Positions 1 to 64,000 of a DNA stretch of 64,000 nucleotides are shown here, piece after piece. The number at the start of each line of letters is the position of its first letter. The first letter of the stretch is position 1. The notes beneath the pieces were generated by a model. The model was not told where the DNA came from. It was given only the letters and a program-made list of their open reading frames with translations, and did not search any database. The position numbers were made by a program, and so were the translations under genes. This DNA comes from Lutibacter sp. (GTDB lineage: Bacteria; Bacteroidota; Bacteroidia; Flavobacteriales; Flavobacteriaceae). The stretch lies in the NCBI GenBank assembly GCA_027449025.1, contig DAIDMK010000014.1, positions 27 to 64,026 on the forward strand, given 5' to 3'.

Positions 1-98
1 TATCTCTTCTTTTCCAAATATTTTATGCTTTTTTATATCGAACTCACGTTAAATTAATAAAATTCTTACTTTTGCTCCTTAAATTTTATACCGTCCAA

Positions 99-2534
99 AT
101 GAAAAATATTTTATTCGCACTCATCTTATTATTTTCAATAGTCCTTGGTGCACAAGACTTAAAATACCAACCTGAAAGAGAAAAAATAAACGATCTAGTC
201 CACACCAAACTAAAAGTGGATTTCAACTTCGAGAAAAGTCAGTTAAATGGCGAAGCTTGGGTAACCTTAACACCTCATTTTTATGCTGTTAGCAAAGTTG
301 TTTTAGATGCCAAGTCATTTAACATCCATGAAGTTAAAGTGAACGACAAAAAAGCAGGCTTCAATTATTCTGACGATGAATTAACCGTTGAGCTTGATAA
401 AACCTACAAAAAAGGCGAAGAATATATCGTTTACGTAAAATATACTGCCAAACCTGAAGAAATTAAACAGAAAGGAAGCGAAAATATTACGGATGCAAAA
501 GGACTTTATTTTATAGATCCAAAAGAGGAAGATCCAAATAAACCAACACAAATTTGGACACAGGGCGAAACAGAATCCAACAGCTGCTGGTTTCCCACAA
601 TTGATTCCCCAAACCAAAAAACATCTCAGGAAATTTATATGACTGTTCCAAATAAATATGTAACACTTTCAAACGGAACATTAAAAAGTCAGACCAAAAA
701 TCCAAACAATACAAGAACCGATTATTGGAAAATGGACCAAAAACATGCGCCCTACTTAGTTTTTATGGGTGTTGGGGAGTTTAGTGTAGTGAAAGATACT
801 TGGAATGGTTTGGAAGTTAATTATTACGTTGAACCAGAATATGCTTCTGAAGCAAAAGCTATTTTTGGTAATACGCCAGAGATGATTACTTACTTTTCGA
901 ATATCACGGGAGTTCCATATCCTTGGGATAAATACAGCCAAATTGTTGTTCGGGATTACGTAAGCGGTGCCATGGAAAATACCACTGCGGTTGTTCATGC
1001 GGAAGACGCACAACAAAAGATGGGACAATTAATTGATGATAATGAGTGGGAAAGTACCATTGCCCATGAATTATTTCACCATTGGTTTGGCGATTTGGTT
1101 ACTACCGAAAGCTGGGCCAATTTAACGGTAAATGAGTCTTTTGCAACCTATAGCGTTTATTTGTGGTTTGCTCATAAATATGGAAAAGACAAGGCTGATG
1201 CAAATATGTACAGCGATGTTCAAACCTATATGACAAGCCAAAGTGAAGACAAAGATTTGGTTCGATTTTATTATATGGACCGAGAAGATATGTTTGATAC
1301 TGTAAGTTATCACAAGGGAAATGCTATTTTACATATGTTGCGCGATGTGATAGGTGATGAGGCCTTTTTTGAAGGTATGAAAACTTACCTTACAACTTAT
1401 AAGTATGGAACAGCCGAAGCACACCAGCTTCGATTGATATTTGAAAAAGTGAGTGGGAAAGACTTAAACTGGTTTTTTAATCAGTGGTATTATGGGAGTG
1501 GACATATAAAAATGAATGTAACTTACGATTACAACACCATCAACAAAACGGTAACCGTTAATATCAACCAAAGAGGCAAATCATTTAAATTTCCGTTAAG
1601 CATTGATATTTATGAAGAAAGTGGCAAAACCACCCACAATGTTTGGGTTGACAGCGCTCAAAATTCATTCACATTTTCATTCAATAAGTTGCCTAAACTG
1701 ATAAATATAGATGCAAAGCATGTGCTTTTGGCTGAAATTGCTGTTAAAAAAACCTTGAATGAGTATATTTTTCAATTCAATAAGGCTCCGCATTATTTAG
1801 ATAGAAGATTGGCACTGGAAGAAATTGTGAAAGATCAGTCGAATAAAGAGGCTTTTAACACTTTATTAAAGGCGTTTAACGATCCCTATTATGAAATAAG
1901 AATATTTGCCTTGGAAAATATCGATTTGTTCCAGAAATACAATAAAAAAGAAGCCATCGACAAAATAGTAAAAATGGCGCAATCTGATCCAAAAACTTTG
2001 GTAAAAGCTGCTGCCATAAGCGTTTTGGGGAAATTGGTTGACCCAATTTACAAACCGCTTTTTGAAAACGGCATGAATAGTGAAAGCTTTGCTGTTACAG
2101 GACAATCTTTAATTTCCTTATATCAAATTGATAAACAAGCGGCTTTAAAAAAGTTGAACACATTGCCTGAAGACAACAAAAAATATATGGCAGATGCCAT
2201 TACCACCATTTATATCAGTGAAAAAGATAAAACGAAGCTTCCTTTCATTGCCAATCATCTTTTAAAGGGAATGTTTTTGACTGAAGATAAAAGAACACAA
2301 CAAATTTATGCTGAAGCATTTAAATGGATTTCGGAAAGCGATAATAAAGAAGCGATTACAAATTTGACAAACGATTTTGTAAAATTGGGATTACAGTATA
2401 AAAAGTACAAATTTGACCAGCTGGGCATAAATATGCTTAATCAATTGGTTTATGCACAGCAACAATCAAAAAATAGCAATAAAGAAGCGCTTATTATCAT
2501 TTTAAAAACAGGGATTGCGAAATTGATTGATTGA
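99..2534 (+). CDS. M1-family zinc aminopeptidase (aminopeptidase N-like), exported, with C-terminal HEAT-like repeats
   Basis: ORF 72..2534. GAMEN motif (VSGAMENTT) and HEXXH-X18-E zinc site (HELFHHWFGD...NESFATY). A signal peptide starts at the ATG at 99 (MKNILFALILLFSIVLGAQ), so the TTG at 72 is unlikely to be the start. Confidence 0.9.
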   Translation: MKNILFALILLFSIVLGAQDLKYQPEREKINDLVHTKLKVDFNFEKSQLNGEAWVTLTPHFYAVSKVVLDAKSFNIHEVKVNDKKAGFNYSDDELTVELDKTYKKGEEYIVYVKYTAKPEEIKQKGSENITDAKGLYFIDPKEEDPNKPTQIWTQGETESNSCWFPTIDSPNQKTSQEIYMTVPNKYVTLSNGTLKSQTKNPNNTRTDYWKMDQKHAPYLVFMGVGEFSVVKDTWNGLEVNYYVEPEYASEAKAIFGNTPEMITYFSNITGVPYPWDKYSQIVVRDYVSGAMENTTAVVHAEDAQQKMGQLIDDNEWESTIAHELFHHWFGDLVTTESWANLTVNESFATYSVYLWFAHKYGKDKADANMYSDVQTYMTSQSEDKDLVRFYYMDREDMFDTVSYHKGNAILHMLRDVIGDEAFFEGMKTYLTTYKYGTAEAHQLRLIFEKVSGKDLNWFFNQWYYGSGHIKMNVTYDYNTINKTVTVNINQRGKSFKFPLSIDIYEESGKTTHNVWVDSAQNSFTFSFNKLPKLINIDAKHVLLAEIAVKKTLNEYIFQFNKAPHYLDRRLALEEIVKDQSNKEAFNTLLKAFNDPYYEIRIFALENIDLFQKYNKKEAIDKIVKMAQSDPKTLVKAAAISVLGKLVDPIYKPLFENGMNSESFAVTGQSLISLYQIDKQAALKKLNTLPEDNKKYMADAITTIYISEKDKTKLPFIANHLLKGMFLTEDKRTQQIYAEAFKWISESDNKEAITNLTNDFVKLGLQYKKYKFDQLGINMLNQLVYAQQQSKNSNKEALIIILKTGIAKLID

Positions 2535-2557
2535 AAATTTTTCGATATATAAATAGG

Positions 2558-2585
2558 AAGCCCCTGGAAACAGGGGCTTTTTTTA
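2558..2585 (+). terminator. Rho-independent terminator after the M1 peptidase gene
   Basis: Perfect hairpin AAGCCCCTG-GAAA-CAGGGGCTT (2558-2579) running into a T-run. It lies between convergent genes. Confidence 0.8.
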
Positions 2586-3005
2586 TGGTCTATAGTTTTT
2601 AAAAGAACCATTCTTATAAAAAATAACGATACTTTCAATTTCCTGATCTGTGTTTTCCTTTATTTGGCGCTCAATGTCATGATTCGGCTGGTTTTCAATA
2701 GTCTTTGATTCATTTTTCTTAATTTCTGGTGTTTCAATATCAGAAAACAGTGTAGGAGCAGACGCCTTTAGTTCAGCAACCTTCGGAAAACTGCCAACGC
2801 CATTTAGCAGCCAATACAACTCAACTTCAGGAAATGCTTTTAAGATCTTTAACACAAAATCCAGGCTTGGTTTATTTCTTCCAGATAAGATGTGGGAAAT
2901 GCTTGAACGTTGCACTTCAATTTTATCAGCCAATAAAGCAGCCGATATTTCATAATAATCCATTAGGATATTTAGTCTTTTCGCAAATTGCTCTATGTTT
3001 ACCAT
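2583..3005 (-). CDS. XRE-family helix-turn-helix transcriptional regulator
   Basis: N-terminal HTH_3-like segment (LADKIEVQRSSISHILSGRNKPSLDFVLKIL) and a low-complexity acidic C-terminal half. Confidence 0.8.
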   Translation of the reverse strand: MVNIEQFAKRLNILMDYYEISAALLADKIEVQRSSISHILSGRNKPSLDFVLKILKAFPEVELYWLLNGVGSFPKVAELKASAPTLFSDIETPEIKKNESKTIENQPNHDIERQIKENTDQEIESIVIFYKNGSFKNYRP

Positions 3006-3021
3006 TGTAAATTATATTTTC

Positions 3022-3035
3022 ATTACAAATGTAAT
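3022..3035 (-). promoter_or_regulatory. Palindrome ATTACA-AA-TGTAAT. On the minus strand it contains a TAcaTTTG -7 box 21 nt upstream of the XRE gene ATG.
   Basis: Read directly. It has the same core as the sites at 3254-3269 and 3279-3292, and TAnnTTTG is the Bacteroidota sigma-A -7 consensus. Confidence 0.45.
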
Positions 3036-3253
3036 CTATTTGTGTCTGATTGACAAGTATAATTTAAAAATCAAATGAATTATCGCTATATATACTCAAC
3101 TATTAATTCATATAACATTATATAACTATATAAATGTAAGCAGTATATAAAATTTGTATCAACTTTTGTTATAGTATTTGATAACTGCTGAAATTTGCGG
3201 CCAAATAGCTCCGCTAACTGATTACAATTGTATATTTTTCTATAATAAATACT

Positions 3254-3269
3254 GTTTACATTTGTAAAC
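3254..3269 (+). promoter_or_regulatory. Palindrome GTTTACA-TT-TGTAAAC containing a TAcaTTTG -7 box; likely promoter and/or operator of the M14 peptidase gene
   Basis: Perfect 7-bp arms. The -7 box at 3257-3264 lies about 29 nt upstream of the ATG at 3293. Confidence 0.45.
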
Positions 3270-3278
3270 ATTCTATTA

Positions 3279-3292
3279 TTTACATTTGTAAA
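3279..3292 (+). promoter_or_regulatory. Second copy TTTACA-TT-TGTAAA abutting the M14 start codon; candidate operator
   Basis: Its centre is 24 bp from the previous site. It ends 1 nt before the ATG, so it is too close to be the main promoter. Confidence 0.35.
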
Positions 3293-4405
3293 ATGATTTC
3301 AATAGCTATTAAAACACTAGAACTTTTATACAAAGAGAATCTTGAAAAAAATTTAAAAGGAAGAAGAATTTTATTCAAGGATATCGATCCACTGATTCAA
3401 AAATTATCGTCAAAATTTCAAAAAGAGATATTAGGGTATTCAGAAAACAACCTACCTATTTATAAAATTTCAATTGGAACCGGGAAAATAAAAATTTTAA
3501 TTTGGTCCCAAATGCACGGAAATGAAAGTACGGGAACCAAGGCCTTATTCGACTTATTTAATTTTTTCGAAAAAAACAATGAAGAGCTGAGTGAAATAAT
3601 CCGATCTGTGCTGACAAATTGTACCATTCAATTTATTCCATTGTTAAACCCTGATGGCGCTATTAAATTTATACGGGAAAATGCAAAAAATATCGACTTA
3701 AACAGAGACGCAGTAAAACGAGAGGCAAAAGAAAGCAAGTTGTTGCGGGAAGTTTTAGATTCTTTCAATCCGAAGTTTTGTTTCAATTTACACGACCAGC
3801 GTTCTATTTTTAATGTTGAGGGAACCAAAAATCCGACCACAATTTCATTTTTAGCGCCCTCAGAAGATATTGAACGTACTGTCACCAAAGGTCGTAAAGA
3901 AACCATGAGCGTCATTGTTGCTATGAATAGTTTATTGCAGCAAGTTATTCCTAGTCAAGTTGGACGTTATACCGATGAGTTTTATCCAACCGCCACTGGT
4001 GACAATTTCCAAAAGCTTGGACACAACACAATATTAATAGAAGCCGGTCATTACAAAGACGATTTTGACAGAGATATCACTAGGAAATATAATTTTTATG
4101 CACTTTTGCAAGGAATCTATTTTATTGCGACTGCAAAGGATTACGTCAATTATAAGCCATACTATGAAATTCCCAATAATGACACTAAGTTTTTAGATAT
4201 TATTTATAAGAATATAAAAATTACCGAAAATAATAGAAATCAAATTACAGATATTGGTATTCAACTAAAATTCAAAGTAATAGCTCAAAAACTAGTGATG
4301 TATAAGTGCATTGAAAAAGTTGGGAATTTGTCAGATTATTACTCGTATAACTATATAAGTGCAGAAAATTTGGATATAACGGAATTAGAATTATCAAATT
4401 CGTAA
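3293..4405 (+). CDS. M14-family zinc carboxypeptidase-like protein
   Basis: HxxE zinc motif (WSQMHGNESTG), plus IPLLNPDG and DLNRD motifs typical of M14 peptidases. Confidence 0.8.
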   Translation: MISIAIKTLELLYKENLEKNLKGRRILFKDIDPLIQKLSSKFQKEILGYSENNLPIYKISIGTGKIKILIWSQMHGNESTGTKALFDLFNFFEKNNEELSEIIRSVLTNCTIQFIPLLNPDGAIKFIRENAKNIDLNRDAVKREAKESKLLREVLDSFNPKFCFNLHDQRSIFNVEGTKNPTTISFLAPSEDIERTVTKGRKETMSVIVAMNSLLQQVIPSQVGRYTDEFYPTATGDNFQKLGHNTILIEAGHYKDDFDRDITRKYNFYALLQGIYFIATAKDYVNYKPYYEIPNNDTKFLDIIYKNIKITENNRNQITDIGIQLKFKVIAQKLVMYKCIEKVGNLSDYYSYNYISAENLDITELELSNS

Positions 4406-4436
4406 ATTTATTAAGTGTTTATCGATTTTTTTTTAA

Positions 4437-4444
4437 TAAATTTG
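4437..4444 (+). promoter_or_regulatory. Candidate Bacteroidota -7 box TAAATTTG for the Lrp/AsnC gene
   Basis: Matches TAnnTTTG and lies 36 nt upstream of the ATG at 4480. Confidence 0.35.
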
Positions 4445-4479
4445 TACTTTATTTTTTTATCATAAACAAACGCAGTCAT

Positions 4480-4959
4480 ATGAAAAAATATATACTTGAT
4501 GAAGTAGATCATCAAATATTGGATATTCTTATCGAAAACGCTAGAACACCGTTTACCGATATAGCTAAAAAATTAGTAGTTTCCGCTGGTACAATCCACG
4601 TTAGGGTTAAGAAAATGGAAGACGAAGGAATTATTAAAGGATCTACCTTAACTCTTGATTATGAGAAAATGGGCTATTCATTTATCTCACATGTTGGGAT
4701 TTATTTAGACAAAACATCAAAAACAAAGCAAGTTATAAACGAATTAAAGAAAATTCCGAATATTACTATTGCTTACATTACAGCAGGAAAATACAATATT
4801 TTCTGTAAAATCAGGGCCAGGGACACCACACACGCAAAAGAAATAATTTTTGAGATAGACGATATTGACGGCGTTTCAAGAACAGAAACTATGATTTCTT
4901 TGGAAGAAAGCATCAACGACAAAAAGCGTTTAATGCATTCTATTTTTAGAGAAGTTTAG
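4480..4959 (+). CDS. Lrp/AsnC-family transcriptional regulator
   Basis: 159 aa. N-terminal HTH (RTPFTDIAKKLVVSAGTIHVRVKKMEDEGII) followed by a C-terminal AsnC-type ligand-binding domain. Confidence 0.9.
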   Translation: MKKYILDEVDHQILDILIENARTPFTDIAKKLVVSAGTIHVRVKKMEDEGIIKGSTLTLDYEKMGYSFISHVGIYLDKTSKTKQVINELKKIPNITIAYITAGKYNIFCKIRARDTTHAKEIIFEIDDIDGVSRTETMISLEESINDKKRLMHSIFREV

Positions 4960-4975
4960 CTGAACTCAAATAGTT

Positions 4976-5012
4976 AAAAATACCTTATTATTTTTTATAA
5001 TAAGGTATTTTT
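4976..5012 (+). terminator. Rho-independent terminator after the Lrp/AsnC gene
   Basis: A5-TACCTTATTAT-TTTTT-ATAATAAGGTA-T5: 11-bp perfect stem flanked by an A-run and a T-run. Confidence 0.8.
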
Positions 5013-5030
5013 GTTTCATAGCATTATGCT

Positions 5031-5038
5031 TACCTTTG
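5031..5038 (+). promoter_or_regulatory. Candidate -7 box TACCTTTG for the fused E1 gene
   Basis: Matches TAnnTTTG and lies 20 nt upstream of the ATG at 5058. Confidence 0.35.
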
Positions 5039-5057
5039 ATATAATTATTCATTTTTA

Positions 5058-7061
5058 ATGGACACAATTAGCAACAAAATTGGTAAGATGGTTTACAACC
5101 GAGAAAAATACACAGACAAAGAATTAATTGACTTATATAAATATCTTCTAAAACCTCGATTGATAGAAGAGAAAATGTTAATCCTGTTAAGACAGGGGAA
5201 AATTTCCAAATGGTTTTCGGGAATAGGGCAAGAGGCTATTTCTGTCGGCATCACCAACGCTTTAAATTTTGATGAATATATTTTACCAATGCATCGAAAC
5301 TTAGGGGTGTTTACTTCTAGAAATATACCCTTACACAGACTTTTTTCACAATGGCAGGGCAAAAGAAATGGATTTTCCAAAGGAAGAGAACGTTCATTTC
5401 ATTTTGGAACGCAAGAATATAAAATTGTTGGAATGATTTCGCATTTAGGTCCGCAATTTGGTATCGCAAACGGAATTGCTCTGGGTGATTTGCTTAAAAA
5501 TGAAGCCAAAGTGACTGCAGTATTTTCTGGTGAAGGCGGAACCAGTGAAGGCGATTTTCATGAGGCTTTAAATGTGGCATCTGTATGGAATTTGCCAGTA
5601 CTTTTTTGTATTGAGAACAATGGATACGGACTTTCAACACCTGTAAGTCAGCAGTTTAAATGCGAAAATATTGCAGATAAAGGAATCGGCTACGCAATGG
5701 AAAGCCATATTATTGAAGGAAATAACATTTTGGAAGTTCATTCAACAGTGCGTGAAATTGCAAAAAGCGTTCGAGAAAATCCGCGTCCGGTACTGCTCGA
5801 ATTTAAAACGTTTAGAATGCGGGGACATGAAGAGGCAAGCGGTATGAAATATATTCCGCAAGAATTAATTGCCAAATGGGCAGAAAAAGATCCCGTTCAA
5901 AATTATCACACATTTTTAACTGCTGAAAACATCCTGTCCGATGAAATAGAGACCTTAATAAAGCAGGAAATAATTGACGAAATAAATGAACATTTAAAAA
6001 TTGCTTCTGCTGAAGATGAAATCTCTTCAACCATTGAAAATGAATTGGCTGATGTGTATAAACATCAAAATTATACGGAAATAGAACCATCAACAAATAC
6101 TTTAAATATCCGATTTATTGATGCTGTATCTCAGGGGTTAAAACAGAGCATGGAACGCTTTGAAAAGCTGATAGTGATGGGACAGGACATTGCGGAATAT
6201 GGAGGTGCTTTTAAGATAACAGAAGGGTTTTTAGAACAATTTGGTGCATCAAGAATTAGAAATACACCTATTTGTGAATCGACCATTATTGAATCGGCTT
6301 ACGGACTTTCAATCAACGGCTATAAATCGGTTGTTGAATTGCAATTTTCCGATTTTGTTACTTCTGGATTTAATCCAGTTATTAATTTGTTGGCAAAGTC
6401 ATTTTATCGTTGGAATCAACAAGCAGATGTTGTATTGCGTATGCCTTGCGGTGCAGGCGTAGGAGCAGGGCCATTTCACAGCCAAACCAATGAAGCTTGG
6501 TTTACAAAAACACCTGGGCTGAAGGTTGTATATCCTGCATTTCCTTATGATGCAAAAGGTTTGTTGGCCACTTCAATAGAGGATGAAAATCCGGTTTTAT
6601 TTTTTGAACACAAAGCTTTATACAGGTCTGTTTACCAAGATGTCCCAACAGAATATTATACAATTCCTTTTGGAAAAGCAGCTTTGCTTCACGAGGGAAA
6701 TGACTTGAGCATTATTACCTATGGAGCCGCCGTTCACTGGGCATTAAACGAAGTTAAGGAACACCAAATTTCAGCCGATATTATCGATTTAAGAACGCTT
6801 CAGCCTTTAGATATCGAAGCTATCTATAAATCGGTTAAAAAAACTGGTAAGGCTTTAATTTTGCAGGAAGACACTTTGTTTGGTGGAATTGCTTCAGATT
6901 TATCGGCTTTAATCACTGAAAATTGTTTTAATTATTTGGATGCACCCGTAAAACGTTTGGGCAGTTTGGAAACGCCAATTCCATTTGCCAAAAACTTGGA
7001 AGCTATGTTTTTACCAAAAAATCGATTGCATGACAGTATCGCTGAATTGATAAATTACTGA
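5058..7061 (+). CDS. Fused alpha/beta E1 component of a 2-oxoacid (branched-chain-type) dehydrogenase, TPP-dependent
   Basis: 667 aa. The N-terminal half carries the E1-alpha TPP motif (GEGGTSEGDFHEALNVASVWNLPVLFCIENNGYG). The C-terminal half resembles E1-beta/transketolase pyrimidine-binding plus C-terminal domains. Confidence 0.85.
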   Translation: MDTISNKIGKMVYNREKYTDKELIDLYKYLLKPRLIEEKMLILLRQGKISKWFSGIGQEAISVGITNALNFDEYILPMHRNLGVFTSRNIPLHRLFSQWQGKRNGFSKGRERSFHFGTQEYKIVGMISHLGPQFGIANGIALGDLLKNEAKVTAVFSGEGGTSEGDFHEALNVASVWNLPVLFCIENNGYGLSTPVSQQFKCENIADKGIGYAMESHIIEGNNILEVHSTVREIAKSVRENPRPVLLEFKTFRMRGHEEASGMKYIPQELIAKWAEKDPVQNYHTFLTAENILSDEIETLIKQEIIDEINEHLKIASAEDEISSTIENELADVYKHQNYTEIEPSTNTLNIRFIDAVSQGLKQSMERFEKLIVMGQDIAEYGGAFKITEGFLEQFGASRIRNTPICESTIIESAYGLSINGYKSVVELQFSDFVTSGFNPVINLLAKSFYRWNQQADVVLRMPCGAGVGAGPFHSQTNEAWFTKTPGLKVVYPAFPYDAKGLLATSIEDENPVLFFEHKALYRSVYQDVPTEYYTIPFGKAALLHEGNDLSIITYGAAVHWALNEVKEHQISADIIDLRTLQPLDIEAIYKSVKKTGKALILQEDTLFGGIASDLSALITENCFNYLDAPVKRLGSLETPIPFAKNLEAMFLPKNRLHDSIAELINY

Positions 7062-7338
7062 TTATTAGAATCCGAATCTGATTCTCATCATAATTTTAAC
7101 ACTGAATAATTCCTTATTTTATTTAAAGTTTTCCTTCATTATAATTTAAAGGATAAGAAATCATGGCATTAATTTTTTATTGTTTAAAAGTAGTTTTTCT
7201 AAAACACAACTTTCATTTTGAGATAGGACTTTTAATGGAAAATTGATAACTATCATTATAGACAATGATGAGCATCATTGTATTTAAAAAATCTTCAGCA
7301 TAAATTAGTCCATTATAAACCAATAAAATTATTTGATT

Positions 7339-7785
7339 ATGCCTTTAGTAAAATTTAACCATCGTATTCCGATAATGGACAGAATGTTTCCAGAATTCTT
7401 AGACATTACTGAAAACATGCTAACTGAAGATTTATTTCAAAGAGAAAATTGGATGCCATCAATTAATGTGAAGGAGCACAAAAATGATTTTCAAATAGAA
7501 GTTGCTGCGCCTGGATTTACAAAAAAAGATATTGAGGTTTCAATTTCTGATGATGTTCTGACAATTTCAGCTGAAGGTAAACAAGAAAAAGAAGAAAAAG
7601 AGGAAAATTATTCCAGAAGGGAGTTTTACCACAATTCATTTACAAGAGCTCTTACTTTACCAAAAAGTGTAGATCTCAAAAAGAAAATTAAAGCCAATTA
7701 CGATAACGGAATTTTGTCGATTCATTTGGAAAAAATGGAGGTTACAAAAAGTATAGAAAAGAAAAAAATGATTGAAATCAGCTAA
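7339..7785 (+). CDS. Hsp20/alpha-crystallin small heat-shock protein
   Basis: Alpha-crystallin domain (FQIEVAAPGFTKKDIEVSISDDVLTISAE...NGILSIHLEK). The ATG at 7339 is preferred over the TTG at 7333. Confidence 0.9.
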   Translation: MPLVKFNHRIPIMDRMFPEFLDITENMLTEDLFQRENWMPSINVKEHKNDFQIEVAAPGFTKKDIEVSISDDVLTISAEGKQEKEEKEENYSRREFYHNSFTRALTLPKSVDLKKKIKANYDNGILSIHLEKMEVTKSIEKKKMIEIS

Positions 7786-7846
7786 TTTTATCTTGCAAAT
7801 CCGGGAATTCTACAGCTCCCAGATTGTTTAACTTAAAATATTAAAA

Positions 7847-8299
7847 ATGGAAAAAAATCAATTGACCCAAATCGAAGAAAAATCAAATTTAGAAAATAGT
7901 ATTGGACGTTTACACGCCAAGGCACAAAAATGGATTTCAGAAATCGAATTTATTAAAGTTGAACAAAATTTTCTTAAGGAATTACTTTCAGAGCATATAA
8001 TTGGCTTGTGTGAAACACATCATTTTAATCAAGCTAAAATGTTTTTGAACGGTATTGAACATGAAGCCAAATTGGGCAATAAATTAATAGAATCCATCAA
8101 GGAAAATAAAATTAATTTGGCTTTACTTCTGGAAAATATTCAATTAAAAAATGAGACTAAATTTAGAAACAATCACAAACTTCTAAAAGTAGAAGTTAAA
8201 AATTATATTGAAAACTTTAAATACATAAAAGAACAAGTATTTGAACTGGTGTTGTTAATTATGAAAAAAGAAAAAGAAAAAAAATTGCTTTCAAAATAA
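7847..8299 (+). CDS. Hypothetical coiled-coil protein
   Basis: Clean 150-aa ORF on the same strand as hsp20, helical and K/E-rich. I recognise no family. Confidence 0.5.
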   Translation: MEKNQLTQIEEKSNLENSIGRLHAKAQKWISEIEFIKVEQNFLKELLSEHIIGLCETHHFNQAKMFLNGIEHEAKLGNKLIESIKENKINLALLLENIQLKNETKFRNNHKLLKVEVKNYIENFKYIKEQVFELVLLIMKKEKEKKLLSK

Positions 8300-8327
8300 G
8301 TCAACACAAGTTCAGCTACTTTATTAA

Positions 8328-8553
8328 CCGTTTTCAAGTTTTGGTTCTTTGAGGTTTTTTGTAATGAATTAAAAACAAATCATTTTGTAAAATATATTGT
8401 GGACGTGACAATTAAAAACTGTGAGATGTTGTTAATTTATGAAATACATTTTAAAAATGCATTATTTTATTTGGGGTGAAATGAATACTGATTTAATGTG
8501 TTTCCAGAAAATTTTGAAACAGCTAGGCTGTAAGAATTAAAAAGTGAAAACGG
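8328..8553. repeat. MITE-like unit 1 (226 bp) bounded by inverted CCGTTTTC...GAAAACGG termini
   Basis: Left end ccgttttcaagttttggttctt against the reverse complement of the right end ccgttttcactttttaattctt gives about 18/22 matches. The interior is about 70-80 percent similar to unit 2 where I could align it by eye. Confidence 0.5.
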
Positions 8554-8571
8554 TTTCTATATTGCATAATT

Positions 8572-8803
8572 CCGTTTTCAATTTTTTAGTTCTTTGAAGT
8601 TTTGTGTAGTTAAATTTAACAATGGCTAATGAAAATGTTGAAGAGGTAAATATTTGTTATACAAAATTAACCAAATGTTTTTTATATTATTTTTTGCAGT
8701 TTACGCCGGTATTATTTTTTTGGGATATTGGATTATACTTAGTTAAATTGTGTTAGATTTTAAAGAAATATAAAAGACGAAGAAGTGTAAGAATTGAAAA
8801 CGG
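8572..8803. repeat. MITE-like unit 2 (232 bp), a diverged tandem copy of unit 1
   Basis: It has the same termini: CCGTTTTCAATT at 8572 and its complement ending in GAAAACGG at 8803. Unit1-right and unit2-left form an 8-bp stem (8546-8579) followed by T6. Confidence 0.5.
8622..8756 (+). CDS. Possible 44-aa small membrane protein inside MITE-like unit 2
   Basis: The ATG-to-TAG ORF reads MANENVEEVNICYTKLTKCFLYYFLQFTPVLFFWDIGLYLVKLC, with a hydrophobic C-terminal half. The homologous stretch in unit 1 is broken by stop codons. Confidence 0.2.
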   Translation: MANENVEEVNICYTKLTKCFLYYFLQFTPVLFFWDIGLYLVKLC

Positions 8804-8810
8804 TTTATTT

Positions 8811-9506
8811 CTAAATAAAATTCCAATCAAATAGTTTAAAGATTTTTATCCAATCAGTTGGAAAAGAAGCATTTAATTCAATTCTATCATTGGTCAAGGG
8901 TTGTGTAAAATGAAGAGAGTACGCATGTAAAAATAATTTCTCACAATCAAAATTTTTTTCGAACATTCTGTTGTGAAACCGATCTCCATATTTATAATCA
9001 CCAACTATTGGGTGATTTATTTTATTTAAATGAATTCGAAGTTGGTGCATTCTTCCAGTGGCTGGTGTTAATTTTACTAGACTGTATCGAGAATTTTCAT
9101 AAGGAATTACAGGGATTTCAAGTGATTTTTTATGAATGGGCTCGCAAAAGGTTTCTGCATCTTTATATATTTTGGTGTCAGGATTTTTAACGGGAGAATC
9201 TATCACCAAGGCTAAATCAACAAATCCGCGCACAATACCATAATAGGTTTTTTGAATTTGGTTAGTATTGAACAACTCCTGAAAAACAGCAACATCCTCT
9301 TTTTGTTTTGCCAGCATTAAAACACCCGATGTTTTTCTGTCCAATCTGTGAACCGGGTAAAAATGGCATCCAAATTGTGCGAAAAGTAAATCCAGTAAAG
9401 TTTCCTCCTTAATGTTACGTGCATAATAAGAATTGTGAATTAATACATTGTTGGGTTTGTTTACAATAATAATATGGAGGTCTTCAAATAGGATTTCAAT
9501 TTTCAT
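8811..9506 (-). CDS. RluA-family pseudouridine synthase
   Basis: Catalytic motif HRLDRKTSG; 231 aa. Confidence 0.9.
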   Translation of the reverse strand: MKIEILFEDLHIIIVNKPNNVLIHNSYYARNIKEETLLDLLFAQFGCHFYPVHRLDRKTSGVLMLAKQKEDVAVFQELFNTNQIQKTYYGIVRGFVDLALVIDSPVKNPDTKIYKDAETFCEPIHKKSLEIPVIPYENSRYSLVKLTPATGRMHQLRIHLNKINHPIVGDYKYGDRFHNRMFEKNFDCEKLFLHAYSLHFTQPLTNDRIELNASFPTDWIKIFKLFDWNFI

Positions 9507-9730
9507 TTTGCAAATATACAGGTAAATGAATTGGTTTTAACCATCCGGACTCTTCCTTCAACAAAAGTCTATATAAAGTATATTTTCTAGCAATCTCAGC
9601 TATTTTTAACACATTTTTAGCATTACAGATGTGTGAATCTTGTAACTAATCTAAAAAAAGATGTAACTTTATCCTGTATATTATTTCGCAAATTTGCAGC
9701 ATATAATTTCACCATTTAAACACTAATAAA

Positions 9731-10213
9731 ATGAAAAAAATAATAGTATTTGTACTTTTAGCATCCTTGGTTATTTCTTGTGGAACTCCAAAAACAGTAA
9801 TCCAGTCTAAAAAAGTAATTAAAGGATACTGGTCATTAGACCAAATTAACTACAGTGAAGCAGGAACATTTGACGTAACCTTGTTGAATGATGCTTCCAA
9901 AGAATGTTTCATCGGAAGCACATGGCGTTTTATTCCAAACAACAATACTGGAATATACACTATAACTGATGCACATTGTGTACCAACTGGTGATCGTAAT
10001 TTCAATTTTACCATTCAGGAAATCGATAACAATACCGGACTTTACGATTTCTTATTAAAACCTACTGATGTAAAACACAAATCTGAATACAATACAGGTT
10101 TCAGACTTCAATTGACACAATTGACAGAGACTACGATGAGATGGGAGCAAACCGTTTCAGTAGATGGAAAACCATTTAAAATTTATATGAACTTTAATAA
10201 AATAAACGAATAA
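9731..10213 (+). CDS. Lipoprotein, probably lipocalin-like
   Basis: Lipobox signal peptide MKKIIVFVLLASLVISC. The size and the beta-rich GYWSL... pattern are consistent with a lipocalin-like domain. Confidence 0.6.
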   Translation: MKKIIVFVLLASLVISCGTPKTVIQSKKVIKGYWSLDQINYSEAGTFDVTLLNDASKECFIGSTWRFIPNNNTGIYTITDAHCVPTGDRNFNFTIQEIDNNTGLYDFLLKPTDVKHKSEYNTGFRLQLTQLTETTMRWEQTVSVDGKPFKIYMNFNKINE

Positions 10214-10926
10214 TGAAAACATTCTTTAAAAAAACAACATTGGCTGCTTTAACACTAATTTTAGTAGTTGGTTTAAGTAGTTGTGAAGCTACCAAAAACG
10301 CAAATAGCGCACAAAAAGGCGCCGTAATTGGAACCGCCGGAGGTGCAATATTGGGTGCTATTATAGGAAATAACACTGGCAAAAAGGGAAGTGGGGGAGA
10401 ATTAGGTGCTGTAATTGGCGGTGTTGTAGGTGGAACAGCCGGTGTGCTTATCGGAAATAAAATGGACAAACAAGCTCAAAAAATTGAGGAAGAAATTCCT
10501 GGGGCTAAAGTTGAACGTATTGATGATGGTATTTTGGTGACATTTGATGAAAATAGTGGGGTTCATTTTGACACCAATAAATACAACATTAACTCAGATT
10601 CTGAAGCAATGCTTACCAAATTAGCGAGTATCTTAAAAGAATACCCAGATACAAATGTATTGGTAGTAGGACATACAGACAGCGTTGGCGCAGATGATTA
10701 CAATATGACGCTTTCTGAAAAAAGAGCTTACTCAGTAACCAATTATTTTGTTCAAAATAAAGGATTAAGTACCTCACGTTTTACAACATCTTGGTATGGT
10801 GAAGAACAACCGATAGCTGATAACGCCACTGTTGAAGGTCGCGCAAAAAACCGAAGGGTAAATGTGGCAATTGTTCCAAATGAAAAAATGAAAAATGACG
10901 CTGAAAAAGAAGCTGGACAAAACTAA
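10213..10926 (+). CDS. OmpA-family lipoprotein with an N-terminal glycine-zipper segment
   Basis: Lipobox (GLSSC), a Gly-zipper (GAVIGTAGGAILGAIIGNN...GAVIGGVVGGTAGVLIG), and the OmpA_C motif (VVGHTDSVGADDYNMTLSEKRA...NRRV). Confidence 0.9.
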   Translation: MKTFFKKTTLAALTLILVVGLSSCEATKNANSAQKGAVIGTAGGAILGAIIGNNTGKKGSGGELGAVIGGVVGGTAGVLIGNKMDKQAQKIEEEIPGAKVERIDDGILVTFDENSGVHFDTNKYNINSDSEAMLTKLASILKEYPDTNVLVVGHTDSVGADDYNMTLSEKRAYSVTNYFVQNKGLSTSRFTTSWYGEEQPIADNATVEGRAKNRRVNVAIVPNEKMKNDAEKEAGQN

Positions 10927-10947
10927 TAATAGCCCTAAATTCTTATT

Positions 10948-10978
10948 AAACCCGAAACAAGTTGTTTCGGGTTTTTTG
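10948..10978 (+). terminator. Rho-independent terminator after the OmpA-family gene
   Basis: AACCCGAAACA-AGT-TGTTTCGGGTT followed by a T-run. Confidence 0.8.
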
Positions 10979-11107
10979 TTTGAGGTGACTTCTAAACTTT
11001 ATGCTAAAATTCAACTGTTAAAACATTCTTTTTAACTTTCAAACTTTTCAACTTATAACTACCTTGCTGGCCTAAAATTTAAAGCAGTGCAAGGTATCGT
11101 TGACAGC

Positions 11108-11854
11108 ATGGCACAATTCCATTTATCGTGGCTAAACTGGTTTTTGGCATTTTTAGCTTCCTTTATTCTTGGGATGGGAAAAGCTGGTGTTAAAGGACTT
11201 GGGGTTTTAATAGTTACATTAATGGCTATTTTATTTGGCGGAAAAGCTTCTACAGGGATTTTAATTCCGCTTATGGTTGCTGCCGACATTTTGGCTGTTT
11301 TTTATTATAACCGGCATACACAATGGAAGTTTTTGTTGAAAATATTGCCAACCATGGTTTTGGGCGTATTGATAGGCGTGTGGTTTGGAAATGACATCTC
11401 AGAAAGACTATTCAAACAAATCATGGCTATTTTCATTATTTTAACCGTTATTATGATGGTTTGGATGGATCGAAAAAAAAATATGGCGGTCCCAAAACAT
11501 TGGTTTTTTGCCAGCAGTATGGGGCTTTTATCTGGAATTACATCGATGATTGGAAATTTAGCAGGTTCTTTTGCAGATATCTATTTTTTGGCGGTTAGAT
11601 TGCCTAAAAATCAATTTATCGGTACTGCAGCTTGGTTATTTTTAATCATTAATGTGTTTAAATTGCCATTTCATATTTTTGTTTGGAAAACGGTAACTTC
11701 GGAAAGCCTTCTGCTGAATTTATTTCTGACTCCAGGAATTTTGTTCGGTTTTTTAAGCGGTGTGACCTTGGTTAAATTGTTAAACAATGAAGTTTACCGC
11801 AAATTTATTATGATAGTTACCGCTATGGGCGCTTTGCTGATGTTATTTAGATAG
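11108..11854 (+). CDS. TauE/SafE-family sulfite/anion exporter membrane protein
   Basis: Polytopic membrane protein whose repeat architecture is typical of TauE. The ATG at 11108 is preferred over the GTG at 11087. Confidence 0.75.
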   Translation: MAQFHLSWLNWFLAFLASFILGMGKAGVKGLGVLIVTLMAILFGGKASTGILIPLMVAADILAVFYYNRHTQWKFLLKILPTMVLGVLIGVWFGNDISERLFKQIMAIFIILTVIMMVWMDRKKNMAVPKHWFFASSMGLLSGITSMIGNLAGSFADIYFLAVRLPKNQFIGTAAWLFLIINVFKLPFHIFVWKTVTSESLLLNLFLTPGILFGFLSGVTLVKLLNNEVYRKFIMIVTAMGALLMLFR

Positions 11855-11875
11855 ATAATTTTAAACTAAATCATT

Positions 11876-12061
11876 ATGGAAGAACATTTTTTTCAATGTC
11901 CGTATTGTTGGGAAGAAATTTCAATGTTAATGGATACTTCAGTAAGCAATCAAACCTATATTGAAGATTGCGAGATCTGTTGCAATCCCATCGAAATAAA
12001 TCCAATATTTGAAAACGGTGAATTAATTTCTTTACATATTAAAAGTGAAGAGGAGCAGTGA
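11876..12061 (+). CDS. CPXCG-motif cysteine-rich small protein (zinc-ribbon-like)
   Basis: 61 aa with CPYC...CEICC cysteine pairs. Confidence 0.75.
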   Translation: MEEHFFQCPYCWEEISMLMDTSVSNQTYIEDCEICCNPIEINPIFENGELISLHIKSEEEQ

Positions 12062-12063
12062 AT

Positions 12064-12363
12064 TTACTTTGATGAAATAGCCTGTTTTAATTGAGCAACT
12101 GTTTGCATGCCAGATTGTCTCCAAACTTGCTTTCCTTGTTTAAAAACCATAAAAGTAGGAACTCCCTGTACTTGATATTTCGCTGCCAATGCCGGATTGG
12201 TATCTACATTTATTTTTATGATACTTATCGAATCCTTTAGTTCAGCTTTTAATTGTTTTAAAACAGGCGCCATGTTTTTACATGGTCCGCACCAATCTGC
12301 ATAAAAATCAATCAAAACAGGAACATTTTGATTTATGATATCGTTGAATGATTTCTTCATCAT
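12064..12363 (-). CDS. trxA: Thioredoxin
   Basis: WCGPC active site; about 98 aa. Confidence 0.9.
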   Translation of the reverse strand: MMKKSFNDIINQNVPVLIDFYADWCGPCKNMAPVLKQLKAELKDSISIIKINVDTNPALAAKYQVQGVPTFMVFKQGKQVWRQSGMQTVAQLKQAISSK

Positions 12364-12450
12364 AATTTATTTAAACAATATTTAAAGTTACAAAAACTCC
12401 GATAATTAAGGAATATATTAATCGAAAAGTTTATTTTGATCTTAAAACCA

Positions 12451-13680
12451 TTAAACCGATTTAAAGCGCATTTTTTTAATAATTTGCGGATTTCCAGATA
12501 CTTTTAAATAAACAAGAATCAACAGAGCCATTGTGCTGCAAATAAGAAATCCCACAAATAACGGCAGGGCGGTGGCTGTAACAAATTTCCCTATAAAAGT
12601 ACTGATGGGAACTGCCAAGATCGTCGACAGAAAACCCGTAATTGCGGCACCTATGCCAGCAATATGACCGATTGGTTCCATAGCTAAAGCCCTTAAATTC
12701 CCAAATAAAAATCCGATTGCAAAAAACTGTAATCCGAAAAAAGATAACAAAATACCAATACTTGGATTTGCGGAATTCATAAATAATATTATATAAAGCA
12801 AGGAAACGCTAAAAAACGAGAGTAACGCAGTGGTCACTATTTTTTCCATGCCATATTTTAAAACAAGTGTGGCGTTTAAAAAAGTAGAAGTACCTATGGC
12901 GATGGACAAACCCGCAAAAATAAAGGGAAACTGTTCTATTAAATCATATTGTATTTGAAACACCTGTTGCGCAGTACTTAAATATACCATAAAGGAACCC
13001 GTAACAAAACCAGATATCATAGTAAAACCAATGGTTCTTTTTGATTTTGAAAGTTCTTTTAAACCATTCGAAAAAATGGCACTTGAAAATTTTATACGAT
13101 GTGCTTTTAATAAAGTTTCAGGCTGTCTTTTCCAAAACCAAAATGAAACTAAAATGCTAAAAATCAATTGAATGTAAAATATAGCTTGCCAATTGTAATG
13201 GTCCAAAACAAATTTTCCCATAGCAGGAGCAATCACTGGCACTAAAAGAAATACAGATGTAATAAACGACATGATTCTTGCCATATAATTACCAGAAAAA
13301 GTGTCGCGAACCATAGCAATACTGATGGTTCTTGGTGCAGAAAGTCCAATTCCTTGTAAAATTCGACCTGCAACCATCATCTCTAGGCTTTCTGAAAACA
13401 CACAAATTAAACTGGCAAGAATAAATAGTCCAAATCCCATAAAAACAACGGGTTTTCTACCCAAACTGTCTGAAATTGGACCAAAAAACAAAGGACCTAA
13501 GCCAAGTCCCAAAAATATCATGGTAATTAACAATTGGTTGTCAACCGCTTGAGTTACACCGATTGAAAATCCGATATAATCTAATGCTGGTAATAGAGCG
13601 TCTATCGCTAATGCAACAATTGACATCAAGGATGCCATTAAGGCAATGAATTCAAATTGTACTAAACCTTTTTTTTGCAT
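12451..13680 (-). CDS. MFS transporter, Bcr/CflA-type drug efflux
   Basis: 12-TM profile, with the MFS motif GPISDSLGRKP between TM2 and TM3. Confidence 0.8.
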   Translation of the reverse strand: MQKKGLVQFEFIALMASLMSIVALAIDALLPALDYIGFSIGVTQAVDNQLLITMIFLGLGLGPLFFGPISDSLGRKPVVFMGFGLFILASLICVFSESLEMMVAGRILQGIGLSAPRTISIAMVRDTFSGNYMARIMSFITSVFLLVPVIAPAMGKFVLDHYNWQAIFYIQLIFSILVSFWFWKRQPETLLKAHRIKFSSAIFSNGLKELSKSKRTIGFTMISGFVTGSFMVYLSTAQQVFQIQYDLIEQFPFIFAGLSIAIGTSTFLNATLVLKYGMEKIVTTALLSFFSVSLLYIILFMNSANPSIGILLSFFGLQFFAIGFLFGNLRALAMEPIGHIAGIGAAITGFLSTILAVPISTFIGKFVTATALPLFVGFLICSTMALLILVYLKVSGNPQIIKKMRFKSV

Positions 13681-13783
13681 TGTGCAAATGTACAGTATAG
13701 TATTTGGGGTAAAGCGTTTTTCTCATTGTAAAAAGCGATTACACAATAAGAATTTGTAATTTGCAGTATATAAAAGCGTATTT

Positions 13784-14386
13784 ATGAATTTATTAACCTT
13801 AAAGAAAAATATTAAAGGTATTGATATTTATGTTTTAGATCAGATTTTAAAAGATCTTTATCAGCCAGGAACTAAAATTTTAGATGCTGGATGTGGTAGC
13901 GGCAGAAACTTAAAATGGTTTTATCAGTCGGATTTTGAAATCCACGGAACGGATACTGATACAGAACAATTACTGAGATGCAAAGAATTATATCCAGCGC
14001 AAAAAGCTAATTTTATTCATGCTAACATTGAAAAAATGCCTTATAAAGCAAATAGTTTTGACCATATTGTTTGTAATGCTGCATTGCATTTCGCTGAAGA
14101 TTTAAGCCATTTTTTAAAAATGTTTGAAGAATTGTTGCGTGTATTGAAACCTAAGGGTAGTTTATTTATAAGAATCGCATCTAATTTTGGGATTGAAAAT
14201 CTTGTTATATTATTAGATCACGGAATTTATAAATTGCCCGATGGTACCACCAGATTTTTATTGACACCTGAAATTTTAGAAGATCTCCAAAATAATAAGG
14301 ACGTTTTATTTATAGAAGACATTAAAACTACGATTGTTCACAATAAAAGAAGTATGACTACATTGGTGATTAAAAAGGAGGGATAA
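13784..14386 (+). CDS. Class I SAM-dependent methyltransferase
   Basis: Motif I ILDAGCGSGRN. Confidence 0.85.
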   Translation: MNLLTLKKNIKGIDIYVLDQILKDLYQPGTKILDAGCGSGRNLKWFYQSDFEIHGTDTDTEQLLRCKELYPAQKANFIHANIEKMPYKANSFDHIVCNAALHFAEDLSHFLKMFEELLRVLKPKGSLFIRIASNFGIENLVILLDHGIYKLPDGTTRFLLTPEILEDLQNNKDVLFIEDIKTTIVHNKRSMTTLVIKKEG

Positions 14387-14447
14387 TAGGTGGCGATATG
14401 ACGAGTTTAAAATATTCTATTTAACATAATATAAATTATAATACAAA

Positions 14448-14832
14448 TATACAGTAATTGCTGTATAGCCGTATTTCAGGCTATTTACACATAATTGCAG
14501 ATATAGTGCCTTTAGGTCTATATCGTCAGCAATTATGTTAAAAGCAATTACGGCTTAAGTTCTATATCCTATTCGATAGTTATAATTGCATATTATGTTA
14601 AATATCCCAGAAGCCATTTATTTCTTTACGATATTTAGTACTTGGGTTAAGATAATTTCAAATATGCGATTCTCCGTAAACAGTATTTAGGAAACCATTT
14701 GTAATTATAATTTGCCATTATGCTAAATTGCCGCTGCCAAACCTCCAATAATTTTTAAAATTTTCTTCATAGTAATTGTGTTTTTATTATATTGTTCACA
14801 AGATATAGCTCGATTGTAAATGGCTATATCTT
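14448..14832. repeat. Cluster of related hairpins/palindromes in an ORF-free convergent spacer
   Basis: H1 TATACAG-6-CTGTATA (14448-14467). H2 ACATAATTGC..GATATAG...CTATATC..GCAATTATGT (14489-14538). H3 AAGATATAGC-13-GCTATATCTT (14800-14832). Recurring ATTATGTTAAA and GATATAG words. Confidence 0.5.
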
Positions 14833-14879
14833 GAATTGTAATCTTTAATTATTTCAAAAGTTCTCACGTATAGAATAAT

Positions 14880-15887
14880 TTAAAAACCTTCTAAAACAAT
14901 CTTACCTTTTGCTTTTCCTGTTTCTAGGAATGCATGTGCTTTACGAAGGTTTTCAGCATTAATAATTCCGAAATTTTCACCTAAAGTGGTTTTAATGGTT
15001 CCGTTATCTATTAAAGTTGATATTTCGTTTAAAATATTGTGTTGCTCAATCATATCTTCGGTTTGAAACATAGATCGTGTAAACATAAACTCGATATGTG
15101 TGGAAACCGCTTTCGTTTTAAAAGGCATCACATTAAACGATTTTGGATCATCAATAAAACCAAATCTTCCTTGTGGTTTAATTAGTTTAACGATCTCATC
15201 TGCGTGTTGCTCCGTTCCGTTTAAACTCACTACATAATCTGGTGTAGCAAGATTGTATTTCTCTAATTCTTCACTTAATTTATGTCTATGGTTTATAACT
15301 GAATCTGCACCCAATTCTTTTAACCATGCTGTAGTTTCTTCTCGAGAAGCAGTACCAATAATGTTCAGTTTTGTTAGCTTTTTAGCCAATTGTACCAAAA
15401 TAGATCCTACACCACCAGCAGCACCAATTACTAAAATAGATTTACTAGCGTCATCCTTTGAAACTTGTAATCTATCAAACAACATTTCATAAGCTGTAAG
15501 TGTTGTTAATGGCAAAGCAGCAGCTTCTGCATAAGATAAACTTGAAGGTTTTTTACCAACAATACGTTCATCTACAATTTGGTATTGTGCATAACTTCCT
15601 TGACGCGTAAAATCGCCAGCATACCAAACTTCGTCACCAACCTTAAATAAAGAGACATCTTCACCAACTTCTTTTACTATTCCAGTAGCATCCCAACCAA
15701 TAACTTTCCAATCATCACCTTCTACTGGCATTCCTGCACGTACTTTGTAATCTGCTGGATTTACAGAAATGGCTTTAATTTCTACTAAAATATCTTTTCC
15801 ACTAGCTTTTGGTGTTTTTAATTCTATGTCTTGTAACGAGTTTTTATCTTCAATTGGAAGATTCTCTTTATATCCTATTGCTTTCAT
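14880..15887 (-). CDS. Zinc-binding alcohol dehydrogenase family / quinone oxidoreductase-like (MDR superfamily)
   Basis: 335 aa. Rossmann motif GAAGGVGS and an N-terminal GroES-like fold pattern (ISVNPADYKVR). Confidence 0.85.
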   Translation of the reverse strand: MKAIGYKENLPIEDKNSLQDIELKTPKASGKDILVEIKAISVNPADYKVRAGMPVEGDDWKVIGWDATGIVKEVGEDVSLFKVGDEVWYAGDFTRQGSYAQYQIVDERIVGKKPSSLSYAEAAALPLTTLTAYEMLFDRLQVSKDDASKSILVIGAAGGVGSILVQLAKKLTKLNIIGTASREETTAWLKELGADSVINHRHKLSEELEKYNLATPDYVVSLNGTEQHADEIVKLIKPQGRFGFIDDPKSFNVMPFKTKAVSTHIEFMFTRSMFQTEDMIEQHNILNEISTLIDNGTIKTTLGENFGIINAENLRKAHAFLETGKAKGKIVLEGF

Positions 15888-15930
15888 TTTTATTGTTTTT
15901 TAGATTTGAATACATACTTAAATGTATTGT

Positions 15931-15947
15931 ACTATAATTTTTATAGT
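15931..15947. promoter_or_regulatory. Palindrome ACTATAA-TTT-TTATAGT in the oxidoreductase/HxlR divergent region
   Basis: Perfect 7-bp arms. The TATAGT/ACTATA hexamer recurs at least 7 times between 15931 and 16090. Confidence 0.3.
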
Positions 15948-16053
15948 GACAAAAGTAAGTATAGTAATTTAAACTCGCAATAACGGTCGAAAAGGATAGT
16001 ATAAAAAAATATCACAACACACTGTTTTACAATTGATTGAATGATAAAAATAT

Positions 16054-16070
16054 ACTATAAAAAATATAGT
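16054..16070. promoter_or_regulatory. Palindrome ACTATA-AAAAA-TATAGT; candidate HxlR operator
   Basis: Perfect 6-bp arms, about 75 bp upstream of the HxlR ATG. Confidence 0.3.
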
Positions 16071-16142
16071 TGTATAATTTAGTATAGTGTTATATCTTTG
16101 TGCGCTTAGTAAAAAAGAATATAATCATTTTATAAATATATT

Positions 16143-16487
16143 ATGTATCATTTTAATGGAAAAGAATACCCATGTTGTGCAAGTTTAACTATGGGAATAA
16201 TTGGAGGTAAATGGAAGACAGTCATTCTATTTCATTTAATTGATGGAACACTTCGATACAATGAATTAAGAAAGGAAATGCCTTCTGTTACAGAGCGTAC
16301 TTTAAGCTTACAGTTAAAGACTTTGGAAGAAGATGGCATAGTCAAAAGAAAGGTGTATACATCTAAACCTCCTTTAAAAGTTGAATATTCGTTAACCGAT
16401 TTTGGCAAAACTTTAATTCCGTTAATTAAATCTATTGCAGATTGGGGCGTTTTTGTTGTTGAGAAAAAAGGAGAAATTGTTGTATAA
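16143..16487 (+). CDS. HxlR-family winged-helix transcriptional regulator
   Basis: 114 aa with the pattern C..SLTMGIIGGKWKTVILFHL...RYNELRKEMPSVTERTLSLQLKTLEEDGIV. Confidence 0.9.
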   Translation: MYHFNGKEYPCCASLTMGIIGGKWKTVILFHLIDGTLRYNELRKEMPSVTERTLSLQLKTLEEDGIVKRKVYTSKPPLKVEYSLTDFGKTLIPLIKSIADWGVFVVEKKGEIVV

Positions 16488-16790
16488 GAATTAATATTAG
16501 TTTTTAACTATACCATTCCACACACATTACACTTCCCTCCTTTCGTCAGTCAGCATAATAAGTGTTTACTCGCTAATCTTTTATTTTTCAAATAAGTGCT
16601 CGTGAACCTCGTACCTCGGTTTTATTTACATTGTAGAAACTTTTAGGTACAAAACTTATAAATAAGCTTTAGTATTAGAATACCAACTTATAGATTTTAA
16701 AAAACCTCTTATGTTATAAGTGATTTTTATTTAAGCTAATAATAAGGTTCTCCAATTGATATAGTTTACAACAAGAAACGAATACTATTT

Positions 16791-18218
16791 TTATTTCAAA
16801 TAATTCCGAATTCCATAACTTGCTAAAACACCTTCTCCTGTTGCAGCAGCAACTTGTGCAATGGCACCTTCTCTACAGTCTCCAGCAGCAAATATACCAC
16901 CAACAGATGTTTGTGCTAATCCTGTAGTTTTTATAAATCCTCTTTCATCAAGGTTTATAACTCCCTTAAAAGATTTTGTATTTGGAATTAATCCAATAAA
17001 AATAAATACACCATCTGCCTCTAAAACAGCTTCTTCATGTGTAGTATTATCCTTTATTTTTAAACCGTTAAATAATCCTTTTTCATTTGAAAGAAACTCC
17101 AATGAAGTTTTATTCATATAGGTTGAAATATTCTCGATAGATTTCAATTTTTCTACATACGTTTCTGATGCCGTAAATTCTTGAGATCTATGTACAATTT
17201 TTACACTTTTACAAAAACCTGCTAAAAAGATCCCTTCTTCCAATGCTGAATTTCCACCACCTACAACAATAATATCTTTATCTCTATAAAAAGCACCATC
17301 GCAAGTGGCACAGAAATGAATTCCAGAACCTATCAATGCTTCTTCATTAGGAATATTTAATTTTCTATACGTAGAACCTGTAGATAAAACCACTGTTTTG
17401 CCTAAATACGAGGTGCTTTTTGTTTGTATTGAAAACAAATCTTTTTGCTTTTCTATGGAAACAACTTCTTCCCCCGTTTTAATTACGGCTCCATAAGTTA
17501 TTGCTTGCTCTTCCATTTTCTCCATTAATTTTGGACCAGAAATGGATTGAAATCCTGGATAATTTTCTATTTTTTCTGTTAAAAATGCGTTCCCTCCTAT
17601 GGTAGATTTTTCTAGTATTAAGCTATCAAAACGATCTCTTTGTGCATAAATAGCTGTTGTTAATCCAGCTGCTCCTCCACCAATAATAATGGTATCAAAA
17701 ATTTTATGTTGTTTCTCTATGTTTATTGAAAGCAACTCCGTTAACTTTACATTATCAGGGTTTGTATACGGAATATCATCAATCAATATTGTTGGAATTA
17801 TCCTTTTCCCTTTATTAATTTCTTCAACTTTAGCAGTTGCCCAATCGTATGTATCAACATCAATAAAGTCGAAATTAATGCCATTATCTCTTAAAAAACT
17901 TTTTGCTCTTCTACAATCTGGACACCAATCGGCTCCAAATAATTGTACGTTTCCAACTTCATTTATGCCTAAAATAGCTGCTAATTCAATATTATCTGGG
18001 TTTGTGTACGATTTATTTTTAATAATAACGGTTGGAATGATACGTTTCCCATTATTAATGGCTTCCACTTTTGCTGTTGCCTCTTTATCTAAATCTACGT
18101 CTACAAAAGTAAAATCGACATTATTTTCTTTTAAATATGCTTTTGCTCTTCTGCAATCTGGACACCAATCGGCACCATACAATAAAATTTCATTCATAAG
18201 TTTTAGTGTTTTATTCAA
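16791..18218 (-). CDS. Fusion protein: two N-terminal glutaredoxin-like domains (CPDC each) plus a thioredoxin-reductase-like flavoprotein
   Basis: Tandem repeats GADWCPDCRRAK...GKRIIPT...YTNPDN (x2), then the FAD motif IIIGGGAAGLTTA, redox centre CATCDG, a second dinucleotide motif VVGGGNSALEEG and a C-terminal FAAGDC motif. Confidence 0.85.
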   Translation of the reverse strand: MNKTLKLMNEILLYGADWCPDCRRAKAYLKENNVDFTFVDVDLDKEATAKVEAINNGKRIIPTVIIKNKSYTNPDNIELAAILGINEVGNVQLFGADWCPDCRRAKSFLRDNGINFDFIDVDTYDWATAKVEEINKGKRIIPTILIDDIPYTNPDNVKLTELLSINIEKQHKIFDTIIIGGGAAGLTTAIYAQRDRFDSLILEKSTIGGNAFLTEKIENYPGFQSISGPKLMEKMEEQAITYGAVIKTGEEVVSIEKQKDLFSIQTKSTSYLGKTVVLSTGSTYRKLNIPNEEALIGSGIHFCATCDGAFYRDKDIIVVGGGNSALEEGIFLAGFCKSVKIVHRSQEFTASETYVEKLKSIENISTYMNKTSLEFLSNEKGLFNGLKIKDNTTHEEAVLEADGVFIFIGLIPNTKSFKGVINLDERGFIKTTGLAQTSVGGIFAAGDCREGAIAQVAAATGEGVLASYGIRNYLK

Positions 18219-18406
18219 TTTTAATCTTAGACGTTAAATTTAACAAGTACTTACTCGCCTCTTCAAGTGATTCCTATTTTCAAAAAGTTAAATCAATTTA
18301 TATATAATTATGATAGCCTTTGTTTATGCTATACAAGGTGAACTATATGTAAAGTGAATTGCGGAATAGATTTCTAACAACTATATTTGATATTAAAATA
18401 ATAATT

Positions 18407-19132
18407 ATGAGTTTTTATCAGCAAATTGCACCCTATTATCATCATATTTTTAAAGTTAATGTGAATCAAATTGATTTTATTAAGTCTAAACTATCAGAAA
18501 ATGATTGTACTATTATTGATGTTGGATGTGGAATAGGAACGCTCTCTTTTGAATTGATTGATTATTACAAAAATGTACTTGGAATTGATATGGATGCTGA
18601 AATGATACAAACAGCCATAAGAAAAAAGGAAAATGTATCAAAATCCGTTCAATTTCAGCAATTAAGTATGCTTAAATTAAATACTATGAACAATACAAAT
18701 TCTATAGGTGGTATTATTTGTTTTGGTAACACCTTAGTTCATTTGAATTCATTAGATGAAGTCGTTGATTTTTTACAACAATCAAAATCAATGCTTAAAA
18801 AAAACGGGAAATTATTGCTACAAATAGTAAATTATGATAGAATTATTACAAAAAACGTTAAGCAATTACCACTTATAGAAAATGATGAAATTATTTTTGA
18901 ACGAAATTATAGTCATAAAATATCAGAAAATAAGATTGATTTTAATACGCGATTAACTGTTAAAGCTTCCCAACAAATTATTGAAAACAGCATAAAATTA
19001 TTACCCTTATTAAAAAAGGATCTGATATTTTTATTAAAGAAGGCTGGTTTTAATTATTGCAATTATTATGGAAATTTTTATCAGGATTCTTATGCTATTG
19101 ATAGTCCTGCTTTAATTGTAGAAGCTTGGTAA
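18407..19132 (+). CDS. Class I SAM-dependent methyltransferase
   Basis: Motif I IIDVGCGIGT. The ATG at 18407 (MSFYQQIAPYYHH) is preferred over the non-ATG start at 18359. Confidence 0.8.
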   Translation: MSFYQQIAPYYHHIFKVNVNQIDFIKSKLSENDCTIIDVGCGIGTLSFELIDYYKNVLGIDMDAEMIQTAIRKKENVSKSVQFQQLSMLKLNTMNNTNSIGGIICFGNTLVHLNSLDEVVDFLQQSKSMLKKNGKLLLQIVNYDRIITKNVKQLPLIENDEIIFERNYSHKISENKIDFNTRLTVKASQQIIENSIKLLPLLKKDLIFLLKKAGFNYCNYYGNFYQDSYAIDSPALIVEAW

Positions 19133-19189
19133 TCAATTATTAAAATCATTTTTTACTAAAAATAATTATAAAGTAAAATTAGTTTTTAA

Positions 19190-19744
19190 TTATTCTTTTG
19201 AATCTATAAACGTTATGGTTGTTCTGTCAATCACAGTAACTTCAGAAATGGCCTCCATAAATGCTGTATAATCTATTTTTATAGAATTCTCTTTAGGAAG
19301 AGATTTTGGAGTCTCTTTTAGCGCAAATAAAGCAATAGTATATGTATGTTTCCCTGGTCCTTGAGAACAAGGAGATGTATAAGAAATGGCGGTTCCACCT
19401 TTATTTGAACCCATACTCCAATTTGGATTGTTAGCCATTTTGTATGGAATATCTGTAACGGATGGATCTATACCCCATAATAGTAAGTATGAATTTACTG
19501 CTGTTTTATCATCTTTTTTAGGGTAATGATATATTACAACTGCTAAAGATTTTGTTCCTTCAGGTACATTAGACCAAGATAAAGGTATAGCGTTTTCTAC
19601 GTCGTTAACTTTTTCTTCGCATTTATAAGCATCCAATAGTTTTCCATTAATTACAGCTTTACTAAATAATTTGAAATTTGGGTTAATGGTTATAAAATTG
19701 TCATAGTTTATAAGATGAAATTCCTTTATTATTGTTGCAAGCAT
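19190..19744 (-). CDS. YbhB/YbcL (PEBP/Raf-kinase-inhibitor-like) family protein; the N-terminus is probably disrupted (see finding)
   Basis: PEBP pattern PLSWSNVPEGTKSLAVVIYHYP...HTYTIALFAL. An out-of-frame lipoprotein signal peptide starts at 19814. Confidence 0.75.
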   Translation of the reverse strand: MLATIIKEFHLINYDNFITINPNFKLFSKAVINGKLLDAYKCEEKVNDVENAIPLSWSNVPEGTKSLAVVIYHYPKKDDKTAVNSYLLLWGIDPSVTDIPYKMANNPNWSMGSNKGGTAISYTSPCSQGPGKHTYTIALFALKETPKSLPKENSIKIDYTAFMEAISEVTVIDRTTITFIDSKE

Positions 19745-19823
19745 TAAACAAAATTAATATTACAGTTGTTGAAATTAGTACTATTATACTTTTTGTTGAT
19801 GTAATTTTATTCATTACTGGAAA

Positions 19824-20558
19824 TTATGAATTAAAAGAATTGTTGTTTACAAACTCCAAGAATTTTGGTTTGTATTGCTCTGAAACTGTAATACGTTGCT
19901 TGTTAATAATTATTTGACTACGCTCTATTTCTTCGATGTTTTTTAATGAAACAATAAAAGATCTGTGAACGCGCATAAATTGAGTTTTTGGAAGTTCTGC
20001 TTCCAAGGATTTTAAACTCATAAGCGTTAAAATAGGCTTCGGATTATCCTTCAACCAGATTTTAATATAATCTTTTAACCCTTCAAAATACAAGACATCT
20101 GAAAGTTTAATACGCAATTGTTTGTACTCTGATTTTACAAAAAGAAATTCTTTTTCTTTAGAAAATATGGTTTGTTGTTTTCCTTTTACCAAATTAAACC
20201 AGGTATTCGCTTTATTGGCAGCCGTCAAAAATTCAGCATAATCAAACGGTTTTAGTAAATAATCTAAAGCTTCTACTTTTATACCTTCTAACGCATATTG
20301 ATCAAATGCGGTTGTGAAAATAACACGTGTTTCATTGGGTAACATTTTAGAAAACTCAAGACCTGTTAAATCGGGCATTTGAATATCTAAAAATAATAAA
20401 TCTACCGGCTCATTTTTAATAAATTCAAGTGCTTCAATGGCGCTACTGCACTTTTTTTTTAACGCTAAAAAAGGTGTTTTTTCCACATAACTTTCAACTA
20501 AATTAAGCGCCATAGGCTCATCATCTACAATAACACAGGTGATTTTTATATTGCTCAT
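19824..20558 (-). CDS. LytR/AlgR-family response regulator (REC + LytTR DNA-binding domain)
   Basis: REC domain (VIVDDEPMAL...LFLDIQMPDLTGLE) and a C-terminal LytTR domain (FMRVHRSFIVSLKNI). Confidence 0.9.
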   Translation of the reverse strand: MSNIKITCVIVDDEPMALNLVESYVEKTPFLALKKKCSSAIEALEFIKNEPVDLLFLDIQMPDLTGLEFSKMLPNETRVIFTTAFDQYALEGIKVEALDYLLKPFDYAEFLTAANKANTWFNLVKGKQQTIFSKEKEFLFVKSEYKQLRIKLSDVLYFEGLKDYIKIWLKDNPKPILTLMSLKSLEAELPKTQFMRVHRSFIVSLKNIEEIERSQIIINKQRITVSEQYKPKFLEFVNNNSFNS

Positions 20559-20561
20559 AAT

Positions 20562-21596
20562 TTAAGTAGTTTCAATTTCTAAATGTACTAAAAAACAATT
20601 GTCTTTAACAGTCGTATTAAAGCTGTATTTATTTGGGTAGAGCAACTCTAAGCGTTTTTCCAAGTTTTGAAATCCAATTCCAGAACCACTTTTATCATCT
20701 GTTTTTTTAGGAAAATTATCGTTTTCAATGGTGAAAAATACAGCTTTATTATTAGAAGTCATCGTAATATTAATTTCACTTTCTTTAGTTGCTGAAACCC
20801 CATGTTTAAAGGAATTTTCTATTAATGAAATAAATAACAATGGTGCTATTTTAATTCCTGTTTCCACTGAAGGAAAACTATAATTAACGGTTGTTTTGTC
20901 TGATATACGCAACTTCATTAAATCAATATACTTTTTCATAAAATCAATTTCTTTTGAAAGTGGCACCAACTCCATATTTGTTTCGTATAGCATATAACGC
21001 ATCAACTTACTTAAGCTATGAATAGAAGTTTTAGCCTGATTTGGTGAAACATCTACCAATGCATAAATATTGTTGAGCGAGTTAAAAAAGAAATGCGGCT
21101 GTAACTGATAATGTAAATGTTGTAATTCTGATTGTAACTTAAAATTAGCTGCTTCTTTGCGTTCGGCTTCTGTTTCTACCCATCGTTTTGTGGTTTTCAT
21201 AGCAATAGAAAATAGCAATGGCGCAACGTAGGATAACATTTGTACATAAATAAATAATTTAAAAGGTGGACCACCCTTATCATCATTAGGTTGTTTTCTA
21301 AGGATTTCTTGGAAAAATGTATTTTCAATTTGTTCTTTTAAAATTAAAAACAACGCAATTATACCAAGGTTAATACCAATAAACAAAATCATTTTTTTTG
21401 TAAATAAAAATCGATCTATAAGTACAAAATAATTGATATAGAAAATGATGGCATAAAACCCTAATGGAATCCAAAAATGAGCAATAATTCTACTAATCTC
21501 TTGCGATTGTCCATACGACAATACAAAGGGCATACTAAATAGGACAAACCAAACTAGTAGGTGTGAAAAGAATGTTATTTTATTGTTTTTATGCAT
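20562..21596 (-). CDS. LytS/YehU-type sensor histidine kinase (membrane)
   Basis: N-terminal TM helices, a His_kinase-type H-box LQPHFFFNSLNNIYAL, and a C-terminal ATPase domain. Confidence 0.85.
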   Translation of the reverse strand: MHKNNKITFFSHLLVWFVLFSMPFVLSYGQSQEISRIIAHFWIPLGFYAIIFYINYFVLIDRFLFTKKMILFIGINLGIIALFLILKEQIENTFFQEILRKQPNDDKGGPPFKLFIYVQMLSYVAPLLFSIAMKTTKRWVETEAERKEAANFKLQSELQHLHYQLQPHFFFNSLNNIYALVDVSPNQAKTSIHSLSKLMRYMLYETNMELVPLSKEIDFMKKYIDLMKLRISDKTTVNYSFPSVETGIKIAPLLFISLIENSFKHGVSATKESEINITMTSNNKAVFFTIENDNFPKKTDDKSGSGIGFQNLEKRLELLYPNKYSFNTTVKDNCFLVHLEIETT

Positions 21597-21602
21597 AATT
21601 AA

Positions 21603-22823
21603 TTATTCGTAACGTAAAGCGGTTATTGGATCTAAAGCAGCTGCTTTTTTTGCCGGATACCATCCAAAAAAGATACCCGTAATAGCACAAACAGCAAAAG
21701 ATATTATTATAGAATACAATGCAATACTTGTAGGCCAATTTAAGAATTTTTCAATAAAAACTGTTGATGCAAGTCCTAAAATTACACCTAAAATTCCTCC
21801 TGTAATACTTATTAAAATAGCTTCAATTAAAAACTGCATTAAAATATCAGACCCCTTTCCTCCTACAGCCATTCGCAATCCGATTTCTTTGGTACGTTCT
21901 TTTACTGACACATACATAATATTCATAATTCCAATTCCACCTATTAATAATGAAATACTAGCTACCGCTACTAAAAGGATGGTTAACATTTCACTAGTAG
22001 AACTAAAGGTTGAAATTAATTCTTCCATAGAGCGTACATGAAAATCGTCCTCTTCATTTTCTGTTATTTTGTGTTGTTTTCGTAAAATTTCTGAAACTTG
22101 AGTTACTGCTTCTGGAGCATCATCTTCACTTATAGCAGATGCAATAATAGATTCTAAATGGTCTATTGCCAAAATTCGTTTTTGTACTGTAGTGTAAGGT
22201 GCAATCACCACATCGTCTTGATCTTGACCAAAGGTATTTTCTCCTTTTTCTTCTAAAACACCAATAATTTTAAAAGGAATATTATTAAAACGAATCATTT
22301 GCCCTATAGGTTCTTGACCATCAGGAAACACATTATCAACCACAGTTTGACCAATTAAAGCTACTTTAGCAGCCGATTGTACTTCTGCATCTGTAAACAT
22401 ACTTCCGCTTTGCAATTCGGTAATTTTAATTTTTAAGTACTCTGGGTTTACACCGTAAATTGTTGATGGCCAGTTATTAGAACCGTTAATAACTTGTCCG
22501 CCACCATTTACCAATGGAGTAACATAAGTTAATAAGTTTGCTTGTTCTTTAATGGCATAATAATCATTAAGCGTTAATGTTTCCATAGCACTTCGTTCTT
22601 GTCTAACACCACCTCGAACATCAGATCCAGGTCTAACAGTAATCATATTGGAACCCATACTAGAAATAGTAGAACGAATGCTTTCTTTTGAACCTTCACC
22701 AATTGCCAACATGGCTATTACTGAAGCCACTCCAATAATAATTCCTAACATGGTTAGCAAGGTTCTTGTTTTATTAAGAACGATGGCTTTAAAAGCGATT
22801 TTAATTAAATTTAATAGTCTCAT
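21603..22823 (-). CDS. MacB-type ABC transporter permease (FtsX-like with a periplasmic domain)
   Basis: 406 aa with the topology TM1, large periplasmic domain, three C-terminal TMs, and the typical C-terminus PAKKAAALDPITALRYE. Confidence 0.9.
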   Translation of the reverse strand: MRLLNLIKIAFKAIVLNKTRTLLTMLGIIIGVASVIAMLAIGEGSKESIRSTISSMGSNMITVRPGSDVRGGVRQERSAMETLTLNDYYAIKEQANLLTYVTPLVNGGGQVINGSNNWPSTIYGVNPEYLKIKITELQSGSMFTDAEVQSAAKVALIGQTVVDNVFPDGQEPIGQMIRFNNIPFKIIGVLEEKGENTFGQDQDDVVIAPYTTVQKRILAIDHLESIIASAISEDDAPEAVTQVSEILRKQHKITENEEDDFHVRSMEELISTFSSTSEMLTILLVAVASISLLIGGIGIMNIMYVSVKERTKEIGLRMAVGGKGSDILMQFLIEAILISITGGILGVILGLASTVFIEKFLNWPTSIALYSIIISFAVCAITGIFFGWYPAKKAAALDPITALRYE

Positions 22824-22825
22824 AA

Positions 22826-23569
22826 TTAATCGTCTTGTTTAGGTAATTTAGCTAATTCTTCTGCTGCAGATAGTATCTTAGGATTTTCATAATCTTTAAT
22901 AATATTTCCATCTCTTAAAACAATGGTTCTATTGCTAAAGGCTGCAATATCTGGCTCATGCGTTACAAAAGTAATAGTGATTCCTTGCTTGTTTAGATCT
23001 TGAAACAACGACATAATTTCGTAAGAGGTTCTTGTATCTAAATTTCCTGTAGCTTCATCTGCAAGAATCATTACAGGATTATTGACAAGTGATCTTGCAA
23101 TAGCAACACGTTGTTGTTGTCCTCCTGAAAGTTCTGAAGGCGTATGATCCATTCTATCAGCCAAACCAACCATTTCCAACGCTTTTGTAGCGCGTTCTTT
23201 ACGCTCTTCTGTAGACACTTTACTATTGTACAACAAGGGTAACTCTACATTTTCCAGCGCTGAAGTTCTAGCCAATAAATTATAAGATTGAAAAATGAAT
23301 CCTATTTTTTCGTTTCTTATGGTTGCTAATTGATTTCTACTCAGGTCTTTTACTTTTAAACCATCAATTTCATAGGTGCCAACGGTAGGCTGATCTAAGC
23401 ATCCTAAAATATTTAGTAGAGTACTTTTCCCAGAACCACTAGAGCCCATAATGGTAACAAACTCGCCTTCATTTATGGTAAATGAAATACCTCTTAGTGC
23501 ATGAACCGTTTCAGATCCCATAATAAACTCACGTTTTAAGTCTTCTATTTTAATAATTTCTTTACTCAT
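22826..23569 (-). CDS. ABC transporter ATP-binding protein (MacB/LolD-type)
   Basis: Walker [10 protein letters not shown], signature [14 protein letters not shown] and Walker [12 protein letters not shown]. Confidence 0.95.
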
Positions 23570-23575
23570 AACTGT

Positions 23576-24781
23576 TTACTTTTTCTTGTTTCCTCCTGGT
23601 CTTTGTGGCATAAATGGACTTTCATTAGTTCCACTTAGAGTTGCTTCAGATTTAGAAACGCCTTTTAAGCTATAGACTAATTGTTCACCTTCAGTAACTC
23701 CACTTATTATTTGAACATTTACACCATCACTTGCCCCTAATGTTACTGTTTTTGATGTAATGCTTTTATCGTTTCCAAGCACCCAAAGTGTGGATTCATT
23801 TTTAGATGAATTAGTTGTGTTTTCTGGTAAATTATTCTCTAAATTATAACTTGCTAAAGTTGCAGTTTCTGGTTTAAAGTTGATAGCTTTTGCTTCCGCT
23901 GTTAACACATCTTTTAATTCTAAGGTATAAATAGAAATGGTTGCAGTTAAACCTGGTTTTAATTTTAAATCTGGGTTATCTGCTTTAATAACAACTGTAT
24001 AGGTAACCACATTTGAAGTAACGGTTGGGTCTAAACGCACTTGAGTTACTATCCCTTCAAAAGTTTCACCAATATAGGCATCAACCGTAAAAGATACACG
24101 TTGTCCATTTTTAACATATCCAATATCTGCTTCATCTACATCTGCTTCTACCTGCATTTCTTTTAGATCTTGCGCAATCGTAAAAAGTGTAGGAGTGCTA
24201 AAACTTGCTGCCACCGTTTGCCCTTCGTCTATAGCTCTAGAAAGCACAACACCATCAATTGGCGCATAGATATCTGCATAGCTTAAATTAGTTTTAGAAG
24301 ATTGTAAGTCTGATAAACGTTGTGTAACAGTTCCTTTTGCAGTTTTGTAATTGTATTCTGCTTCTTCAAAATCCGATTTGCTAATCACTTGATTTTCATA
24401 CAACGTTTTTTGTCTTTCATAAATAGTTCGCATGTAGTTTCTTTGATTTACAGCATTATCATAAGCAGCTTGTGCTTGTGTTTTAGAAGCTTTTAGGTTT
24501 GTTTTATCTAATTCAGCAATAAGCTGCCCTTCTTTTACTTCGCTGTTATAATCTACATATATTTTTTCAACAACACCAGAAACTTGTGTACCCACATCCA
24601 CCTGATTAATTGGTTCTATGGTTCCTGTTGCTGTAACCATTGTGGTTACATTTGCTTTTTTAGCTAAAACTGTTTTTGCTTCTATAATAATAGCATCGCC
24701 TCCTTTTAGAAAAGTGAAAGCTACAATAGCAAGTATAATAACTACTATGCTACTTATAATGATGGTTTTTTTATTTTTCAT
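23576..24781 (-). CDS. Efflux periplasmic adaptor subunit (HlyD/MacA-like membrane fusion protein)
   Basis: N-terminal TM anchor, a coiled-coil hairpin, and lipoyl and beta-barrel regions. Confidence 0.9.
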   Translation of the reverse strand: MKNKKTIIISSIVVIILAIVAFTFLKGGDAIIIEAKTVLAKKANVTTMVTATGTIEPINQVDVGTQVSGVVEKIYVDYNSEVKEGQLIAELDKTNLKASKTQAQAAYDNAVNQRNYMRTIYERQKTLYENQVISKSDFEEAEYNYKTAKGTVTQRLSDLQSSKTNLSYADIYAPIDGVVLSRAIDEGQTVAASFSTPTLFTIAQDLKEMQVEADVDEADIGYVKNGQRVSFTVDAYIGETFEGIVTQVRLDPTVTSNVVTYTVVIKADNPDLKLKPGLTATISIYTLELKDVLTAEAKAINFKPETATLASYNLENNLPENTTNSSKNESTLWVLGNDKSITSKTVTLGASDGVNVQIISGVTEGEQLVYSLKGVSKSEATLSGTNESPFMPQRPGGNKKK

Positions 24782-24792
24782 GAGTGTGTTGA

Positions 24793-26124
24793 TTATAGTT
24801 TGATATCGTTTCCTTGGTAAAATTGTAATAATTGATGGTATAAAATATTTAAGTATTTAGCTTGTAAATAGTTTTGTTGCGCATTGGTATATGTGTTTTG
24901 ACTAATCACCAAATCTGTGGTGCTTAATGCGCCTAATTCGTATTTTTTTTGTGCCAGCTTATAACTTTGTTCTGATGCTGTTTTTGAAGCTTCAGAAGCA
25001 ATAACTTGCTCTTGTGCTGATACTGCGTTTTGATAAGCTGTTTCTACTTTTTTATAGACATCCTTTTCTGTAGTTTGTTTCTGTATTTCAGCTTTTTCAA
25101 TATTGATAGTTGCCGTTTGTACAGCAGCTTTTGTTTGGTTTCTATTAAAAATGGGAATGTTTAACGATAAGCCAAGTCGCTGATTAAAATTAACATCAAA
25201 CTGATTTGAAAACGTATTGTTATTAATACTTGTATAACCTGAACCTAAACTTCCTGTTAAAGAAAGCGTTGGTAAAAAATCACCTTTAGCAATATCTAAT
25301 TCTTTCTCGTTGACAGCAACATTTAAGTTACTTGCCTGGATTTCTGGTAAAAACCCTAAAGCTTTACTATACACATCAATTTTATTAAGTTCCAGGTTAA
25401 CTAAATCCATATTTTCATTAATGGTTTCAATTTCTATAGCTTCCATTGGAGATAATTCCAATAATTGTTTTAGTGCAATTATATATTGTTGGTAATTGTT
25501 TTTAGCAGTAATTAGATTGTATTTGTTTGTTGCTGCCTGACTTTGTGCTTCGGTGTAATCGCTTAATGCAATTGTTTCAGCATCTAAACGATCTTTTGCT
25601 CTTAACACTTCCTTCTCTGAAGCTTCTAAATTGTTTTCGGCAATAACTATACTTTCTTTGCTGTATAAAGTTTGTAAATAGGTTTCTAAAAGGTTTAAAA
25701 CAATATTGTTCTTTTCTATTTCTTCTTGAAAAAAGCTTTGCTCTAATAATAATTTATTTTGTTTAATCTGATTGCTCACTTGGTTTCCCTGAAACAACGT
25801 TATAGAACTATTAATACCAACATTGGTACTGTTTATTTGCTCTGTAACATAATCACTGGTTATAGGGTCTATGGAGTTTCCGCTAGAAAAATTTTGTGAT
25901 GCGCTACCAAATAAATTAGGGAGTCTTGAAGATTTTGCTTTATTATAAGCTACTTCAGCTATATTCTTGTTTAATACAGCCTCTTTAACTGTAATATTAT
26001 TTTCTAGAGCATAGGAAATACAATCTTCTAAAGACCATATTTTTGGTGTTGTAGTAGTCGAAGTTTCTTGAGCAAAAGTAACTTGCACAAATAATAAACT
26101 TGCTATAATAAGATATAATTTCAT
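24793..26124 (-). CDS. TolC-family outer-membrane efflux protein
   Basis: Signal peptide followed by two OEP repeats; 443 aa. Confidence 0.9.
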   Translation of the reverse strand: MKLYLIIASLLFVQVTFAQETSTTTTPKIWSLEDCISYALENNITVKEAVLNKNIAEVAYNKAKSSRLPNLFGSASQNFSSGNSIDPITSDYVTEQINSTNVGINSSITLFQGNQVSNQIKQNKLLLEQSFFQEEIEKNNIVLNLLETYLQTLYSKESIVIAENNLEASEKEVLRAKDRLDAETIALSDYTEAQSQAATNKYNLITAKNNYQQYIIALKQLLELSPMEAIEIETINENMDLVNLELNKIDVYSKALGFLPEIQASNLNVAVNEKELDIAKGDFLPTLSLTGSLGSGYTSINNNTFSNQFDVNFNQRLGLSLNIPIFNRNQTKAAVQTATINIEKAEIQKQTTEKDVYKKVETAYQNAVSAQEQVIASEASKTASEQSYKLAQKKYELGALSTTDLVISQNTYTNAQQNYLQAKYLNILYHQLLQFYQGNDIKL

Positions 26125-26460
26125 TTTTTTGAATTTAACAGTTCAAAGGTGAAATTATATGTTCTTTAAATAAAAGGTAATAGACGTTTGGGTGGATTGG
26201 CTATATAAAAGCCCTTGTTTTATAGATGATATTTTTTGATTAAATTATAGATAAACTTAACCGAAGTTCTTCTTGGTTTTATTTTCAATCCACACACATT
26301 TATTCATTGTTTTATACTTTATTATTGGAAATTGTGAATGCACCGCATTTCATTAACATTGTTAATGAAGACTTTTTGGTATAAAACTTTTAATTATATG
26401 AAAAGTTACGGGTTGCTCTCAGTATAAGCTCCACGCCTAACATTATAATACAATTATAGG

Positions 26461-26496
26461 TGTAATTACTGTTTTTATAGTGTAATTACTGTTTTT
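26461..26496 (-). promoter_or_regulatory. Two 16-nt perfect direct repeats TGTAATTACTGTTTTT with 20-bp period; candidate LytTR regulator site
   Basis: Copies at 26461-26476 and 26481-26496, 337 bp upstream of the TolC start. The minus-sense core ACAGTAATT resembles LytTR half-sites. Confidence 0.3.
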
Positions 26497-26597
26497 TGGA
26501 TCTTCGAAATATCCCTTATTACCCGTTTAATTTGCTGACTCCAAAAAAAAATACACCCAAGTGGATGCATTTTTATTTTGATATAATTAAAACATTT

Positions 26598-27293
26598 TTA
26601 TTTTATTCCTTCAAAATCCGTGTCCATTTTTATATAATCCAAAAACTCCCGACGAACATTTTCATCTTTAAATTTACCACCGAATTCTGATGTTACCGTA
26701 CTGCTTTCGATATCACGCACGCCACGGGAATTTACGCACAAATGTTTGGCGTCGATAACGCAGGCAACATCATCCGTTCCTAAAGCTTCTTGTAACGACT
26801 GCACAACTTGCATCGTTAACCGCTCTTGAACTTGTGGTCTTTTCGCAAAATAATCAACAATGCGATTCATTTTAGACAAGCCGATGACATTTCCGTTAGA
26901 AATATAAGCAACATGAGCCCTGCCTACAATAGGCAATAAATGATGTTCACAAGTTGAATAAACAACAATATTTTTTTCAACCAACATCTCGCCATATTTA
27001 TAATTATTGTCGAACGTTGATAATTTAGGTTTGTTGGCTGGATTTAACCCAGCAAAAAGTTCATTCACAAATGATTTTGCCACTCTTTTTGGAGTTCCTT
27101 TTAAACTATCATCTTCCAAATTCATCCCTAAAGTGATCAAAATATCTTTCACGCTCGCTTGGATGCGTGCTATTTTTTCTTGGTCTGAAATATCAAAAGC
27201 ATCAGCTCTCAAAGGCGTTTTAGCGGATGATCCTACGTGATCATCTCCCATTTCATCAATTCTATTTGTCATTATGTTTTTACCTTCAAACAT
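26598..27293 (-). CDS. folE: GTP cyclohydrolase I
   Basis: Conserved CEHHLLP and HLC motifs. An alternative start is at 27272 (MTNRIDEM). Confidence 0.95.
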   Translation of the reverse strand: MFEGKNIMTNRIDEMGDDHVGSSAKTPLRADAFDISDQEKIARIQASVKDILITLGMNLEDDSLKGTPKRVAKSFVNELFAGLNPANKPKLSTFDNNYKYGEMLVEKNIVVYSTCEHHLLPIVGRAHVAYISNGNVIGLSKMNRIVDYFAKRPQVQERLTMQVVQSLQEALGTDDVACVIDAKHLCVNSRGVRDIESSTVTSEFGGKFKDENVRREFLDYIKMDTDFEGIK

Positions 27294-27331
27294 TTTTACT
27301 CATTAAATAAAGTGCAAATTTACAACTTATT

Positions 27332-28708
27332 TTAAAGTTGCGCCGTGATTCTAATTAATTCTTTTATGTCGCAAACCTCCTGTTCGCCACTTTGCATATT
27401 TTTTAAAGTGTATACTTTATTATCAATTTCGTCAGCGCCGACCATAACAACATAAGGAATTTCTCTTTTATTGGCGTAATTCATCTGCTTTTTCAATTTG
27501 GTGCTATCGGGATACAATTCCGATTTAATGTTGTTTTTTCGTAATTCAACTAAGGCTTTCATACAAAAAGCGGCTTCGGCATCACCAAAATTAATAAAAA
27601 GCACTTTTGGTTTTGGAAGCTCCAAGTCAGTAAATAAATTTAATTCTTCTAACACCAAATAAATACGGTCAAGTCCAAAAGAAATACCAACACCACTCAT
27701 ATTATTTAAACCAAATATTCCGGTTAAATCGTCATATCTGCCACCGCCACCAATCGACCCCATATTTACACCGTCGGGTGCGGAAACTTCATAAATAGCA
27801 CCAGTATAATAATTTAACCCGCGCGCCAAGGTAACATCAATCACCAATTTTGCCGATTCCAGTCCGAATTTTTCAACATTATCAAGTACAAAACGCAAAT
27901 CTTCTACACCACTAATTCCTTCTTTAGATTCGGTCAATAAAGATTCTAATTGATTTAATTTATCTTGGTTGTTTCCTTCAAAGCTGAATAAAGGTTTTAC
28001 TTTTTTAATGGCTTGTTGCGAAATACCTTTTTCCATCATCTCTTTAGCAACACCATCAGCGCCAATCTTGTCCAATTTATCAAGTGCCACCGTAAAGTCG
28101 ATTAATTTATCCGCAGCACCTATAATTTCAGCAATCCCAGCCAATATTTTGCGATTGTTTAATTTGATGGTGGTTCCCGGTAAATTTAATTTGCTGAAAA
28201 CAGCATCATATAATTGCACAAATTCAATTTCCTGCCACAAACTTTTACTTCCAACCACATCTGCATCGCATTGGTAAAATTCTCTAAAACGTCCTTTTTG
28301 CGGACGGTCGGCACGCCAAACAGGTTGCATTTGATAGCGTTTAAAAGGAAACTCAATTTCATTTTGGTGCTGAACCACATAACGGGCAAAAGGCACTGTT
28401 AAATCGTAACGCAAGGCCTTTTCAGATATTTTTGAAGTAACTTTTAAACTGTCTTTTGCTTGAAGTAATCCATCATCAACCTTGTTCAAATAATCTCCCG
28501 AATTCAATATTTTAAAAATAAGTCGGTCTCCCTCTTCCCCATATTTCCCCATTAAGGTTTCAGAATTTTCAAAACTTGGAGTTTCTATAGGCTGAAATCC
28601 GTATGTTTCAAACACCTGACGAATGGTTGAAAATATGTAGTTCCTTTTTGCCACTTCGGAAGGGGAAAAATCGCGTGTTCCTTTTGGAATGCTAGGTTTT
28701 TGTGCCAT
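27332..28708 (-). CDS. hisS: Histidine--tRNA ligase
   Basis: Class II aaRS motifs and the HisRS pattern (GGGGRYD); 458 aa. Confidence 0.95.
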   Translation of the reverse strand: MAQKPSIPKGTRDFSPSEVAKRNYIFSTIRQVFETYGFQPIETPSFENSETLMGKYGEEGDRLIFKILNSGDYLNKVDDGLLQAKDSLKVTSKISEKALRYDLTVPFARYVVQHQNEIEFPFKRYQMQPVWRADRPQKGRFREFYQCDADVVGSKSLWQEIEFVQLYDAVFSKLNLPGTTIKLNNRKILAGIAEIIGAADKLIDFTVALDKLDKIGADGVAKEMMEKGISQQAIKKVKPLFSFEGNNQDKLNQLESLLTESKEGISGVEDLRFVLDNVEKFGLESAKLVIDVTLARGLNYYTGAIYEVSAPDGVNMGSIGGGGRYDDLTGIFGLNNMSGVGISFGLDRIYLVLEELNLFTDLELPKPKVLFINFGDAEAAFCMKALVELRKNNIKSELYPDSTKLKKQMNYANKREIPYVVMVGADEIDNKVYTLKNMQSGEQEVCDIKELIRITAQL

Positions 28709-28751
28709 GTTTAAAAATTAGTTTGCAAATATCTAAAAATTAAAAAACTAT

Positions 28752-29228
28752 TTAAAGGTTTTCCAACATTGATTTTTCTTTTGTGGAAAGCGGGACTTCA
28801 TTTATAAATTTCTGCTTGGTGGGATAAACTGCAAGAATCATCAGAATTAATATTCCAACCAAAATAAAGTAAAAACTATTGCTAGATTCCATCACAAAAA
28901 TAATGCACATGAGCGCTGGAAATTCCAACATGGCAACCCTAAAAATATGTGCTGTGGTATATTTTACTGCTTTTTGCGATAAATTAGCAGTTATGGGGAT
29001 TTGTTTTAACAATTTGGCATACAAGTATTTACTTGACAAATTTCCTATAAATGAAATTAGGATGGCCAAATACAAAAACAGTTTATCATCCTCATAAGAA
29101 AAAAACAATTGGTCTCCGGCATTTAAGCCCACATAGGCACCAAAAACGACAATGATAAACAATAAGGAAAAGTGAATTAATTGCAATGATTTCATAAAAT
29201 CTCTTGATTGTTTTTTGATATAACTCAT
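28752..29228 (-). CDS. Hypothetical membrane protein (about 4 TM)
   Basis: Hydrophobic 158-aa ORF on the same strand as its neighbours. I recognise no family. Confidence 0.55.
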   Translation of the reverse strand: MSYIKKQSRDFMKSLQLIHFSLLFIIVVFGAYVGLNAGDQLFFSYEDDKLFLYLAILISFIGNLSSKYLYAKLLKQIPITANLSQKAVKYTTAHIFRVAMLEFPALMCIIFVMESSNSFYFILVGILILMILAVYPTKQKFINEVPLSTKEKSMLENL

Positions 29229-29273
29229 TGGTTAGATATTAAAAGTTAAAAGTTAGGTGTTTGAAGTTAATTG

Positions 29274-30008
29274 CTAATTGTTAATTGATAAAAAGGTATT
29301 TGCTTTTTCCAAATCTTCAGGTGTGTCTATTCCAATAGCCATTTGGTCAGTTTCAACCATTTTCACTTTTAATCCGTTAGCCAAAAATCGAAGATTTTCC
29401 AGTTTTTCTGAAGCTTCCAGCCTATTTATAGGCAAATTGGTAAATTTTACCAAGGCTGCTTTTCTGAAGGCATAAATTCCGATATGTTTAAAATAAACAG
29501 CAAAAGATTCGTCTCTAGGGTACGGAATTGGGGAACGCGAAAAATACATCGCAAAATTTCGTTCATCGGTTACCACTTTCACGTTATTCGGATTGTTAAT
29601 TTCGGCATTGTCATCCATTTTTATCATTAAGGAAGCGATGTCAATTTCATTTTTTGCATCATTTTTAAAAACCTCCAGTAATTTTAAAAGCGGTTCTTTT
29701 TTTGTAAAAGGCTCGTCACCCTGTACATTTACAACTATGTCAACTTCCATATTTTCTATAGCTTCTGCGATTCTGTCACTCCCCGATTCATGTGCTGTTT
29801 TACTTTTTATCGCTTTTCCTCCCTTTGAAATTATTTCATCAAAAATAATATCGCTATCGGTTACCACATAAACTTCATCAAACAAATTTGTGCTTTTAGT
29901 GGCTTCATAGGTTCTTAAAATAACCGTTTTCCCCGCCAAATCTTTCATTAATTTCCCTGGAAATCGGCTGGCTTCAAAGCGTGCCGGAATCATTGCTATA
30001 ATTTTCAT
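29274..30008 (-). CDS. kdsB: 3-deoxy-manno-octulosonate cytidylyltransferase
   Basis: N-terminus [17 protein letters not shown], and NVQGDEP. Confidence 0.95.
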
Positions 30009-30970
30009 TTTTTTGTTTCTTTTACTTTTAATTCTTTTTCCTTTAAAGCTTTTAATTGATTTTTCCTAAGTCGGTTGATGCTCGCATTTAACTCAAAACC
30101 CAACAGCAATATAATGGAGTTTAACCAAACAAAAACCATGAGAACCAACAAGGTGCCTATTGAGCCGTAAAGCTGATTGTAAGTAGCGAATTTCAACACA
30201 TAAATGGCAAATAATTTGAACATTAATAAAGTTAGCAGCGTTGTTAAAACGGAACCGGGCGTAAAAAAGGATTTATGTTTCACTTCTTTGGCACCATATT
30301 TATACATTACCGAAACAGAAATAAATATCAATGCAACCAATAAAAAGTACCTTCCTTTTTCAATCCAAAACACATCGTCTTCCAGCCAACCACGTGCCTT
30401 TAAATTGTTTATACCTATTTCAAAGTACACCATAAACGCTACAACAATAAATAAAATAACCGACAATACAATTGCTATGAGCATAGAAATAAAATATTGA
30501 CGTAAAATATTGCGCATTTCTACCACATGATAAGAATATTCAAATCCGGCAAAAACAGAACTCACCCCGTTGGCCATTAAAAAAATAGAGGCTAAAAATC
30601 CGAATGAAAGCAATCCGCCGTATTTATTATTTACAATATCCTTTATGACTTCCTGAAAAGAACTTGCCGTATTCGGCGGCAACAAACTTTCAATCATAAA
30701 CAAAAAATCCTGCTGAAATCCTTCAATGGGTACGTAAGGAATTACGGTAAGTATAAAAAGTAAAAATGGGAACAAAGCCATAATAAAGCTAAAGGCAATA
30801 CCACCAGCTCGCGATGTTAAGGCTCCTTTTATAATGCCAATAAAATAAATTTTCAGTACTTCATAAAGTGACATGCCCTTTAAACCCGGAATTTTAACAT
30901 TTTTCCCCAGCCGAACAATCCACTCTAGATTTTTGATTTTATTTAATAGTGCTATGCTGTATTTCCTCAT
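30005..30970 (-). CDS. YihY/BrkB-family membrane protein
   Basis: Polytopic protein with the YihY pattern. The ATG at 30970 (MRKYSIALL) is preferred, because the ORF-track extension to 31147 overlaps nadC and a repeat tract. Confidence 0.8.
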
Positions 30971-31062
30971 TATTTTTACTACATATGTGCTTTTTGGATT
31001 TACGATATCCGATTTTTGATTTACGATTTTAAAACTTTTTTTTAAAATTCCCCCTTCGGGGA

Positions 31063-31926
31063 CTAGGGGGCTACAGCTTTTAAACTCAAATCCATATTGT
31101 AAACAGAATGCGTTAAAGCGCCCGAGGAAATATAATCTACGCCACATTCGGCATACTTTCTGGCAGTTTTCAAATTAATACCGCCTGATGATTCTGTTTG
31201 ACATTTGTTTCCAATTAATTGAACTGCCTTTTTGGTTTCTTCAAAATCAAAATTATCAATTAAAATCCGGTAAACACCTTCATGCCCCAATATTTCCTTT
31301 ATTTCTTCAAGACTTCTTGCTTCAACAATAATTTTTAAATCAAGCTTTTTATCTTTTAAATAGGTTTTTGTTTTTTCAATGGCTTTTGAAACGCCTCCAG
31401 CAAAATCGATATGATTGTCTTTCAACATAATCATATCATATAAGGCGAATCTATGATTTTCGCCACCACCAATTTTAACCGCCCATTTTTCAATAGCTCT
31501 AATGCCTGGAGTGGTTTTTCTGGTGTCTAAAATTTTTGTTTTTGTGCCCGCTAGCAAATTTGCGAATTCTCTTGTTTTTGTGGCTATGGCGCTCATTCGT
31601 TGCATCACGTTCAACACCAGGCGTTCCGATTTCAAAATGGATTGAGAGCTTCCTTCAACAAAAAAGACTACATCGCCATTTTTTACCGATTCGCCGTCAT
31701 TTATCAATGTTTCAATCTTTAAATCGGCATCCACATATTTAAAAATTCTTTTTGCCATTTCTACGCCTGCAATAATTCCAGCTTCCTTAACCAACAGTTT
31801 AGCCTTGCCTTTTGCTTCTTTCGGAATACAGGCCAAAGAGCTGTGATCGCCGTCGCCTACATCTTCTCTTATGGCATTGGATATAATAATATCAAGTTCT
31901 TTTTCGAATTGTTTTGGTGAAATCAT
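31063..31926 (-). CDS. nadC: Nicotinate-nucleotide diphosphorylase (carboxylating)
   Basis: QPRTase pattern (TRKTTPGIR, MLKDNH, SSGGI). Confidence 0.95.
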   Translation of the reverse strand: MISPKQFEKELDIIISNAIREDVGDGDHSSLACIPKEAKGKAKLLVKEAGIIAGVEMAKRIFKYVDADLKIETLINDGESVKNGDVVFFVEGSSQSILKSERLVLNVMQRMSAIATKTREFANLLAGTKTKILDTRKTTPGIRAIEKWAVKIGGGENHRFALYDMIMLKDNHIDFAGGVSKAIEKTKTYLKDKKLDLKIIVEARSLEEIKEILGHEGVYRILIDNFDFEETKKAVQLIGNKCQTESSGGINLKTARKYAECGVDYISSGALTHSVYNMDLSLKAVAP

Positions 31927-32091
31927 AGGTTTATCTATTATAAAACAAAAATAACTTTTTTATTTTCAAAAAATTCATCTTTAATTCTTTTTATATTTAC
32001 CGAATGAAACGAGCCTTGCAAATTTTGATTCACAAACAAATGATTAATAGCGAACAGCATCTGTTACAGATGAAAAATAAAATGTTAACAG

Positions 32092-32565
32092 ATGAAAATT
32101 AAACTGATGGCCATTGGTAAAACCGATGATAAAAATTTGCAAACCTTAATTGAAGCTTATCAAAATAGGCTAAAGCATTATATCAATTTTGAGATTGAAC
32201 TTATTGCTGATATCAAAAATGTTAAAAACCTAAGCGAAATACAACAAAAGGAAAAAGAAGGCGATTTAATTTTAAAAAAAATTTCGGCAACAGATGCTTT
32301 AATTTTATTGGATGAAAAAGGAACTCAATTTAGTTCTGTCACTTTTTCTGAATACCTTCAAAAAAAAATGAATTCGGGCGTAAAACAATTGGTTTTAATT
32401 ATTGGCGGGCCCTACGGATTTTCAGAAGCCGTTTATAAACAGGCCCAAGGAAAAATATCCTTGTCGAAAATGACTTTTTCGCACCAAATGATTCGTTTGT
32501 TTGTTGTTGAACAGTTGTATAGGGCTTACACTATTTTAAAAAACGAACCCTATCACCATGAATAA
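32092..32565 (+). CDS. rlmH: 23S rRNA (pseudouridine1915-N3)-methyltransferase
   Basis: 157-aa SPOUT protein ending in EPYHHE. Confidence 0.9.
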
Positions 32566-33145
32566 ATTAAAACTGATTTTTGCCACAAATAACAAACACA
32601 AATTAGAAGAAGTTCAGGCGATGCTCACCAATTTTGAGATTGTTAGCTTGGCCGATATCAATTGTTTTGAGGATATTCCTGAAACAGCCGATACTTTGAA
32701 TGGAAATGCCATTTTAAAGGCTAATTTTATCACTGAAAAATATGGATTGGATTGTTTTGCTGATGATACAGGACTGGAAGTTGAAGCATTAAACAATGCG
32801 CCTGGGGTGTATTCAGCCCGTTATGCAGGCGAAGAAAACAATGCCGAAGCAAATATGGCAAAATTACTGAATAATCTTGAAAATACTCAAAACCGGAAAG
32901 CGCAATTTAAAACTGTAATTGCACTGAACATTCAAGGAAAACAGTTTATATTTGAAGGTGTTTGTAAAGGCACTATTTTAACAGAAAAGCGAGGAAATAG
33001 CGGATTTGGCTACGACCCTATTTTTATGCCTGAAGGTTATAAAACTTCATTTGCCGAAATGAGTCTGAATGAAAAAGGAAACATCAGTCATCGCGGAAAA
33101 GCAATTGAAAAATTAGTTACATTTTTAAATGCGTATCATTGGTAA
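32558..33145 (+). CDS. rdgB: Non-canonical purine NTP pyrophosphatase (RdgB/HAM1 family)
   Basis: FATNNKHK...DTGLEV...GFGYDPIF...SHRG motifs. Confidence 0.9.
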
Positions 33146-34173
33146 ATCCGATAAAATCATATAGAAACACATTTATTATTTTAACGGGGGTACTCCTACT
33201 TATTTTTATGATAAATATAAGTTTAGGCTCGGTATATATTCCGTTAAAACAATTGTTTCTGGCATTTATTGATGGTGAAGTTGAAAAAGAATCGTGGAAA
33301 TCAATTTTGCTTGATTACAGGTTGCCAAAAGCAATTACGGCAATTATCGTGGGGTCCGGATTGTCGATTAGCGGTTTGCTGATGCAAACACTTTTTAGGA
33401 ATCCTTTAGCCGGTCCGTATGTTTTGGGAATCAGCTCGGGAGCAAGTTTGGGTGTTGCTATATTGATTTTGGGCGCATCGTTTTTTGGCGCTACTGCCGC
33501 CAGTTATGCATTTAGCAGCTGGGGACACGCTATTGCGGCAAGTCTTGGTGCATTTTTAGTCCTTTCGGCAGTGATGCTGGCAGCCATAAAAGTAAGAAAC
33601 ACCATGTCTATTTTAATTATTGGATTGATGTTTGGAAGTTTAACGGCTTCTGTAATTAGTGTGTTGGCTTATTTTAGCAGTGCCAATCAGTTGCAACAAT
33701 ATTTATTTTGGAGTTTTGGCAGCCTTGGGAATTTAAGCTGGAATGAAATTTCAGTGCTTTTAATCGTTTTTTTAATAGGAATGACCTTTGTAATTCTCAT
33801 TATAAAACCTTTGAACAGCTTGCTTTTGGGAGAGAATTACGCTAAAAGCATGGGTGTTAACGTAAAACGAACCCGAAATTTTACCTTGATTTCTACCAGT
33901 TTACTAACAGGCGTTATTACTGCTTTTTCTGGCCCTATTGCCTTTATTGGTTTGGCTGTTCCACATTTAACAAAACTGCTTTTCAGCACTTCCAACCATA
34001 AAATATTGGTTCCTGCAGTTGCCATAAGCGGCGCCATCATTATGCTTATTTGCGACAGTATTGCTCAATTACCAACCAGCGAATATACGCTGCCTATTAA
34101 CGCGATAACCTCTTTATTTGGTGCACCTATAATTATCTGGTTGCTGATTAGAAAACGAAAAATAACTTATTAA
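33139..34173 (+). CDS. FecCD-family iron/cobalamin ABC transporter permease
   Basis: Roughly 9-10 TM helices with FecCD-like conserved stretches. Confidence 0.85.
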
Positions 34174-34971
34174 GTGGATTTGAAAACCAAACATATCATT
34201 AAAACCAGCAATTTAAGCATTGGATACTCTTCTAAAAAGAACGTGAATACCATTGCAGCTAACCTTAATATTGAATTGACCGAAGGAAAATTGGTATGTT
34301 TACTAGGAAAAAACGGTATTGGAAAATCGACTTTGTTAAGAACTTTAACCAAGGTTCAGCCTGCTCTATGCGGCGAGATTTTCATCAATAACAATAACTT
34401 AAAAGCCTTAAACAGCATTGATTTGGCCAAATCCCTTAGTTTGGTTTTAACAGAGCATTTGCCGGAAAATAACTTATCGGTTTATGAATTGGTGGCTCTT
34501 GGTCGTCAACCTTACACCAATTGGGTTGGCAATTTATCTGAAGTGGATTTGGAATATATCAGCAAAGCCTTAGAACAGACTAACACAAAACATTTAGCCA
34601 ATGCTAAATATTATGAATTGAGTGATGGCCAGCTTCAAAAAGTATTAATTGCCAGAGCATTGGCGCAGAATACCGATATGATTATTTTAGATGAGCCAAC
34701 GGCACATTTAGACATGCACCATACCATTGAAACATTTACTTTGTTAAAAAAATTGGCCAAAGAATTTAACAAAACCATTTTAGTTTCAACACATGAAATA
34801 AATTTAGCTCTGCAACTTGCTGATATATTGTGGTTAATGACCCCTTCAAACTTTATGGCTGATACCACCGAAAACTTAATCGAAAATAATTGTCTGGACC
34901 AACTTTTTGATTCAGATTTAATCAGCTTTAACAAAACTTTAAAGCAGTTTACCATTTCCAATTCTTATTAA
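34174..34971 (+). CDS. ABC transporter ATP-binding protein (iron/B12-type importer)
   Basis: Walker A GKNGIGKST, signature LSDGQLQKVLIARA, Walker B ILDEPTAHLD. GTG start. Confidence 0.9.
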   Translation: MDLKTKHIIKTSNLSIGYSSKKNVNTIAANLNIELTEGKLVCLLGKNGIGKSTLLRTLTKVQPALCGEIFINNNNLKALNSIDLAKSLSLVLTEHLPENNLSVYELVALGRQPYTNWVGNLSEVDLEYISKALEQTNTKHLANAKYYELSDGQLQKVLIARALAQNTDMIILDEPTAHLDMHHTIETFTLLKKLAKEFNKTILVSTHEINLALQLADILWLMTPSNFMADTTENLIENNCLDQLFDSDLISFNKTLKQFTISNSY

Positions 34972-35006
34972 TATTGATATCTTTGATAAGTTAATAAATT
35001 CACATA

Positions 35007-36029
35007 ATGAAAAAAATATTTTTTATCGCCCTGACTTTAAGCCTATTGGGATGCAACTTAAGTAATTCCATCATTGCCCAGGCAGCAGAATCTGTTGAAA
35101 TTACCGGAAAATTAGCGCAAAAATTTGCTGCCGGAATTAAGGAAGCTGATTTAAAAACGCATCTTTATATCATCGCCTCAGATGAATTTGAAGGAAGAAA
35201 TACTGGAGAGCCTGGACAAAAATTGGCGGCGGAATACCTAAAAAACTTTTATGTAGAAAAAAACATTGCTTCTCCTTTAGGTGAGAATAATTATTTCCAA
35301 ATAATTTCTAAAGAACATTTACAACGAAATTTAAAGCCCTCAGAAAATGTGGTTGCCTTTATAAAAGGCTCTAAATATCCTAATGAAATTCTCGTAATTT
35401 CAGCGCATTACGATCATCTTGGAATAGATGCCGATGGTGAAATTTTTAACGGTGCGGATGATGATGGATCGGGAACAGTAGCCGTTATGGCAATTGCAGA
35501 AGCTTTTCAAAAAGCAGTTGAAGAGGGAAATGGACCAAAACGCTCTATCTTATTTTTGCATGTTACCGGTGAAGAAAAGGGATTGCTTGGATCTAAATAT
35601 TATGTGAATTTTCCAATTTTTCCTTTAAAAAATACGGTTGCCAACTTAAATATTGATATGATTGGACGAACAGATCCAGCGCACGAAAACAATCCAAACT
35701 ACATCTATTTAATTGGCTCTGATAAATTAAGTACGGAACTACATAATCTATCCGAAGAAATCAATAACAAGTTCACCAAATTGGATTTAGACTATACCTA
35801 TAATTTGGACAGTGATCCAAATCGTTTTTATTACCGCTCCGATCATTACAATTTTGCAAAAAATAATATTCCTGTCATTTTTTATTTTAACGGAACCCAC
35901 GAAAATTATCACCGTATAAGTGATACACCCGATAAAATTAATTATGAATTATTGGAAAAAAGAACCAAATTGGTGTTTTATACCGCGTGGGAAATAGCGA
36001 ATAGGGAAAACAGGATTAAGGTTGATTAG
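35007..36029 (+). CDS. M28-family metallopeptidase (aminopeptidase), lipoprotein
   Basis: Lipobox LLGC, and zinc ligand patterns SAHYDH, GADDDGSG and TGEEKGLLGS. Confidence 0.9.
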   Translation: MKKIFFIALTLSLLGCNLSNSIIAQAAESVEITGKLAQKFAAGIKEADLKTHLYIIASDEFEGRNTGEPGQKLAAEYLKNFYVEKNIASPLGENNYFQIISKEHLQRNLKPSENVVAFIKGSKYPNEILVISAHYDHLGIDADGEIFNGADDDGSGTVAVMAIAEAFQKAVEEGNGPKRSILFLHVTGEEKGLLGSKYYVNFPIFPLKNTVANLNIDMIGRTDPAHENNPNYIYLIGSDKLSTELHNLSEEINNKFTKLDLDYTYNLDSDPNRFYYRSDHYNFAKNNIPVIFYFNGTHENYHRISDTPDKINYELLEKRTKLVFYTAWEIANRENRIKVD

Positions 36030-36282
36030 TAAGTTTTAAGTTGTGAGTTTTAAGTCTTGATTATTGGTATTTTCGTATTTTTGATTTACGATTTTATTAA
36101 TTTCCAACTTTTTATTAATTCCTCTACATATTCAAAAAAAAACAAGCCTATAATCCTACTTCGGCTCTCTCAGGGCAAAGGTTGTAAGCTTCTAAATATT
36201 GAATTTTGGATTATTGGTATTTTCTCTATAATCTATTTTCTTTTCCAACTTTAAACTTTCAACTTTTAAACTTTTGAACTTA

Positions 36283-37287
36283 TTAATGTATAATTTTAAA
36301 CAGCAGTTCCTTTAATATATCTCCCGCAGGCAAAGCGTTTGCACCAACACCTTTGCTTTTTAAATCGGCATCCCTTAACAATCCTATGACTTGTGAAACT
36401 TTTCGCATCGGATAGTTTTTTGAGGCTGCGGTATAATCTGATACAAAAAACGGATTTACACTCAAAGCTTTTGCCACACTATTACTCGATTTATCTTTTA
36501 AACTATGGTAAATAAGCAATTGGGTAAAAAAGGCATTTAATAATGAAATGGTCACAACTATGGGGTTTGCTTTCTGGTTTTGCGCAAAATGGTTGATAAT
36601 TCTGTTCGCACCCAACACATTTCTTTCACCAACAGCCTTTCTCAATTCAAAATTATTGTACTCTTTGCTAATACCAATATTTTCTTCAATCGCATTAGGT
36701 GTTATGGTTGAATTAACAGGCAAAATAATCATCAATTTATCCAGTTCGTTGCTTATTTTACTTAAATCGTTGCCTAAAAATTCCACCAGCATTAGGGTCG
36801 CTTTAGTATCAATTTTGTAATTTTTACCAGCTAAAACCCTTCGTATCCAATCTGCAACCTGATTTTCATAGAGCTTTTTACTTTCATAAACCAATCCGCA
36901 TTTTTGAATGGCTTTGTACAATTTTTTTCGTTTGTCAATTGTTTTATACTTGTAACAAATCACCAATACCGTTGTAGGTTGTGGGTTTTCGGCATACGTA
37001 GCTAAGTTTTCTATAGTTCTCGATAAATCCTGCGCTTCTTTCACAATAACCACTTGCCTGTCGGCCATCATTGGATATCGTTTTGCATTGTCAATCAAAT
37101 CCTCCACAGCAGCATCGCGTCCGTACATTACCATTTGATTGAATCCTTTTTCTTCTTCAGAAAGCACATTTTTTTCAATAAATTCAGAAATTTTATCAAT
37201 ATAATAAGGCTCATCCCCCATTAAAAAATAAATGGGCTTTATATTTCCGTTTTCTATGTCTGAAACTATTTTGCTTATGTCACTCAT
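36283..37287 (-). CDS. holA: DNA polymerase III subunit delta
   Basis: 334 aa with the HolA N-terminal pattern (YFLMGDEPYYID) and an all-helical C-terminus. Confidence 0.85.
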   Translation of the reverse strand: MSDISKIVSDIENGNIKPIYFLMGDEPYYIDKISEFIEKNVLSEEEKGFNQMVMYGRDAAVEDLIDNAKRYPMMADRQVVIVKEAQDLSRTIENLATYAENPQPTTVLVICYKYKTIDKRKKLYKAIQKCGLVYESKKLYENQVADWIRRVLAGKNYKIDTKATLMLVEFLGNDLSKISNELDKLMIILPVNSTITPNAIEENIGISKEYNNFELRKAVGERNVLGANRIINHFAQNQKANPIVVTISLLNAFFTQLLIYHSLKDKSSNSVAKALSVNPFFVSDYTAASKNYPMRKVSQVIGLLRDADLKSKGVGANALPAGDILKELLFKIIH

Positions 37288-37316
37288 TTATAAAAAAAAA
37301 TTAGCATTTTTGTTGG

Positions 37317-37760
37317 ATGCAGCCATTGAATTTACCTACATATTCTTTCAAAATCAAAAGTAGCGAAAATAAGTATTTTATATTCGATATTATCAGAAAA
37401 AAATATATGGTTCTGACACCTGAGGAATGGGTGCGCCAACATTTTATTCATTATTTAATATCAGCAAAAAATTACCCGATTTCACTCATTGCCGTTGAGA
37501 AAAAAGTCACCGTCAATAAGTTAACCAAGCGAACGGATATTCTTGTTTTTAACGCACAAGGGAAACCGCATATCATTGTGGAATGCAAAGCGCCTTCCAT
37601 AAAAATATCTCAAGATGCCTTCGACCAAATTGCTCGGTATAATTTAAAATTGGAAGCCAATTATCTTATTGTCACCAATGGTTTGACCCATTTTTATGCG
37701 GTTATGGATTTGGAAAATGAATGCTATGTTTTTTTAGATTCGATTCCTAATTATAATTAA
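37317..37760 (+). CDS. HsdR-N-terminal-like PD-(D/E)xK domain protein (standalone)
   Basis: 147 aa with a D...ECK nuclease-fold motif (TDILVFNAQGKPHIIVECKAP). Confidence 0.7.
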   Translation: MQPLNLPTYSFKIKSSENKYFIFDIIRKKYMVLTPEEWVRQHFIHYLISAKNYPISLIAVEKKVTVNKLTKRTDILVFNAQGKPHIIVECKAPSIKISQDAFDQIARYNLKLEANYLIVTNGLTHFYAVMDLENECYVFLDSIPNYN

Positions 37761-37769
37761 GAAAAAAAA

Positions 37770-39032
37770 ATGAAAAAAAAATATTTCAAAATAAGCGTAC
37801 TGATTTTTTTTATAGCAGTTGTGGCTCTTTACTTAATTCCAGCACCTAATTCTGATTTTTTCAAATTGTATGACAAAAATGACAAACCTGCCCAAAGTTT
37901 AAAAGAATTTAAATCGAGAGCTACTAAAAATATTATGGTAAATGGTGTTGTGTGGAATTATTACGCTGGCGGAAAAGGCAATAAAACCATTTTTTTTATT
38001 CACGGAATGGGTGGATCTTACGATTTATGGTGGCAACAAATTGTGGAGTTTGAAAAAGATTATAAAGTAATCACTTATACACTTCCAGAAAATATAAATT
38101 CGCTTAAAAAAGCTTCCGAAGGAATTTTAAAAATATTAGATGCCGAAAACGTTGACAAATTTTATGTTGTAGGGACATCAATGGGGGGCTATATTGCACA
38201 ATATTTAGTTAATACAATTCCGTTCAGAATTGAAAAAGCTGTTTTTGGAAACACATTTCCGCCTAATAATTTAATTGTAAAAGAAAATGAAACAGAGAGC
38301 AAAGTAATTCCATTTTTACCAGAAATTATTATCTCAAAATTAGGGAAGAAAAAATTAAATGATGAGATTGTTCCCGCAGCAAAGAGTTCACCTTTGTTAA
38401 AAGCATTTTTAACAAGTTTACCATTCAGCAAAAAACAGTTTATCAACCGTTATCATATAGTTATTGATAAATTCACCCCATTTCCTGATCGTTATAAAGT
38501 AAAACGCATTCCAAAATTAATTATAGAATCCGATAATGATCCGCTAATTCAACCGGCATTGCAAAAAGAAATAAAGGAGTTGTACGCAAATGCCGAAGTT
38601 TTCACTTTTCACAATGAAGGTCATTTTCCGTATATAAATGCATCTTCTACATACAATAAAGTACTTCGTGATTTTTTAAAGAAGGAAAATGTTTATGAAA
38701 TTGCTGAAAAAACAATTACAAATTATTTTGAAGGAAGAAGAAACGCCGATTTAAAGCAACTGCAAAATGCTTTTTCTGAAAATGCCAACCTCTATACAGT
38801 TTCAAACGGAGAAGCTATGACAATCTCACTTGAAAATTACTTAAAACTCATAAAAACTGAGGGTAAACAAGAGGTTGAAACACAAATTTTAAATGGAGAC
38901 ATTACAAATAATATTGCTACTTTTAAGACTAAATTTAAGTATATAGATAAGTCTTATGTCGATTTTATAAGTGCCATAAAAACAAAAGATGGTTGGAAAA
39001 TCGTGGGCAAAACTTTTACAAAAACCAAATAA
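37770..39032 (+). CDS. Alpha/beta hydrolase fused to a C-terminal NTF2-like domain
   Basis: N-terminal TM/signal anchor, HGMGG and nucleophile elbow GTSMGG, catalytic D and H (ESDNDP, NEGHF). The last 110 aa or so resemble an NTF2/lumazine-binding-like fold (ITNYFEGRRNAD...DGWKIVGKTF). Confidence 0.7.
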   Translation: MKKKYFKISVLIFFIAVVALYLIPAPNSDFFKLYDKNDKPAQSLKEFKSRATKNIMVNGVVWNYYAGGKGNKTIFFIHGMGGSYDLWWQQIVEFEKDYKVITYTLPENINSLKKASEGILKILDAENVDKFYVVGTSMGGYIAQYLVNTIPFRIEKAVFGNTFPPNNLIVKENETESKVIPFLPEIIISKLGKKKLNDEIVPAAKSSPLLKAFLTSLPFSKKQFINRYHIVIDKFTPFPDRYKVKRIPKLIIESDNDPLIQPALQKEIKELYANAEVFTFHNEGHFPYINASSTYNKVLRDFLKKENVYEIAEKTITNYFEGRRNADLKQLQNAFSENANLYTVSNGEAMTISLENYLKLIKTEGKQEVETQILNGDITNNIATFKTKFKYIDKSYVDFISAIKTKDGWKIVGKTFTKTK

Positions 39033-39608
39033 ATGAGGTTATTTTTTATTACTTTAGAAAAGTACGCAACTGGAAAAATCATTGCATCCGGACTCATTTT
39101 AGTTCTGTTTTTCAACTTGATATTATTTCCGTTTTTTTTTAACTTTTTCAACATTCAACATTTTTCTATTAAAAATATTCTCGATTTAAAATATTCTTAC
39201 ACCATAAATGAAGCCTATGAACTATTTAATAAAATGGGAGAAAATGGAAGAAATATTTATCGTTTGGCGGAAATATTTATTGACATTCCCTATCTCCTTA
39301 TTTATAGTATTGTTTATTCTTTAATGATAATAGCTTTACTTAAAAACAACAAGTTGACCAATTTATATTTTTTGAGTTTCGCACCACTCTTAATCGGTTT
39401 TTTTGATATTTTAGAAAATTTAGGCATTGTTGTAATGCTCACTAAATATCCGATAAAATTGGATAATGTTTGCAATTTAACTGCTATTTTTACTTCTTTA
39501 AAATGGAATTTTGCGGTGGCTACTTTTTTAATCATTCTATTAAGTGGACTCTATTTAATTTTTACAAAAACTGTAGAACGTTTAAAAAAATCTAAAAAAA
39601 TCAATTAG
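39033..39608 (+). CDS. Hypothetical membrane protein
   Basis: 191 aa with 5-6 hydrophobic segments, abutting its neighbours with no gap (the upstream TAA stop shares an A with its ATG; its own stop abuts the next start). Confidence 0.55.
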   Translation: MRLFFITLEKYATGKIIASGLILVLFFNLILFPFFFNFFNIQHFSIKNILDLKYSYTINEAYELFNKMGENGRNIYRLAEIFIDIPYLLIYSIVYSLMIIALLKNNKLTNLYFLSFAPLLIGFFDILENLGIVVMLTKYPIKLDNVCNLTAIFTSLKWNFAVATFLIILLSGLYLIFTKTVERLKKSKKIN

Positions 39609-40612
39609 TGAAAATAGCCATCGTCATCTTAAACTGGAACGGAAAACAATTGCTGGAAAAATTTCTTCCTTCCATCGTAAAATACAGCAACTTCAACAAT
39701 GTGGAAATTTATGTGGCAGACAATGCTTCTACCGATGATTCTGTTGCTTTTGTGAAACAAACCTATCCTAAGGTTAAAATCATTCAAAATCATATAAACG
39801 GCGGATTTGCAAAAGGATATAACGATGCTTTACAGCACATTGATGCAGATATTTATGCCTTGGTAAATTCGGATATTGAAGTGACAGACGGATGGCTGAA
39901 TCCCATAATTTCCACTTTTGAAAAGGAACCAAATACAGCCATTATCCAACCAAAAATACTGGACTATAAAAATAAAATCAAGTTCGAATATGCTGGTGCA
40001 GCTGGTGGTTTTATTGACAAATACGGATATCCTTTTTGCCGTGGACGTGTTTTTTCAACCGTAGAAACAGATTCAAATCAGTATAACGACGAAACTGAAA
40101 TTTTTTGGGCATCGGGCGCTTGTTTTTTTATTCGTACAGCAGTTTACCACGAACTCAATGGTTTTGACGAAGATTATTTTGCGCATCAGGAAGAAATTGA
40201 TTTGTGTTGGCGGGCAAAAAATTTGTCAAAAACTATAAAGTATATAGGCTCTTCAACTGTTTTTCACGTTGGCGGCGCTACCTTAAAGGAAGCCAATCCA
40301 ACAAAAACATTTTTAAATTTTAGAAACAGTTTGTTTAGTTTGTTGAAAAACTTGCCAGAAAATAAATTATTTTTAATCATTTTAGCAAGACTGGTGCTGG
40401 ATGGTTTTGCTGGAGTAAAATTTTTAATGGAATTAAAGCCATCGCATTGTTTGGCAATTATTAAGGCACATTTCAGTTTTTATAAGTATTTACCAAAAAT
40501 GCTTAAAAAGAGAAAAAAATATGCTAAAACATCAAAGTATTATAAAATAAATAGCATTGTTTGGCAGTATTTTATTTTAGGCAAAAAGAAATATGAAGCG
40601 CTTTTAAAATAA
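39608..40612 (+). CDS. Family 2 glycosyltransferase
   Basis: IAIVILNWNG...DNASTDDS...NSD(I) pattern. GTG start. Confidence 0.9.
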   Translation: MKIAIVILNWNGKQLLEKFLPSIVKYSNFNNVEIYVADNASTDDSVAFVKQTYPKVKIIQNHINGGFAKGYNDALQHIDADIYALVNSDIEVTDGWLNPIISTFEKEPNTAIIQPKILDYKNKIKFEYAGAAGGFIDKYGYPFCRGRVFSTVETDSNQYNDETEIFWASGACFFIRTAVYHELNGFDEDYFAHQEEIDLCWRAKNLSKTIKYIGSSTVFHVGGATLKEANPTKTFLNFRNSLFSLLKNLPENKLFLIILARLVLDGFAGVKFLMELKPSHCLAIIKAHFSFYKYLPKMLKKRKKYAKTSKYYKINSIVWQYFILGKKKYEALLK

Positions 40613-41227
40613 TTCTTCTACACTTCCCAAGCCTTCACGTAATATAGTAATTTCACCTTCAGATAAATCAACAATAGTTGACGGAATATTGCTTCCATAT
40701 CCACCATCAATCACAATATCCACCTTATTTCCCCACTTTTCAAATATCAATTCAGGATCGGTGGTATATTCCAACAAATCATCTTCATCATAAATAGAAG
40801 TGGAAACTATGGGATTTCCCAATACTTTTACCAATTCCCTGATAATATTATTGTCGGGAATACGAATACCGACGGTTTTTTTATTTTTAAATGCTTTTGG
40901 CAATTTGGTGCTCGACGGTAATATAAAGGTATAGGGTCCAGGTAAGGCCTTTTTAAGAATTTTATAGGCTGGTGTGTCAATTTGTTTTACATAATCTGAC
41001 AAATTGCTTAAATCGTAACAAATAAACGAAAAGTTTGCTTTGTCCAATTTTAATCCCTTGAGCTGCGCCACTTTTTCCATGGCTTTTGTGTTGGTAATGT
41101 CGCAGCCTAATCCGTAAACGGTATCCGTAGGATAAATAATCAATCCACCTTTTTGCAACACCTTGACAACTTTGTCAATTTCACGTTCGTTTGGATTCTC
41201 ATTATAAATTTTAATTAACTCTCCCAT
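40604..41227 (-). CDS. tsaC: L-threonylcarbamoyladenylate synthase (TsaC/YrdC family)
   Basis: YPTDTVYGLGCD motif; 207 aa. Confidence 0.9.
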   Translation of the reverse strand: MGELIKIYNENPNEREIDKVVKVLQKGGLIIYPTDTVYGLGCDITNTKAMEKVAQLKGLKLDKANFSFICYDLSNLSDYVKQIDTPAYKILKKALPGPYTFILPSSTKLPKAFKNKKTVGIRIPDNNIIRELVKVLGNPIVSTSIYDEDDLLEYTTDPELIFEKWGNKVDIVIDGGYGSNIPSTIVDLSEGEITILREGLGSVEELF

Positions 41228-41259
41228 AAATTTAATTAAATCGGAAAAAAGGTTTTATT

Positions 41260-41958
41260 TTAAGACTTCTCCACCAACCTAAATCCTTCGCCGTGAATAT
41301 TTAAAATTTCCACATTTGGATCGAGTTTTAAATATTTTCGAAGTTTTGCGATATACACATCCATGCTTCTTGAAGTGAAATAATTATCATCTCTCCAAAT
41401 TTTAGTCAAAGCCAACTCTCGTGGCATCAAATCATTTTTATGCATAGTAAGCAATTTCAACAATTTGCTTTCTTTTGGAGAAAGTTTTTGAATTTCACCG
41501 CCATCATAAGATAAATGTCTCAGTTTTGAATTGAACTCGAATTTCCCTATTTTATATTCAAAAATATCTTCCTCAATGGTTTGTTCCGTTTCGTTGCGCT
41601 GTAAAATGGCTTTAATTTTATACAACAGAACTTCTGAATCAAAAGGTTTGTTTAAATAATCATCGCCTCCAGATTGGTATCCTTTCAGTACATCCTCTTT
41701 CATGGTTCTAGCCGTTAAAAATATAATCGGCACTTCAGAATTTGTTGCCCTGATGTCTTTTGCCAATGAAAAACCGTCTTTCCGTGGCATCATTACATCC
41801 AAAATACACAAATCAAAATCGTCATTTTTAAACATAATCAACCCTTCCAAACCATCTTTGGCCAAGGTCACTTTATAATCGTTCAATGACAGATAATCTT
41901 TCAAAACAGTCCCAAAATTGGGATCGTCTTCCACCAATAAAATTCTATTATTTTCCAT
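41260..41958 (-). CDS. OmpR/PhoB-type response regulator
   Basis: REC domain (ILLVEDD...ILDVMMP) and a winged-helix Trans_reg_C domain (VYIAKLRKYL...GEGFRL). Confidence 0.9.
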   Translation of the reverse strand: MENNRILLVEDDPNFGTVLKDYLSLNDYKVTLAKDGLEGLIMFKNDDFDLCILDVMMPRKDGFSLAKDIRATNSEVPIIFLTARTMKEDVLKGYQSGGDDYLNKPFDSEVLLYKIKAILQRNETEQTIEEDIFEYKIGKFEFNSKLRHLSYDGGEIQKLSPKESKLLKLLTMHKNDLMPRELALTKIWRDDNYFTSRSMDVYIAKLRKYLKLDPNVEILNIHGEGFRLVEKS

Positions 41959-41967
41959 ATTCTTATT

Positions 41968-43539
41968 TTAAATTAAAGGCAGTTTAATGGTAAAAGTGCT
42001 CCCAATACCTTTCTCACTTTCCACATAAACTTCACCTTGATGAATTTCAACAATTTTTTTCACGTATGCAAGCCCTAAACCATGACCTTTTACATTGTGT
42101 ATATTTCCTGTTTCTTCTCTGTAAAACTTCTTAAAAACATTTTTTTGAACGTGTTTTGCCATTCCAATACCTTGATCTTTTACTTTTATAATGATATGTT
42201 TGCCCATATTCTCTGTTGAAATATCAATTTTTGGTACACCTTCAGAGTATTTTATGGCATTGTCCAACATATTTACAATCACATTGGTAAAATGAAAATG
42301 ATCGGCTAAAATTTCTGTCAATTCCGCATTCAGTTTCATTTTAATATAACCGCCTTTATCTTTGACCAGCAAATCAACGTGCGTTACAGCAACATTTATT
42401 ATTTCGTGAACATCTACTTTTTCTTTACTAACATCCAATTGATTTTTTTCAAGTTTGGAAATTCGCAATACATTTTCAACCTGAGCATTCATCCGTTTAT
42501 TTTCCTCACGAATCATATTTATATAGCGCATCACTTTTTCCTGGTCACTAATCACTTTCGGATTTTTAATGGCATCCAACGCTAAATTTATGGTCGCAAT
42601 GGGTGTCTTAAATTCGTGCGTCATATTGTTGATGAAATCCGTTTTAATTTCTGAAACTTGTTTTTGCTTTACCAACTGATACAAGGCACTCACAAATGCC
42701 AAGATAATAATCAGCACAAAAAAAACGGACAATATCAATATTTTAGAAATTGAACTCAAAATGTAATATTTCTTTTGGGGAAAAGTCACATACAATTGAT
42801 AATCGCTGTTTCCTTCAGCATCTGCAAACATAGGAACCATATAACTTTTGCCGACTTCCTTTCTGAAATAACCCGATTTTACCTGCGTTGCCAATCCATT
42901 GCTGTATATCCCATATTTAAAATTGGTACTAATTCCCTTTGAGTTTAGCTCATTTGCCAGCCTGAAAGTAATTTCCCTGTTGCTTACCCTTCTATGAACC
43001 GGAAGTTTGCTTGTATAAATATCAAATTGTGATTCCAAATACGATTTTTCTGCAGCTTTAAAACGTCCTACCTTTACATAACGTTCTTCGGGAGGTTTCA
43101 TACCACCGGCAGTTTTATCCAAAACTTGATCTTTTAAAATCACAATTTCTTCTTTACTGTATATTTCTTTAAAATTTACGCTGTCATTTTCAAAGAACTC
43201 TGTAGGCACTTTATAATTCGACTCAATGATACTTTGAGAATAAGTGAATTTTTCATTGTTGGTTGTATCTATCTTTTCAAAAATAAATTTACTAACATCA
43301 GACACTTTTAATTTTTCACCTTCTGTATAAAGCTCTTCTATTTTAAAATAAAAATCATTAAACTCTCGCTGTTTAATGTCATCTGAAACTTTTGTCAAAG
43401 CAAACTTAACATTTGCCGAAAATTGCTCTTCAGTTATTTGTACCGTATTTTTTATCCAAAATACCTGTACAGAGATGATGCCTATTAAAGCAACACTCAT
43501 TAAAATAACGATGAGCGCAAATATCCTTTTCCTCATCAT
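41968..43539 (-). CDS. Sensor histidine kinase (HisKA + HATPase_c)
   Basis: H-box NMTHEFKTP, N-box NAIKYS, G-boxes DQGIG and GHGLGLA, and two TM segments flanking a periplasmic domain. Confidence 0.9.
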   Translation of the reverse strand: MMRKRIFALIVILMSVALIGIISVQVFWIKNTVQITEEQFSANVKFALTKVSDDIKQREFNDFYFKIEELYTEGEKLKVSDVSKFIFEKIDTTNNEKFTYSQSIIESNYKVPTEFFENDSVNFKEIYSKEEIVILKDQVLDKTAGGMKPPEERYVKVGRFKAAEKSYLESQFDIYTSKLPVHRRVSNREITFRLANELNSKGISTNFKYGIYSNGLATQVKSGYFRKEVGKSYMVPMFADAEGNSDYQLYVTFPQKKYYILSSISKILILSVFFVLIIILAFVSALYQLVKQKQVSEIKTDFINNMTHEFKTPIATINLALDAIKNPKVISDQEKVMRYINMIREENKRMNAQVENVLRISKLEKNQLDVSKEKVDVHEIINVAVTHVDLLVKDKGGYIKMKLNAELTEILADHFHFTNVIVNMLDNAIKYSEGVPKIDISTENMGKHIIIKVKDQGIGMAKHVQKNVFKKFYREETGNIHNVKGHGLGLAYVKKIVEIHQGEVYVESEKGIGSTFTIKLPLI

Positions 43540-43628
43540 CCAAATTTACAAGTTTAACAATATATTCATTGTTATTTAACGTAGATTAACATAGTTATTA
43601 TTCCTTTAACAATATATTAAGAAAATTT

Positions 43629-44219
43629 TTAAGTTTCTTTTAATTTCTTTAGTATTTCAAAAATTGTTAAAACTTGATGTTTTGTGCCATCTAAATGATT
43701 ATTCCTAATCACAAAATCCGACTTTTTGATTTTATAATCATCGTTCGACTGGTTATTCATCCGTTCCAAAACTTGTGCTTCAGACACTCCGTCGCGCTTC
43801 ATAATTCTCTCAATTTTATAATCAAAATCTGCGATGACCGTTACAATATAATCACATAATTGATCACTGCCGCTTTCAAACAAAATAGCCGCTTCATAAA
43901 ACACGAAATCAGCTTTTTGGGCTTTTATAAAATGTTGAAAATCCTCACGGACTTTGGGATGTACCAAGGCGTTTAAAGCATTTAGTTTCTCAGTATTATT
44001 AAAAACAATCGATGAAATATAGCTTCTGTTCAATTCCCCATTTTCATAAGCCTGCTCCCCAAATAATTTTTGAATCTGATTCCTTAATTCTTCATCAGTA
44101 TTCATTAATTTCTTTGCTTCAATATCTGCCACATAGGTCAAAGCGCCCAATGCTTTAAAAAGAGCTAAAATAGTGCTTTTTCCACTGCCAATTCCACCTG
44201 TTAACCCAATTATCTTCAT
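43629..44219 (-). CDS. coaE: Dephospho-CoA kinase
   Basis: P-loop GLTGGIGSGKST; 196 aa. Confidence 0.95.
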   Translation of the reverse strand: MKIIGLTGGIGSGKSTILALFKALGALTYVADIEAKKLMNTDEELRNQIQKLFGEQAYENGELNRSYISSIVFNNTEKLNALNALVHPKVREDFQHFIKAQKADFVFYEAAILFESGSDQLCDYIVTVIADFDYKIERIMKRDGVSEAQVLERMNNQSNDDYKIKKSDFVIRNNHLDGTKHQVLTIFEILKKLKET

Positions 44220-45184
44220 TTCTCTATTAAAAATTCCAGTTGTGGCGGATTTATTTTCAAGGCATAAATAAAATCACTTTGCTGAACGATGATGGGCGTT
44301 AAATAACTGATTAACGTGTCGTTTTCATATTGTTTATAATCAAACACTACCGAAACATCATTTTGGGTAATTTTACTGAAATTTGAAAGTCCAGCCTGAT
44401 AAATCACCTCAATTTCTTTTGGAAAAGTAGTTACCGTAACGCCAAATGGCGCATTGATAATGGTTACAGGAATCTTGAAAGTGCCTTCTGTAAATTTATC
44501 TACTTTCCCGTTTACCTTAACTTTTACATCCGACATTTTTATTTGACCAGATTTATAAGGCGATTTTAAGAGCATTTCTAGGGAAATATCTTTAAAAACA
44601 TCAGTTAATTTTAGCGGACTTGTGCTTATTCCTGTGATGGAATCAATGAGTTTTTTTGAACCTGAAATAATAATCGAGTCTGGTTTTAATTTTATTTTCT
44701 CAACCAAATTATAGCCTACTTTATATTGGATATCAAGGTTTGGAATTACTGGAACTTTTTTAGAAATTGAATTGCCAATTTCAACAAAAATAGTGTCCCG
44801 CAGCACACTTATAATTTCTATTTCATTTGATAATTGGGCATTTAAATCCGTAATTTGTTTGTTTGGCAATATATAATAGGCATTTTTGTCTCTTGAAATG
44901 CTTTTTAGGTTCAGTATTATTTTATACGTTTTCAATTTATATTTCAACAACATAAATCCTGGCGCCTTTATTAGCAATTCCACTTCAGAAATTGGCTTTT
45001 TCTGAACCATTTTATCTTTTGGCAAATTTGCATATTCCACATTAAAAACAACCGGAGCGATAAAACTTTTAGACAATTCCATCAACATCCAAATAATGGA
45101 TGACAAAACCAAGAAAAATAAAAATACTTTTATTTTTCTATTCTTTTTTAGTGATTTAATGGCAGTTGCTGTAGTTGTTTTCAT
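44216..45184 (-). CDS. YbbR-like domain-containing protein
   Basis: N-terminal TM followed by repeated YbbR-like beta modules. Overlaps coaE by 4 nt. Confidence 0.7.
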   Translation of the reverse strand: MKTTTATAIKSLKKNRKIKVFLFFLVLSSIIWMLMELSKSFIAPVVFNVEYANLPKDKMVQKKPISEVELLIKAPGFMLLKYKLKTYKIILNLKSISRDKNAYYILPNKQITDLNAQLSNEIEIISVLRDTIFVEIGNSISKKVPVIPNLDIQYKVGYNLVEKIKLKPDSIIISGSKKLIDSITGISTSPLKLTDVFKDISLEMLLKSPYKSGQIKMSDVKVKVNGKVDKFTEGTFKIPVTIINAPFGVTVTTFPKEIEVIYQAGLSNFSKITQNDVSVVFDYKQYENDTLISYLTPIIVQQSDFIYALKINPPQLEFLIEK

Positions 45185-45359
45185 CTGTTTAAATTTTATT
45201 TTTCAGCGGGAACAGATGCTGTTCGCCATTAATCATTCTGATGTGTATCAAAATTTGTTATAGCTCGTTTCATCTGTTTAAATTTTATTTTTCAGCGGGA
45301 ACAGATGCTGTTCGCCATTAATCATTCTGCTGTGTATCAAAATTTGTTATGGCTCGTTT
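45182..45359. repeat. Two tandem copies of an 89-bp unit (2 mismatches) including the ybbR-like start codon
   Basis: Copies at 45182-45270 and 45271-45359. They differ only at 45241/45330 (A/C) and 45262/45351 (A/G). Each carries GAACAG-ATG-CTGTTC. Confidence 0.9.
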
Positions 45360-45390
45360 TATTTAAATGAATTTAACTAATAAATATACA

Positions 45391-45420
45391 AAAAAAGTGA
45401 GCTAAAAAGCTCACTTTTTC
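45391..45420 (-). terminator. Rho-independent terminator after yajC
   Basis: AGTGAGC-6 nt-GCTCACT flanked by A/T runs. On the minus strand the stem is followed by T7. Confidence 0.75.
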
Positions 45421-45435
45421 AATAAGTATTCTTTT

Positions 45436-45759
45436 TTATTTTGCTCCTTCTGGAACTTGGTATTTTTTACTCAATTCCATAGAAATGGCTGAGCGTTCAA
45501 ATTTAATTTTTCCTGCGCCAGTTTCAACAATTACAGTATTATCGCTGTCAACAATATCAACAATTTTTCCGTGAATACCGCTGCTGGTCACTATTTTATT
45601 CCCTTTTGCAATGGAAGTTTGAAACTTCTTTTCGTTTTTCTGACGTTTTATTTGTGGTCTTATCATAAAAAGATAAATCACCACAAACATAAGTAAGAAA
45701 GGAAGCATACTCATTAATGAATCTCCTCCAAAAGCTTGTAATGCAATACTTGTGTACAT
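45436..45759 (-). CDS. yajC: Preprotein translocase subunit YajC
   Basis: 107 aa with a single TM and the pattern MIRPQ.KRQK....GD.V.T.GG..G. Confidence 0.9.
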   Translation of the reverse strand: MYTSIALQAFGGDSLMSMLPFLLMFVVIYLFMIRPQIKRQKNEKKFQTSIAKGNKIVTSSGIHGKIVDIVDSDNTVIVETGAGKIKFERSAISMELSKKYQVPEGAK

Positions 45760-45783
45760 ATTTTATATTTTTTTATTTATTGA

Positions 45784-46236
45784 TTAATTTTTTGCCGTTA
45801 CAGTACCTCCAATGCGCAACATTTCAGTCACATTTTCTGTATTTGTTTGCAAAGTTATTGTTTTACTTTGTTTTCCTGTTCTTCCTCTTGAATTAAAAGA
45901 AAACTTTAATTCTGCGGTTTCTCCAGGTTTAATGGCATCTTTAGGCCATTCGGGCACTGTACAACCGCAAGATGCTGAGGCATCTGTAATAATTAAATCT
46001 GTTTTTCCTTTGTTGCTTATTTTAAATACACCCTCAACTACATCTCCTTCAATCACAGTTCCAAAATCGTAGTCTTTTGTGTCAAACTCAATAATGGCAG
46101 TACCTAAACTAATTTTCGCATCTCTTTCTTTTGCAGTTTCTAAATTTACTGAATCTATTTTTGCAGATGCGTTGTCTTTGCATGAAACAAATGCCAAACT
46201 CAATAAGGCAATAAATACAATACTATATTTTCTCAT
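45784..46236 (-). CDS. DUF1573 domain-containing lipoprotein
   Basis: Lipobox FVSC and the characteristic SCGCT motif. Confidence 0.85.
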   Translation of the reverse strand: MRKYSIVFIALLSLAFVSCKDNASAKIDSVNLETAKERDAKISLGTAIIEFDTKDYDFGTVIEGDVVEGVFKISNKGKTDLIITDASASCGCTVPEWPKDAIKPGETAELKFSFNSRGRTGKQSKTITLQTNTENVTEMLRIGGTVTAKN

Positions 46237-46268
46237 AATCCTTTGTTTTATTTTGTAAAAATATAAAA

Positions 46269-47207
46269 TTACAACAATCCCCGTCCTATTTTATTTAATC
46301 TTTTTGAGGCTGTAAAATCTTTTAAAATTTTATCGATAACGCCGTTTATAAAAAAACTGCTTTTTTCTGAAGAATAATCTTTTGCAATTTCAATATATTC
46401 GTTAATGGTAACACTTGTAGGAATTGACGGGAATTTTAAAAACTCTGTTATCGCCATTTTTATCAATATCATATCAATTTCCGCGATACGGTCCGTGTCC
46501 CAATTGGGCGTTTTATTTTCAATTTCCTTTTCAAATTCAGTGTGATTCAGCACCGCTTTTCTAAATAAATCCACCACAAATTTCTTGTCGTCATCATCTT
46601 TATAGATATTTCCCAACAAAAATGGCTGTTTTGGCTTTAGCTGATTCAATGATTTAACAATCCAAGTATTTACAAAAGGAATATCATCCACCCAACTAAT
46701 GTTTTTGTCTTCAAAGTAATCGGCCAATTTTTCGTTTGGCGCCACCACATTTTTAAAGAGCGCCACAACAAACTCACGGTCTTCTTCAAAAGTAAGTTTC
46801 TCCGATTTCAAATAAGCGGCATAAATACTACTTTCCTTAATCAGCTTCAAAATTTCATGGACATATTCATTGTCCAAACGCCAATAATTAAGCTTATTGT
46901 CATCCAAATAGGCATTTAAAGAAACACTTTCTTCCAATAACCTGAAAATTTGGTTGTTTATAAATTTACAATTCGGATTTAAATCTTGCGTAGTTGCCAA
47001 ATATTTTTTGCCAGAAATTTCAATATGCTTTTTTTCTAAATTCTTAACCTCAACAAGCAAACGAAGTATCAGCACATATAAATCGTGCATTTTTTCAATA
47101 CTGGCGTATAAAAAATCCTCTTCTTTTTTAAGGTTGTCACTTTTAGACTGAAGCAACGCATAAACCGATTGCATTACTTTTATTCTAATATGTCTTCTAT
47201 TTATCAT
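46269..47207 (-). CDS. nusB: Transcription antitermination factor NusB (long Bacteroidota form)
   Basis: N-terminus RRHIRIKVMQSVYA and a C-terminal NusB core (FINGVIDKI). Confidence 0.85.
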   Translation of the reverse strand: MINRRHIRIKVMQSVYALLQSKSDNLKKEEDFLYASIEKMHDLYVLILRLLVEVKNLEKKHIEISGKKYLATTQDLNPNCKFINNQIFRLLEESVSLNAYLDDNKLNYWRLDNEYVHEILKLIKESSIYAAYLKSEKLTFEEDREFVVALFKNVVAPNEKLADYFEDKNISWVDDIPFVNTWIVKSLNQLKPKQPFLLGNIYKDDDDKKFVVDLFRKAVLNHTEFEKEIENKTPNWDTDRIAEIDMILIKMAITEFLKFPSIPTSVTINEYIEIAKDYSSEKSSFFINGVIDKILKDFTASKRLNKIGRGLL

Positions 47208-47327
47208 TTAAAGAACTTTTGAAATTTTTAGTGGTACAAAGGGCAAAAATACTAATAATTTTCAGAAATAAAATTTTGTTTTTGTTTATTTACATAAAGT
47301 TTTCAAATTCTAAAAACACAATTTTGA

Positions 47328-47432
47328 GCCTGCCCGTCTTTTTGGTGGGCGTACCCTTTCAGGTCGCGCTATTCGCTAAATCTTTTTTTCCATTTCATTT
47401 CAAAAAAGGATACCGCTGCTATCGCTTACGCA
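47328..47432. repeat. GC-rich imperfect palindromic island in an AT-rich spacer
   Basis: GCGCTATTCGCTAAATC-T7...A6-GGATACCGCTGCTATCGC: about 15 of 24 positions of the two arms are complementary around a 12-nt centre. Local GC is clearly above its surroundings. Confidence 0.4.
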
Positions 47433-47554
47433 AATTGGATTACGATATACCAATTCAGCTCTACGATTTTTGAAATTTCACCACCATAGGCGCTAAAATA
47501 AGGTGAAATTCTGTCAACGTTTTTCGTACGCCAACAAATCGAACAAGATTTCGT

Positions 47555-47562
47555 TATCTTTG
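47555..47562 (+). promoter_or_regulatory. Candidate -7 box TATCTTTG for the ABC-F gene
   Basis: Matches TAnnTTTG and lies 24 nt upstream of the ATG at 47586. Confidence 0.35.
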
Positions 47563-47585
47563 CGCAAAATTTTCAAAAAAAAACA

Positions 47586-49229
47586 ATGATTTCAGTAGAA
47601 GGATTGAGCGTAGAGTTTGGCGGAACAACACTTTTTAAAGATATTTCTTTTGTCATAAACGAGAAGGACCGCATCGCTCTAATGGGAAAAAATGGCGCGG
47701 GAAAATCAACCTTGCTTAAAATAATTGCCGGATACCAAAAAGCTTCCAGCGGACGAATTTCTGTCCCAAAAGATAAAATTACCGCTTATTTGCCACAGCA
47801 TTTAATGACAGAAAATGAGCGAACTGTATTTGAAGAAGCTTCCCAAGCATTTTCCGAAATATTGGCCATGCAAACTAAAATGGATGAATTGAATCATCAG
47901 TTGACCGTTCGCACCGATTATGAATCTGAGGAATATTACAATATTATTGAACAAGTTTCTGCACTTAGCGAAAAATTATACAGCAACGGCGAAATCAATT
48001 TTGATGCGGAAGTGGAAAAAATTCTATTGGGATTGGGTTTTGAACGCGCCGATTTTAATCGACCAACTTCCAATTTTAGCGGTGGCTGGCGCATGCGTAT
48101 TGAGCTTGCAAAAATATTGTTGCAAAATCCAGATTTAATTTTACTGGATGAACCAACAAACCACCTCGATATTGATTCTGTGCAATGGTTAGAAAATTTC
48201 CTTGTAAACAGTGGCAAAGCCGTAATCGTGATTTCTCACGACAGGGCATTTGTGGATCGCATCACCACGCGAACCATTGAAGTAACTATGGGTCGCATTT
48301 ACGATTATAAAGTTAATTATTCTAAATACCTTGAACTGCGCAAAGAACGCCGAGAACAACAGCAAAAACAGCTAGAAGAACAACAAAAGATTATTGCCGA
48401 CACGCAGGAATTTATCGACCGGTTTAAAGGAACGTATTCAAAAACATTACAGGTGCAATCGCGCGTAAAAATGCTCGAAAAGCTTGAAATTGTTGAAGTT
48501 GATGAAATAGACACTTCTCATTTAAAACTCCGCTTTCCGCCTTCTCCCCGCTCCGGAACTTATCCGGTAACGGCTGAAAATGTTGCAAAATCATACGATA
48601 AACACCTCGTGTTTGATGACGCAACTTTTGCGATTCAACGTGGCGAAAAAGTAGCATTCGTAGGGAAAAATGGTGAAGGAAAATCCACTCTTATCAAAGC
48701 CATTATGGGCGAAATTGAGCATGGTGGCAAACTAACGCTCGGCCATAACACTATGATTGGCTATTTTGCCCAAAATGAAGCGTCTTTGTTGGACGAAACT
48801 TTCACCGTTTTCCAAACAATTGACAATGTGGCCATAGGCGATATCAGATCCAAAATAAAGGATTTTTTGGGTGCTTTTATGTTTGGTAGTGAAGACTGGG
48901 ACAAAAAAGTGAAAGTGCTGTCGGGAGGAGAACGAACCCGATTGGCCATGATTAAATTATTGCTCGAGCCTGTAAATCTTTTAATTCTGGATGAACCCAC
49001 AAACCATCTCGATATGAGAACCAAAGACATCTTAAAACAAGCGCTTATGAATTTCGACGGAACCTTAATTTTAGTGTCGCACGATCGAGATTTTTTAGAT
49101 GGAATGGTAAGCAAAATATACGAATTTGGTAACAAACGCGTCAGTGAACATTTTGAAGGAATCCAGGAGTTTTTGGAACGTAAAAAAATGGTGCGTTTAA
49201 ATGAGTTGGAAACAGCTGTTAAAAAGTAA
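47586..49229 (+). CDS. ABC-F family ATPase (two NBDs, no TM domain)
   Basis: Two Walker A motifs (GKNGAGKST, GKNGEGKST), two signatures (FSGGWRMR, LSGGERTR) and a charged interdomain linker. Confidence 0.9.
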   Translation: MISVEGLSVEFGGTTLFKDISFVINEKDRIALMGKNGAGKSTLLKIIAGYQKASSGRISVPKDKITAYLPQHLMTENERTVFEEASQAFSEILAMQTKMDELNHQLTVRTDYESEEYYNIIEQVSALSEKLYSNGEINFDAEVEKILLGLGFERADFNRPTSNFSGGWRMRIELAKILLQNPDLILLDEPTNHLDIDSVQWLENFLVNSGKAVIVISHDRAFVDRITTRTIEVTMGRIYDYKVNYSKYLELRKERREQQQKQLEEQQKIIADTQEFIDRFKGTYSKTLQVQSRVKMLEKLEIVEVDEIDTSHLKLRFPPSPRSGTYPVTAENVAKSYDKHLVFDDATFAIQRGEKVAFVGKNGEGKSTLIKAIMGEIEHGGKLTLGHNTMIGYFAQNEASLLDETFTVFQTIDNVAIGDIRSKIKDFLGAFMFGSEDWDKKVKVLSGGERTRLAMIKLLLEPVNLLILDEPTNHLDMRTKDILKQALMNFDGTLILVSHDRDFLDGMVSKIYEFGNKRVSEHFEGIQEFLERKKMVRLNELETAVKK

Positions 49230-49393
49230 ATATTGTTATAACAAAGCAGATTGGCAAAAATGAAGAAATTTGCGAGATTTGCGTAATACTTTGCGAAATT
49301 GGCGGTTAAAAATGAAATCATATAGTTAAACACCAAACTTATTTGTTAAACAGGAAATTGACATAGTGTTTTAAATAAAATTTTATAAGAATT

Positions 49394-50176
49394 TTGAAAA
49401 GGAAAATCAGCATATTGGGTTGTGGTTGGCTGGGTAAACCATTGGCTCTAAGTTTAATTGAACAAGGCTATCAAATTAAAGGCTCCACTACTTCTGTAGC
49501 CAAACTTGACGAATTTCAAGAAATGGGAATAAGTCCATTTTTAATTAATCTTGACTCTTTAACACACAATATTCTAGCATTTTTAGATTCGGAAATTTTA
49601 ATTGTGGCATTGCCTTCTAAAGATCTTGAAGGTTTTAGAAATTTAATTAGCCACATTGAAAATTCTTCTTTAAAAAAAATTATTTTCATCAGTTCCACTT
49701 CGGTTTATGGAAATTCAGATGAAATGATTACAGAAGAAACTGAAACACTGCCTTCAGCATTAACAGCCATTGAAATGTTATTTAAAAACTCTAGCTATTT
49801 TGAGACTACCATCATCCGTTTTGCAGGTTTGTTTGGTTATAACAGAAAACCAGGTAATTTTTTTAAAAACGGACGAAAAATACCAAATCCAGATGGTTTT
49901 GTTAATATGATTCATCAAGACGATTGCATTCAGCTTATTGAAAAAGTTATTAAAAAAAATGCCTGGAATCAAATTTTTAATGGCTGCGCCGACACGCACC
50001 CAACAAGAAGGGAATTTTATACCAAATCAACTTTAGATATCGAACTTGAATTACCTGATTTTGAAGAAAATACAGAAATACAACAAAAAATTATATCCAA
50101 CAAAAAATCCAAAGAATTATTGGGTTTTGAGTATAAATATGGAGATTTATTAAGGTTGGATTATAATAAACTATAA
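49394..50176 (+). CDS. NAD(P)-binding Rossmann-fold oxidoreductase/epimerase-like protein
   Basis: N-terminal ILGCGWLG dinucleotide motif. TTG start, since there is no in-frame ATG after the upstream stop. Confidence 0.7.
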   Translation: MKRKISILGCGWLGKPLALSLIEQGYQIKGSTTSVAKLDEFQEMGISPFLINLDSLTHNILAFLDSEILIVALPSKDLEGFRNLISHIENSSLKKIIFISSTSVYGNSDEMITEETETLPSALTAIEMLFKNSSYFETTIIRFAGLFGYNRKPGNFFKNGRKIPNPDGFVNMIHQDDCIQLIEKVIKKNAWNQIFNGCADTHPTRREFYTKSTLDIELELPDFEENTEIQQKIISNKKSKELLGFEYKYGDLLRLDYNKL

Positions 50177-50192
50177 TAATTTTTACATTTTA

Positions 50193-51752
50193 TTACTGCA
50201 ACATTTTTATAGCTGCTTCAGCGCATCGTTCACCATCCATGGCAGCAGAAACAATGCCGCCAGCATAACCTCCACCCTCACCACAAGGGAAAAGTCTGGC
50301 AATTTCTGGATGCTCTAAATTTTCTTTTCTCGGGATATTTACAGGAGACGACGTTCGAGATTCAACCCCAACAACATTGGCTTCTTCGGTATAAAAACCT
50401 TTCATCTTTTGTCCGAATGCCGCAAAACCCGTTCTCAGCCTTCCCCCTATTATTTTTGGCAACAAGGAATGTAAAGGCGCTGAATTTAATCCGGGCTGAT
50501 AGGATGTTTCATTTAAGGAATTGGACAAACGACCTTCCACAAAATCCGTGAGTCGTTGTGCTGGTGCAACCTGAGTTCTTCCTCCTGCCATAAAAGCCAA
50601 CTTTTCTAAATCCTTTTGAAATTCCAACCCTTTCAAAACACCAAATTTCTCGTATTTGTACAAATCTTTTTCAGCATTTATTTCAACCACAATACCTGAA
50701 TTTGCAAACTTGCTGTTGCGTTTTGAAGGCGACATCCCGTTAACCACCACTTCTCCCGGTGATGTTGCGGCTGGTACAATAAATCCGCCCGGACACATAC
50801 AAAATGAGTAAACACCTCTATTATTAACCTGCTCAACAAGGCTGTAAGAAGCTGCTGGCAACAATTCATTTCTCTCTCCGTCGCAATGGTATTGAACGGA
50901 ATCTATAATTTGCTGGGGATGTTCCACCCTTACGCCCATGGCAAAAGATTTGGCTTTTAAGAAAATATTTTTTCTCTGCAATAAATAATAAATATCCCGC
51001 GCCGAATGCCCGGTGGCTAAAATCAATGCTTCAACAGGCATTTCTTTATCATTCTGTAATTTAATGGCTTTCAGTTTATGATCTTTTATAATAAAATCTA
51101 CTACCCTGCTTTCAAAATGAATTTCACCGCCACATTTCAGGATAGTTTCCCTGATGTTTTCAACAATTTTGGGCAATTTATTGGTTCCTATGTGTGGGTG
51201 GGCATCAACAAGGATTTCCTCACTGGCACCATGAAAAACAAAGTTCTCAAAAACCCTGCGAACATCACCACGTTTTAAGCTTCTTGTGTATAATTTTCCA
51301 TCGGAATACGTGCCTGCACCACCTTCACCAAAACAGTAATTAGAATCTTCATCAACAATATGGAACTGATTTATGGCACGTAAATCACGCCTTCTTTCCT
51401 TCACTTTTTTTCCTCTTTCCAGCACAATAGGTTTGTAGCCCAATTCAATGCAGCGTAATGCAGCAAACATTCCAGCTGGACCAAAACCAATAATATGAAT
51501 TTCTTTGGCCTTGGAAACATCCTTGTATTCAAATAAGTATTCAGAAGATTCTGGTAGTTGCTCGTGAATATATACGGCAACTTTATAATTAAAAACAATT
51601 TCAGACTTTCGGGCATCTATAGATTTCCGCAACACTTTTACAGCATTGATGTCTTTTTCTGCAACCGCTAACAAACGCGCCGCTTTTTTCTTTAAAATAC
51701 CGTCAATCTTTTCTTCTTGAATGGGAATCCGAAGCTGAATTTCTTTTACCAT
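50193..51752 (-). CDS. FAD-dependent oxidoreductase (COG2509-like)
   Basis: IIGFGPAGMFAA FAD motif about 90 aa from the N-terminus, and a C-terminal GEGGGYAGGI motif. The ATG at 51752 is preferred over the TTG at 51770. Confidence 0.8.
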   Translation of the reverse strand: MVKEIQLRIPIQEEKIDGILKKKAARLLAVAEKDINAVKVLRKSIDARKSEIVFNYKVAVYIHEQLPESSEYLFEYKDVSKAKEIHIIGFGPAGMFAALRCIELGYKPIVLERGKKVKERRRDLRAINQFHIVDEDSNYCFGEGGAGTYSDGKLYTRSLKRGDVRRVFENFVFHGASEEILVDAHPHIGTNKLPKIVENIRETILKCGGEIHFESRVVDFIIKDHKLKAIKLQNDKEMPVEALILATGHSARDIYYLLQRKNIFLKAKSFAMGVRVEHPQQIIDSVQYHCDGERNELLPAASYSLVEQVNNRGVYSFCMCPGGFIVPAATSPGEVVVNGMSPSKRNSKFANSGIVVEINAEKDLYKYEKFGVLKGLEFQKDLEKLAFMAGGRTQVAPAQRLTDFVEGRLSNSLNETSYQPGLNSAPLHSLLPKIIGGRLRTGFAAFGQKMKGFYTEEANVVGVESRTSSPVNIPRKENLEHPEIARLFPCGEGGGYAGGIVSAAMDGERCAEAAIKMLQ

Positions 51753-51848
51753 AAGTGCAAAATTACTCAAATTTTAGCGAAAAGATGATATGACTGAATC
51801 GCAATTTTTTCAATGGAGCTTATTGCAAGCTAAATTCTATTTACAAAT

Positions 51849-52613
51849 TTATTTTGGCTTCTTGTTTTGTTTCTTTGCCTTTTTTACTAGCCTTGGCAAT
51901 ACCTCTTCTGGAAATGGGAAAAGTATGGTTGAATTCTTTTCTGAGGCTATATTTGCGAGGGTTTGATAAAGCCTTAATTTAATGGCAGAAGGAGATTGAT
52001 CTATCAATTTTCCTGCTTCAAGCAATTTACCTGCAGCTTGTTCTTCTGCAAGTGCCAAAATAATTCTTGCTCTTCTGGAGCGTTCCGCTTCTGCCTGATT
52101 GGCCATCATTCGTCGCATATTTTCTGGCAATTGAATGTCTTTAATTTTAACATCAATAATTTCAATACCCCAAACCTTAGTTTCCTGTTCAACTATCGTC
52201 TTAATATTTTTACCCATTTCTTCACGATTTGACAAAATGGTATCCAATTCCACTTTTCCGCAAACATCTCTTAAGGCCGCCTGAGCCAATTGTGAGATGG
52301 CAAATTTAAAATCCTCCACTTCCAAAACGGCTTTCTCGGGATTATTGACTTTATAAAAAACAACACCGTCTATACTACAAGGCACATTGTCTTGGGTCAT
52401 CACCTCTTGTGATACAATATTAATTGTTATCACTCTAATATCCACAACCTGAATAGTTTCCATCACTGGAATAATCCACCTGAAACCAGGTTCCAATGTC
52501 TTAATGAATTTTCCAAATCTAAATTTTAAGGCTCTTTTGTATTCAAAAATAATTCGTATTCCGCTAAAGAGAAACAATCCTAATAGTAATAGAATAAATA
52601 GTGATGGGTTCAT
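51849..52613 (-). CDS. SPFH/band-7 (stomatin/slipin-like) membrane protein
   Basis: N-terminal TM, an SPFH core, and a RARIILA.AE..A C-terminal helix. Confidence 0.9.
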   Translation of the reverse strand: MNPSLFILLLLGLFLFSGIRIIFEYKRALKFRFGKFIKTLEPGFRWIIPVMETIQVVDIRVITINIVSQEVMTQDNVPCSIDGVVFYKVNNPEKAVLEVEDFKFAISQLAQAALRDVCGKVELDTILSNREEMGKNIKTIVEQETKVWGIEIIDVKIKDIQLPENMRRMMANQAEAERSRRARIILALAEEQAAGKLLEAGKLIDQSPSAIKLRLYQTLANIASEKNSTILFPFPEEVLPRLVKKAKKQNKKPK

Positions 52614-52732
52614 AATTATTTGAGTTAAGTTAATTTATTAACAGTAATTTGAATAAACAATATTTATAAGACATTAAAAGATTAAGATTCAATAAACAAG
52701 CTCAATCATCAGTATTACAATATATTAACATC

Positions 52733-52757
52733 AAAAAAAGGAAGTGTAAAACTTCTG
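52733..52757 (-). terminator. Rho-independent terminator closing the exported-protein array
   Basis: The minus-sense sequence reads GAAGT-TTTAC-ACTTC followed by a T-run (A7 on the plus strand at 52733-52739). Confidence 0.6.
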
Positions 52758-52846
52758 CCTCTGATATAGATATTACTCTAAAATTACAAAATTTAAATTT
52801 GACTACAAAATATTATATTTGAACCATCATATCACTTTGTTGCTAC

Positions 52847-53443
52847 TTACAAATCATTTGGTGGAATAGGGCTAGGTACAATGTTTTTTATTGGTTTAAC
52901 AGTTTTAAAAAATTCAAACATAGCTCTTAAGTCACTGTCTGTTAAATTCTTGAAATTTTGCCAAGGCATTGGAGGTAATAACATCCTTTGATCTTTAAGA
53001 CCTTTATATTTACCTTCTCTTAATGCCGTTTTGAAATTATCAAAAGTCCAATTCCCTATTCCTGTTTCGTGTGGTGTTAAATTTGCTCCATAAGACACGC
53101 CCCAAGGTCCAACAAAAGTCGTTAAACTATTATTCATTAAAATCCATTTCCCAGGACCAATATTGTTTTTATCTATTGTGTATAATGGTTCATCACTTGG
53201 ATGACCACTAAAACGTCTGTCTAGATCAGGAATCGGACCTTGAGGTGTCATTTTTTTTGGAGAATGGCAATCATCACATCCTATTGAATTTACTAAGTAT
53301 GCACCTCTCTCAATTATTTCTTGGAGGGTATCAATAGTTTTATACTGTTCATTTTGATTTAAACTTACGCTATTTTTGTCTTTGCAATTTGTAAAAAGTA
53401 TAATAGCCGTAAGACAGAAAGCATAAAAGATTATTTTTTTCAT
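52847..53443 (-). CDS. Monoheme c-type cytochrome, lipoprotein
   Basis: Lipobox LFTNC, a single CXXCH (CDDCH), and a distal Met candidate in PPMPW. Confidence 0.8.
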   Translation of the reverse strand: MKKIIFYAFCLTAIILFTNCKDKNSVSLNQNEQYKTIDTLQEIIERGAYLVNSIGCDDCHSPKKMTPQGPIPDLDRRFSGHPSDEPLYTIDKNNIGPGKWILMNNSLTTFVGPWGVSYGANLTPHETGIGNWTFDNFKTALREGKYKGLKDQRMLLPPMPWQNFKNLTDSDLRAMFEFFKTVKPIKNIVPSPIPPNDL

Positions 53444-53641
53444 TTTGATAAAATTTAAAGTTAATACGCCCTTAATAATTTATTACTTATGTAATATTTG
53501 CTTTTAAACATTATTTACCAACGCTATTTTCCGCAAATCATAATATATCCTATCTGAACATCCTTTTTTGACAAAATAAATAGTTCAAATACTGAGGAAG
53601 TCTTTTGATAGAAATCCTTAGTGGTATCATCAAATTTTAAT

Positions 53642-54169
53642 CTATTTTACTTTAGCGTCACTGTTATAAATATCCCTGATACATCTAAATTTTCCATTAC
53701 GTTTTTCCCAAATAGCCATATATTTTCCTGTTCTAATTACTTTACCCGATGCGTCTTTAGCTATCGCTGTGCCAATCTCAGTAACTATATTCCCATCACC
53801 AAATACCTCAAGTGCGTTATAAGAAACCGTTTCACCTTTAGCTTTCTTGGCAATATCCTCCTCTATTTCCTTTTGAATGGCCGCTTTTCCTATAGTCATC
53901 GGACCATTATTGGACAAACTAATCGCATCATCAGAATAAAAAGAAAGAACCGTTTTTACATCACGAGCATTATCTGCTGTTGCCCAAGCACTTTCCAAGA
54001 CTTGTATTTCATCTTTTATACCAACCATATCGGTCTTAGCTATTGCTGGTTCTTCCATTGCAGCTGGTTCATTAACAGTTTTTTTATCTGACGGTGAATT
54101 ACACCCAATAGAAAAAAGGGAAATTGCAAGACCTAGTATTGCAAGTTTAAATGAGTTCTTTTTGTTCAT
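53642..54169 (-). CDS. NTF2-like (DUF4440/SnoaL-like) lipoprotein
   Basis: Lipobox FSIGC and an NTF2-like cone pattern (LESAWATADNARDVKTVLSFYSDDA...GKYMAIWEKRNGKFRCIRDIYNSD). Confidence 0.7.
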   Translation of the reverse strand: MNKKNSFKLAILGLAISLFSIGCNSPSDKKTVNEPAAMEEPAIAKTDMVGIKDEIQVLESAWATADNARDVKTVLSFYSDDAISLSNNGPMTIGKAAIQKEIEEDIAKKAKGETVSYNALEVFGDGNIVTEIGTAIAKDASGKVIRTGKYMAIWEKRNGKFRCIRDIYNSDAKVK

Positions 54170-54260
54170 TTTCTTAAAATTTAATTTTTTGTCTACACGA
54201 TTCGGTTTTTGACTTAGCCTATTTTTAGTTTACATTTTTTTTGAAATAGGCATTCTAAAT

Positions 54261-54897
54261 TTATTTATTCGCCGCATCTGCAAGCTGCTTCGTATCAACA
54301 TATTGCTGAAAACCTACAACCTTGCCGTCTTTAAGTGTCCAATGATGTGCAACCTGAGCGTCGAAGATGGCCCCATTCTTTTTTAATTTTCCCTGATATC
54401 GTAAGGTAGCAAGCACCTGGTTGTTAGACATTTCATGCAATACTATATCTGTTAATTTAAAATAATTCATGGTCTGCGCCAATTCTTGCAAAAACACCAT
54501 TTAAAACAGCATCTGGTCCTATGTAAGGATTCCCATCAGCATAGGCATTTCCCTCTGCCTCATTCCAAACGATATTCGCATCCATTGTAGCCAGAACCGC
54601 AGGAATATCGCCGATAGCAAATGCTTTGTAGGCGCCATCAATGATATTTAAATTTGTGGGAGTTTTATTATTTACAGACTTTTCTAAAGAAGGTATATTA
54701 AAAAGATAGGCTGTATCACTTTCCTTGAATATCCTATATTTGGTCACTTTATAGCCTTGTCCGTAAACATTATCCGATGTACTTACTGTATTATAAGTAA
54801 ATGTTGAATTGATTGATTTTTCATTAGTTTGACTTATTACATTACTTGTTAAAGCAAATAATAAAAGAATTACGAAGAAAATTTTAATTGTTTTCAT
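54261..54897 (-). pseudogene. SnoaL/NTF2-like exported protein split by a +1 frameshift
   Basis: ORFs 54457..54897 and 54261..54500 overlap. They join as ...GVFARIGADHE(L)FKLTDIVLHE... if one T of the T4 run (plus-strand A4 at 54459-54462) is removed. Confidence 0.7.
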
Positions 54898-55015
54898 GAT
54901 TATTTTTTTAAGACGTTTTTCTATTTATAAAGAAATTCCTAAAAAAGAATTGTGGATTTGTAAATTGGATTCTATTTTTAGGAGTTTCAGGATTAAAAGT
55001 ATTCACTATAATATT

Positions 55016-55798
55016 TTAACGCACTTTTTTTATAAGTGTAGCCATATATTTATATTTCAAATCTCGCGTAGCGACTCCTTCTTTAAATTTTTGTATTTGT
55101 TCATTTGATAATGCAGGTAAATTTGTCGCGCCACCTTTAAATAGTTGATTATAATCTTTATACATATCCGCAGTTATATGTGAAGCATAAACATCACTTC
55201 CCACTGGCAATATATATCGCATCAAGCCCCAATTACCTCTAGCCCCAGCATCAACCTCCTTTTGGGCCATAGGTTGGAAAATTTCGGTTTCAAATTTTTC
55301 ATATTTATCATAATTTTCATCAGACACTTTCATTAAATTTATTCCGGCAATTGTTCCCAAAGGCATCTCAAAATTATCTTTTGTGGCGGCTATTTGCTCT
55401 AAAAAAACGCGAACGGCCAAATCTCTGGATTTTGAGGTGCTCATAAATTTTTTATTAAGCTCTTCCTTGGTCATTTTAGGATAGGCGGTTTTTAAGGCTG
55501 CCTCAAAATCTCCTGTACCGCTCAGCATTTTTACTGGATCATTATACAGTGTTACAGTTAAGTATTGAAATCCTTGATCTTCACCTCCCGGTTGGAGGCT
55601 CCAAAGATCCCATCCTAAAATATCACCATTTTTAGTTCTTTGTTCATGTATTTTTTCCCAAAATGATTCCGTTTCCATATAAGCGGCTTCTTGCTCATTG
55701 TCAACTTTCATAAATTCGAATATTAAATAGAGTTTGTCTTGTGCAACAACAGTGTTACCCAACAAGATTATTGCGATTAGCATTAGTAATTTTTTCAA
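55016..55798 (-). CDS. Exported protein built from two tandem alpha+beta (ferredoxin-like/dimeric-barrel-like) modules
   Basis: Signal peptide ...NTVVAQ. Internal duplication: LIFEFMKVDNEQEAAYMETESFWEKIHEQRTKNGDILGWDLW against GINLMKVSDENYDKYEKFETEIFQPMAQKEVDAGARGNWGLM. Confidence 0.6.
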   Translation of the reverse strand: MKKLLMLIAIILLGNTVVAQDKLYLIFEFMKVDNEQEAAYMETESFWEKIHEQRTKNGDILGWDLWSLQPGGEDQGFQYLTVTLYNDPVKMLSGTGDFEAALKTAYPKMTKEELNKKFMSTSKSRDLAVRVFLEQIAATKDNFEMPLGTIAGINLMKVSDENYDKYEKFETEIFQPMAQKEVDAGARGNWGLMRYILPVGSDVYASHITADMYKDYNQLFKGGATNLPALSNEQIQKFKEGVATRDLKYKYMATLIKKVR

Positions 55799-55845
55799 AA
55801 CTTTAAATATTTAGTTAGTTTATTGGTTTTATGTTGATTAAAAAA

Positions 55846-56355
55846 TTATTCTGTTTCAGCAGCCATTTTTGATGCGGTTTCAGTTTCCTGAATTGCCAAA
55901 ACAATTGGTGTATTGTCCCAATAACCGTATTCTCTTACAATTTTACCATCAATAAACTGTGCCGTTAAATGAACTGGGATTTCAATTTCTTTATTATTCG
56001 CGGCCAATGTACCTTTCCAAGTACCCCAAAAGTTAACCCAAGTCTTTCCATCATCGGTTACTACCATTTCATATTCCTGGCCATTTTCAACAAAACCTCT
56101 TGAAGAAAATACTGTTTCGTTATTTTGATGAAACTCAGGAATTTTATTGGCCTTCATTGGAACAGAAGTATTAAAAAATACGTTTGTAGTGTCCGCATAA
56201 TGAGATACCAATGATTTCCAGTTCTGGTTGCTGTAATCTTTAATTCCTGCCTTATACGTTTCAATTTCTGGTGATTGTTGCGTGTAACGTTCTGGTTTTG
56301 TGCTACAGGATGTAAATAGAACTATTGCAAGTCCCAATAAAATTAGTTTTTTCAT
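55846..56355 (-). CDS. NTF2/SnoaL-like lipoprotein
   Basis: Lipobox LFTSC and a C-terminal pattern IPVHLTAQFIDGKIVREYGYWDN. It is a clear paralog of 57923..58427. Confidence 0.7.
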   Translation of the reverse strand: MKKLILLGLAIVLFTSCSTKPERYTQQSPEIETYKAGIKDYSNQNWKSLVSHYADTTNVFFNTSVPMKANKIPEFHQNNETVFSSRGFVENGQEYEMVVTDDGKTWVNFWGTWKGTLAANNKEIEIPVHLTAQFIDGKIVREYGYWDNTPIVLAIQETETASKMAAETE

Positions 56356-56389
56356 CAGTTTTGTTTTTAGTTAGTAATTTTTGATAATA

Positions 56390-56866
56390 TTAATTTTTCA
56401 TTTCAACCCTAATCAAGCGAATGGAAATTGTTTTGCTTAAATTTTTAACGGAATGTGGTGCTTCCGCATCTTTCCACATGGTCATTGGAAATTTAAGGGG
56501 AGGTTTTATTTGCCGGGAATCCATAATGATATTGCCATCGCCATCATAATCTATAAAGTCGCCTGCCTCTTGAATGTAAAGGACACTTGGCCAACGGTGG
56601 TTGTGAACTTCCTCAGTTTCACCAGGTGAAAGAGTGACTTCCAAAACACGTACCTTTCCATTCTCCATTAAAATCTTATGGTTATCTGGTGCCGCAATAA
56701 CAGCATCTAAATTTGCCGGCCAATTATTTAATTCAACCAAATTATGTGGATCTACGGAATTATAAGCATATGTTTGGTTTGCTATTTTCTTGTTTTCCTG
56801 ACTGAAAGCCAGGTTCATAGAAGTTAATAAAATTAGAATTGCGAGATGCCATTTAATTTTTTTCAT
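56390..56866 (-). CDS. Exported cupin-domain protein
   Basis: Signal peptide ...LAFSQ and a cupin motif region (VLEVTLSPGETEEVHNHRWPSVLYI). Confidence 0.65.
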   Translation of the reverse strand: MKKIKWHLAILILLTSMNLAFSQENKKIANQTYAYNSVDPHNLVELNNWPANLDAVIAAPDNHKILMENGKVRVLEVTLSPGETEEVHNHRWPSVLYIQEAGDFIDYDGDGNIIMDSRQIKPPLKFPMTMWKDAEAPHSVKNLSKTISIRLIRVEMKN

Positions 56867-56910
56867 AATGAATAGATTATAAATGAATTTCTAGTTATGC
56901 TTTTTACGAA

Positions 56911-57840
56911 TTAATTCTGTAAAAACCCGATAGCAGGTTCAAAAGAAATACCCAATTCACAGGTTGCCTTTGCATTTTGATAGATAATTTTCGCCTTGTT
57001 TTTTGGCGGTTTGTTATTAAGTAGTAAGCTGATATCGGAAACCGGATAGCTTTCACTGCTTAATAGATAATTTTTACCATGAATGCCAAAAATGGTTGCT
57101 GCTTTATAAACGGCTTGAGCCACATCATTTACATCCACCATTGCAAATTCCACATCTTGCTTATAAATCATTTCAATAAATGGATTTGTCACAAGTTTAT
57201 TTTTAAACAAAAACTGTAATTCTACAGATGTTGAATCATTTCTTTTTGACAAGGCTTTACCCATTACGGCAACAGGAGATACCGTTGTGATTTCAAATTC
57301 TAAATAAGGATTGGTTTTTATAAAGTTTTCAACCGTTTTATTGGCGATAAATTTTGCCTGTGCATAAGGATGACCTTCTTCACTAAAAAAAGGTGTGTCA
57401 TTTTCACTAAAGGTGTCTTGTGGTGTTTTTCCTCCTGCCGGAAGCGGAAAATTGGTATTGTATGCAGCTACTGAGGCAACAAGCACCACTTTTTTTATTG
57501 TTTTTGATTTACTCACAACTTGTAAAAAGTTTTTTGTACCCATTATGGTTGGATTAAACAGTTCTTTTTGTGGGTTTTTCACATCCAATTTAAATGGCGT
57601 TCCACAATGAATAATAATTTCACAATCATGAGCGAATTTTTTTAATGTTTTAATGTTTTCAACATTTAACTCAGCCCATTTAATATTTTTGGAATTCTTT
57701 AAACCCAACAAATGTTGATGTTTCTCTGTTTTAAAAATATCAGTGACTGAAACTTTTACAATATAATTTTCTTCTAAAAACTTTTTAGTGATATAGCTTC
57801 CAATAAAACCCGAACCACCTATAATACCTATCTTTTTCAT
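56911..57840 (-). CDS. NAD(P)-dependent SDR/epimerase-family reductase (aldehyde or flavonol reductase-like), cytoplasmic
   Basis: GGSGFIGS dinucleotide motif at the N-terminus, catalytic YAQAK, and no signal peptide. Confidence 0.8.
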   Translation of the reverse strand: MKKIGIIGGSGFIGSYITKKFLEENYIVKVSVTDIFKTEKHQHLLGLKNSKNIKWAELNVENIKTLKKFAHDCEIIIHCGTPFKLDVKNPQKELFNPTIMGTKNFLQVVSKSKTIKKVVLVASVAAYNTNFPLPAGGKTPQDTFSENDTPFFSEEGHPYAQAKFIANKTVENFIKTNPYLEFEITTVSPVAVMGKALSKRNDSTSVELQFLFKNKLVTNPFIEMIYKQDVEFAMVDVNDVAQAVYKAATIFGIHGKNYLLSSESYPVSDISLLLNNKPPKNKAKIIYQNAKATCELGISFEPAIGFLQN

Positions 57841-57922
57841 ATATTTTATTAATTAAACTGCCCACACTTAAAATTTAAAATGAACAGATGTGTTTGGTTT
57901 ATTTAATCTTTTAGGTCTTTCT

Positions 57923-58427
57923 TTATATTTCTGGTGGAATAGCCTCTTCAAGTTGTTTTAATGCCAATAGTAAAGGGGAGTTATCCCAATAGCCAAATTC
58001 TTTAACTATTTTTCCATCAATAAACTGGGCAGTTAAATGAACAGGAATTTCATATAATTGGTTATTGGCTTTGAGTCTGCCTTGCCACAATCCCCAAAAA
58101 TTAACCCAAGTTTCTCCTTTATCTGTAACTACCATTTCATATTCCGATTCATCAGGAACATAATTATAAGAAGATAAAATTGCGATACCTTCTTTATTTA
58201 GAGCGATGCCCTGTGCTACTGTCAATGCATTTTTTTTCAGTAGTATTATATACAATTTTTGCAGTATCGGCATAATGAGTTGCATAAGATTCCCAGTTTC
58301 CCATCTCATAATCTTTCACAACCTGTTTGTATTTTGCTATTTCCGGTGAATTTTGAGTATAACGTACTTCGTATTTACAAGCTGTTACTGTAGTGATTGA
58401 AAGCAGAATGAGCATTATTTTTTTCAT
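57923..58427 (-). pseudogene. NTF2/SnoaL-like lipoprotein paralog split by a frameshift in an A8 run
   Basis: ORF 58194..58427 gives the lipobox VTAC and YTQNSPEIAKYK. ORF 57923..58309 gives ...SEYEMVVTDKGETWVNFWG...IPVHLTAQFIDGKIVKEFGYWDN. The frames join if the run at 58230-58237 is A7. Confidence 0.75.
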
Positions 58428-58529
58428 ATGTAAATATTTATTATTTTTTATTGGTCATATGTAATGCGCATATTTTCATAGGTGATTGTATCGTGTTTGC
58501 GTTATGCACATTTCATCATTTTGGTGTTT

Positions 58530-58567
58530 AAATTCGGGTACGACCATATCAAATCATACCCGAATTT
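58530..58567. other. Strong hairpin: 11-bp perfect stem with a 16-nt loop
   Basis: AAATTCGGGTA (58530-58540) pairs with TACCCGAATTT (58557-58567). It sits in the 165-bp gap inside the array, with no adjacent U-tract on either strand. Confidence 0.6.
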
Positions 58568-58592
58568 GGTTTAGCTAGTAGTGAATTGTTAA

Positions 58593-59354
58593 TTATTTTA
58601 ATGCTGAATATGATAAGTCATAACGCATGCCTCCAGTCTTGCTTTCATATTTATAAACATATTTAAACATGTCTTCAAAAAGCTTCTTTCCTTCCTCTCC
58701 TAATAAAGCATCATTTTCATCACTTTGTCTAGCATAGTCCTGAGCGTCCTTTGCCGATACCACCGCTAAATAATAATCACCCATAGTGCCAAATCCGGCG
58801 CGGTAAATTCTAAAGTATTCTTTAGCACCTTTTTTCTCATAAAGCGCTTTAAGTTCTTTTATTTTTCCTCTTAAATTTTGAACATTTTCTGGTGTTACGT
58901 ATAAAAAATGCCATTTGCGATAATTTTGTCCTTCAGTATTTATGGTTAGTCCATTTGGCATGTAGGAGAGTTCACTGTTTAAAATCACAATATAATCACC
59001 ATGTTTATCGTAACACTTGTTAAAGCGTTCAAAAATGGCTCTAAAGTTTTCATCTCCCATTTTTTCTGCCAATGGTGCCAAAGTATTTTTATCTAGATCT
59101 CCCATATTTTTGATTGGTGTAATACTTAAATAAGTTCCATCGTCTATTTGGGCAGTTGACCAATCAGCATCTTTTAAATTATGTTTTTTGCAGGCTGCAA
59201 TAAAGTCTTTACTAACTTTTTCATATTCGCCAGTCATTGACGGTTTTACTTGGTCTGCATGAATCCAAAAGGCTTGATTGCCTTGTGCATTTGAAATTGT
59301 TGGAACTAGCAATAATATTATTGCCAACAGCATTGTCATTTTTAATTTTTTCAT
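58593..59354 (-). CDS. Exported two-module alpha+beta protein (second member)
   Basis: Signal peptide ...TISNAQ. Module 1 is FWIHADQVKPSMTGEYEKVSKDFIAACKKH... and module 2 is WHFLYVTPENVQNLRGKIKELKALYEKKG.... Confidence 0.55.
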   Translation of the reverse strand: MKKLKMTMLLAIILLLVPTISNAQGNQAFWIHADQVKPSMTGEYEKVSKDFIAACKKHNLKDADWSTAQIDDGTYLSITPIKNMGDLDKNTLAPLAEKMGDENFRAIFERFNKCYDKHGDYIVILNSELSYMPNGLTINTEGQNYRKWHFLYVTPENVQNLRGKIKELKALYEKKGAKEYFRIYRAGFGTMGDYYLAVVSAKDAQDYARQSDENDALLGEEGKKLFEDMFKYVYKYESKTGGMRYDLSYSALK

Positions 59355-59367
59355 TATTGTTGTTTTT

Positions 59368-60090
59368 TTAATTACTTAATTCTGTATTTAGCAAGTACAA
59401 ATATGACCATGAACTTTTAACAGATGCAATGGCTTTTGCTCTCAAATTATCTGTTTTTTTCTTTCCATTTATATTTTCATATATTTTCCAAACACCATCT
59501 TTGGAAATATCTAAATCAGCATAACCTTTATACTGCATAGAAATCATATAATCAGGTGAATCAGGTCCACCTCCCATAAAATCATACCAAGTGCCTCGAG
59601 GCGTACCTTCTACTGTTCTAAGTGTAGATCCTATCTCTTTAATTACCTCTATAAAATCGTTGCTATTTTCTACGCTAAAAAAACTGACCCAAACCAATTT
59701 AGTACCTTCCGAAGGCTTTGTTTTACTAACTTCTGGCATGGTGCGGGCGATGTTATAATTTACTTTTTCAATGTGAGGCAAAACAAAATCAACCAGTTTC
59801 ATACGGCATTCTTTTCCGGCTTCATCTTCTTTGTCCATTTCAGCCCAGTTATCTATCATGCCTGTTAGTACATACATAATACCTTCTCCTTGTACACGTC
59901 TCCAAAAATTAAATTTGTCGGTCCCTTTTTTTTCCAGATAGCATTCTTTCCACAATTTTACACCTGCGATAAATTGAGATTCGTGACCAGATTTTACAGT
60001 AATTTCAGTCATGTTCAATAGCTTACTAACATCATTTTGTGAAATCGCCAACATTGGAATAAATACTGCCAGTAATAATATTTTTTTCAT
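59368..60090 (-). CDS. Exported two-module alpha+beta protein (third member)
   Basis: Signal peptide ...MLAISQ. Module 1 is MTEITVKSGHESQFIAGVKLWKECYLEK... and module 2 is LVWVSFFSVENSNDFIEVIKEIGSTL.... Confidence 0.55.
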   Translation of the reverse strand: MKKILLLAVFIPMLAISQNDVSKLLNMTEITVKSGHESQFIAGVKLWKECYLEKKGTDKFNFWRRVQGEGIMYVLTGMIDNWAEMDKEDEAGKECRMKLVDFVLPHIEKVNYNIARTMPEVSKTKPSEGTKLVWVSFFSVENSNDFIEVIKEIGSTLRTVEGTPRGTWYDFMGGGPDSPDYMISMQYKGYADLDISKDGVWKIYENINGKKKTDNLRAKAIASVKSSWSYLYLLNTELSN

Positions 60091-60120
60091 GATAATAAAT
60101 TTTTAGATAGTTGGTTGTTC

Positions 60121-60128
60121 CAAAATTA
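60121..60128 (-). promoter_or_regulatory. Candidate -7 box (minus-sense TAATTTTG) for the first gene of the array
   Basis: Matches TAnnTTTG and lies 31 nt upstream of the ATG at 60090. Confidence 0.35.
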
Positions 60129-60162
60129 AGCAGTGTAATTCAGAAAAATTTGCACATTTATT

Positions 60163-60200
60163 GCAAAAACATGGATTTTTACGGCAAAAATCAATGGATT
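60163..60200 (-). promoter_or_regulatory. Direct repeats (minus-sense AATCCAT-n-TTTTTGC, x2) with 21-23 bp period; candidate AraC-type HTCS binding site
   Basis: On the plus strand, GCAAAAACATGGATT lies at 60163-60177 and GCAAAAATCAATGGATT at 60184-60200. A third ATGGATT lies at 60232-60238. The repeats sit 35-75 nt upstream of the -7 box. Confidence 0.35.
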
Positions 60201-60242
60201 AACTAATTAAATAGCCATTTTGTACTTAATGATGGATTTGAG

Positions 60243-63200
60243 CTATGATAAATGAGATATGTTGTTCTTTTTGTAGGTAGATGGACTACAGCCAAATTGA
60301 TTTTTAAAAACTCTTGAAAAATAAGCTTGATCATTAAATCCTGTTTGAAAGCAAATATCTGCCAAACTTCCAGTGTTTAGCTTGATTAAATCTGCCGCAC
60401 GTTGCAGTCGAATATTACGAATTAATTGACCTGGCGCATGATCGATGAGCGCTTGAAGCTTTCTGTGTAACTGTGATGTACTTAAACACATTTCACTAGC
60501 GAGCAGCTCCACACTAAAATTTGTGTTTTCTATATTATCTTTTATATGTTGTATCGTTTTTTCTAAAAACTGTTGATCAACAGATCCCAACGGAATTTCT
60601 TCAGAAGAAACCACAAATTTATTTTGATATTTTTCGCGGAGTTGCGCTCTTTGCTGAATGAGATTATTGATAATAATTTGAAGTTCTTTTACACTAAAAG
60701 GTTTGGTTAAATACGCATCAATACCAGCTTCTAACCCAATCAATTTATCTTCAAGAGTTGCTTTGCCCGATAGAATAATAATAGGAATATGACTTGTTTT
60801 TTCATCATCCCTCAACATTTGCACCATTGAAACTCCATCAAGTTTTGGCATCATCACATCTGTAATAATTAAATCAGGAATAAACTTTTTGGCTTGTTCA
60901 ATCCCCTCTTCACCATTATTGGCTTCAATAATTCTATAAGTTGATTGCAATAAATCCTTTATAAAAGTTCTTATGGCCAAATTGTCTTCCACCAATACAA
61001 TAATCTTTTTGTCGAAGTTTATATCAGGAATTTTAAGTTTATTATTTTGATTAGATATAAGGTCATCAGAGGTCGGGTTTTCTATTTCGATTTTATTTTC
61101 AACGCTTTTTTCAGAAATAGAACCAATTGGAAGGTCAATTGAAATTGTTATTCCCTTTTGCCCTGTTAGCTCTTCATTTCTATAAGCCTTTACGGTTCCT
61201 TCATGCAATTTCACCAATTCTTTCACCAAAGCTAATCCTATACCAGTTCCCTCATACAATCGGGTGTCTGAATTGTCTGTTTGATAAAAACGGTCAAATA
61301 TGTATGGAATGGCATCCTTTTCAATGCCAATTCCGTTATCACAAATACAAATGGAAATATGTTTATTGGCTTTTTGTCGGATTGTTAAATTAATTTCTCC
61401 ACCCTTTGGTGTGAATTTTAACGCATTTGACATAATATTCATAACAATCCTTTCCATTTTTTCAGCGTCAAAGACAACTTGAATATCCTTCTCATCAGAA
61501 ATAAAATTGAGGGAAATTTTCCTTTTTTCAGTAAATGACTCCAAAGAAAAAAATAAATTTTTTAAGTAAAGAACAATATTTTGTTGAGAAAGTTTTAAAG
61601 CCATTTTTCCCGCTTCCAATTTAGAAATGTCCAAGAGTTCATTTATTAATTTTAAAAGTGTTTTTGCGTTATTATTAATGCCTGCTACTTGTTTTTTTGA
61701 ATAATTAGGTGGCAATCCTTCCATCAAATTTTCCGCATACCCGCTAATTAATGTTAAAGGCGTTCTAAATTCGTGAGAAATGTTGGTAAAAAAACGAGAT
61801 TTTAACTGATCAATGACCTTTAAAGTATTGTATTCTTTTTGTTCAAACTCAAGATTATTCTTCATTTCAATCCGTTTCATTTCATATCTCCTGACAAAAA
61901 ACATTAAGAGGACAAAAAGAAATAAATAACTAGAGTATGCCCACCAGGTCCCCGACCAATGTGGTAAAACCTGAATAGGAATTGAAATACTTTCCTCATT
62001 CCAAACACCATCATTATTGCTTCCTTTTACTTTTAAGGTATAATTTCCTGAAGGTAAATGCGTAAATGTAGCGGTTCTGGAATTATCTATATAAATCCAA
62101 TTTTCATTAAAATTTTCAAGCATATAAGCATATTTATTTTTGCCTGGTGAAGAAAAATCAAGTGCTGAAAATTCAAATATGATAATCTCGTCACGATGTG
62201 TAAAAGTGATTGCTTCATTTGGTTTAACAAGCAATTCTTTAACTTCAATTCCTTCATTATTTTTTTTATTCTGACTGTATACTTTTATCCCAGTGATACT
62301 TATTGGAGGTTGAAACGGATTGTCTTTAATTTGATCAGGAAAAAAATAGTTAAGACCATTTATACCGCCAAAAAATAATTCGCCTTTTGAACTTTTAAAA
62401 ACGGCACCAGTGTTAAATTCATTGCTTTGCAACCCATCATCCACATCATAATTTCTGAATTTTTTTGTTTTCAAGTTGTATTTTGAAATTCCTTTATTGG
62501 TGCTTAGCCATAAATTATCTTGCGAATCTGATGAAATTCCATAAATTAAATTGTTAGGGAGTCCATCATTTTTGGTGAAATGAGTGAACGACTGTTTGTT
62601 GGTATCAAATAAATTTAATCCACTAGAAGTGCCAATCCATAAAAAACCTTCAGGTTTTACAGGATCAGAAAATATGGCATTTACTTGATTGTTGCTTAAA
62701 CTGTTTGATATTTCGGGATTGTTTTGGTAACGGTAAAAAAGCTCCTTCTCTTTATCAAAAACCAGTAAACCATTTTTAGTTCCCAACCACAATTGATTTT
62801 TGTAATCTTCGTACACAGTACAGTATCCTATCGAATTATTTGTCGGATAATCGGGATATTGATATTGTTTAAATTTCCCCTTTTCCTGATCAACCATTTT
62901 GCCCAAAAAGTTATCTGTTACTATCCAAATGAAACCGTTCTTATCTTCAAAAACTGTTGCAACCCCTTTATGTGGAATTGTGCTAGGACTGATACTGTCA
63001 TATTTGAATTGTCGTGCTCTTTCAATTTTCGGATCATATACAAACAATCCTTCTGTTGAGGCAAACCACAATTTGCCGTTTTTGGATTTAATCATTGACC
63101 GTATACTTGTATTACCAAAGGCGTTCAAATTTGTTGAGTTTGTTTCAAAACTTTTAAGTTCGCCAGTTTTTCTATCCCACCGATAGAGAACTTCCGCACT

Positions 63201-63998
63201 AATCCAAACATATTGGTCACTTTCTTCTAAAATTGCACGAATGCTGAAACCTGTTACCCTTGAATTGATGGCAACTTTTCGTTTTAACAAGCCAAACCTA
63301 TTGGATTTTGAATCGTAATAATCAATTCCCATTCCGCTTGTACCAACCCATAATATATTTGTACGGTCAAAAAATAAACTTGAGATACTGTTATAGCTAA
63401 TCGATTCAGTCTTTAGCGGATCATTTTTAACAGATTCATATTTAAATGTTTTTAAGTCAAAACGCATCAACTCTCCGGGAGTTGCCAACCATAAACTACC
63501 ACGTTTGTCTTGCACAATTTCATTAATTTCTCCCCATCCATATCTAAAAATGCTCAAGTGATGCGGAAATACTTTGTATGATTTGTCGATGGTGTTAAAT
63601 TTAACCAATCCGCTTCGCGTGCCAAACCATAAATTATCATTGTCGGCTTTACTGATGGCAGAAATAGAAAAATCAGTATCACTTCTCGGCGCATTTGGGT
63701 GCTTTACATTAAAATAAAAAGAAGAAATTGTTGTTGTTTTGGGATCCATTCGGTTCAGTCCTTTATCGGTTCCAATCCAAATAGCTCCTTTTTCATCAAT
63801 AAGAATTTTTTTTATAATATTGCTACAGAGATTAAACTGCCCAGATTTATCATTATAGTACTGTTTTATTTTAGTTGAATCATATTGCTTGTTCAAAAAA
63901 GGGATTCTAAAAATGCCGCTTCCAATTGTTCCTATCCAAAAATCACCTGTTTTATCTTGAGCTATGGCATTAATTACATCAGTATTTTTACTTTTCAA
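60243..63998 (-). CDS. Hybrid two-component system sensor kinase/response regulator with AraC-type HTH output (HTCS); N-terminus lies outside the window
   Basis: Repeated beta-propeller sensor modules (WIGT..GL, LWLGT..GL motifs), a Y_Y_Y-like region, a TM segment (WWAYSSYLFLFVLLMFFV), the H-box SHEFRTPLT, an HATPase (GTGIGLALV), a REC domain (VLVEDN...ITDVMMPKLDG) and a C-terminal AraC HTH (FNDQAYFSRVFKNQFGCSPS). The ORF is still open at the window edge. Confidence 0.9.
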   Translation of the reverse strand: MKSKNTDVINAIAQDKTGDFWIGTIGSGIFRIPFLNKQYDSTKIKQYYNDKSGQFNLCSNIIKKILIDEKGAIWIGTDKGLNRMDPKTTTISSFYFNVKHPNAPRSDTDFSISAISKADNDNLWFGTRSGLVKFNTIDKSYKVFPHHLSIFRYGWGEINEIVQDKRGSLWLATPGELMRFDLKTFKYESVKNDPLKTESISYNSISSLFFDRTNILWVGTSGMGIDYYDSKSNRFGLLKRKVAINSRVTGFSIRAILEESDQYVWISAEVLYRWDRKTGELKSFETNSTNLNAFGNTSIRSMIKSKNGKLWFASTEGLFVYDPKIERARQFKYDSISPSTIPHKGVATVFEDKNGFIWIVTDNFLGKMVDQEKGKFKQYQYPDYPTNNSIGYCTVYEDYKNQLWLGTKNGLLVFDKEKELFYRYQNNPEISNSLSNNQVNAIFSDPVKPEGFLWIGTSSGLNLFDTNKQSFTHFTKNDGLPNNLIYGISSDSQDNLWLSTNKGISKYNLKTKKFRNYDVDDGLQSNEFNTGAVFKSSKGELFFGGINGLNYFFPDQIKDNPFQPPISITGIKVYSQNKKNNEGIEVKELLVKPNEAITFTHRDEIIIFEFSALDFSSPGKNKYAYMLENFNENWIYIDNSRTATFTHLPSGNYTLKVKGSNNDGVWNEESISIPIQVLPHWSGTWWAYSSYLFLFVLLMFFVRRYEMKRIEMKNNLEFEQKEYNTLKVIDQLKSRFFTNISHEFRTPLTLISGYAENLMEGLPPNYSKKQVAGINNNAKTLLKLINELLDISKLEAGKMALKLSQQNIVLYLKNLFFSLESFTEKRKISLNFISDEKDIQVVFDAEKMERIVMNIMSNALKFTPKGGEINLTIRQKANKHISICICDNGIGIEKDAIPYIFDRFYQTDNSDTRLYEGTGIGLALVKELVKLHEGTVKAYRNEELTGQKGITISIDLPIGSISEKSVENKIEIENPTSDDLISNQNNKLKIPDINFDKKIIVLVEDNLAIRTFIKDLLQSTYRIIEANNGEEGIEQAKKFIPDLIITDVMMPKLDGVSMVQMLRDDEKTSHIPIIILSGKATLEDKLIGLEAGIDAYLTKPFSVKELQIIINNLIQQRAQLREKYQNKFVVSSEEIPLGSVDQQFLEKTIQHIKDNIENTNFSVELLASEMCLSTSQLHRKLQALIDHAPGQLIRNIRLQRAADLIKLNTGSLADICFQTGFNDQAYFSRVFKNQFGCSPSTYKKNNISHLS

Positions 63999-64000
63999 AT

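Follow-up and report, generated by a model that had tools for sequence, protein, structure and literature searches.

Hybrid sensor-regulators of the HTCS type usually have the role of switching on sugar-harvesting genes. In the window, the 64,000-nucleotide stretch of Lutibacter sp. DNA analysed here, one such regulator lies directly upstream of an array of ten short genes (g1 to g10), all on the minus strand, and the question arises of what it controls. An earlier note on this DNA had described this arrangement, and all eleven genes lie where it placed them. Comparative sequence analysis makes it somewhat probable that the array forms an inducible operon whose products would make up a small-molecule module in the periplasm, controlled by an HTCS lineage that would be dedicated to such operons and not to polysaccharide utilisation loci (PUL). 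A literature search found no paper describing this array.

The Regulator and Its Surroundings

The HTCS gene (60243..63998, minus strand) runs beyond the window edge at its N-terminus, and its orthologues measure 1376-1378 aa. Pfam domains follow the order Reg_prop repeats, Y_Y_Y, HisKA, HATPase_c, Response_reg and HTH_18/AraC, with a TM segment C-terminal to Y_Y_Y and the Reg_prop/Y_Y_Y sensor part in the periplasm. In this architecture it is a canonical HTCS of the Reg_prop/YYY kind. Outside Bacteroidota, Reg_prop/YYY sensors 30-37% identical to it carry SpoIIE, GGDEF, cyclase or Ser/Thr kinase outputs, so the sensor module is not PUL-specific.

No SusC/D or CAZyme gene was found in the window, where the HTCS is the only ORF above 900 aa. 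A scan of ten further window ORFs (260-820 aa) gave nine that encode housekeeping or ordinary cellular proteins and one (49394-50176) with no Pfam match. Beyond position 64000, a side that the earlier note could not see, the absence of SusC/D was checked in the closest relative locus (L002, 87-98% identical). There the far side of the HTCS is occupied by housekeeping genes for LpxA, EF-P, LpxD and SucD, and the upstream genes also include one for a thioredoxin-like and one for a CarboxypepD_reg protein.

Co-Conservation of Sensor and Array

The same pattern extends across the clade. In about 20 loci, from genomes and metagenome contigs, HTCS of this clade are followed by such arrays and never by a PUL; the flanks, covered to about 6-10 kb in each direction, contain no SusC/D or CAZyme gene. 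The HTCS stands directly upstream of g1 in Lutibacter-like loci as well as in L053 (65% HTCS identity) and L072 (64%), and co-conservation holds down to 49% sensor identity. Four sensor relatives (P0243-P0246, 49-56% identity) are each followed by an array of DUF4440, SnoaL_2, RidA, cupin, VOC, YceI and MFS genes, including orthologues of g1, g3/g6, g5, g8 and g9. Among further relatives, the P0255 sensor precedes a Flavodoxin_2 gene (azoreductase/quinone-reductase type) and P0254 a g4-like SDR gene.

Candidate Operator, Promoter and Terminator

A candidate HTCS operator, AAAATCCATGTTTTTGCAATAAATGTGCAA (60150..60179, minus strand), was recognised by phylogenetic footprinting and fits the pattern AAARTMC-N6-TTGM-N7-RTRCAA. 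It comprises two AAAGTSC-like half-sites 21 bp apart, and a further TGCCGT repeat prolongs the element to 60186. The window contains one match against 0.08 expected. Exactly one match per locus is found in 18 loci, each in the gap that separates the HTCS gene from the first gene of the array; the pattern was derived partly from loci in which it was counted, with L005, L006 and L072 as independent recoveries. All matching loci carry the HTCS, while the 70 non-matching loci take in every locus lacking an HTCS of this clade, together with a few HTCS loci (L004, L010 and L053) in which the exact pattern is missed by one base. Within 1.4 Mb of fetched loci, the element occurs only in front of the array. 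This direct repeat is a clade-specific, operator-like candidate HTCS site.

About 22 nt downstream of the repeat, a putative -7 promoter box was read from the sequence, TAATTTTG (60121..60128, minus strand), at a distance of 30 nt from the ATG of g1 on its upstream side. It conforms to TAnnTTTG, the Bacteroidetes -7 consensus, and related loci show TAGTTTTG, TAATTTTG, TACTTTTG or TACATTTG in its place. At the other end of the gene run, the hairpin and T-run reported earlier are present as a terminator-like structure (GAAGU/ACUUC plus U7, 52733..52757, minus strand), but it is weak (core stem of 5 bp, then T7; -9.4 kcal/mol, z = -2.1) and a terminator scanner made no call.

The earlier proposal that the HTCS controls the array is therefore supported at the sequence level from both sides, since sensor and array are co-conserved and a clade-specific operator-like element fronts the first array gene. 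The HTCS-array link and the candidate operator are new results from comparative genomics.

These data also bear on a glycan-based reading, according to which the HTCS senses an oligosaccharide (for instance, of algal origin) and the array is accessory to a dispersed response, with SusC/D and CAZymes elsewhere in the genome. To our knowledge, every Reg_prop/YYY HTCS of known ligand binds oligosaccharides, and the window represents only 64 kb of the genome. A glycan-derived signal is, by analogy, possible. Nevertheless, the PUL-free neighbourhoods of the clade, the confinement of the candidate operator to the array, the non-HTCS outputs of related sensors and the use of other sensors for the same array (see below) make this explanation of the locus quite unlikely. 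What this sensor lineage regulates seems not to be the use of glycans.

The Array Proteins

Pfam, profile and Foldseek searches upheld the fold inventory first made by motif reading: three tandem ferredoxin-like (ABM-like) proteins, four NTF2/SnoaL proteins, one cupin, one monohaem cytochrome c and one SDR. Neither Pfam nor NCBIfam holds a model for the three tandem ferredoxin-like families. All ten genes lie on the minus strand, and the base composition of the array is ordinary.

The first gene, g1 (59368..60090), encodes an exported protein of 240 aa and is the most widely conserved of the array. Its AF2 model (pLDDT 87) matches tandem-ABM 'putative monooxygenases' by Foldseek (E 2e-8). An alignment of 20 homologues shows 44 invariant columns, C50, C95 and many polar residues among them, with H36 and H106 nearly invariant (at least 90%). 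The product of g2 (58593..59354; exported, 253 aa) has no Pfam match, has 19 syntenic homologues and is a distant relative of g1 (hhalign probability 91.6%, E 8e-7, in an alignment that includes the signal peptide). The third member, g7 (55016..55798; exported, 260 aa), is 63-98% identical between genera; its top Foldseek matches are the same as those of g1, obtained from a weaker model (pLDDT 65), and the tandem ferredoxin-like fold is assigned to it with moderate confidence.

Among the NTF2/SnoaL proteins, g3 (57923..58427) and g6 (55846..56355; FTSC lipobox, Pfam SnoaL 3.5e-4) are paralogous SnoaL/NTF2-like lipoproteins, whose family profile matches a SnoaL-like 'Hydroxylase' entry (8r20) and AclR (2e-5 to 1e-4). 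An exported SnoaL_2-domain protein is encoded by g8 (54261..54897), and a DUF4440/NTF2-like lipoprotein by g9 (53642..54169; SIGC lipobox, Pfam DUF4440 3e-12, SnoaL_2 1.4e-6), with a lipobox in 16/18 homologues of the latter. The two frameshifts noted earlier, in g3 and g8, are both real here. One extra A lengthens a run in g3 (A8 at 58230-58237, A7 in L002), and g8 carries a single additional base near 54467. In L002 the two orthologues are intact (179 aa for g3; 211 aa for g8, with SnoaL_2 at 3.7e-8).

The exported cupin g5 (56390..56866; profile versus cupin E 0.009), present in 12 loci, carries an HxH..E..H metal-site motif, which shows no variation among 8 homologues. The g10 gene (52847..53443) was found in only 4 loci; it encodes a lipoprotein (FTNC lipobox) that is a monohaem cytochrome c of class I (CDDCH, Pfam Cytochrom_C 1e-4), resembling the first haem domain of the cytochrome subunits of FAD-GDH, ADH and FDH dehydrogenases (6e-20). 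Finally, g4 (56911..57840) encodes a cytoplasmic extended SDR (Pfam Epimerase 2e-17, 3Beta_HSD 7e-14), an NAD(P)H carbonyl reductase whose PDB relatives are of the DFR/ANR/GRE2/CCR type (9e-22).

Export of nine of the ten products, all except the SDR, had been claimed, and their signal peptides or lipoboxes are present and conserved in homologues. Four proteins carry the lipoboxes FTNC, SIGC, FTSC and VTAC; five have SPI signal peptides whose cleavage leaves Gln as the first mature residue (AIS|Q, SNA|Q, AFS|Q, VVA|Q and VIS|Q), as expected from the Bacteroidetes Q-rule (PMC5837995). A heuristic for N-terminal export features was positive in 82/83 members of the g1 family, 94/103 of the SnoaL cluster, 12/12 cupins, 18/18 DUF4440 proteins and 4/4 cytochromes c, against 0/23 SDRs; none of the 23 g4 homologues has a signal peptide. 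Of the two locations first suggested, the cell surface is less likely than the periplasm; the lipoprotein surface export signal, K-(D/E)2 or Q-A-(D/E)2 (PMC5080379), is absent from all four array lipoproteins (0/4).

A Portable and Variable Module

In other genera, the same array is found under TPR-HisKA_2 kinases plus LytTR, or under Reg_prop-YYY-HisKA_3 kinases, and more often than under an HTCS. The HTCS is thus not the defining partner that the earlier note took it for, and the array is a portable functional module. Gene content differs widely from locus to locus, and sister arrays include genes for exported RidA, exported VOC/glyoxalase, alpha/beta-hydrolase lipoproteins, YceI, adh_short and Zn-ADH. 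Such variation suggests a toolbox or detoxification set instead of one fixed linear pathway.

The best reading is that the locus provides an inducible set of periplasmic tools which would deal with a small compound, redox-active or hydrophobic, and would depend little on nucleotide cofactors. A periplasmic signal would activate the HTCS, whose AraC-type domain would bind the repeat element and turn on the array promoter. In the periplasm, the exported proteins may then act as binders or catalysts on a small compound that is hydrophobic, redox-active or electrophilic, most plausibly a quinone, phenolic or carbonyl compound. They would rely only on acid-base catalysis, metal plus O2, oxygenation free of cofactors and electron transfer by haem, chemistries that call for neither a nucleotide cofactor nor ATP. 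Carbonyl species entering the cytoplasm might be reduced by g4, and the lipoprotein cytochrome c, where present, could exchange electrons with the respiratory chain. Against this reading count the lack of a transporter gene in the window's array, the frameshifts in two of its ten genes and the wide differences in gene content between loci.

The array proteins resemble characterised SnoaL, ABM and cupin enzymes at the level of fold only (TM about 0.5, 10-16% identity), so they could be binders instead of enzymes. A different view is that of an envelope or general stress regulon in which non-enzymatic NTF2, Dabb and YceI-type lipid/isoprenoid binders or holdases protect the envelope, induced by membrane-active or envelope stress with no specific compound processed. 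The toolbox-like composition, the YceI genes of sister arrays, the three sensor types driving one array and the membrane acyltransferase (DUF418/HGSNAT, MBOAT) and AmpG-like MFS genes adjoining many loci are in its favour. However, g5 keeps an invariant metal site, and the 44 invariant columns of g1, many of them polar, fit an active or ligand site. RidA and VOC enzymes are co-conserved, as are reductases of the cytoplasm (g4, adh_short, Zn-ADH), and they point to chemistry beyond binding, which leaves a stress regulon rather unlikely.

NTF2-fold immunity proteins of polymorphic toxins exist, and the array might in principle be an immunity set in which NTF2-like and other small exported folds act against periplasm-acting interbacterial toxins, as would be allowed by its variable stock of small genes for exported proteins or lipoproteins, some of them paralogous (g3/g6) and some pseudogenes. 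This is the least probable explanation, given two-component control, a conserved chromosomal position, unremarkable base composition and co-conserved metabolic features (SDR, RidA, VOC, cupin metal site and cytochrome c), with no toxin, T6SS, Rhs or mobile-element genes in the loci examined.

Almost as improbable is a biosynthetic role, in place of detoxification or catabolism, in which the array would tailor one of the cell's own secondary metabolites or pigments in the periplasm. Its appeal lies in the SnoaL, ABM-like, cupin and ketoreductase-type SDR set, which mirrors aromatic polyketide tailoring enzymes in fold. Nonetheless, neither the window ORFs sampled nor the annotated parts of the flanks of 88 loci showed a PKS, NRPS, terpene synthase or other core biosynthetic gene, and regulation through a sensor outside the cytoplasm suggests that the signal is external.

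HTCS Regulator and Absence of a PUL

A hybrid two-component system (HTCS) regulator in a Bacteroidota genome is treated nearly as a marker of a polysaccharide utilisation locus (PUL), in which SusC/SusD accompany carbohydrate-active enzymes (CAZymes). The regulator of this locus is encoded at 60243–63998 on the minus strand, as an open-ended ORF in the ORF listing of 50–64 kb, and its orthologues are 1376–1378 aa long. Pfam searches gave matches to Reg_prop (2e-35), Y_Y_Y (2e-19), HisKA (7e-17) and HATPase_c (1e-25), with Response_reg (2e-23) and the AraC-type HTH_18 (3e-20) in the C-terminal part and a transmembrane segment after Y_Y_Y. Every domain that defines the Bacteroidota HTCS family is present, and the protein is a member of it.

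The locus itself is not a PUL, since neither of the two defining features was found. The HTCS is the sole ORF above 900 aa in the window, and no SusC/D or CAZyme was detected among ten other ORFs scanned (260–820 aa), nine of which encode housekeeping or ordinary cellular proteins, while the tenth (49394–50176) has no Pfam match. The ten short genes downstream of the HTCS (g1–g10) showed no Pfam or NCBIfam match to glycoside hydrolase, lyase or esterase families. For the side beyond position 64000, the closest related locus (L002), with array proteins 84–98% identical, was taken as a stand-in. Upstream of its HTCS lie LpxA, EF-P, LpxD, SucD and a thioredoxin-like gene, with a CarboxypepD_reg-domain protein on the other strand, and these housekeeping genes recur 5´ of the HTCS in other Lutibacter-like loci. 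The earlier note's remark that no SusC/D or glycoside hydrolase was in view therefore holds, and L002 carries housekeeping genes, not SusC/D, in the region corresponding to that beyond 64000. The main refuting condition named in the note, a SusC/D PUL across from the array as the conserved partner of the HTCS, was thus not borne out. SusC/D was likewise absent from the approximately 20 loci inspected on either side, whether reached from the array or from the sensor.

Outside Bacteroidota, more distant relatives of the sensor domain (30–37% identity) are joined to other outputs, namely SpoIIE, GGDEF, cyclase, Ser/Thr kinase or HisKA_3 domains. The Reg_prop/YYY sensor module thus has no intrinsic tie to PULs.

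Gene Content and Predicted Folds of the Array

Following the HTCS on the minus strand, the ten short genes extend from 60090 down to 52847 and are succeeded by Band-7 and FAD-dependent genes. Their closest protein matches are found in Lutibacter metagenome-assembled genomes, at 87% identity in the case of g1. A recently acquired horizontal island was considered and rejected, because the GC content of the array (0.28–0.35) and its skew resemble those of the flanks and the locus is syntenic in relatives. Rfam gave no match over 52–64 kb.

Three of the genes, g1, g2 and g7, probably belong to the tandem dimeric alpha/beta-barrel (ABM-like) fold class, as judged from structural models for g1 and g7 and from a profile alignment for g2. 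The AlphaFold model of g1 (240 aa), built from a 20-sequence alignment (pLDDT 87), comprises two beta-alpha-beta-beta-alpha-beta modules. Foldseek matches at E-values of 2e-8 to 4e-7 include 3f44, 3mcs, 2pgc, 5f9p and 9kdp; of these, 3f44 and 3mcs are "putative monooxygenases" of the tandem ABM type, and 2pgc comes from a marine metagenome. An anthrone-oxidase-like protein and PenE are also among the matches. The model of g7 (260 aa), weaker at pLDDT 65, repeats this order of secondary-structure elements and shares its top matches with g1. For g2 (253 aa), the sole link to the tandem fold is an hhalign probability of 91.6% with g1; the corresponding values are 62% for g1–g7 and 8% for g2–g7. 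BLASTP among the three detected no mutual match, so that they are linked by profile and structure comparison only. The JCSG structures 2pgc, 3mcs and 3f44 are the best structural matches of both g1 and g7 and are themselves tandem ferredoxin-like, at 10–16% identity and with no assigned function on their side either.

A haem-binding role of the Cld/HemQ/DyP type for g1 and g7 was also weighed. HemQ/Cld proteins do appear among the g1 matches (full list E 2e-8 to 1e-6, TM ~0.5), but at fold level alone and ranked below the tandem-ABM structures, and this role was set aside.

None of the three proteins matched a Pfam or NCBIfam model, ABM (PF03992) and NIPSNAP (PF07978) included, although the families of g1, g2 and g7 are common in marine and sediment Flavobacteriaceae. 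An ABM match (1.6e-4) was obtained for one of 52 distant g1-family representatives, and the "NIPSNAP protein" label is found only as the UniRef name of two homologues retrieved in the g1 and g7 searches. Of the three JCSG structures, only 3mcs was also reached by a sequence profile (E 0.11); PDB profile searches with g7 and g2 returned nothing useful. Clustered at 50% identity, the g1 family has approximately 420 representatives; for g7, 674 matches were obtained.

The g7 protein is 63–98% identical across Lutibacter, Gillisia, Salegentibacter, Flavobacterium, Confluentibacter and Gelidibacter, compared with approximately 50–58% between genera for g1; such high conservation points to very strong constraint on g7 or to its horizontal spread. 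In the g1 alignment (A1), C50 and C95 are invariant and located in helices of the first ferredoxin-like module; these residues may form a disulfide, which would be compatible with a periplasmic location.

Four further products, g3, g6, g8 and g9, are assigned by profile to the NTF2-like/SnoaL superfamily. DUF4440 matches g9 above cutoff (3e-12), and the intact orthologue of g8 scores 34.3 bits with SnoaL_2 (cutoff, 27 bits). The paralogous lipoproteins g3 and g6 share a family profile that matches 8r20 (a SnoaL-like "Hydroxylase"), AclR and 3grd at 2e-5 to 3e-4, as well as IdmH and ester cyclases; g6 alone falls below the Pfam cutoff. Cupins are recognised by a His/Glu metal site formed by two motifs, G(X)5HXH(X)3-4E(X)6G followed by H(X)3N. 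The motif of g5, PGETEEVHxHxWPSVLYIQEAGD ... PHSVxN, is invariant in eight homologues (HxH..E..H), with marginal HMM scores (Cupin_2, E 0.076; profile match to the PDB cupin 9u8n, E 0.009).

The CDDCH (CXXCH) motif of g10, its Cytochrom_C score (23.8 bits, cutoff 21.3) and its similarity to the first haem domain of the FAD-GDH, ADH and FDH cytochrome subunits (E 6e-20 to 6e-14) identify it as a predicted class I cytochrome c. Unlike the membrane-bound quinone-reducing dehydrogenases to which the FAD-GDH beta, ADH subunit II and FDH subunit cytochromes belong, g10 is a single-haem lipoprotein of 198 aa with no dehydrogenase subunits nearby. With its GGSGFIGS and YAQAK motifs, Epimerase and 3Beta_HSD matches in Pfam, and DFR, ANR, methylglyoxal reductase and CCR as top PDB relatives, g4 is classified as an extended SDR of the DFR/ANR/GRE2/CCR type and a putative carbonyl reductase. 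Steroid chemistry, which would combine a 3beta-HSD with KSI-like NTF2 proteins, was set aside because the matches are weak and sub-threshold.

The fold inventory read from motifs in the earlier note was thus borne out by HMM, profile and structure comparison, the weakest assignments being the putative cupin (g5) and g2. By these comparisons, the exported products fall into the NTF2-like, cytochrome c and tandem ferredoxin-like fold classes, an assignment to folds that does not demonstrate membership of a characterised enzyme family.

Predicted Export and Localisation

Export was called with an N-terminal heuristic rather than with SignalP, the features sought being a signal peptide and either a Gln at +1 (SPI substrates) or the Cys of a lipobox (SPII substrates). 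Five array products have an SPI-type signal peptide, with all five sites exposing Gln, and four have a lipobox, so these products are predicted to be exported by Sec/SPI or SPII. Gln at +1 of SPI sites corresponds to the Bacteroidetes Q-rule (PMC5837995). Nearly all homologues have matching N-terminal features, and the SDR, adh_short and Zn-ADH homologues have none.

Surface-exposed lipoproteins of Bacteroidota are marked by a LES motif that follows the lipidated Cys closely and reads K-(D/E)2 or Q-A-(D/E)2 (PMC5080379). No such motif was found after the Cys of the four lipoproteins, where the residues are KDKNS (g10), NSPSD (g9), STKPE (g6) and KYEVR (g3). Their absence favours anchoring towards the periplasm: of the two locations previously proposed, periplasmic or cell-surface, the former is now the more likely.

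RidA (Ribonuc_L-PSP) is encoded in the HTCS-linked arrays of six of the genomic loci compared, L004, L009, L012, L053, L083 and L086 (e.g., L053:12405-12911). These homologues are approximately 30 residues longer than cytoplasmic-type copies and have a signal peptide or lipobox. We know of no earlier description of an exported RidA.

Co-Conservation of the Array with Extracytoplasmic Sensors

The arrangement of an HTCS next to this array proved to be real, and their coupling, proposed from a single locus, is now much better supported by neighbourhoods examined from both the array and the sensor sides. From the array side, genomes were searched with the g1 alignment, yielding 79 loci that were analysed by tblastn and de novo clustering. 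An HTCS lies directly 5´ of g1, sharing its strand, in the Lutibacter-like loci. Two further loci have this arrangement, L053 (Flavobacterium sp.) with an HTCS of 65% identity and L072 with one of 64%. Among arrays, g2, g4, g5, g7, g9 and g10 are variably present, g10 in only four. Sister arrays contain additional genes for RidA (some with a signal peptide), exported VOC/glyoxalase, adh_short, Zn-ADH, DUF2306, alpha/beta-hydrolase lipoproteins, AmpG-like MFS and DUF418 proteins.

Other sensors are found in the same position. A TPR-HisKA_2 kinase together with a LytTR response regulator stands before the array genes in Yeosuana, Flavobacterium franklandianum, Salegentibacter and others, with identities to the window of 77–79% for g7, 53–69% for g2, ~60% for g4 and ~50% for g6. 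This pair of regulators seems not to have been characterised, and its signal may be that of the HTCS. The arrangement is found in many Flavobacteriaceae: one or two such kinases and a LytTR regulator precede the array in L001, L018, L019, L024, L027, L028, L058, L067, L081 and L082 (e.g., L081:6324-8969).

In Psychroflexus, Paucihalobacter and Polaribacter, g1 is flanked by a divergently transcribed Reg_prop-YYY-HisKA_3 kinase. This third regulator type, seen at L025:6446-9391, L073:6837-9869, L074:4364-7237 and L075:1201-4275, constitutes a second, independent association of Reg_prop/YYY with the array. These kinases are NarL-type proteins of ~1000 aa with no receiver or AraC domains. Many other genera have g1 and a tandem SnoaL gene with no adjacent regulator. 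The coupling to different extracytoplasmic sensors argues that the array is a portable functional unit.

From the sensor side, the periplasmic sensor domain alone was used as a query and the nearest non-Lutibacter relatives were inspected. Four of them (P0243–P0246, 49–56% identity) each belong to an HTCS, frameshift-split in its assembly, that is followed by small genes, mostly with signal peptides, for DUF4440, SnoaL_2, RidA, cupin, VOC, MoaF-like, YceI and MFS proteins, including clear orthologues of g1, g3/g6, g5, g8 and g9. The next gene is a g4-like SDR in P0254 (49%) and, at the contig end, a Flavodoxin_2 gene (azoreductase/quinone-reductase type) in P0255 (47%). No SusC/D adjoins any of these six relatives. 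An HTCS clade tied to exported small-molecule-fold arrays lacking SusC/D would mean that genome-based PUL and substrate prediction cannot equate HTCS with glycan.

Inside the array of L087, downstream of the first HTCS, there is a second HisKA/HATPase and receiver-AraC pair (L087:16046-18405), 52–56% identical to the cytoplasmic half of the HTCS and with no Reg_prop/YYY part aligned or annotated.

Downstream of g1 in many genera (L031, L044, L063, L069, L079, L080 and others), an MBOAT gene is preceded by one to four tandem paralogues (e.g., L069, ~12.8–19 kb). These paralogues (cluster c3) code for a membrane-anchored protein of 345 aa that Pfam does not recognise and, with the MBOAT gene, are accompanied by DUF418/HGSNAT-like membrane proteins and AmpG/Acatn-like MFS. 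By its gene content, the set looks like a periplasmic O-acylation system.

Candidate Operator and Promoter of the Array

The HTCS–g1 intergenic region contains a strong phylogenetic footprint, generalised as AAARTMC-N6-TTGM-N7-RTRCAA. It consists of two AAAGTSC-like half-sites 21 bp apart, a spacing that would place them on the same helix face. The window contains a single match, at 60150–60179, versus 0.08 expected. Each of 18 loci, the divergent L083, L084, L086, L087 and L088 among them, likewise has one match and no more, in every case located between the HTCS and the first array gene. Some of these 18 loci served to derive the pattern; the matches in L005, L006 and L072, whose contigs start with the HTCS C-terminus, are independent recoveries. 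L008 also matches, on a contig that begins too near the element to show an HTCS. The 70 non-matching loci include every locus without an HTCS of this clade, as well as three HTCS loci that are one base off the pattern (L004, L010 and L053).

Approximately 22 nt downstream of this element and 30 nt before the g1 ATG, at 60121–60128, lies a -7 box TAnnTTTG (TAATTTTG), which we take to be the Bacteroidetes primary-sigma -7 consensus. A sigma-70 promoter/terminator scanner, unsuited to Bacteroidota, gave background-level counts. We infer that the HTCS binds this repeat through its AraC domain. The repeat provides a concrete candidate operator for this domain; to our knowledge, few HTCS AraC-domain operators have been defined so far.

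Proposed Function and Comparison with Known Systems

In the proposed working of the locus, a periplasmic signal would activate the HTCS, its HTH_18 domain would activate the g1 promoter, and the exported proteins would act in the periplasm. The exported families of the arrays (ABM-like, SnoaL/NTF2, cupin, VOC, RidA, alpha/beta-hydrolase and cytochrome c) would work without recycling of NAD(P)H, ATP or flavin, which is what a periplasmic pathway would require, and the NAD(P)H-dependent members (g4, adh_short, Zn-ADH and Flavodoxin_2) have no signal peptides. Such a division is consistent with two compartments sharing the handling of either a small compound of redox-active or electrophilic nature (quinone, phenolic or carbonyl type) or a hydrophobic ligand (YceI, NTF2). 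Given their variable content, the arrays look more like a toolbox or a detoxification set than like a single fixed pathway.

HTCS-regulated PULs, such as BT4663/heparin and BT0366/arabinan in B. thetaiotaomicron, have a regulator of identical architecture that also adjoins its presumed target operon. Unlike them, the ~20 loci examined here have no SusC/D or CAZymes, and the presumed targets are small exported proteins on enzyme folds free of nucleotide cofactors. On the available genomic evidence, this HTCS clade is rated as a candidate for a non-PUL, periplasmic small-molecule regulon.

Aromatic polyketide tailoring uses the same fold classes, namely SnoaL/AclR/SnoaL2 (NTF2), ActVA-Orf6/TcmH/anthrone oxidases (ABM) and TcmJ-type cupins, and both g1 and g7 match tandem-ABM and anthrone-oxidase-like structures, g1 also PenE (E 1e-8 to 1e-6). 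However, the proteins described here are exported, no PKS is present, and at 10–16% identity and TM ~0.5 the likeness is one of fold.

The quinone/electrophile regulons of Firmicutes (MhqR/YodB/QsrR) comprise VOC dioxygenases, azoreductases, esterases and reductases. They share with the arrays inducible, paralogue-rich sets of VOC/glyoxalase, Flavodoxin_2 azoreductase-type, alpha/beta-hydrolase and carbonyl-reductase genes, a resemblance best taken as a lead. They differ in being controlled by a thiol-based cytoplasmic repressor instead of an extracytoplasmic two-component sensor, and the products of the arrays are mostly periplasmic, with NTF2 and tandem-Dabb proteins dominating. If the arrays do act on quinones or phenolics, they would represent periplasmic chemistry independent of nucleotide cofactors, with a bearing on how flavobacteria cope with algal, humic and microbial redox-active compounds.

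A more specific reading, which we consider doubtful though worth stating, is that this Flavobacteriia Reg_prop/YYY HTCS lineage senses a non-carbohydrate signal and, through the direct-repeat operator, would switch on a periplasmic O2/metal/haem route that detoxifies or catabolises quinone/phenolic-type compounds, by means of three exported tandem ferredoxin-like, oxygenase-like families together with NTF2 and cupin enzymes and no nucleotide cofactor. Were this reading true, the locus would represent the first HTCS regulon outside glycan use as well as a new route of detoxification in the periplasm. Searches of open-access full text, where absence is not proof of novelty, found neither this gene set nor a non-PUL HTCS regulon described.

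Frameshifts and Other Features of the Window

Two array genes were previously read as frameshifted, and comparison with L002, in which both are intact, identifies them as g3 and g8. The former is disrupted by an extra A at 58230–58237 (A8 versus A7 in L002), and the latter by one additional base near 54467, at a non-homopolymer site. These may be sequencing errors or recent inactivations. The two single-base frameshifts fall within 11 kb of the window, and in the ENA long-read contigs L083, L084, L086 and L087 the HTCS and neighbouring genes are likewise frameshift-split.

Elsewhere in the window, 16791–18218 on the minus strand encodes a 475-aa protein in which a glutaredoxin/thioredoxin-like domain is fused to a flavoprotein disulfide reductase (Pyr_redox_2). 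The opposite strand has an overlapping ORF of 182 aa (17689–18237) that is probably spurious.
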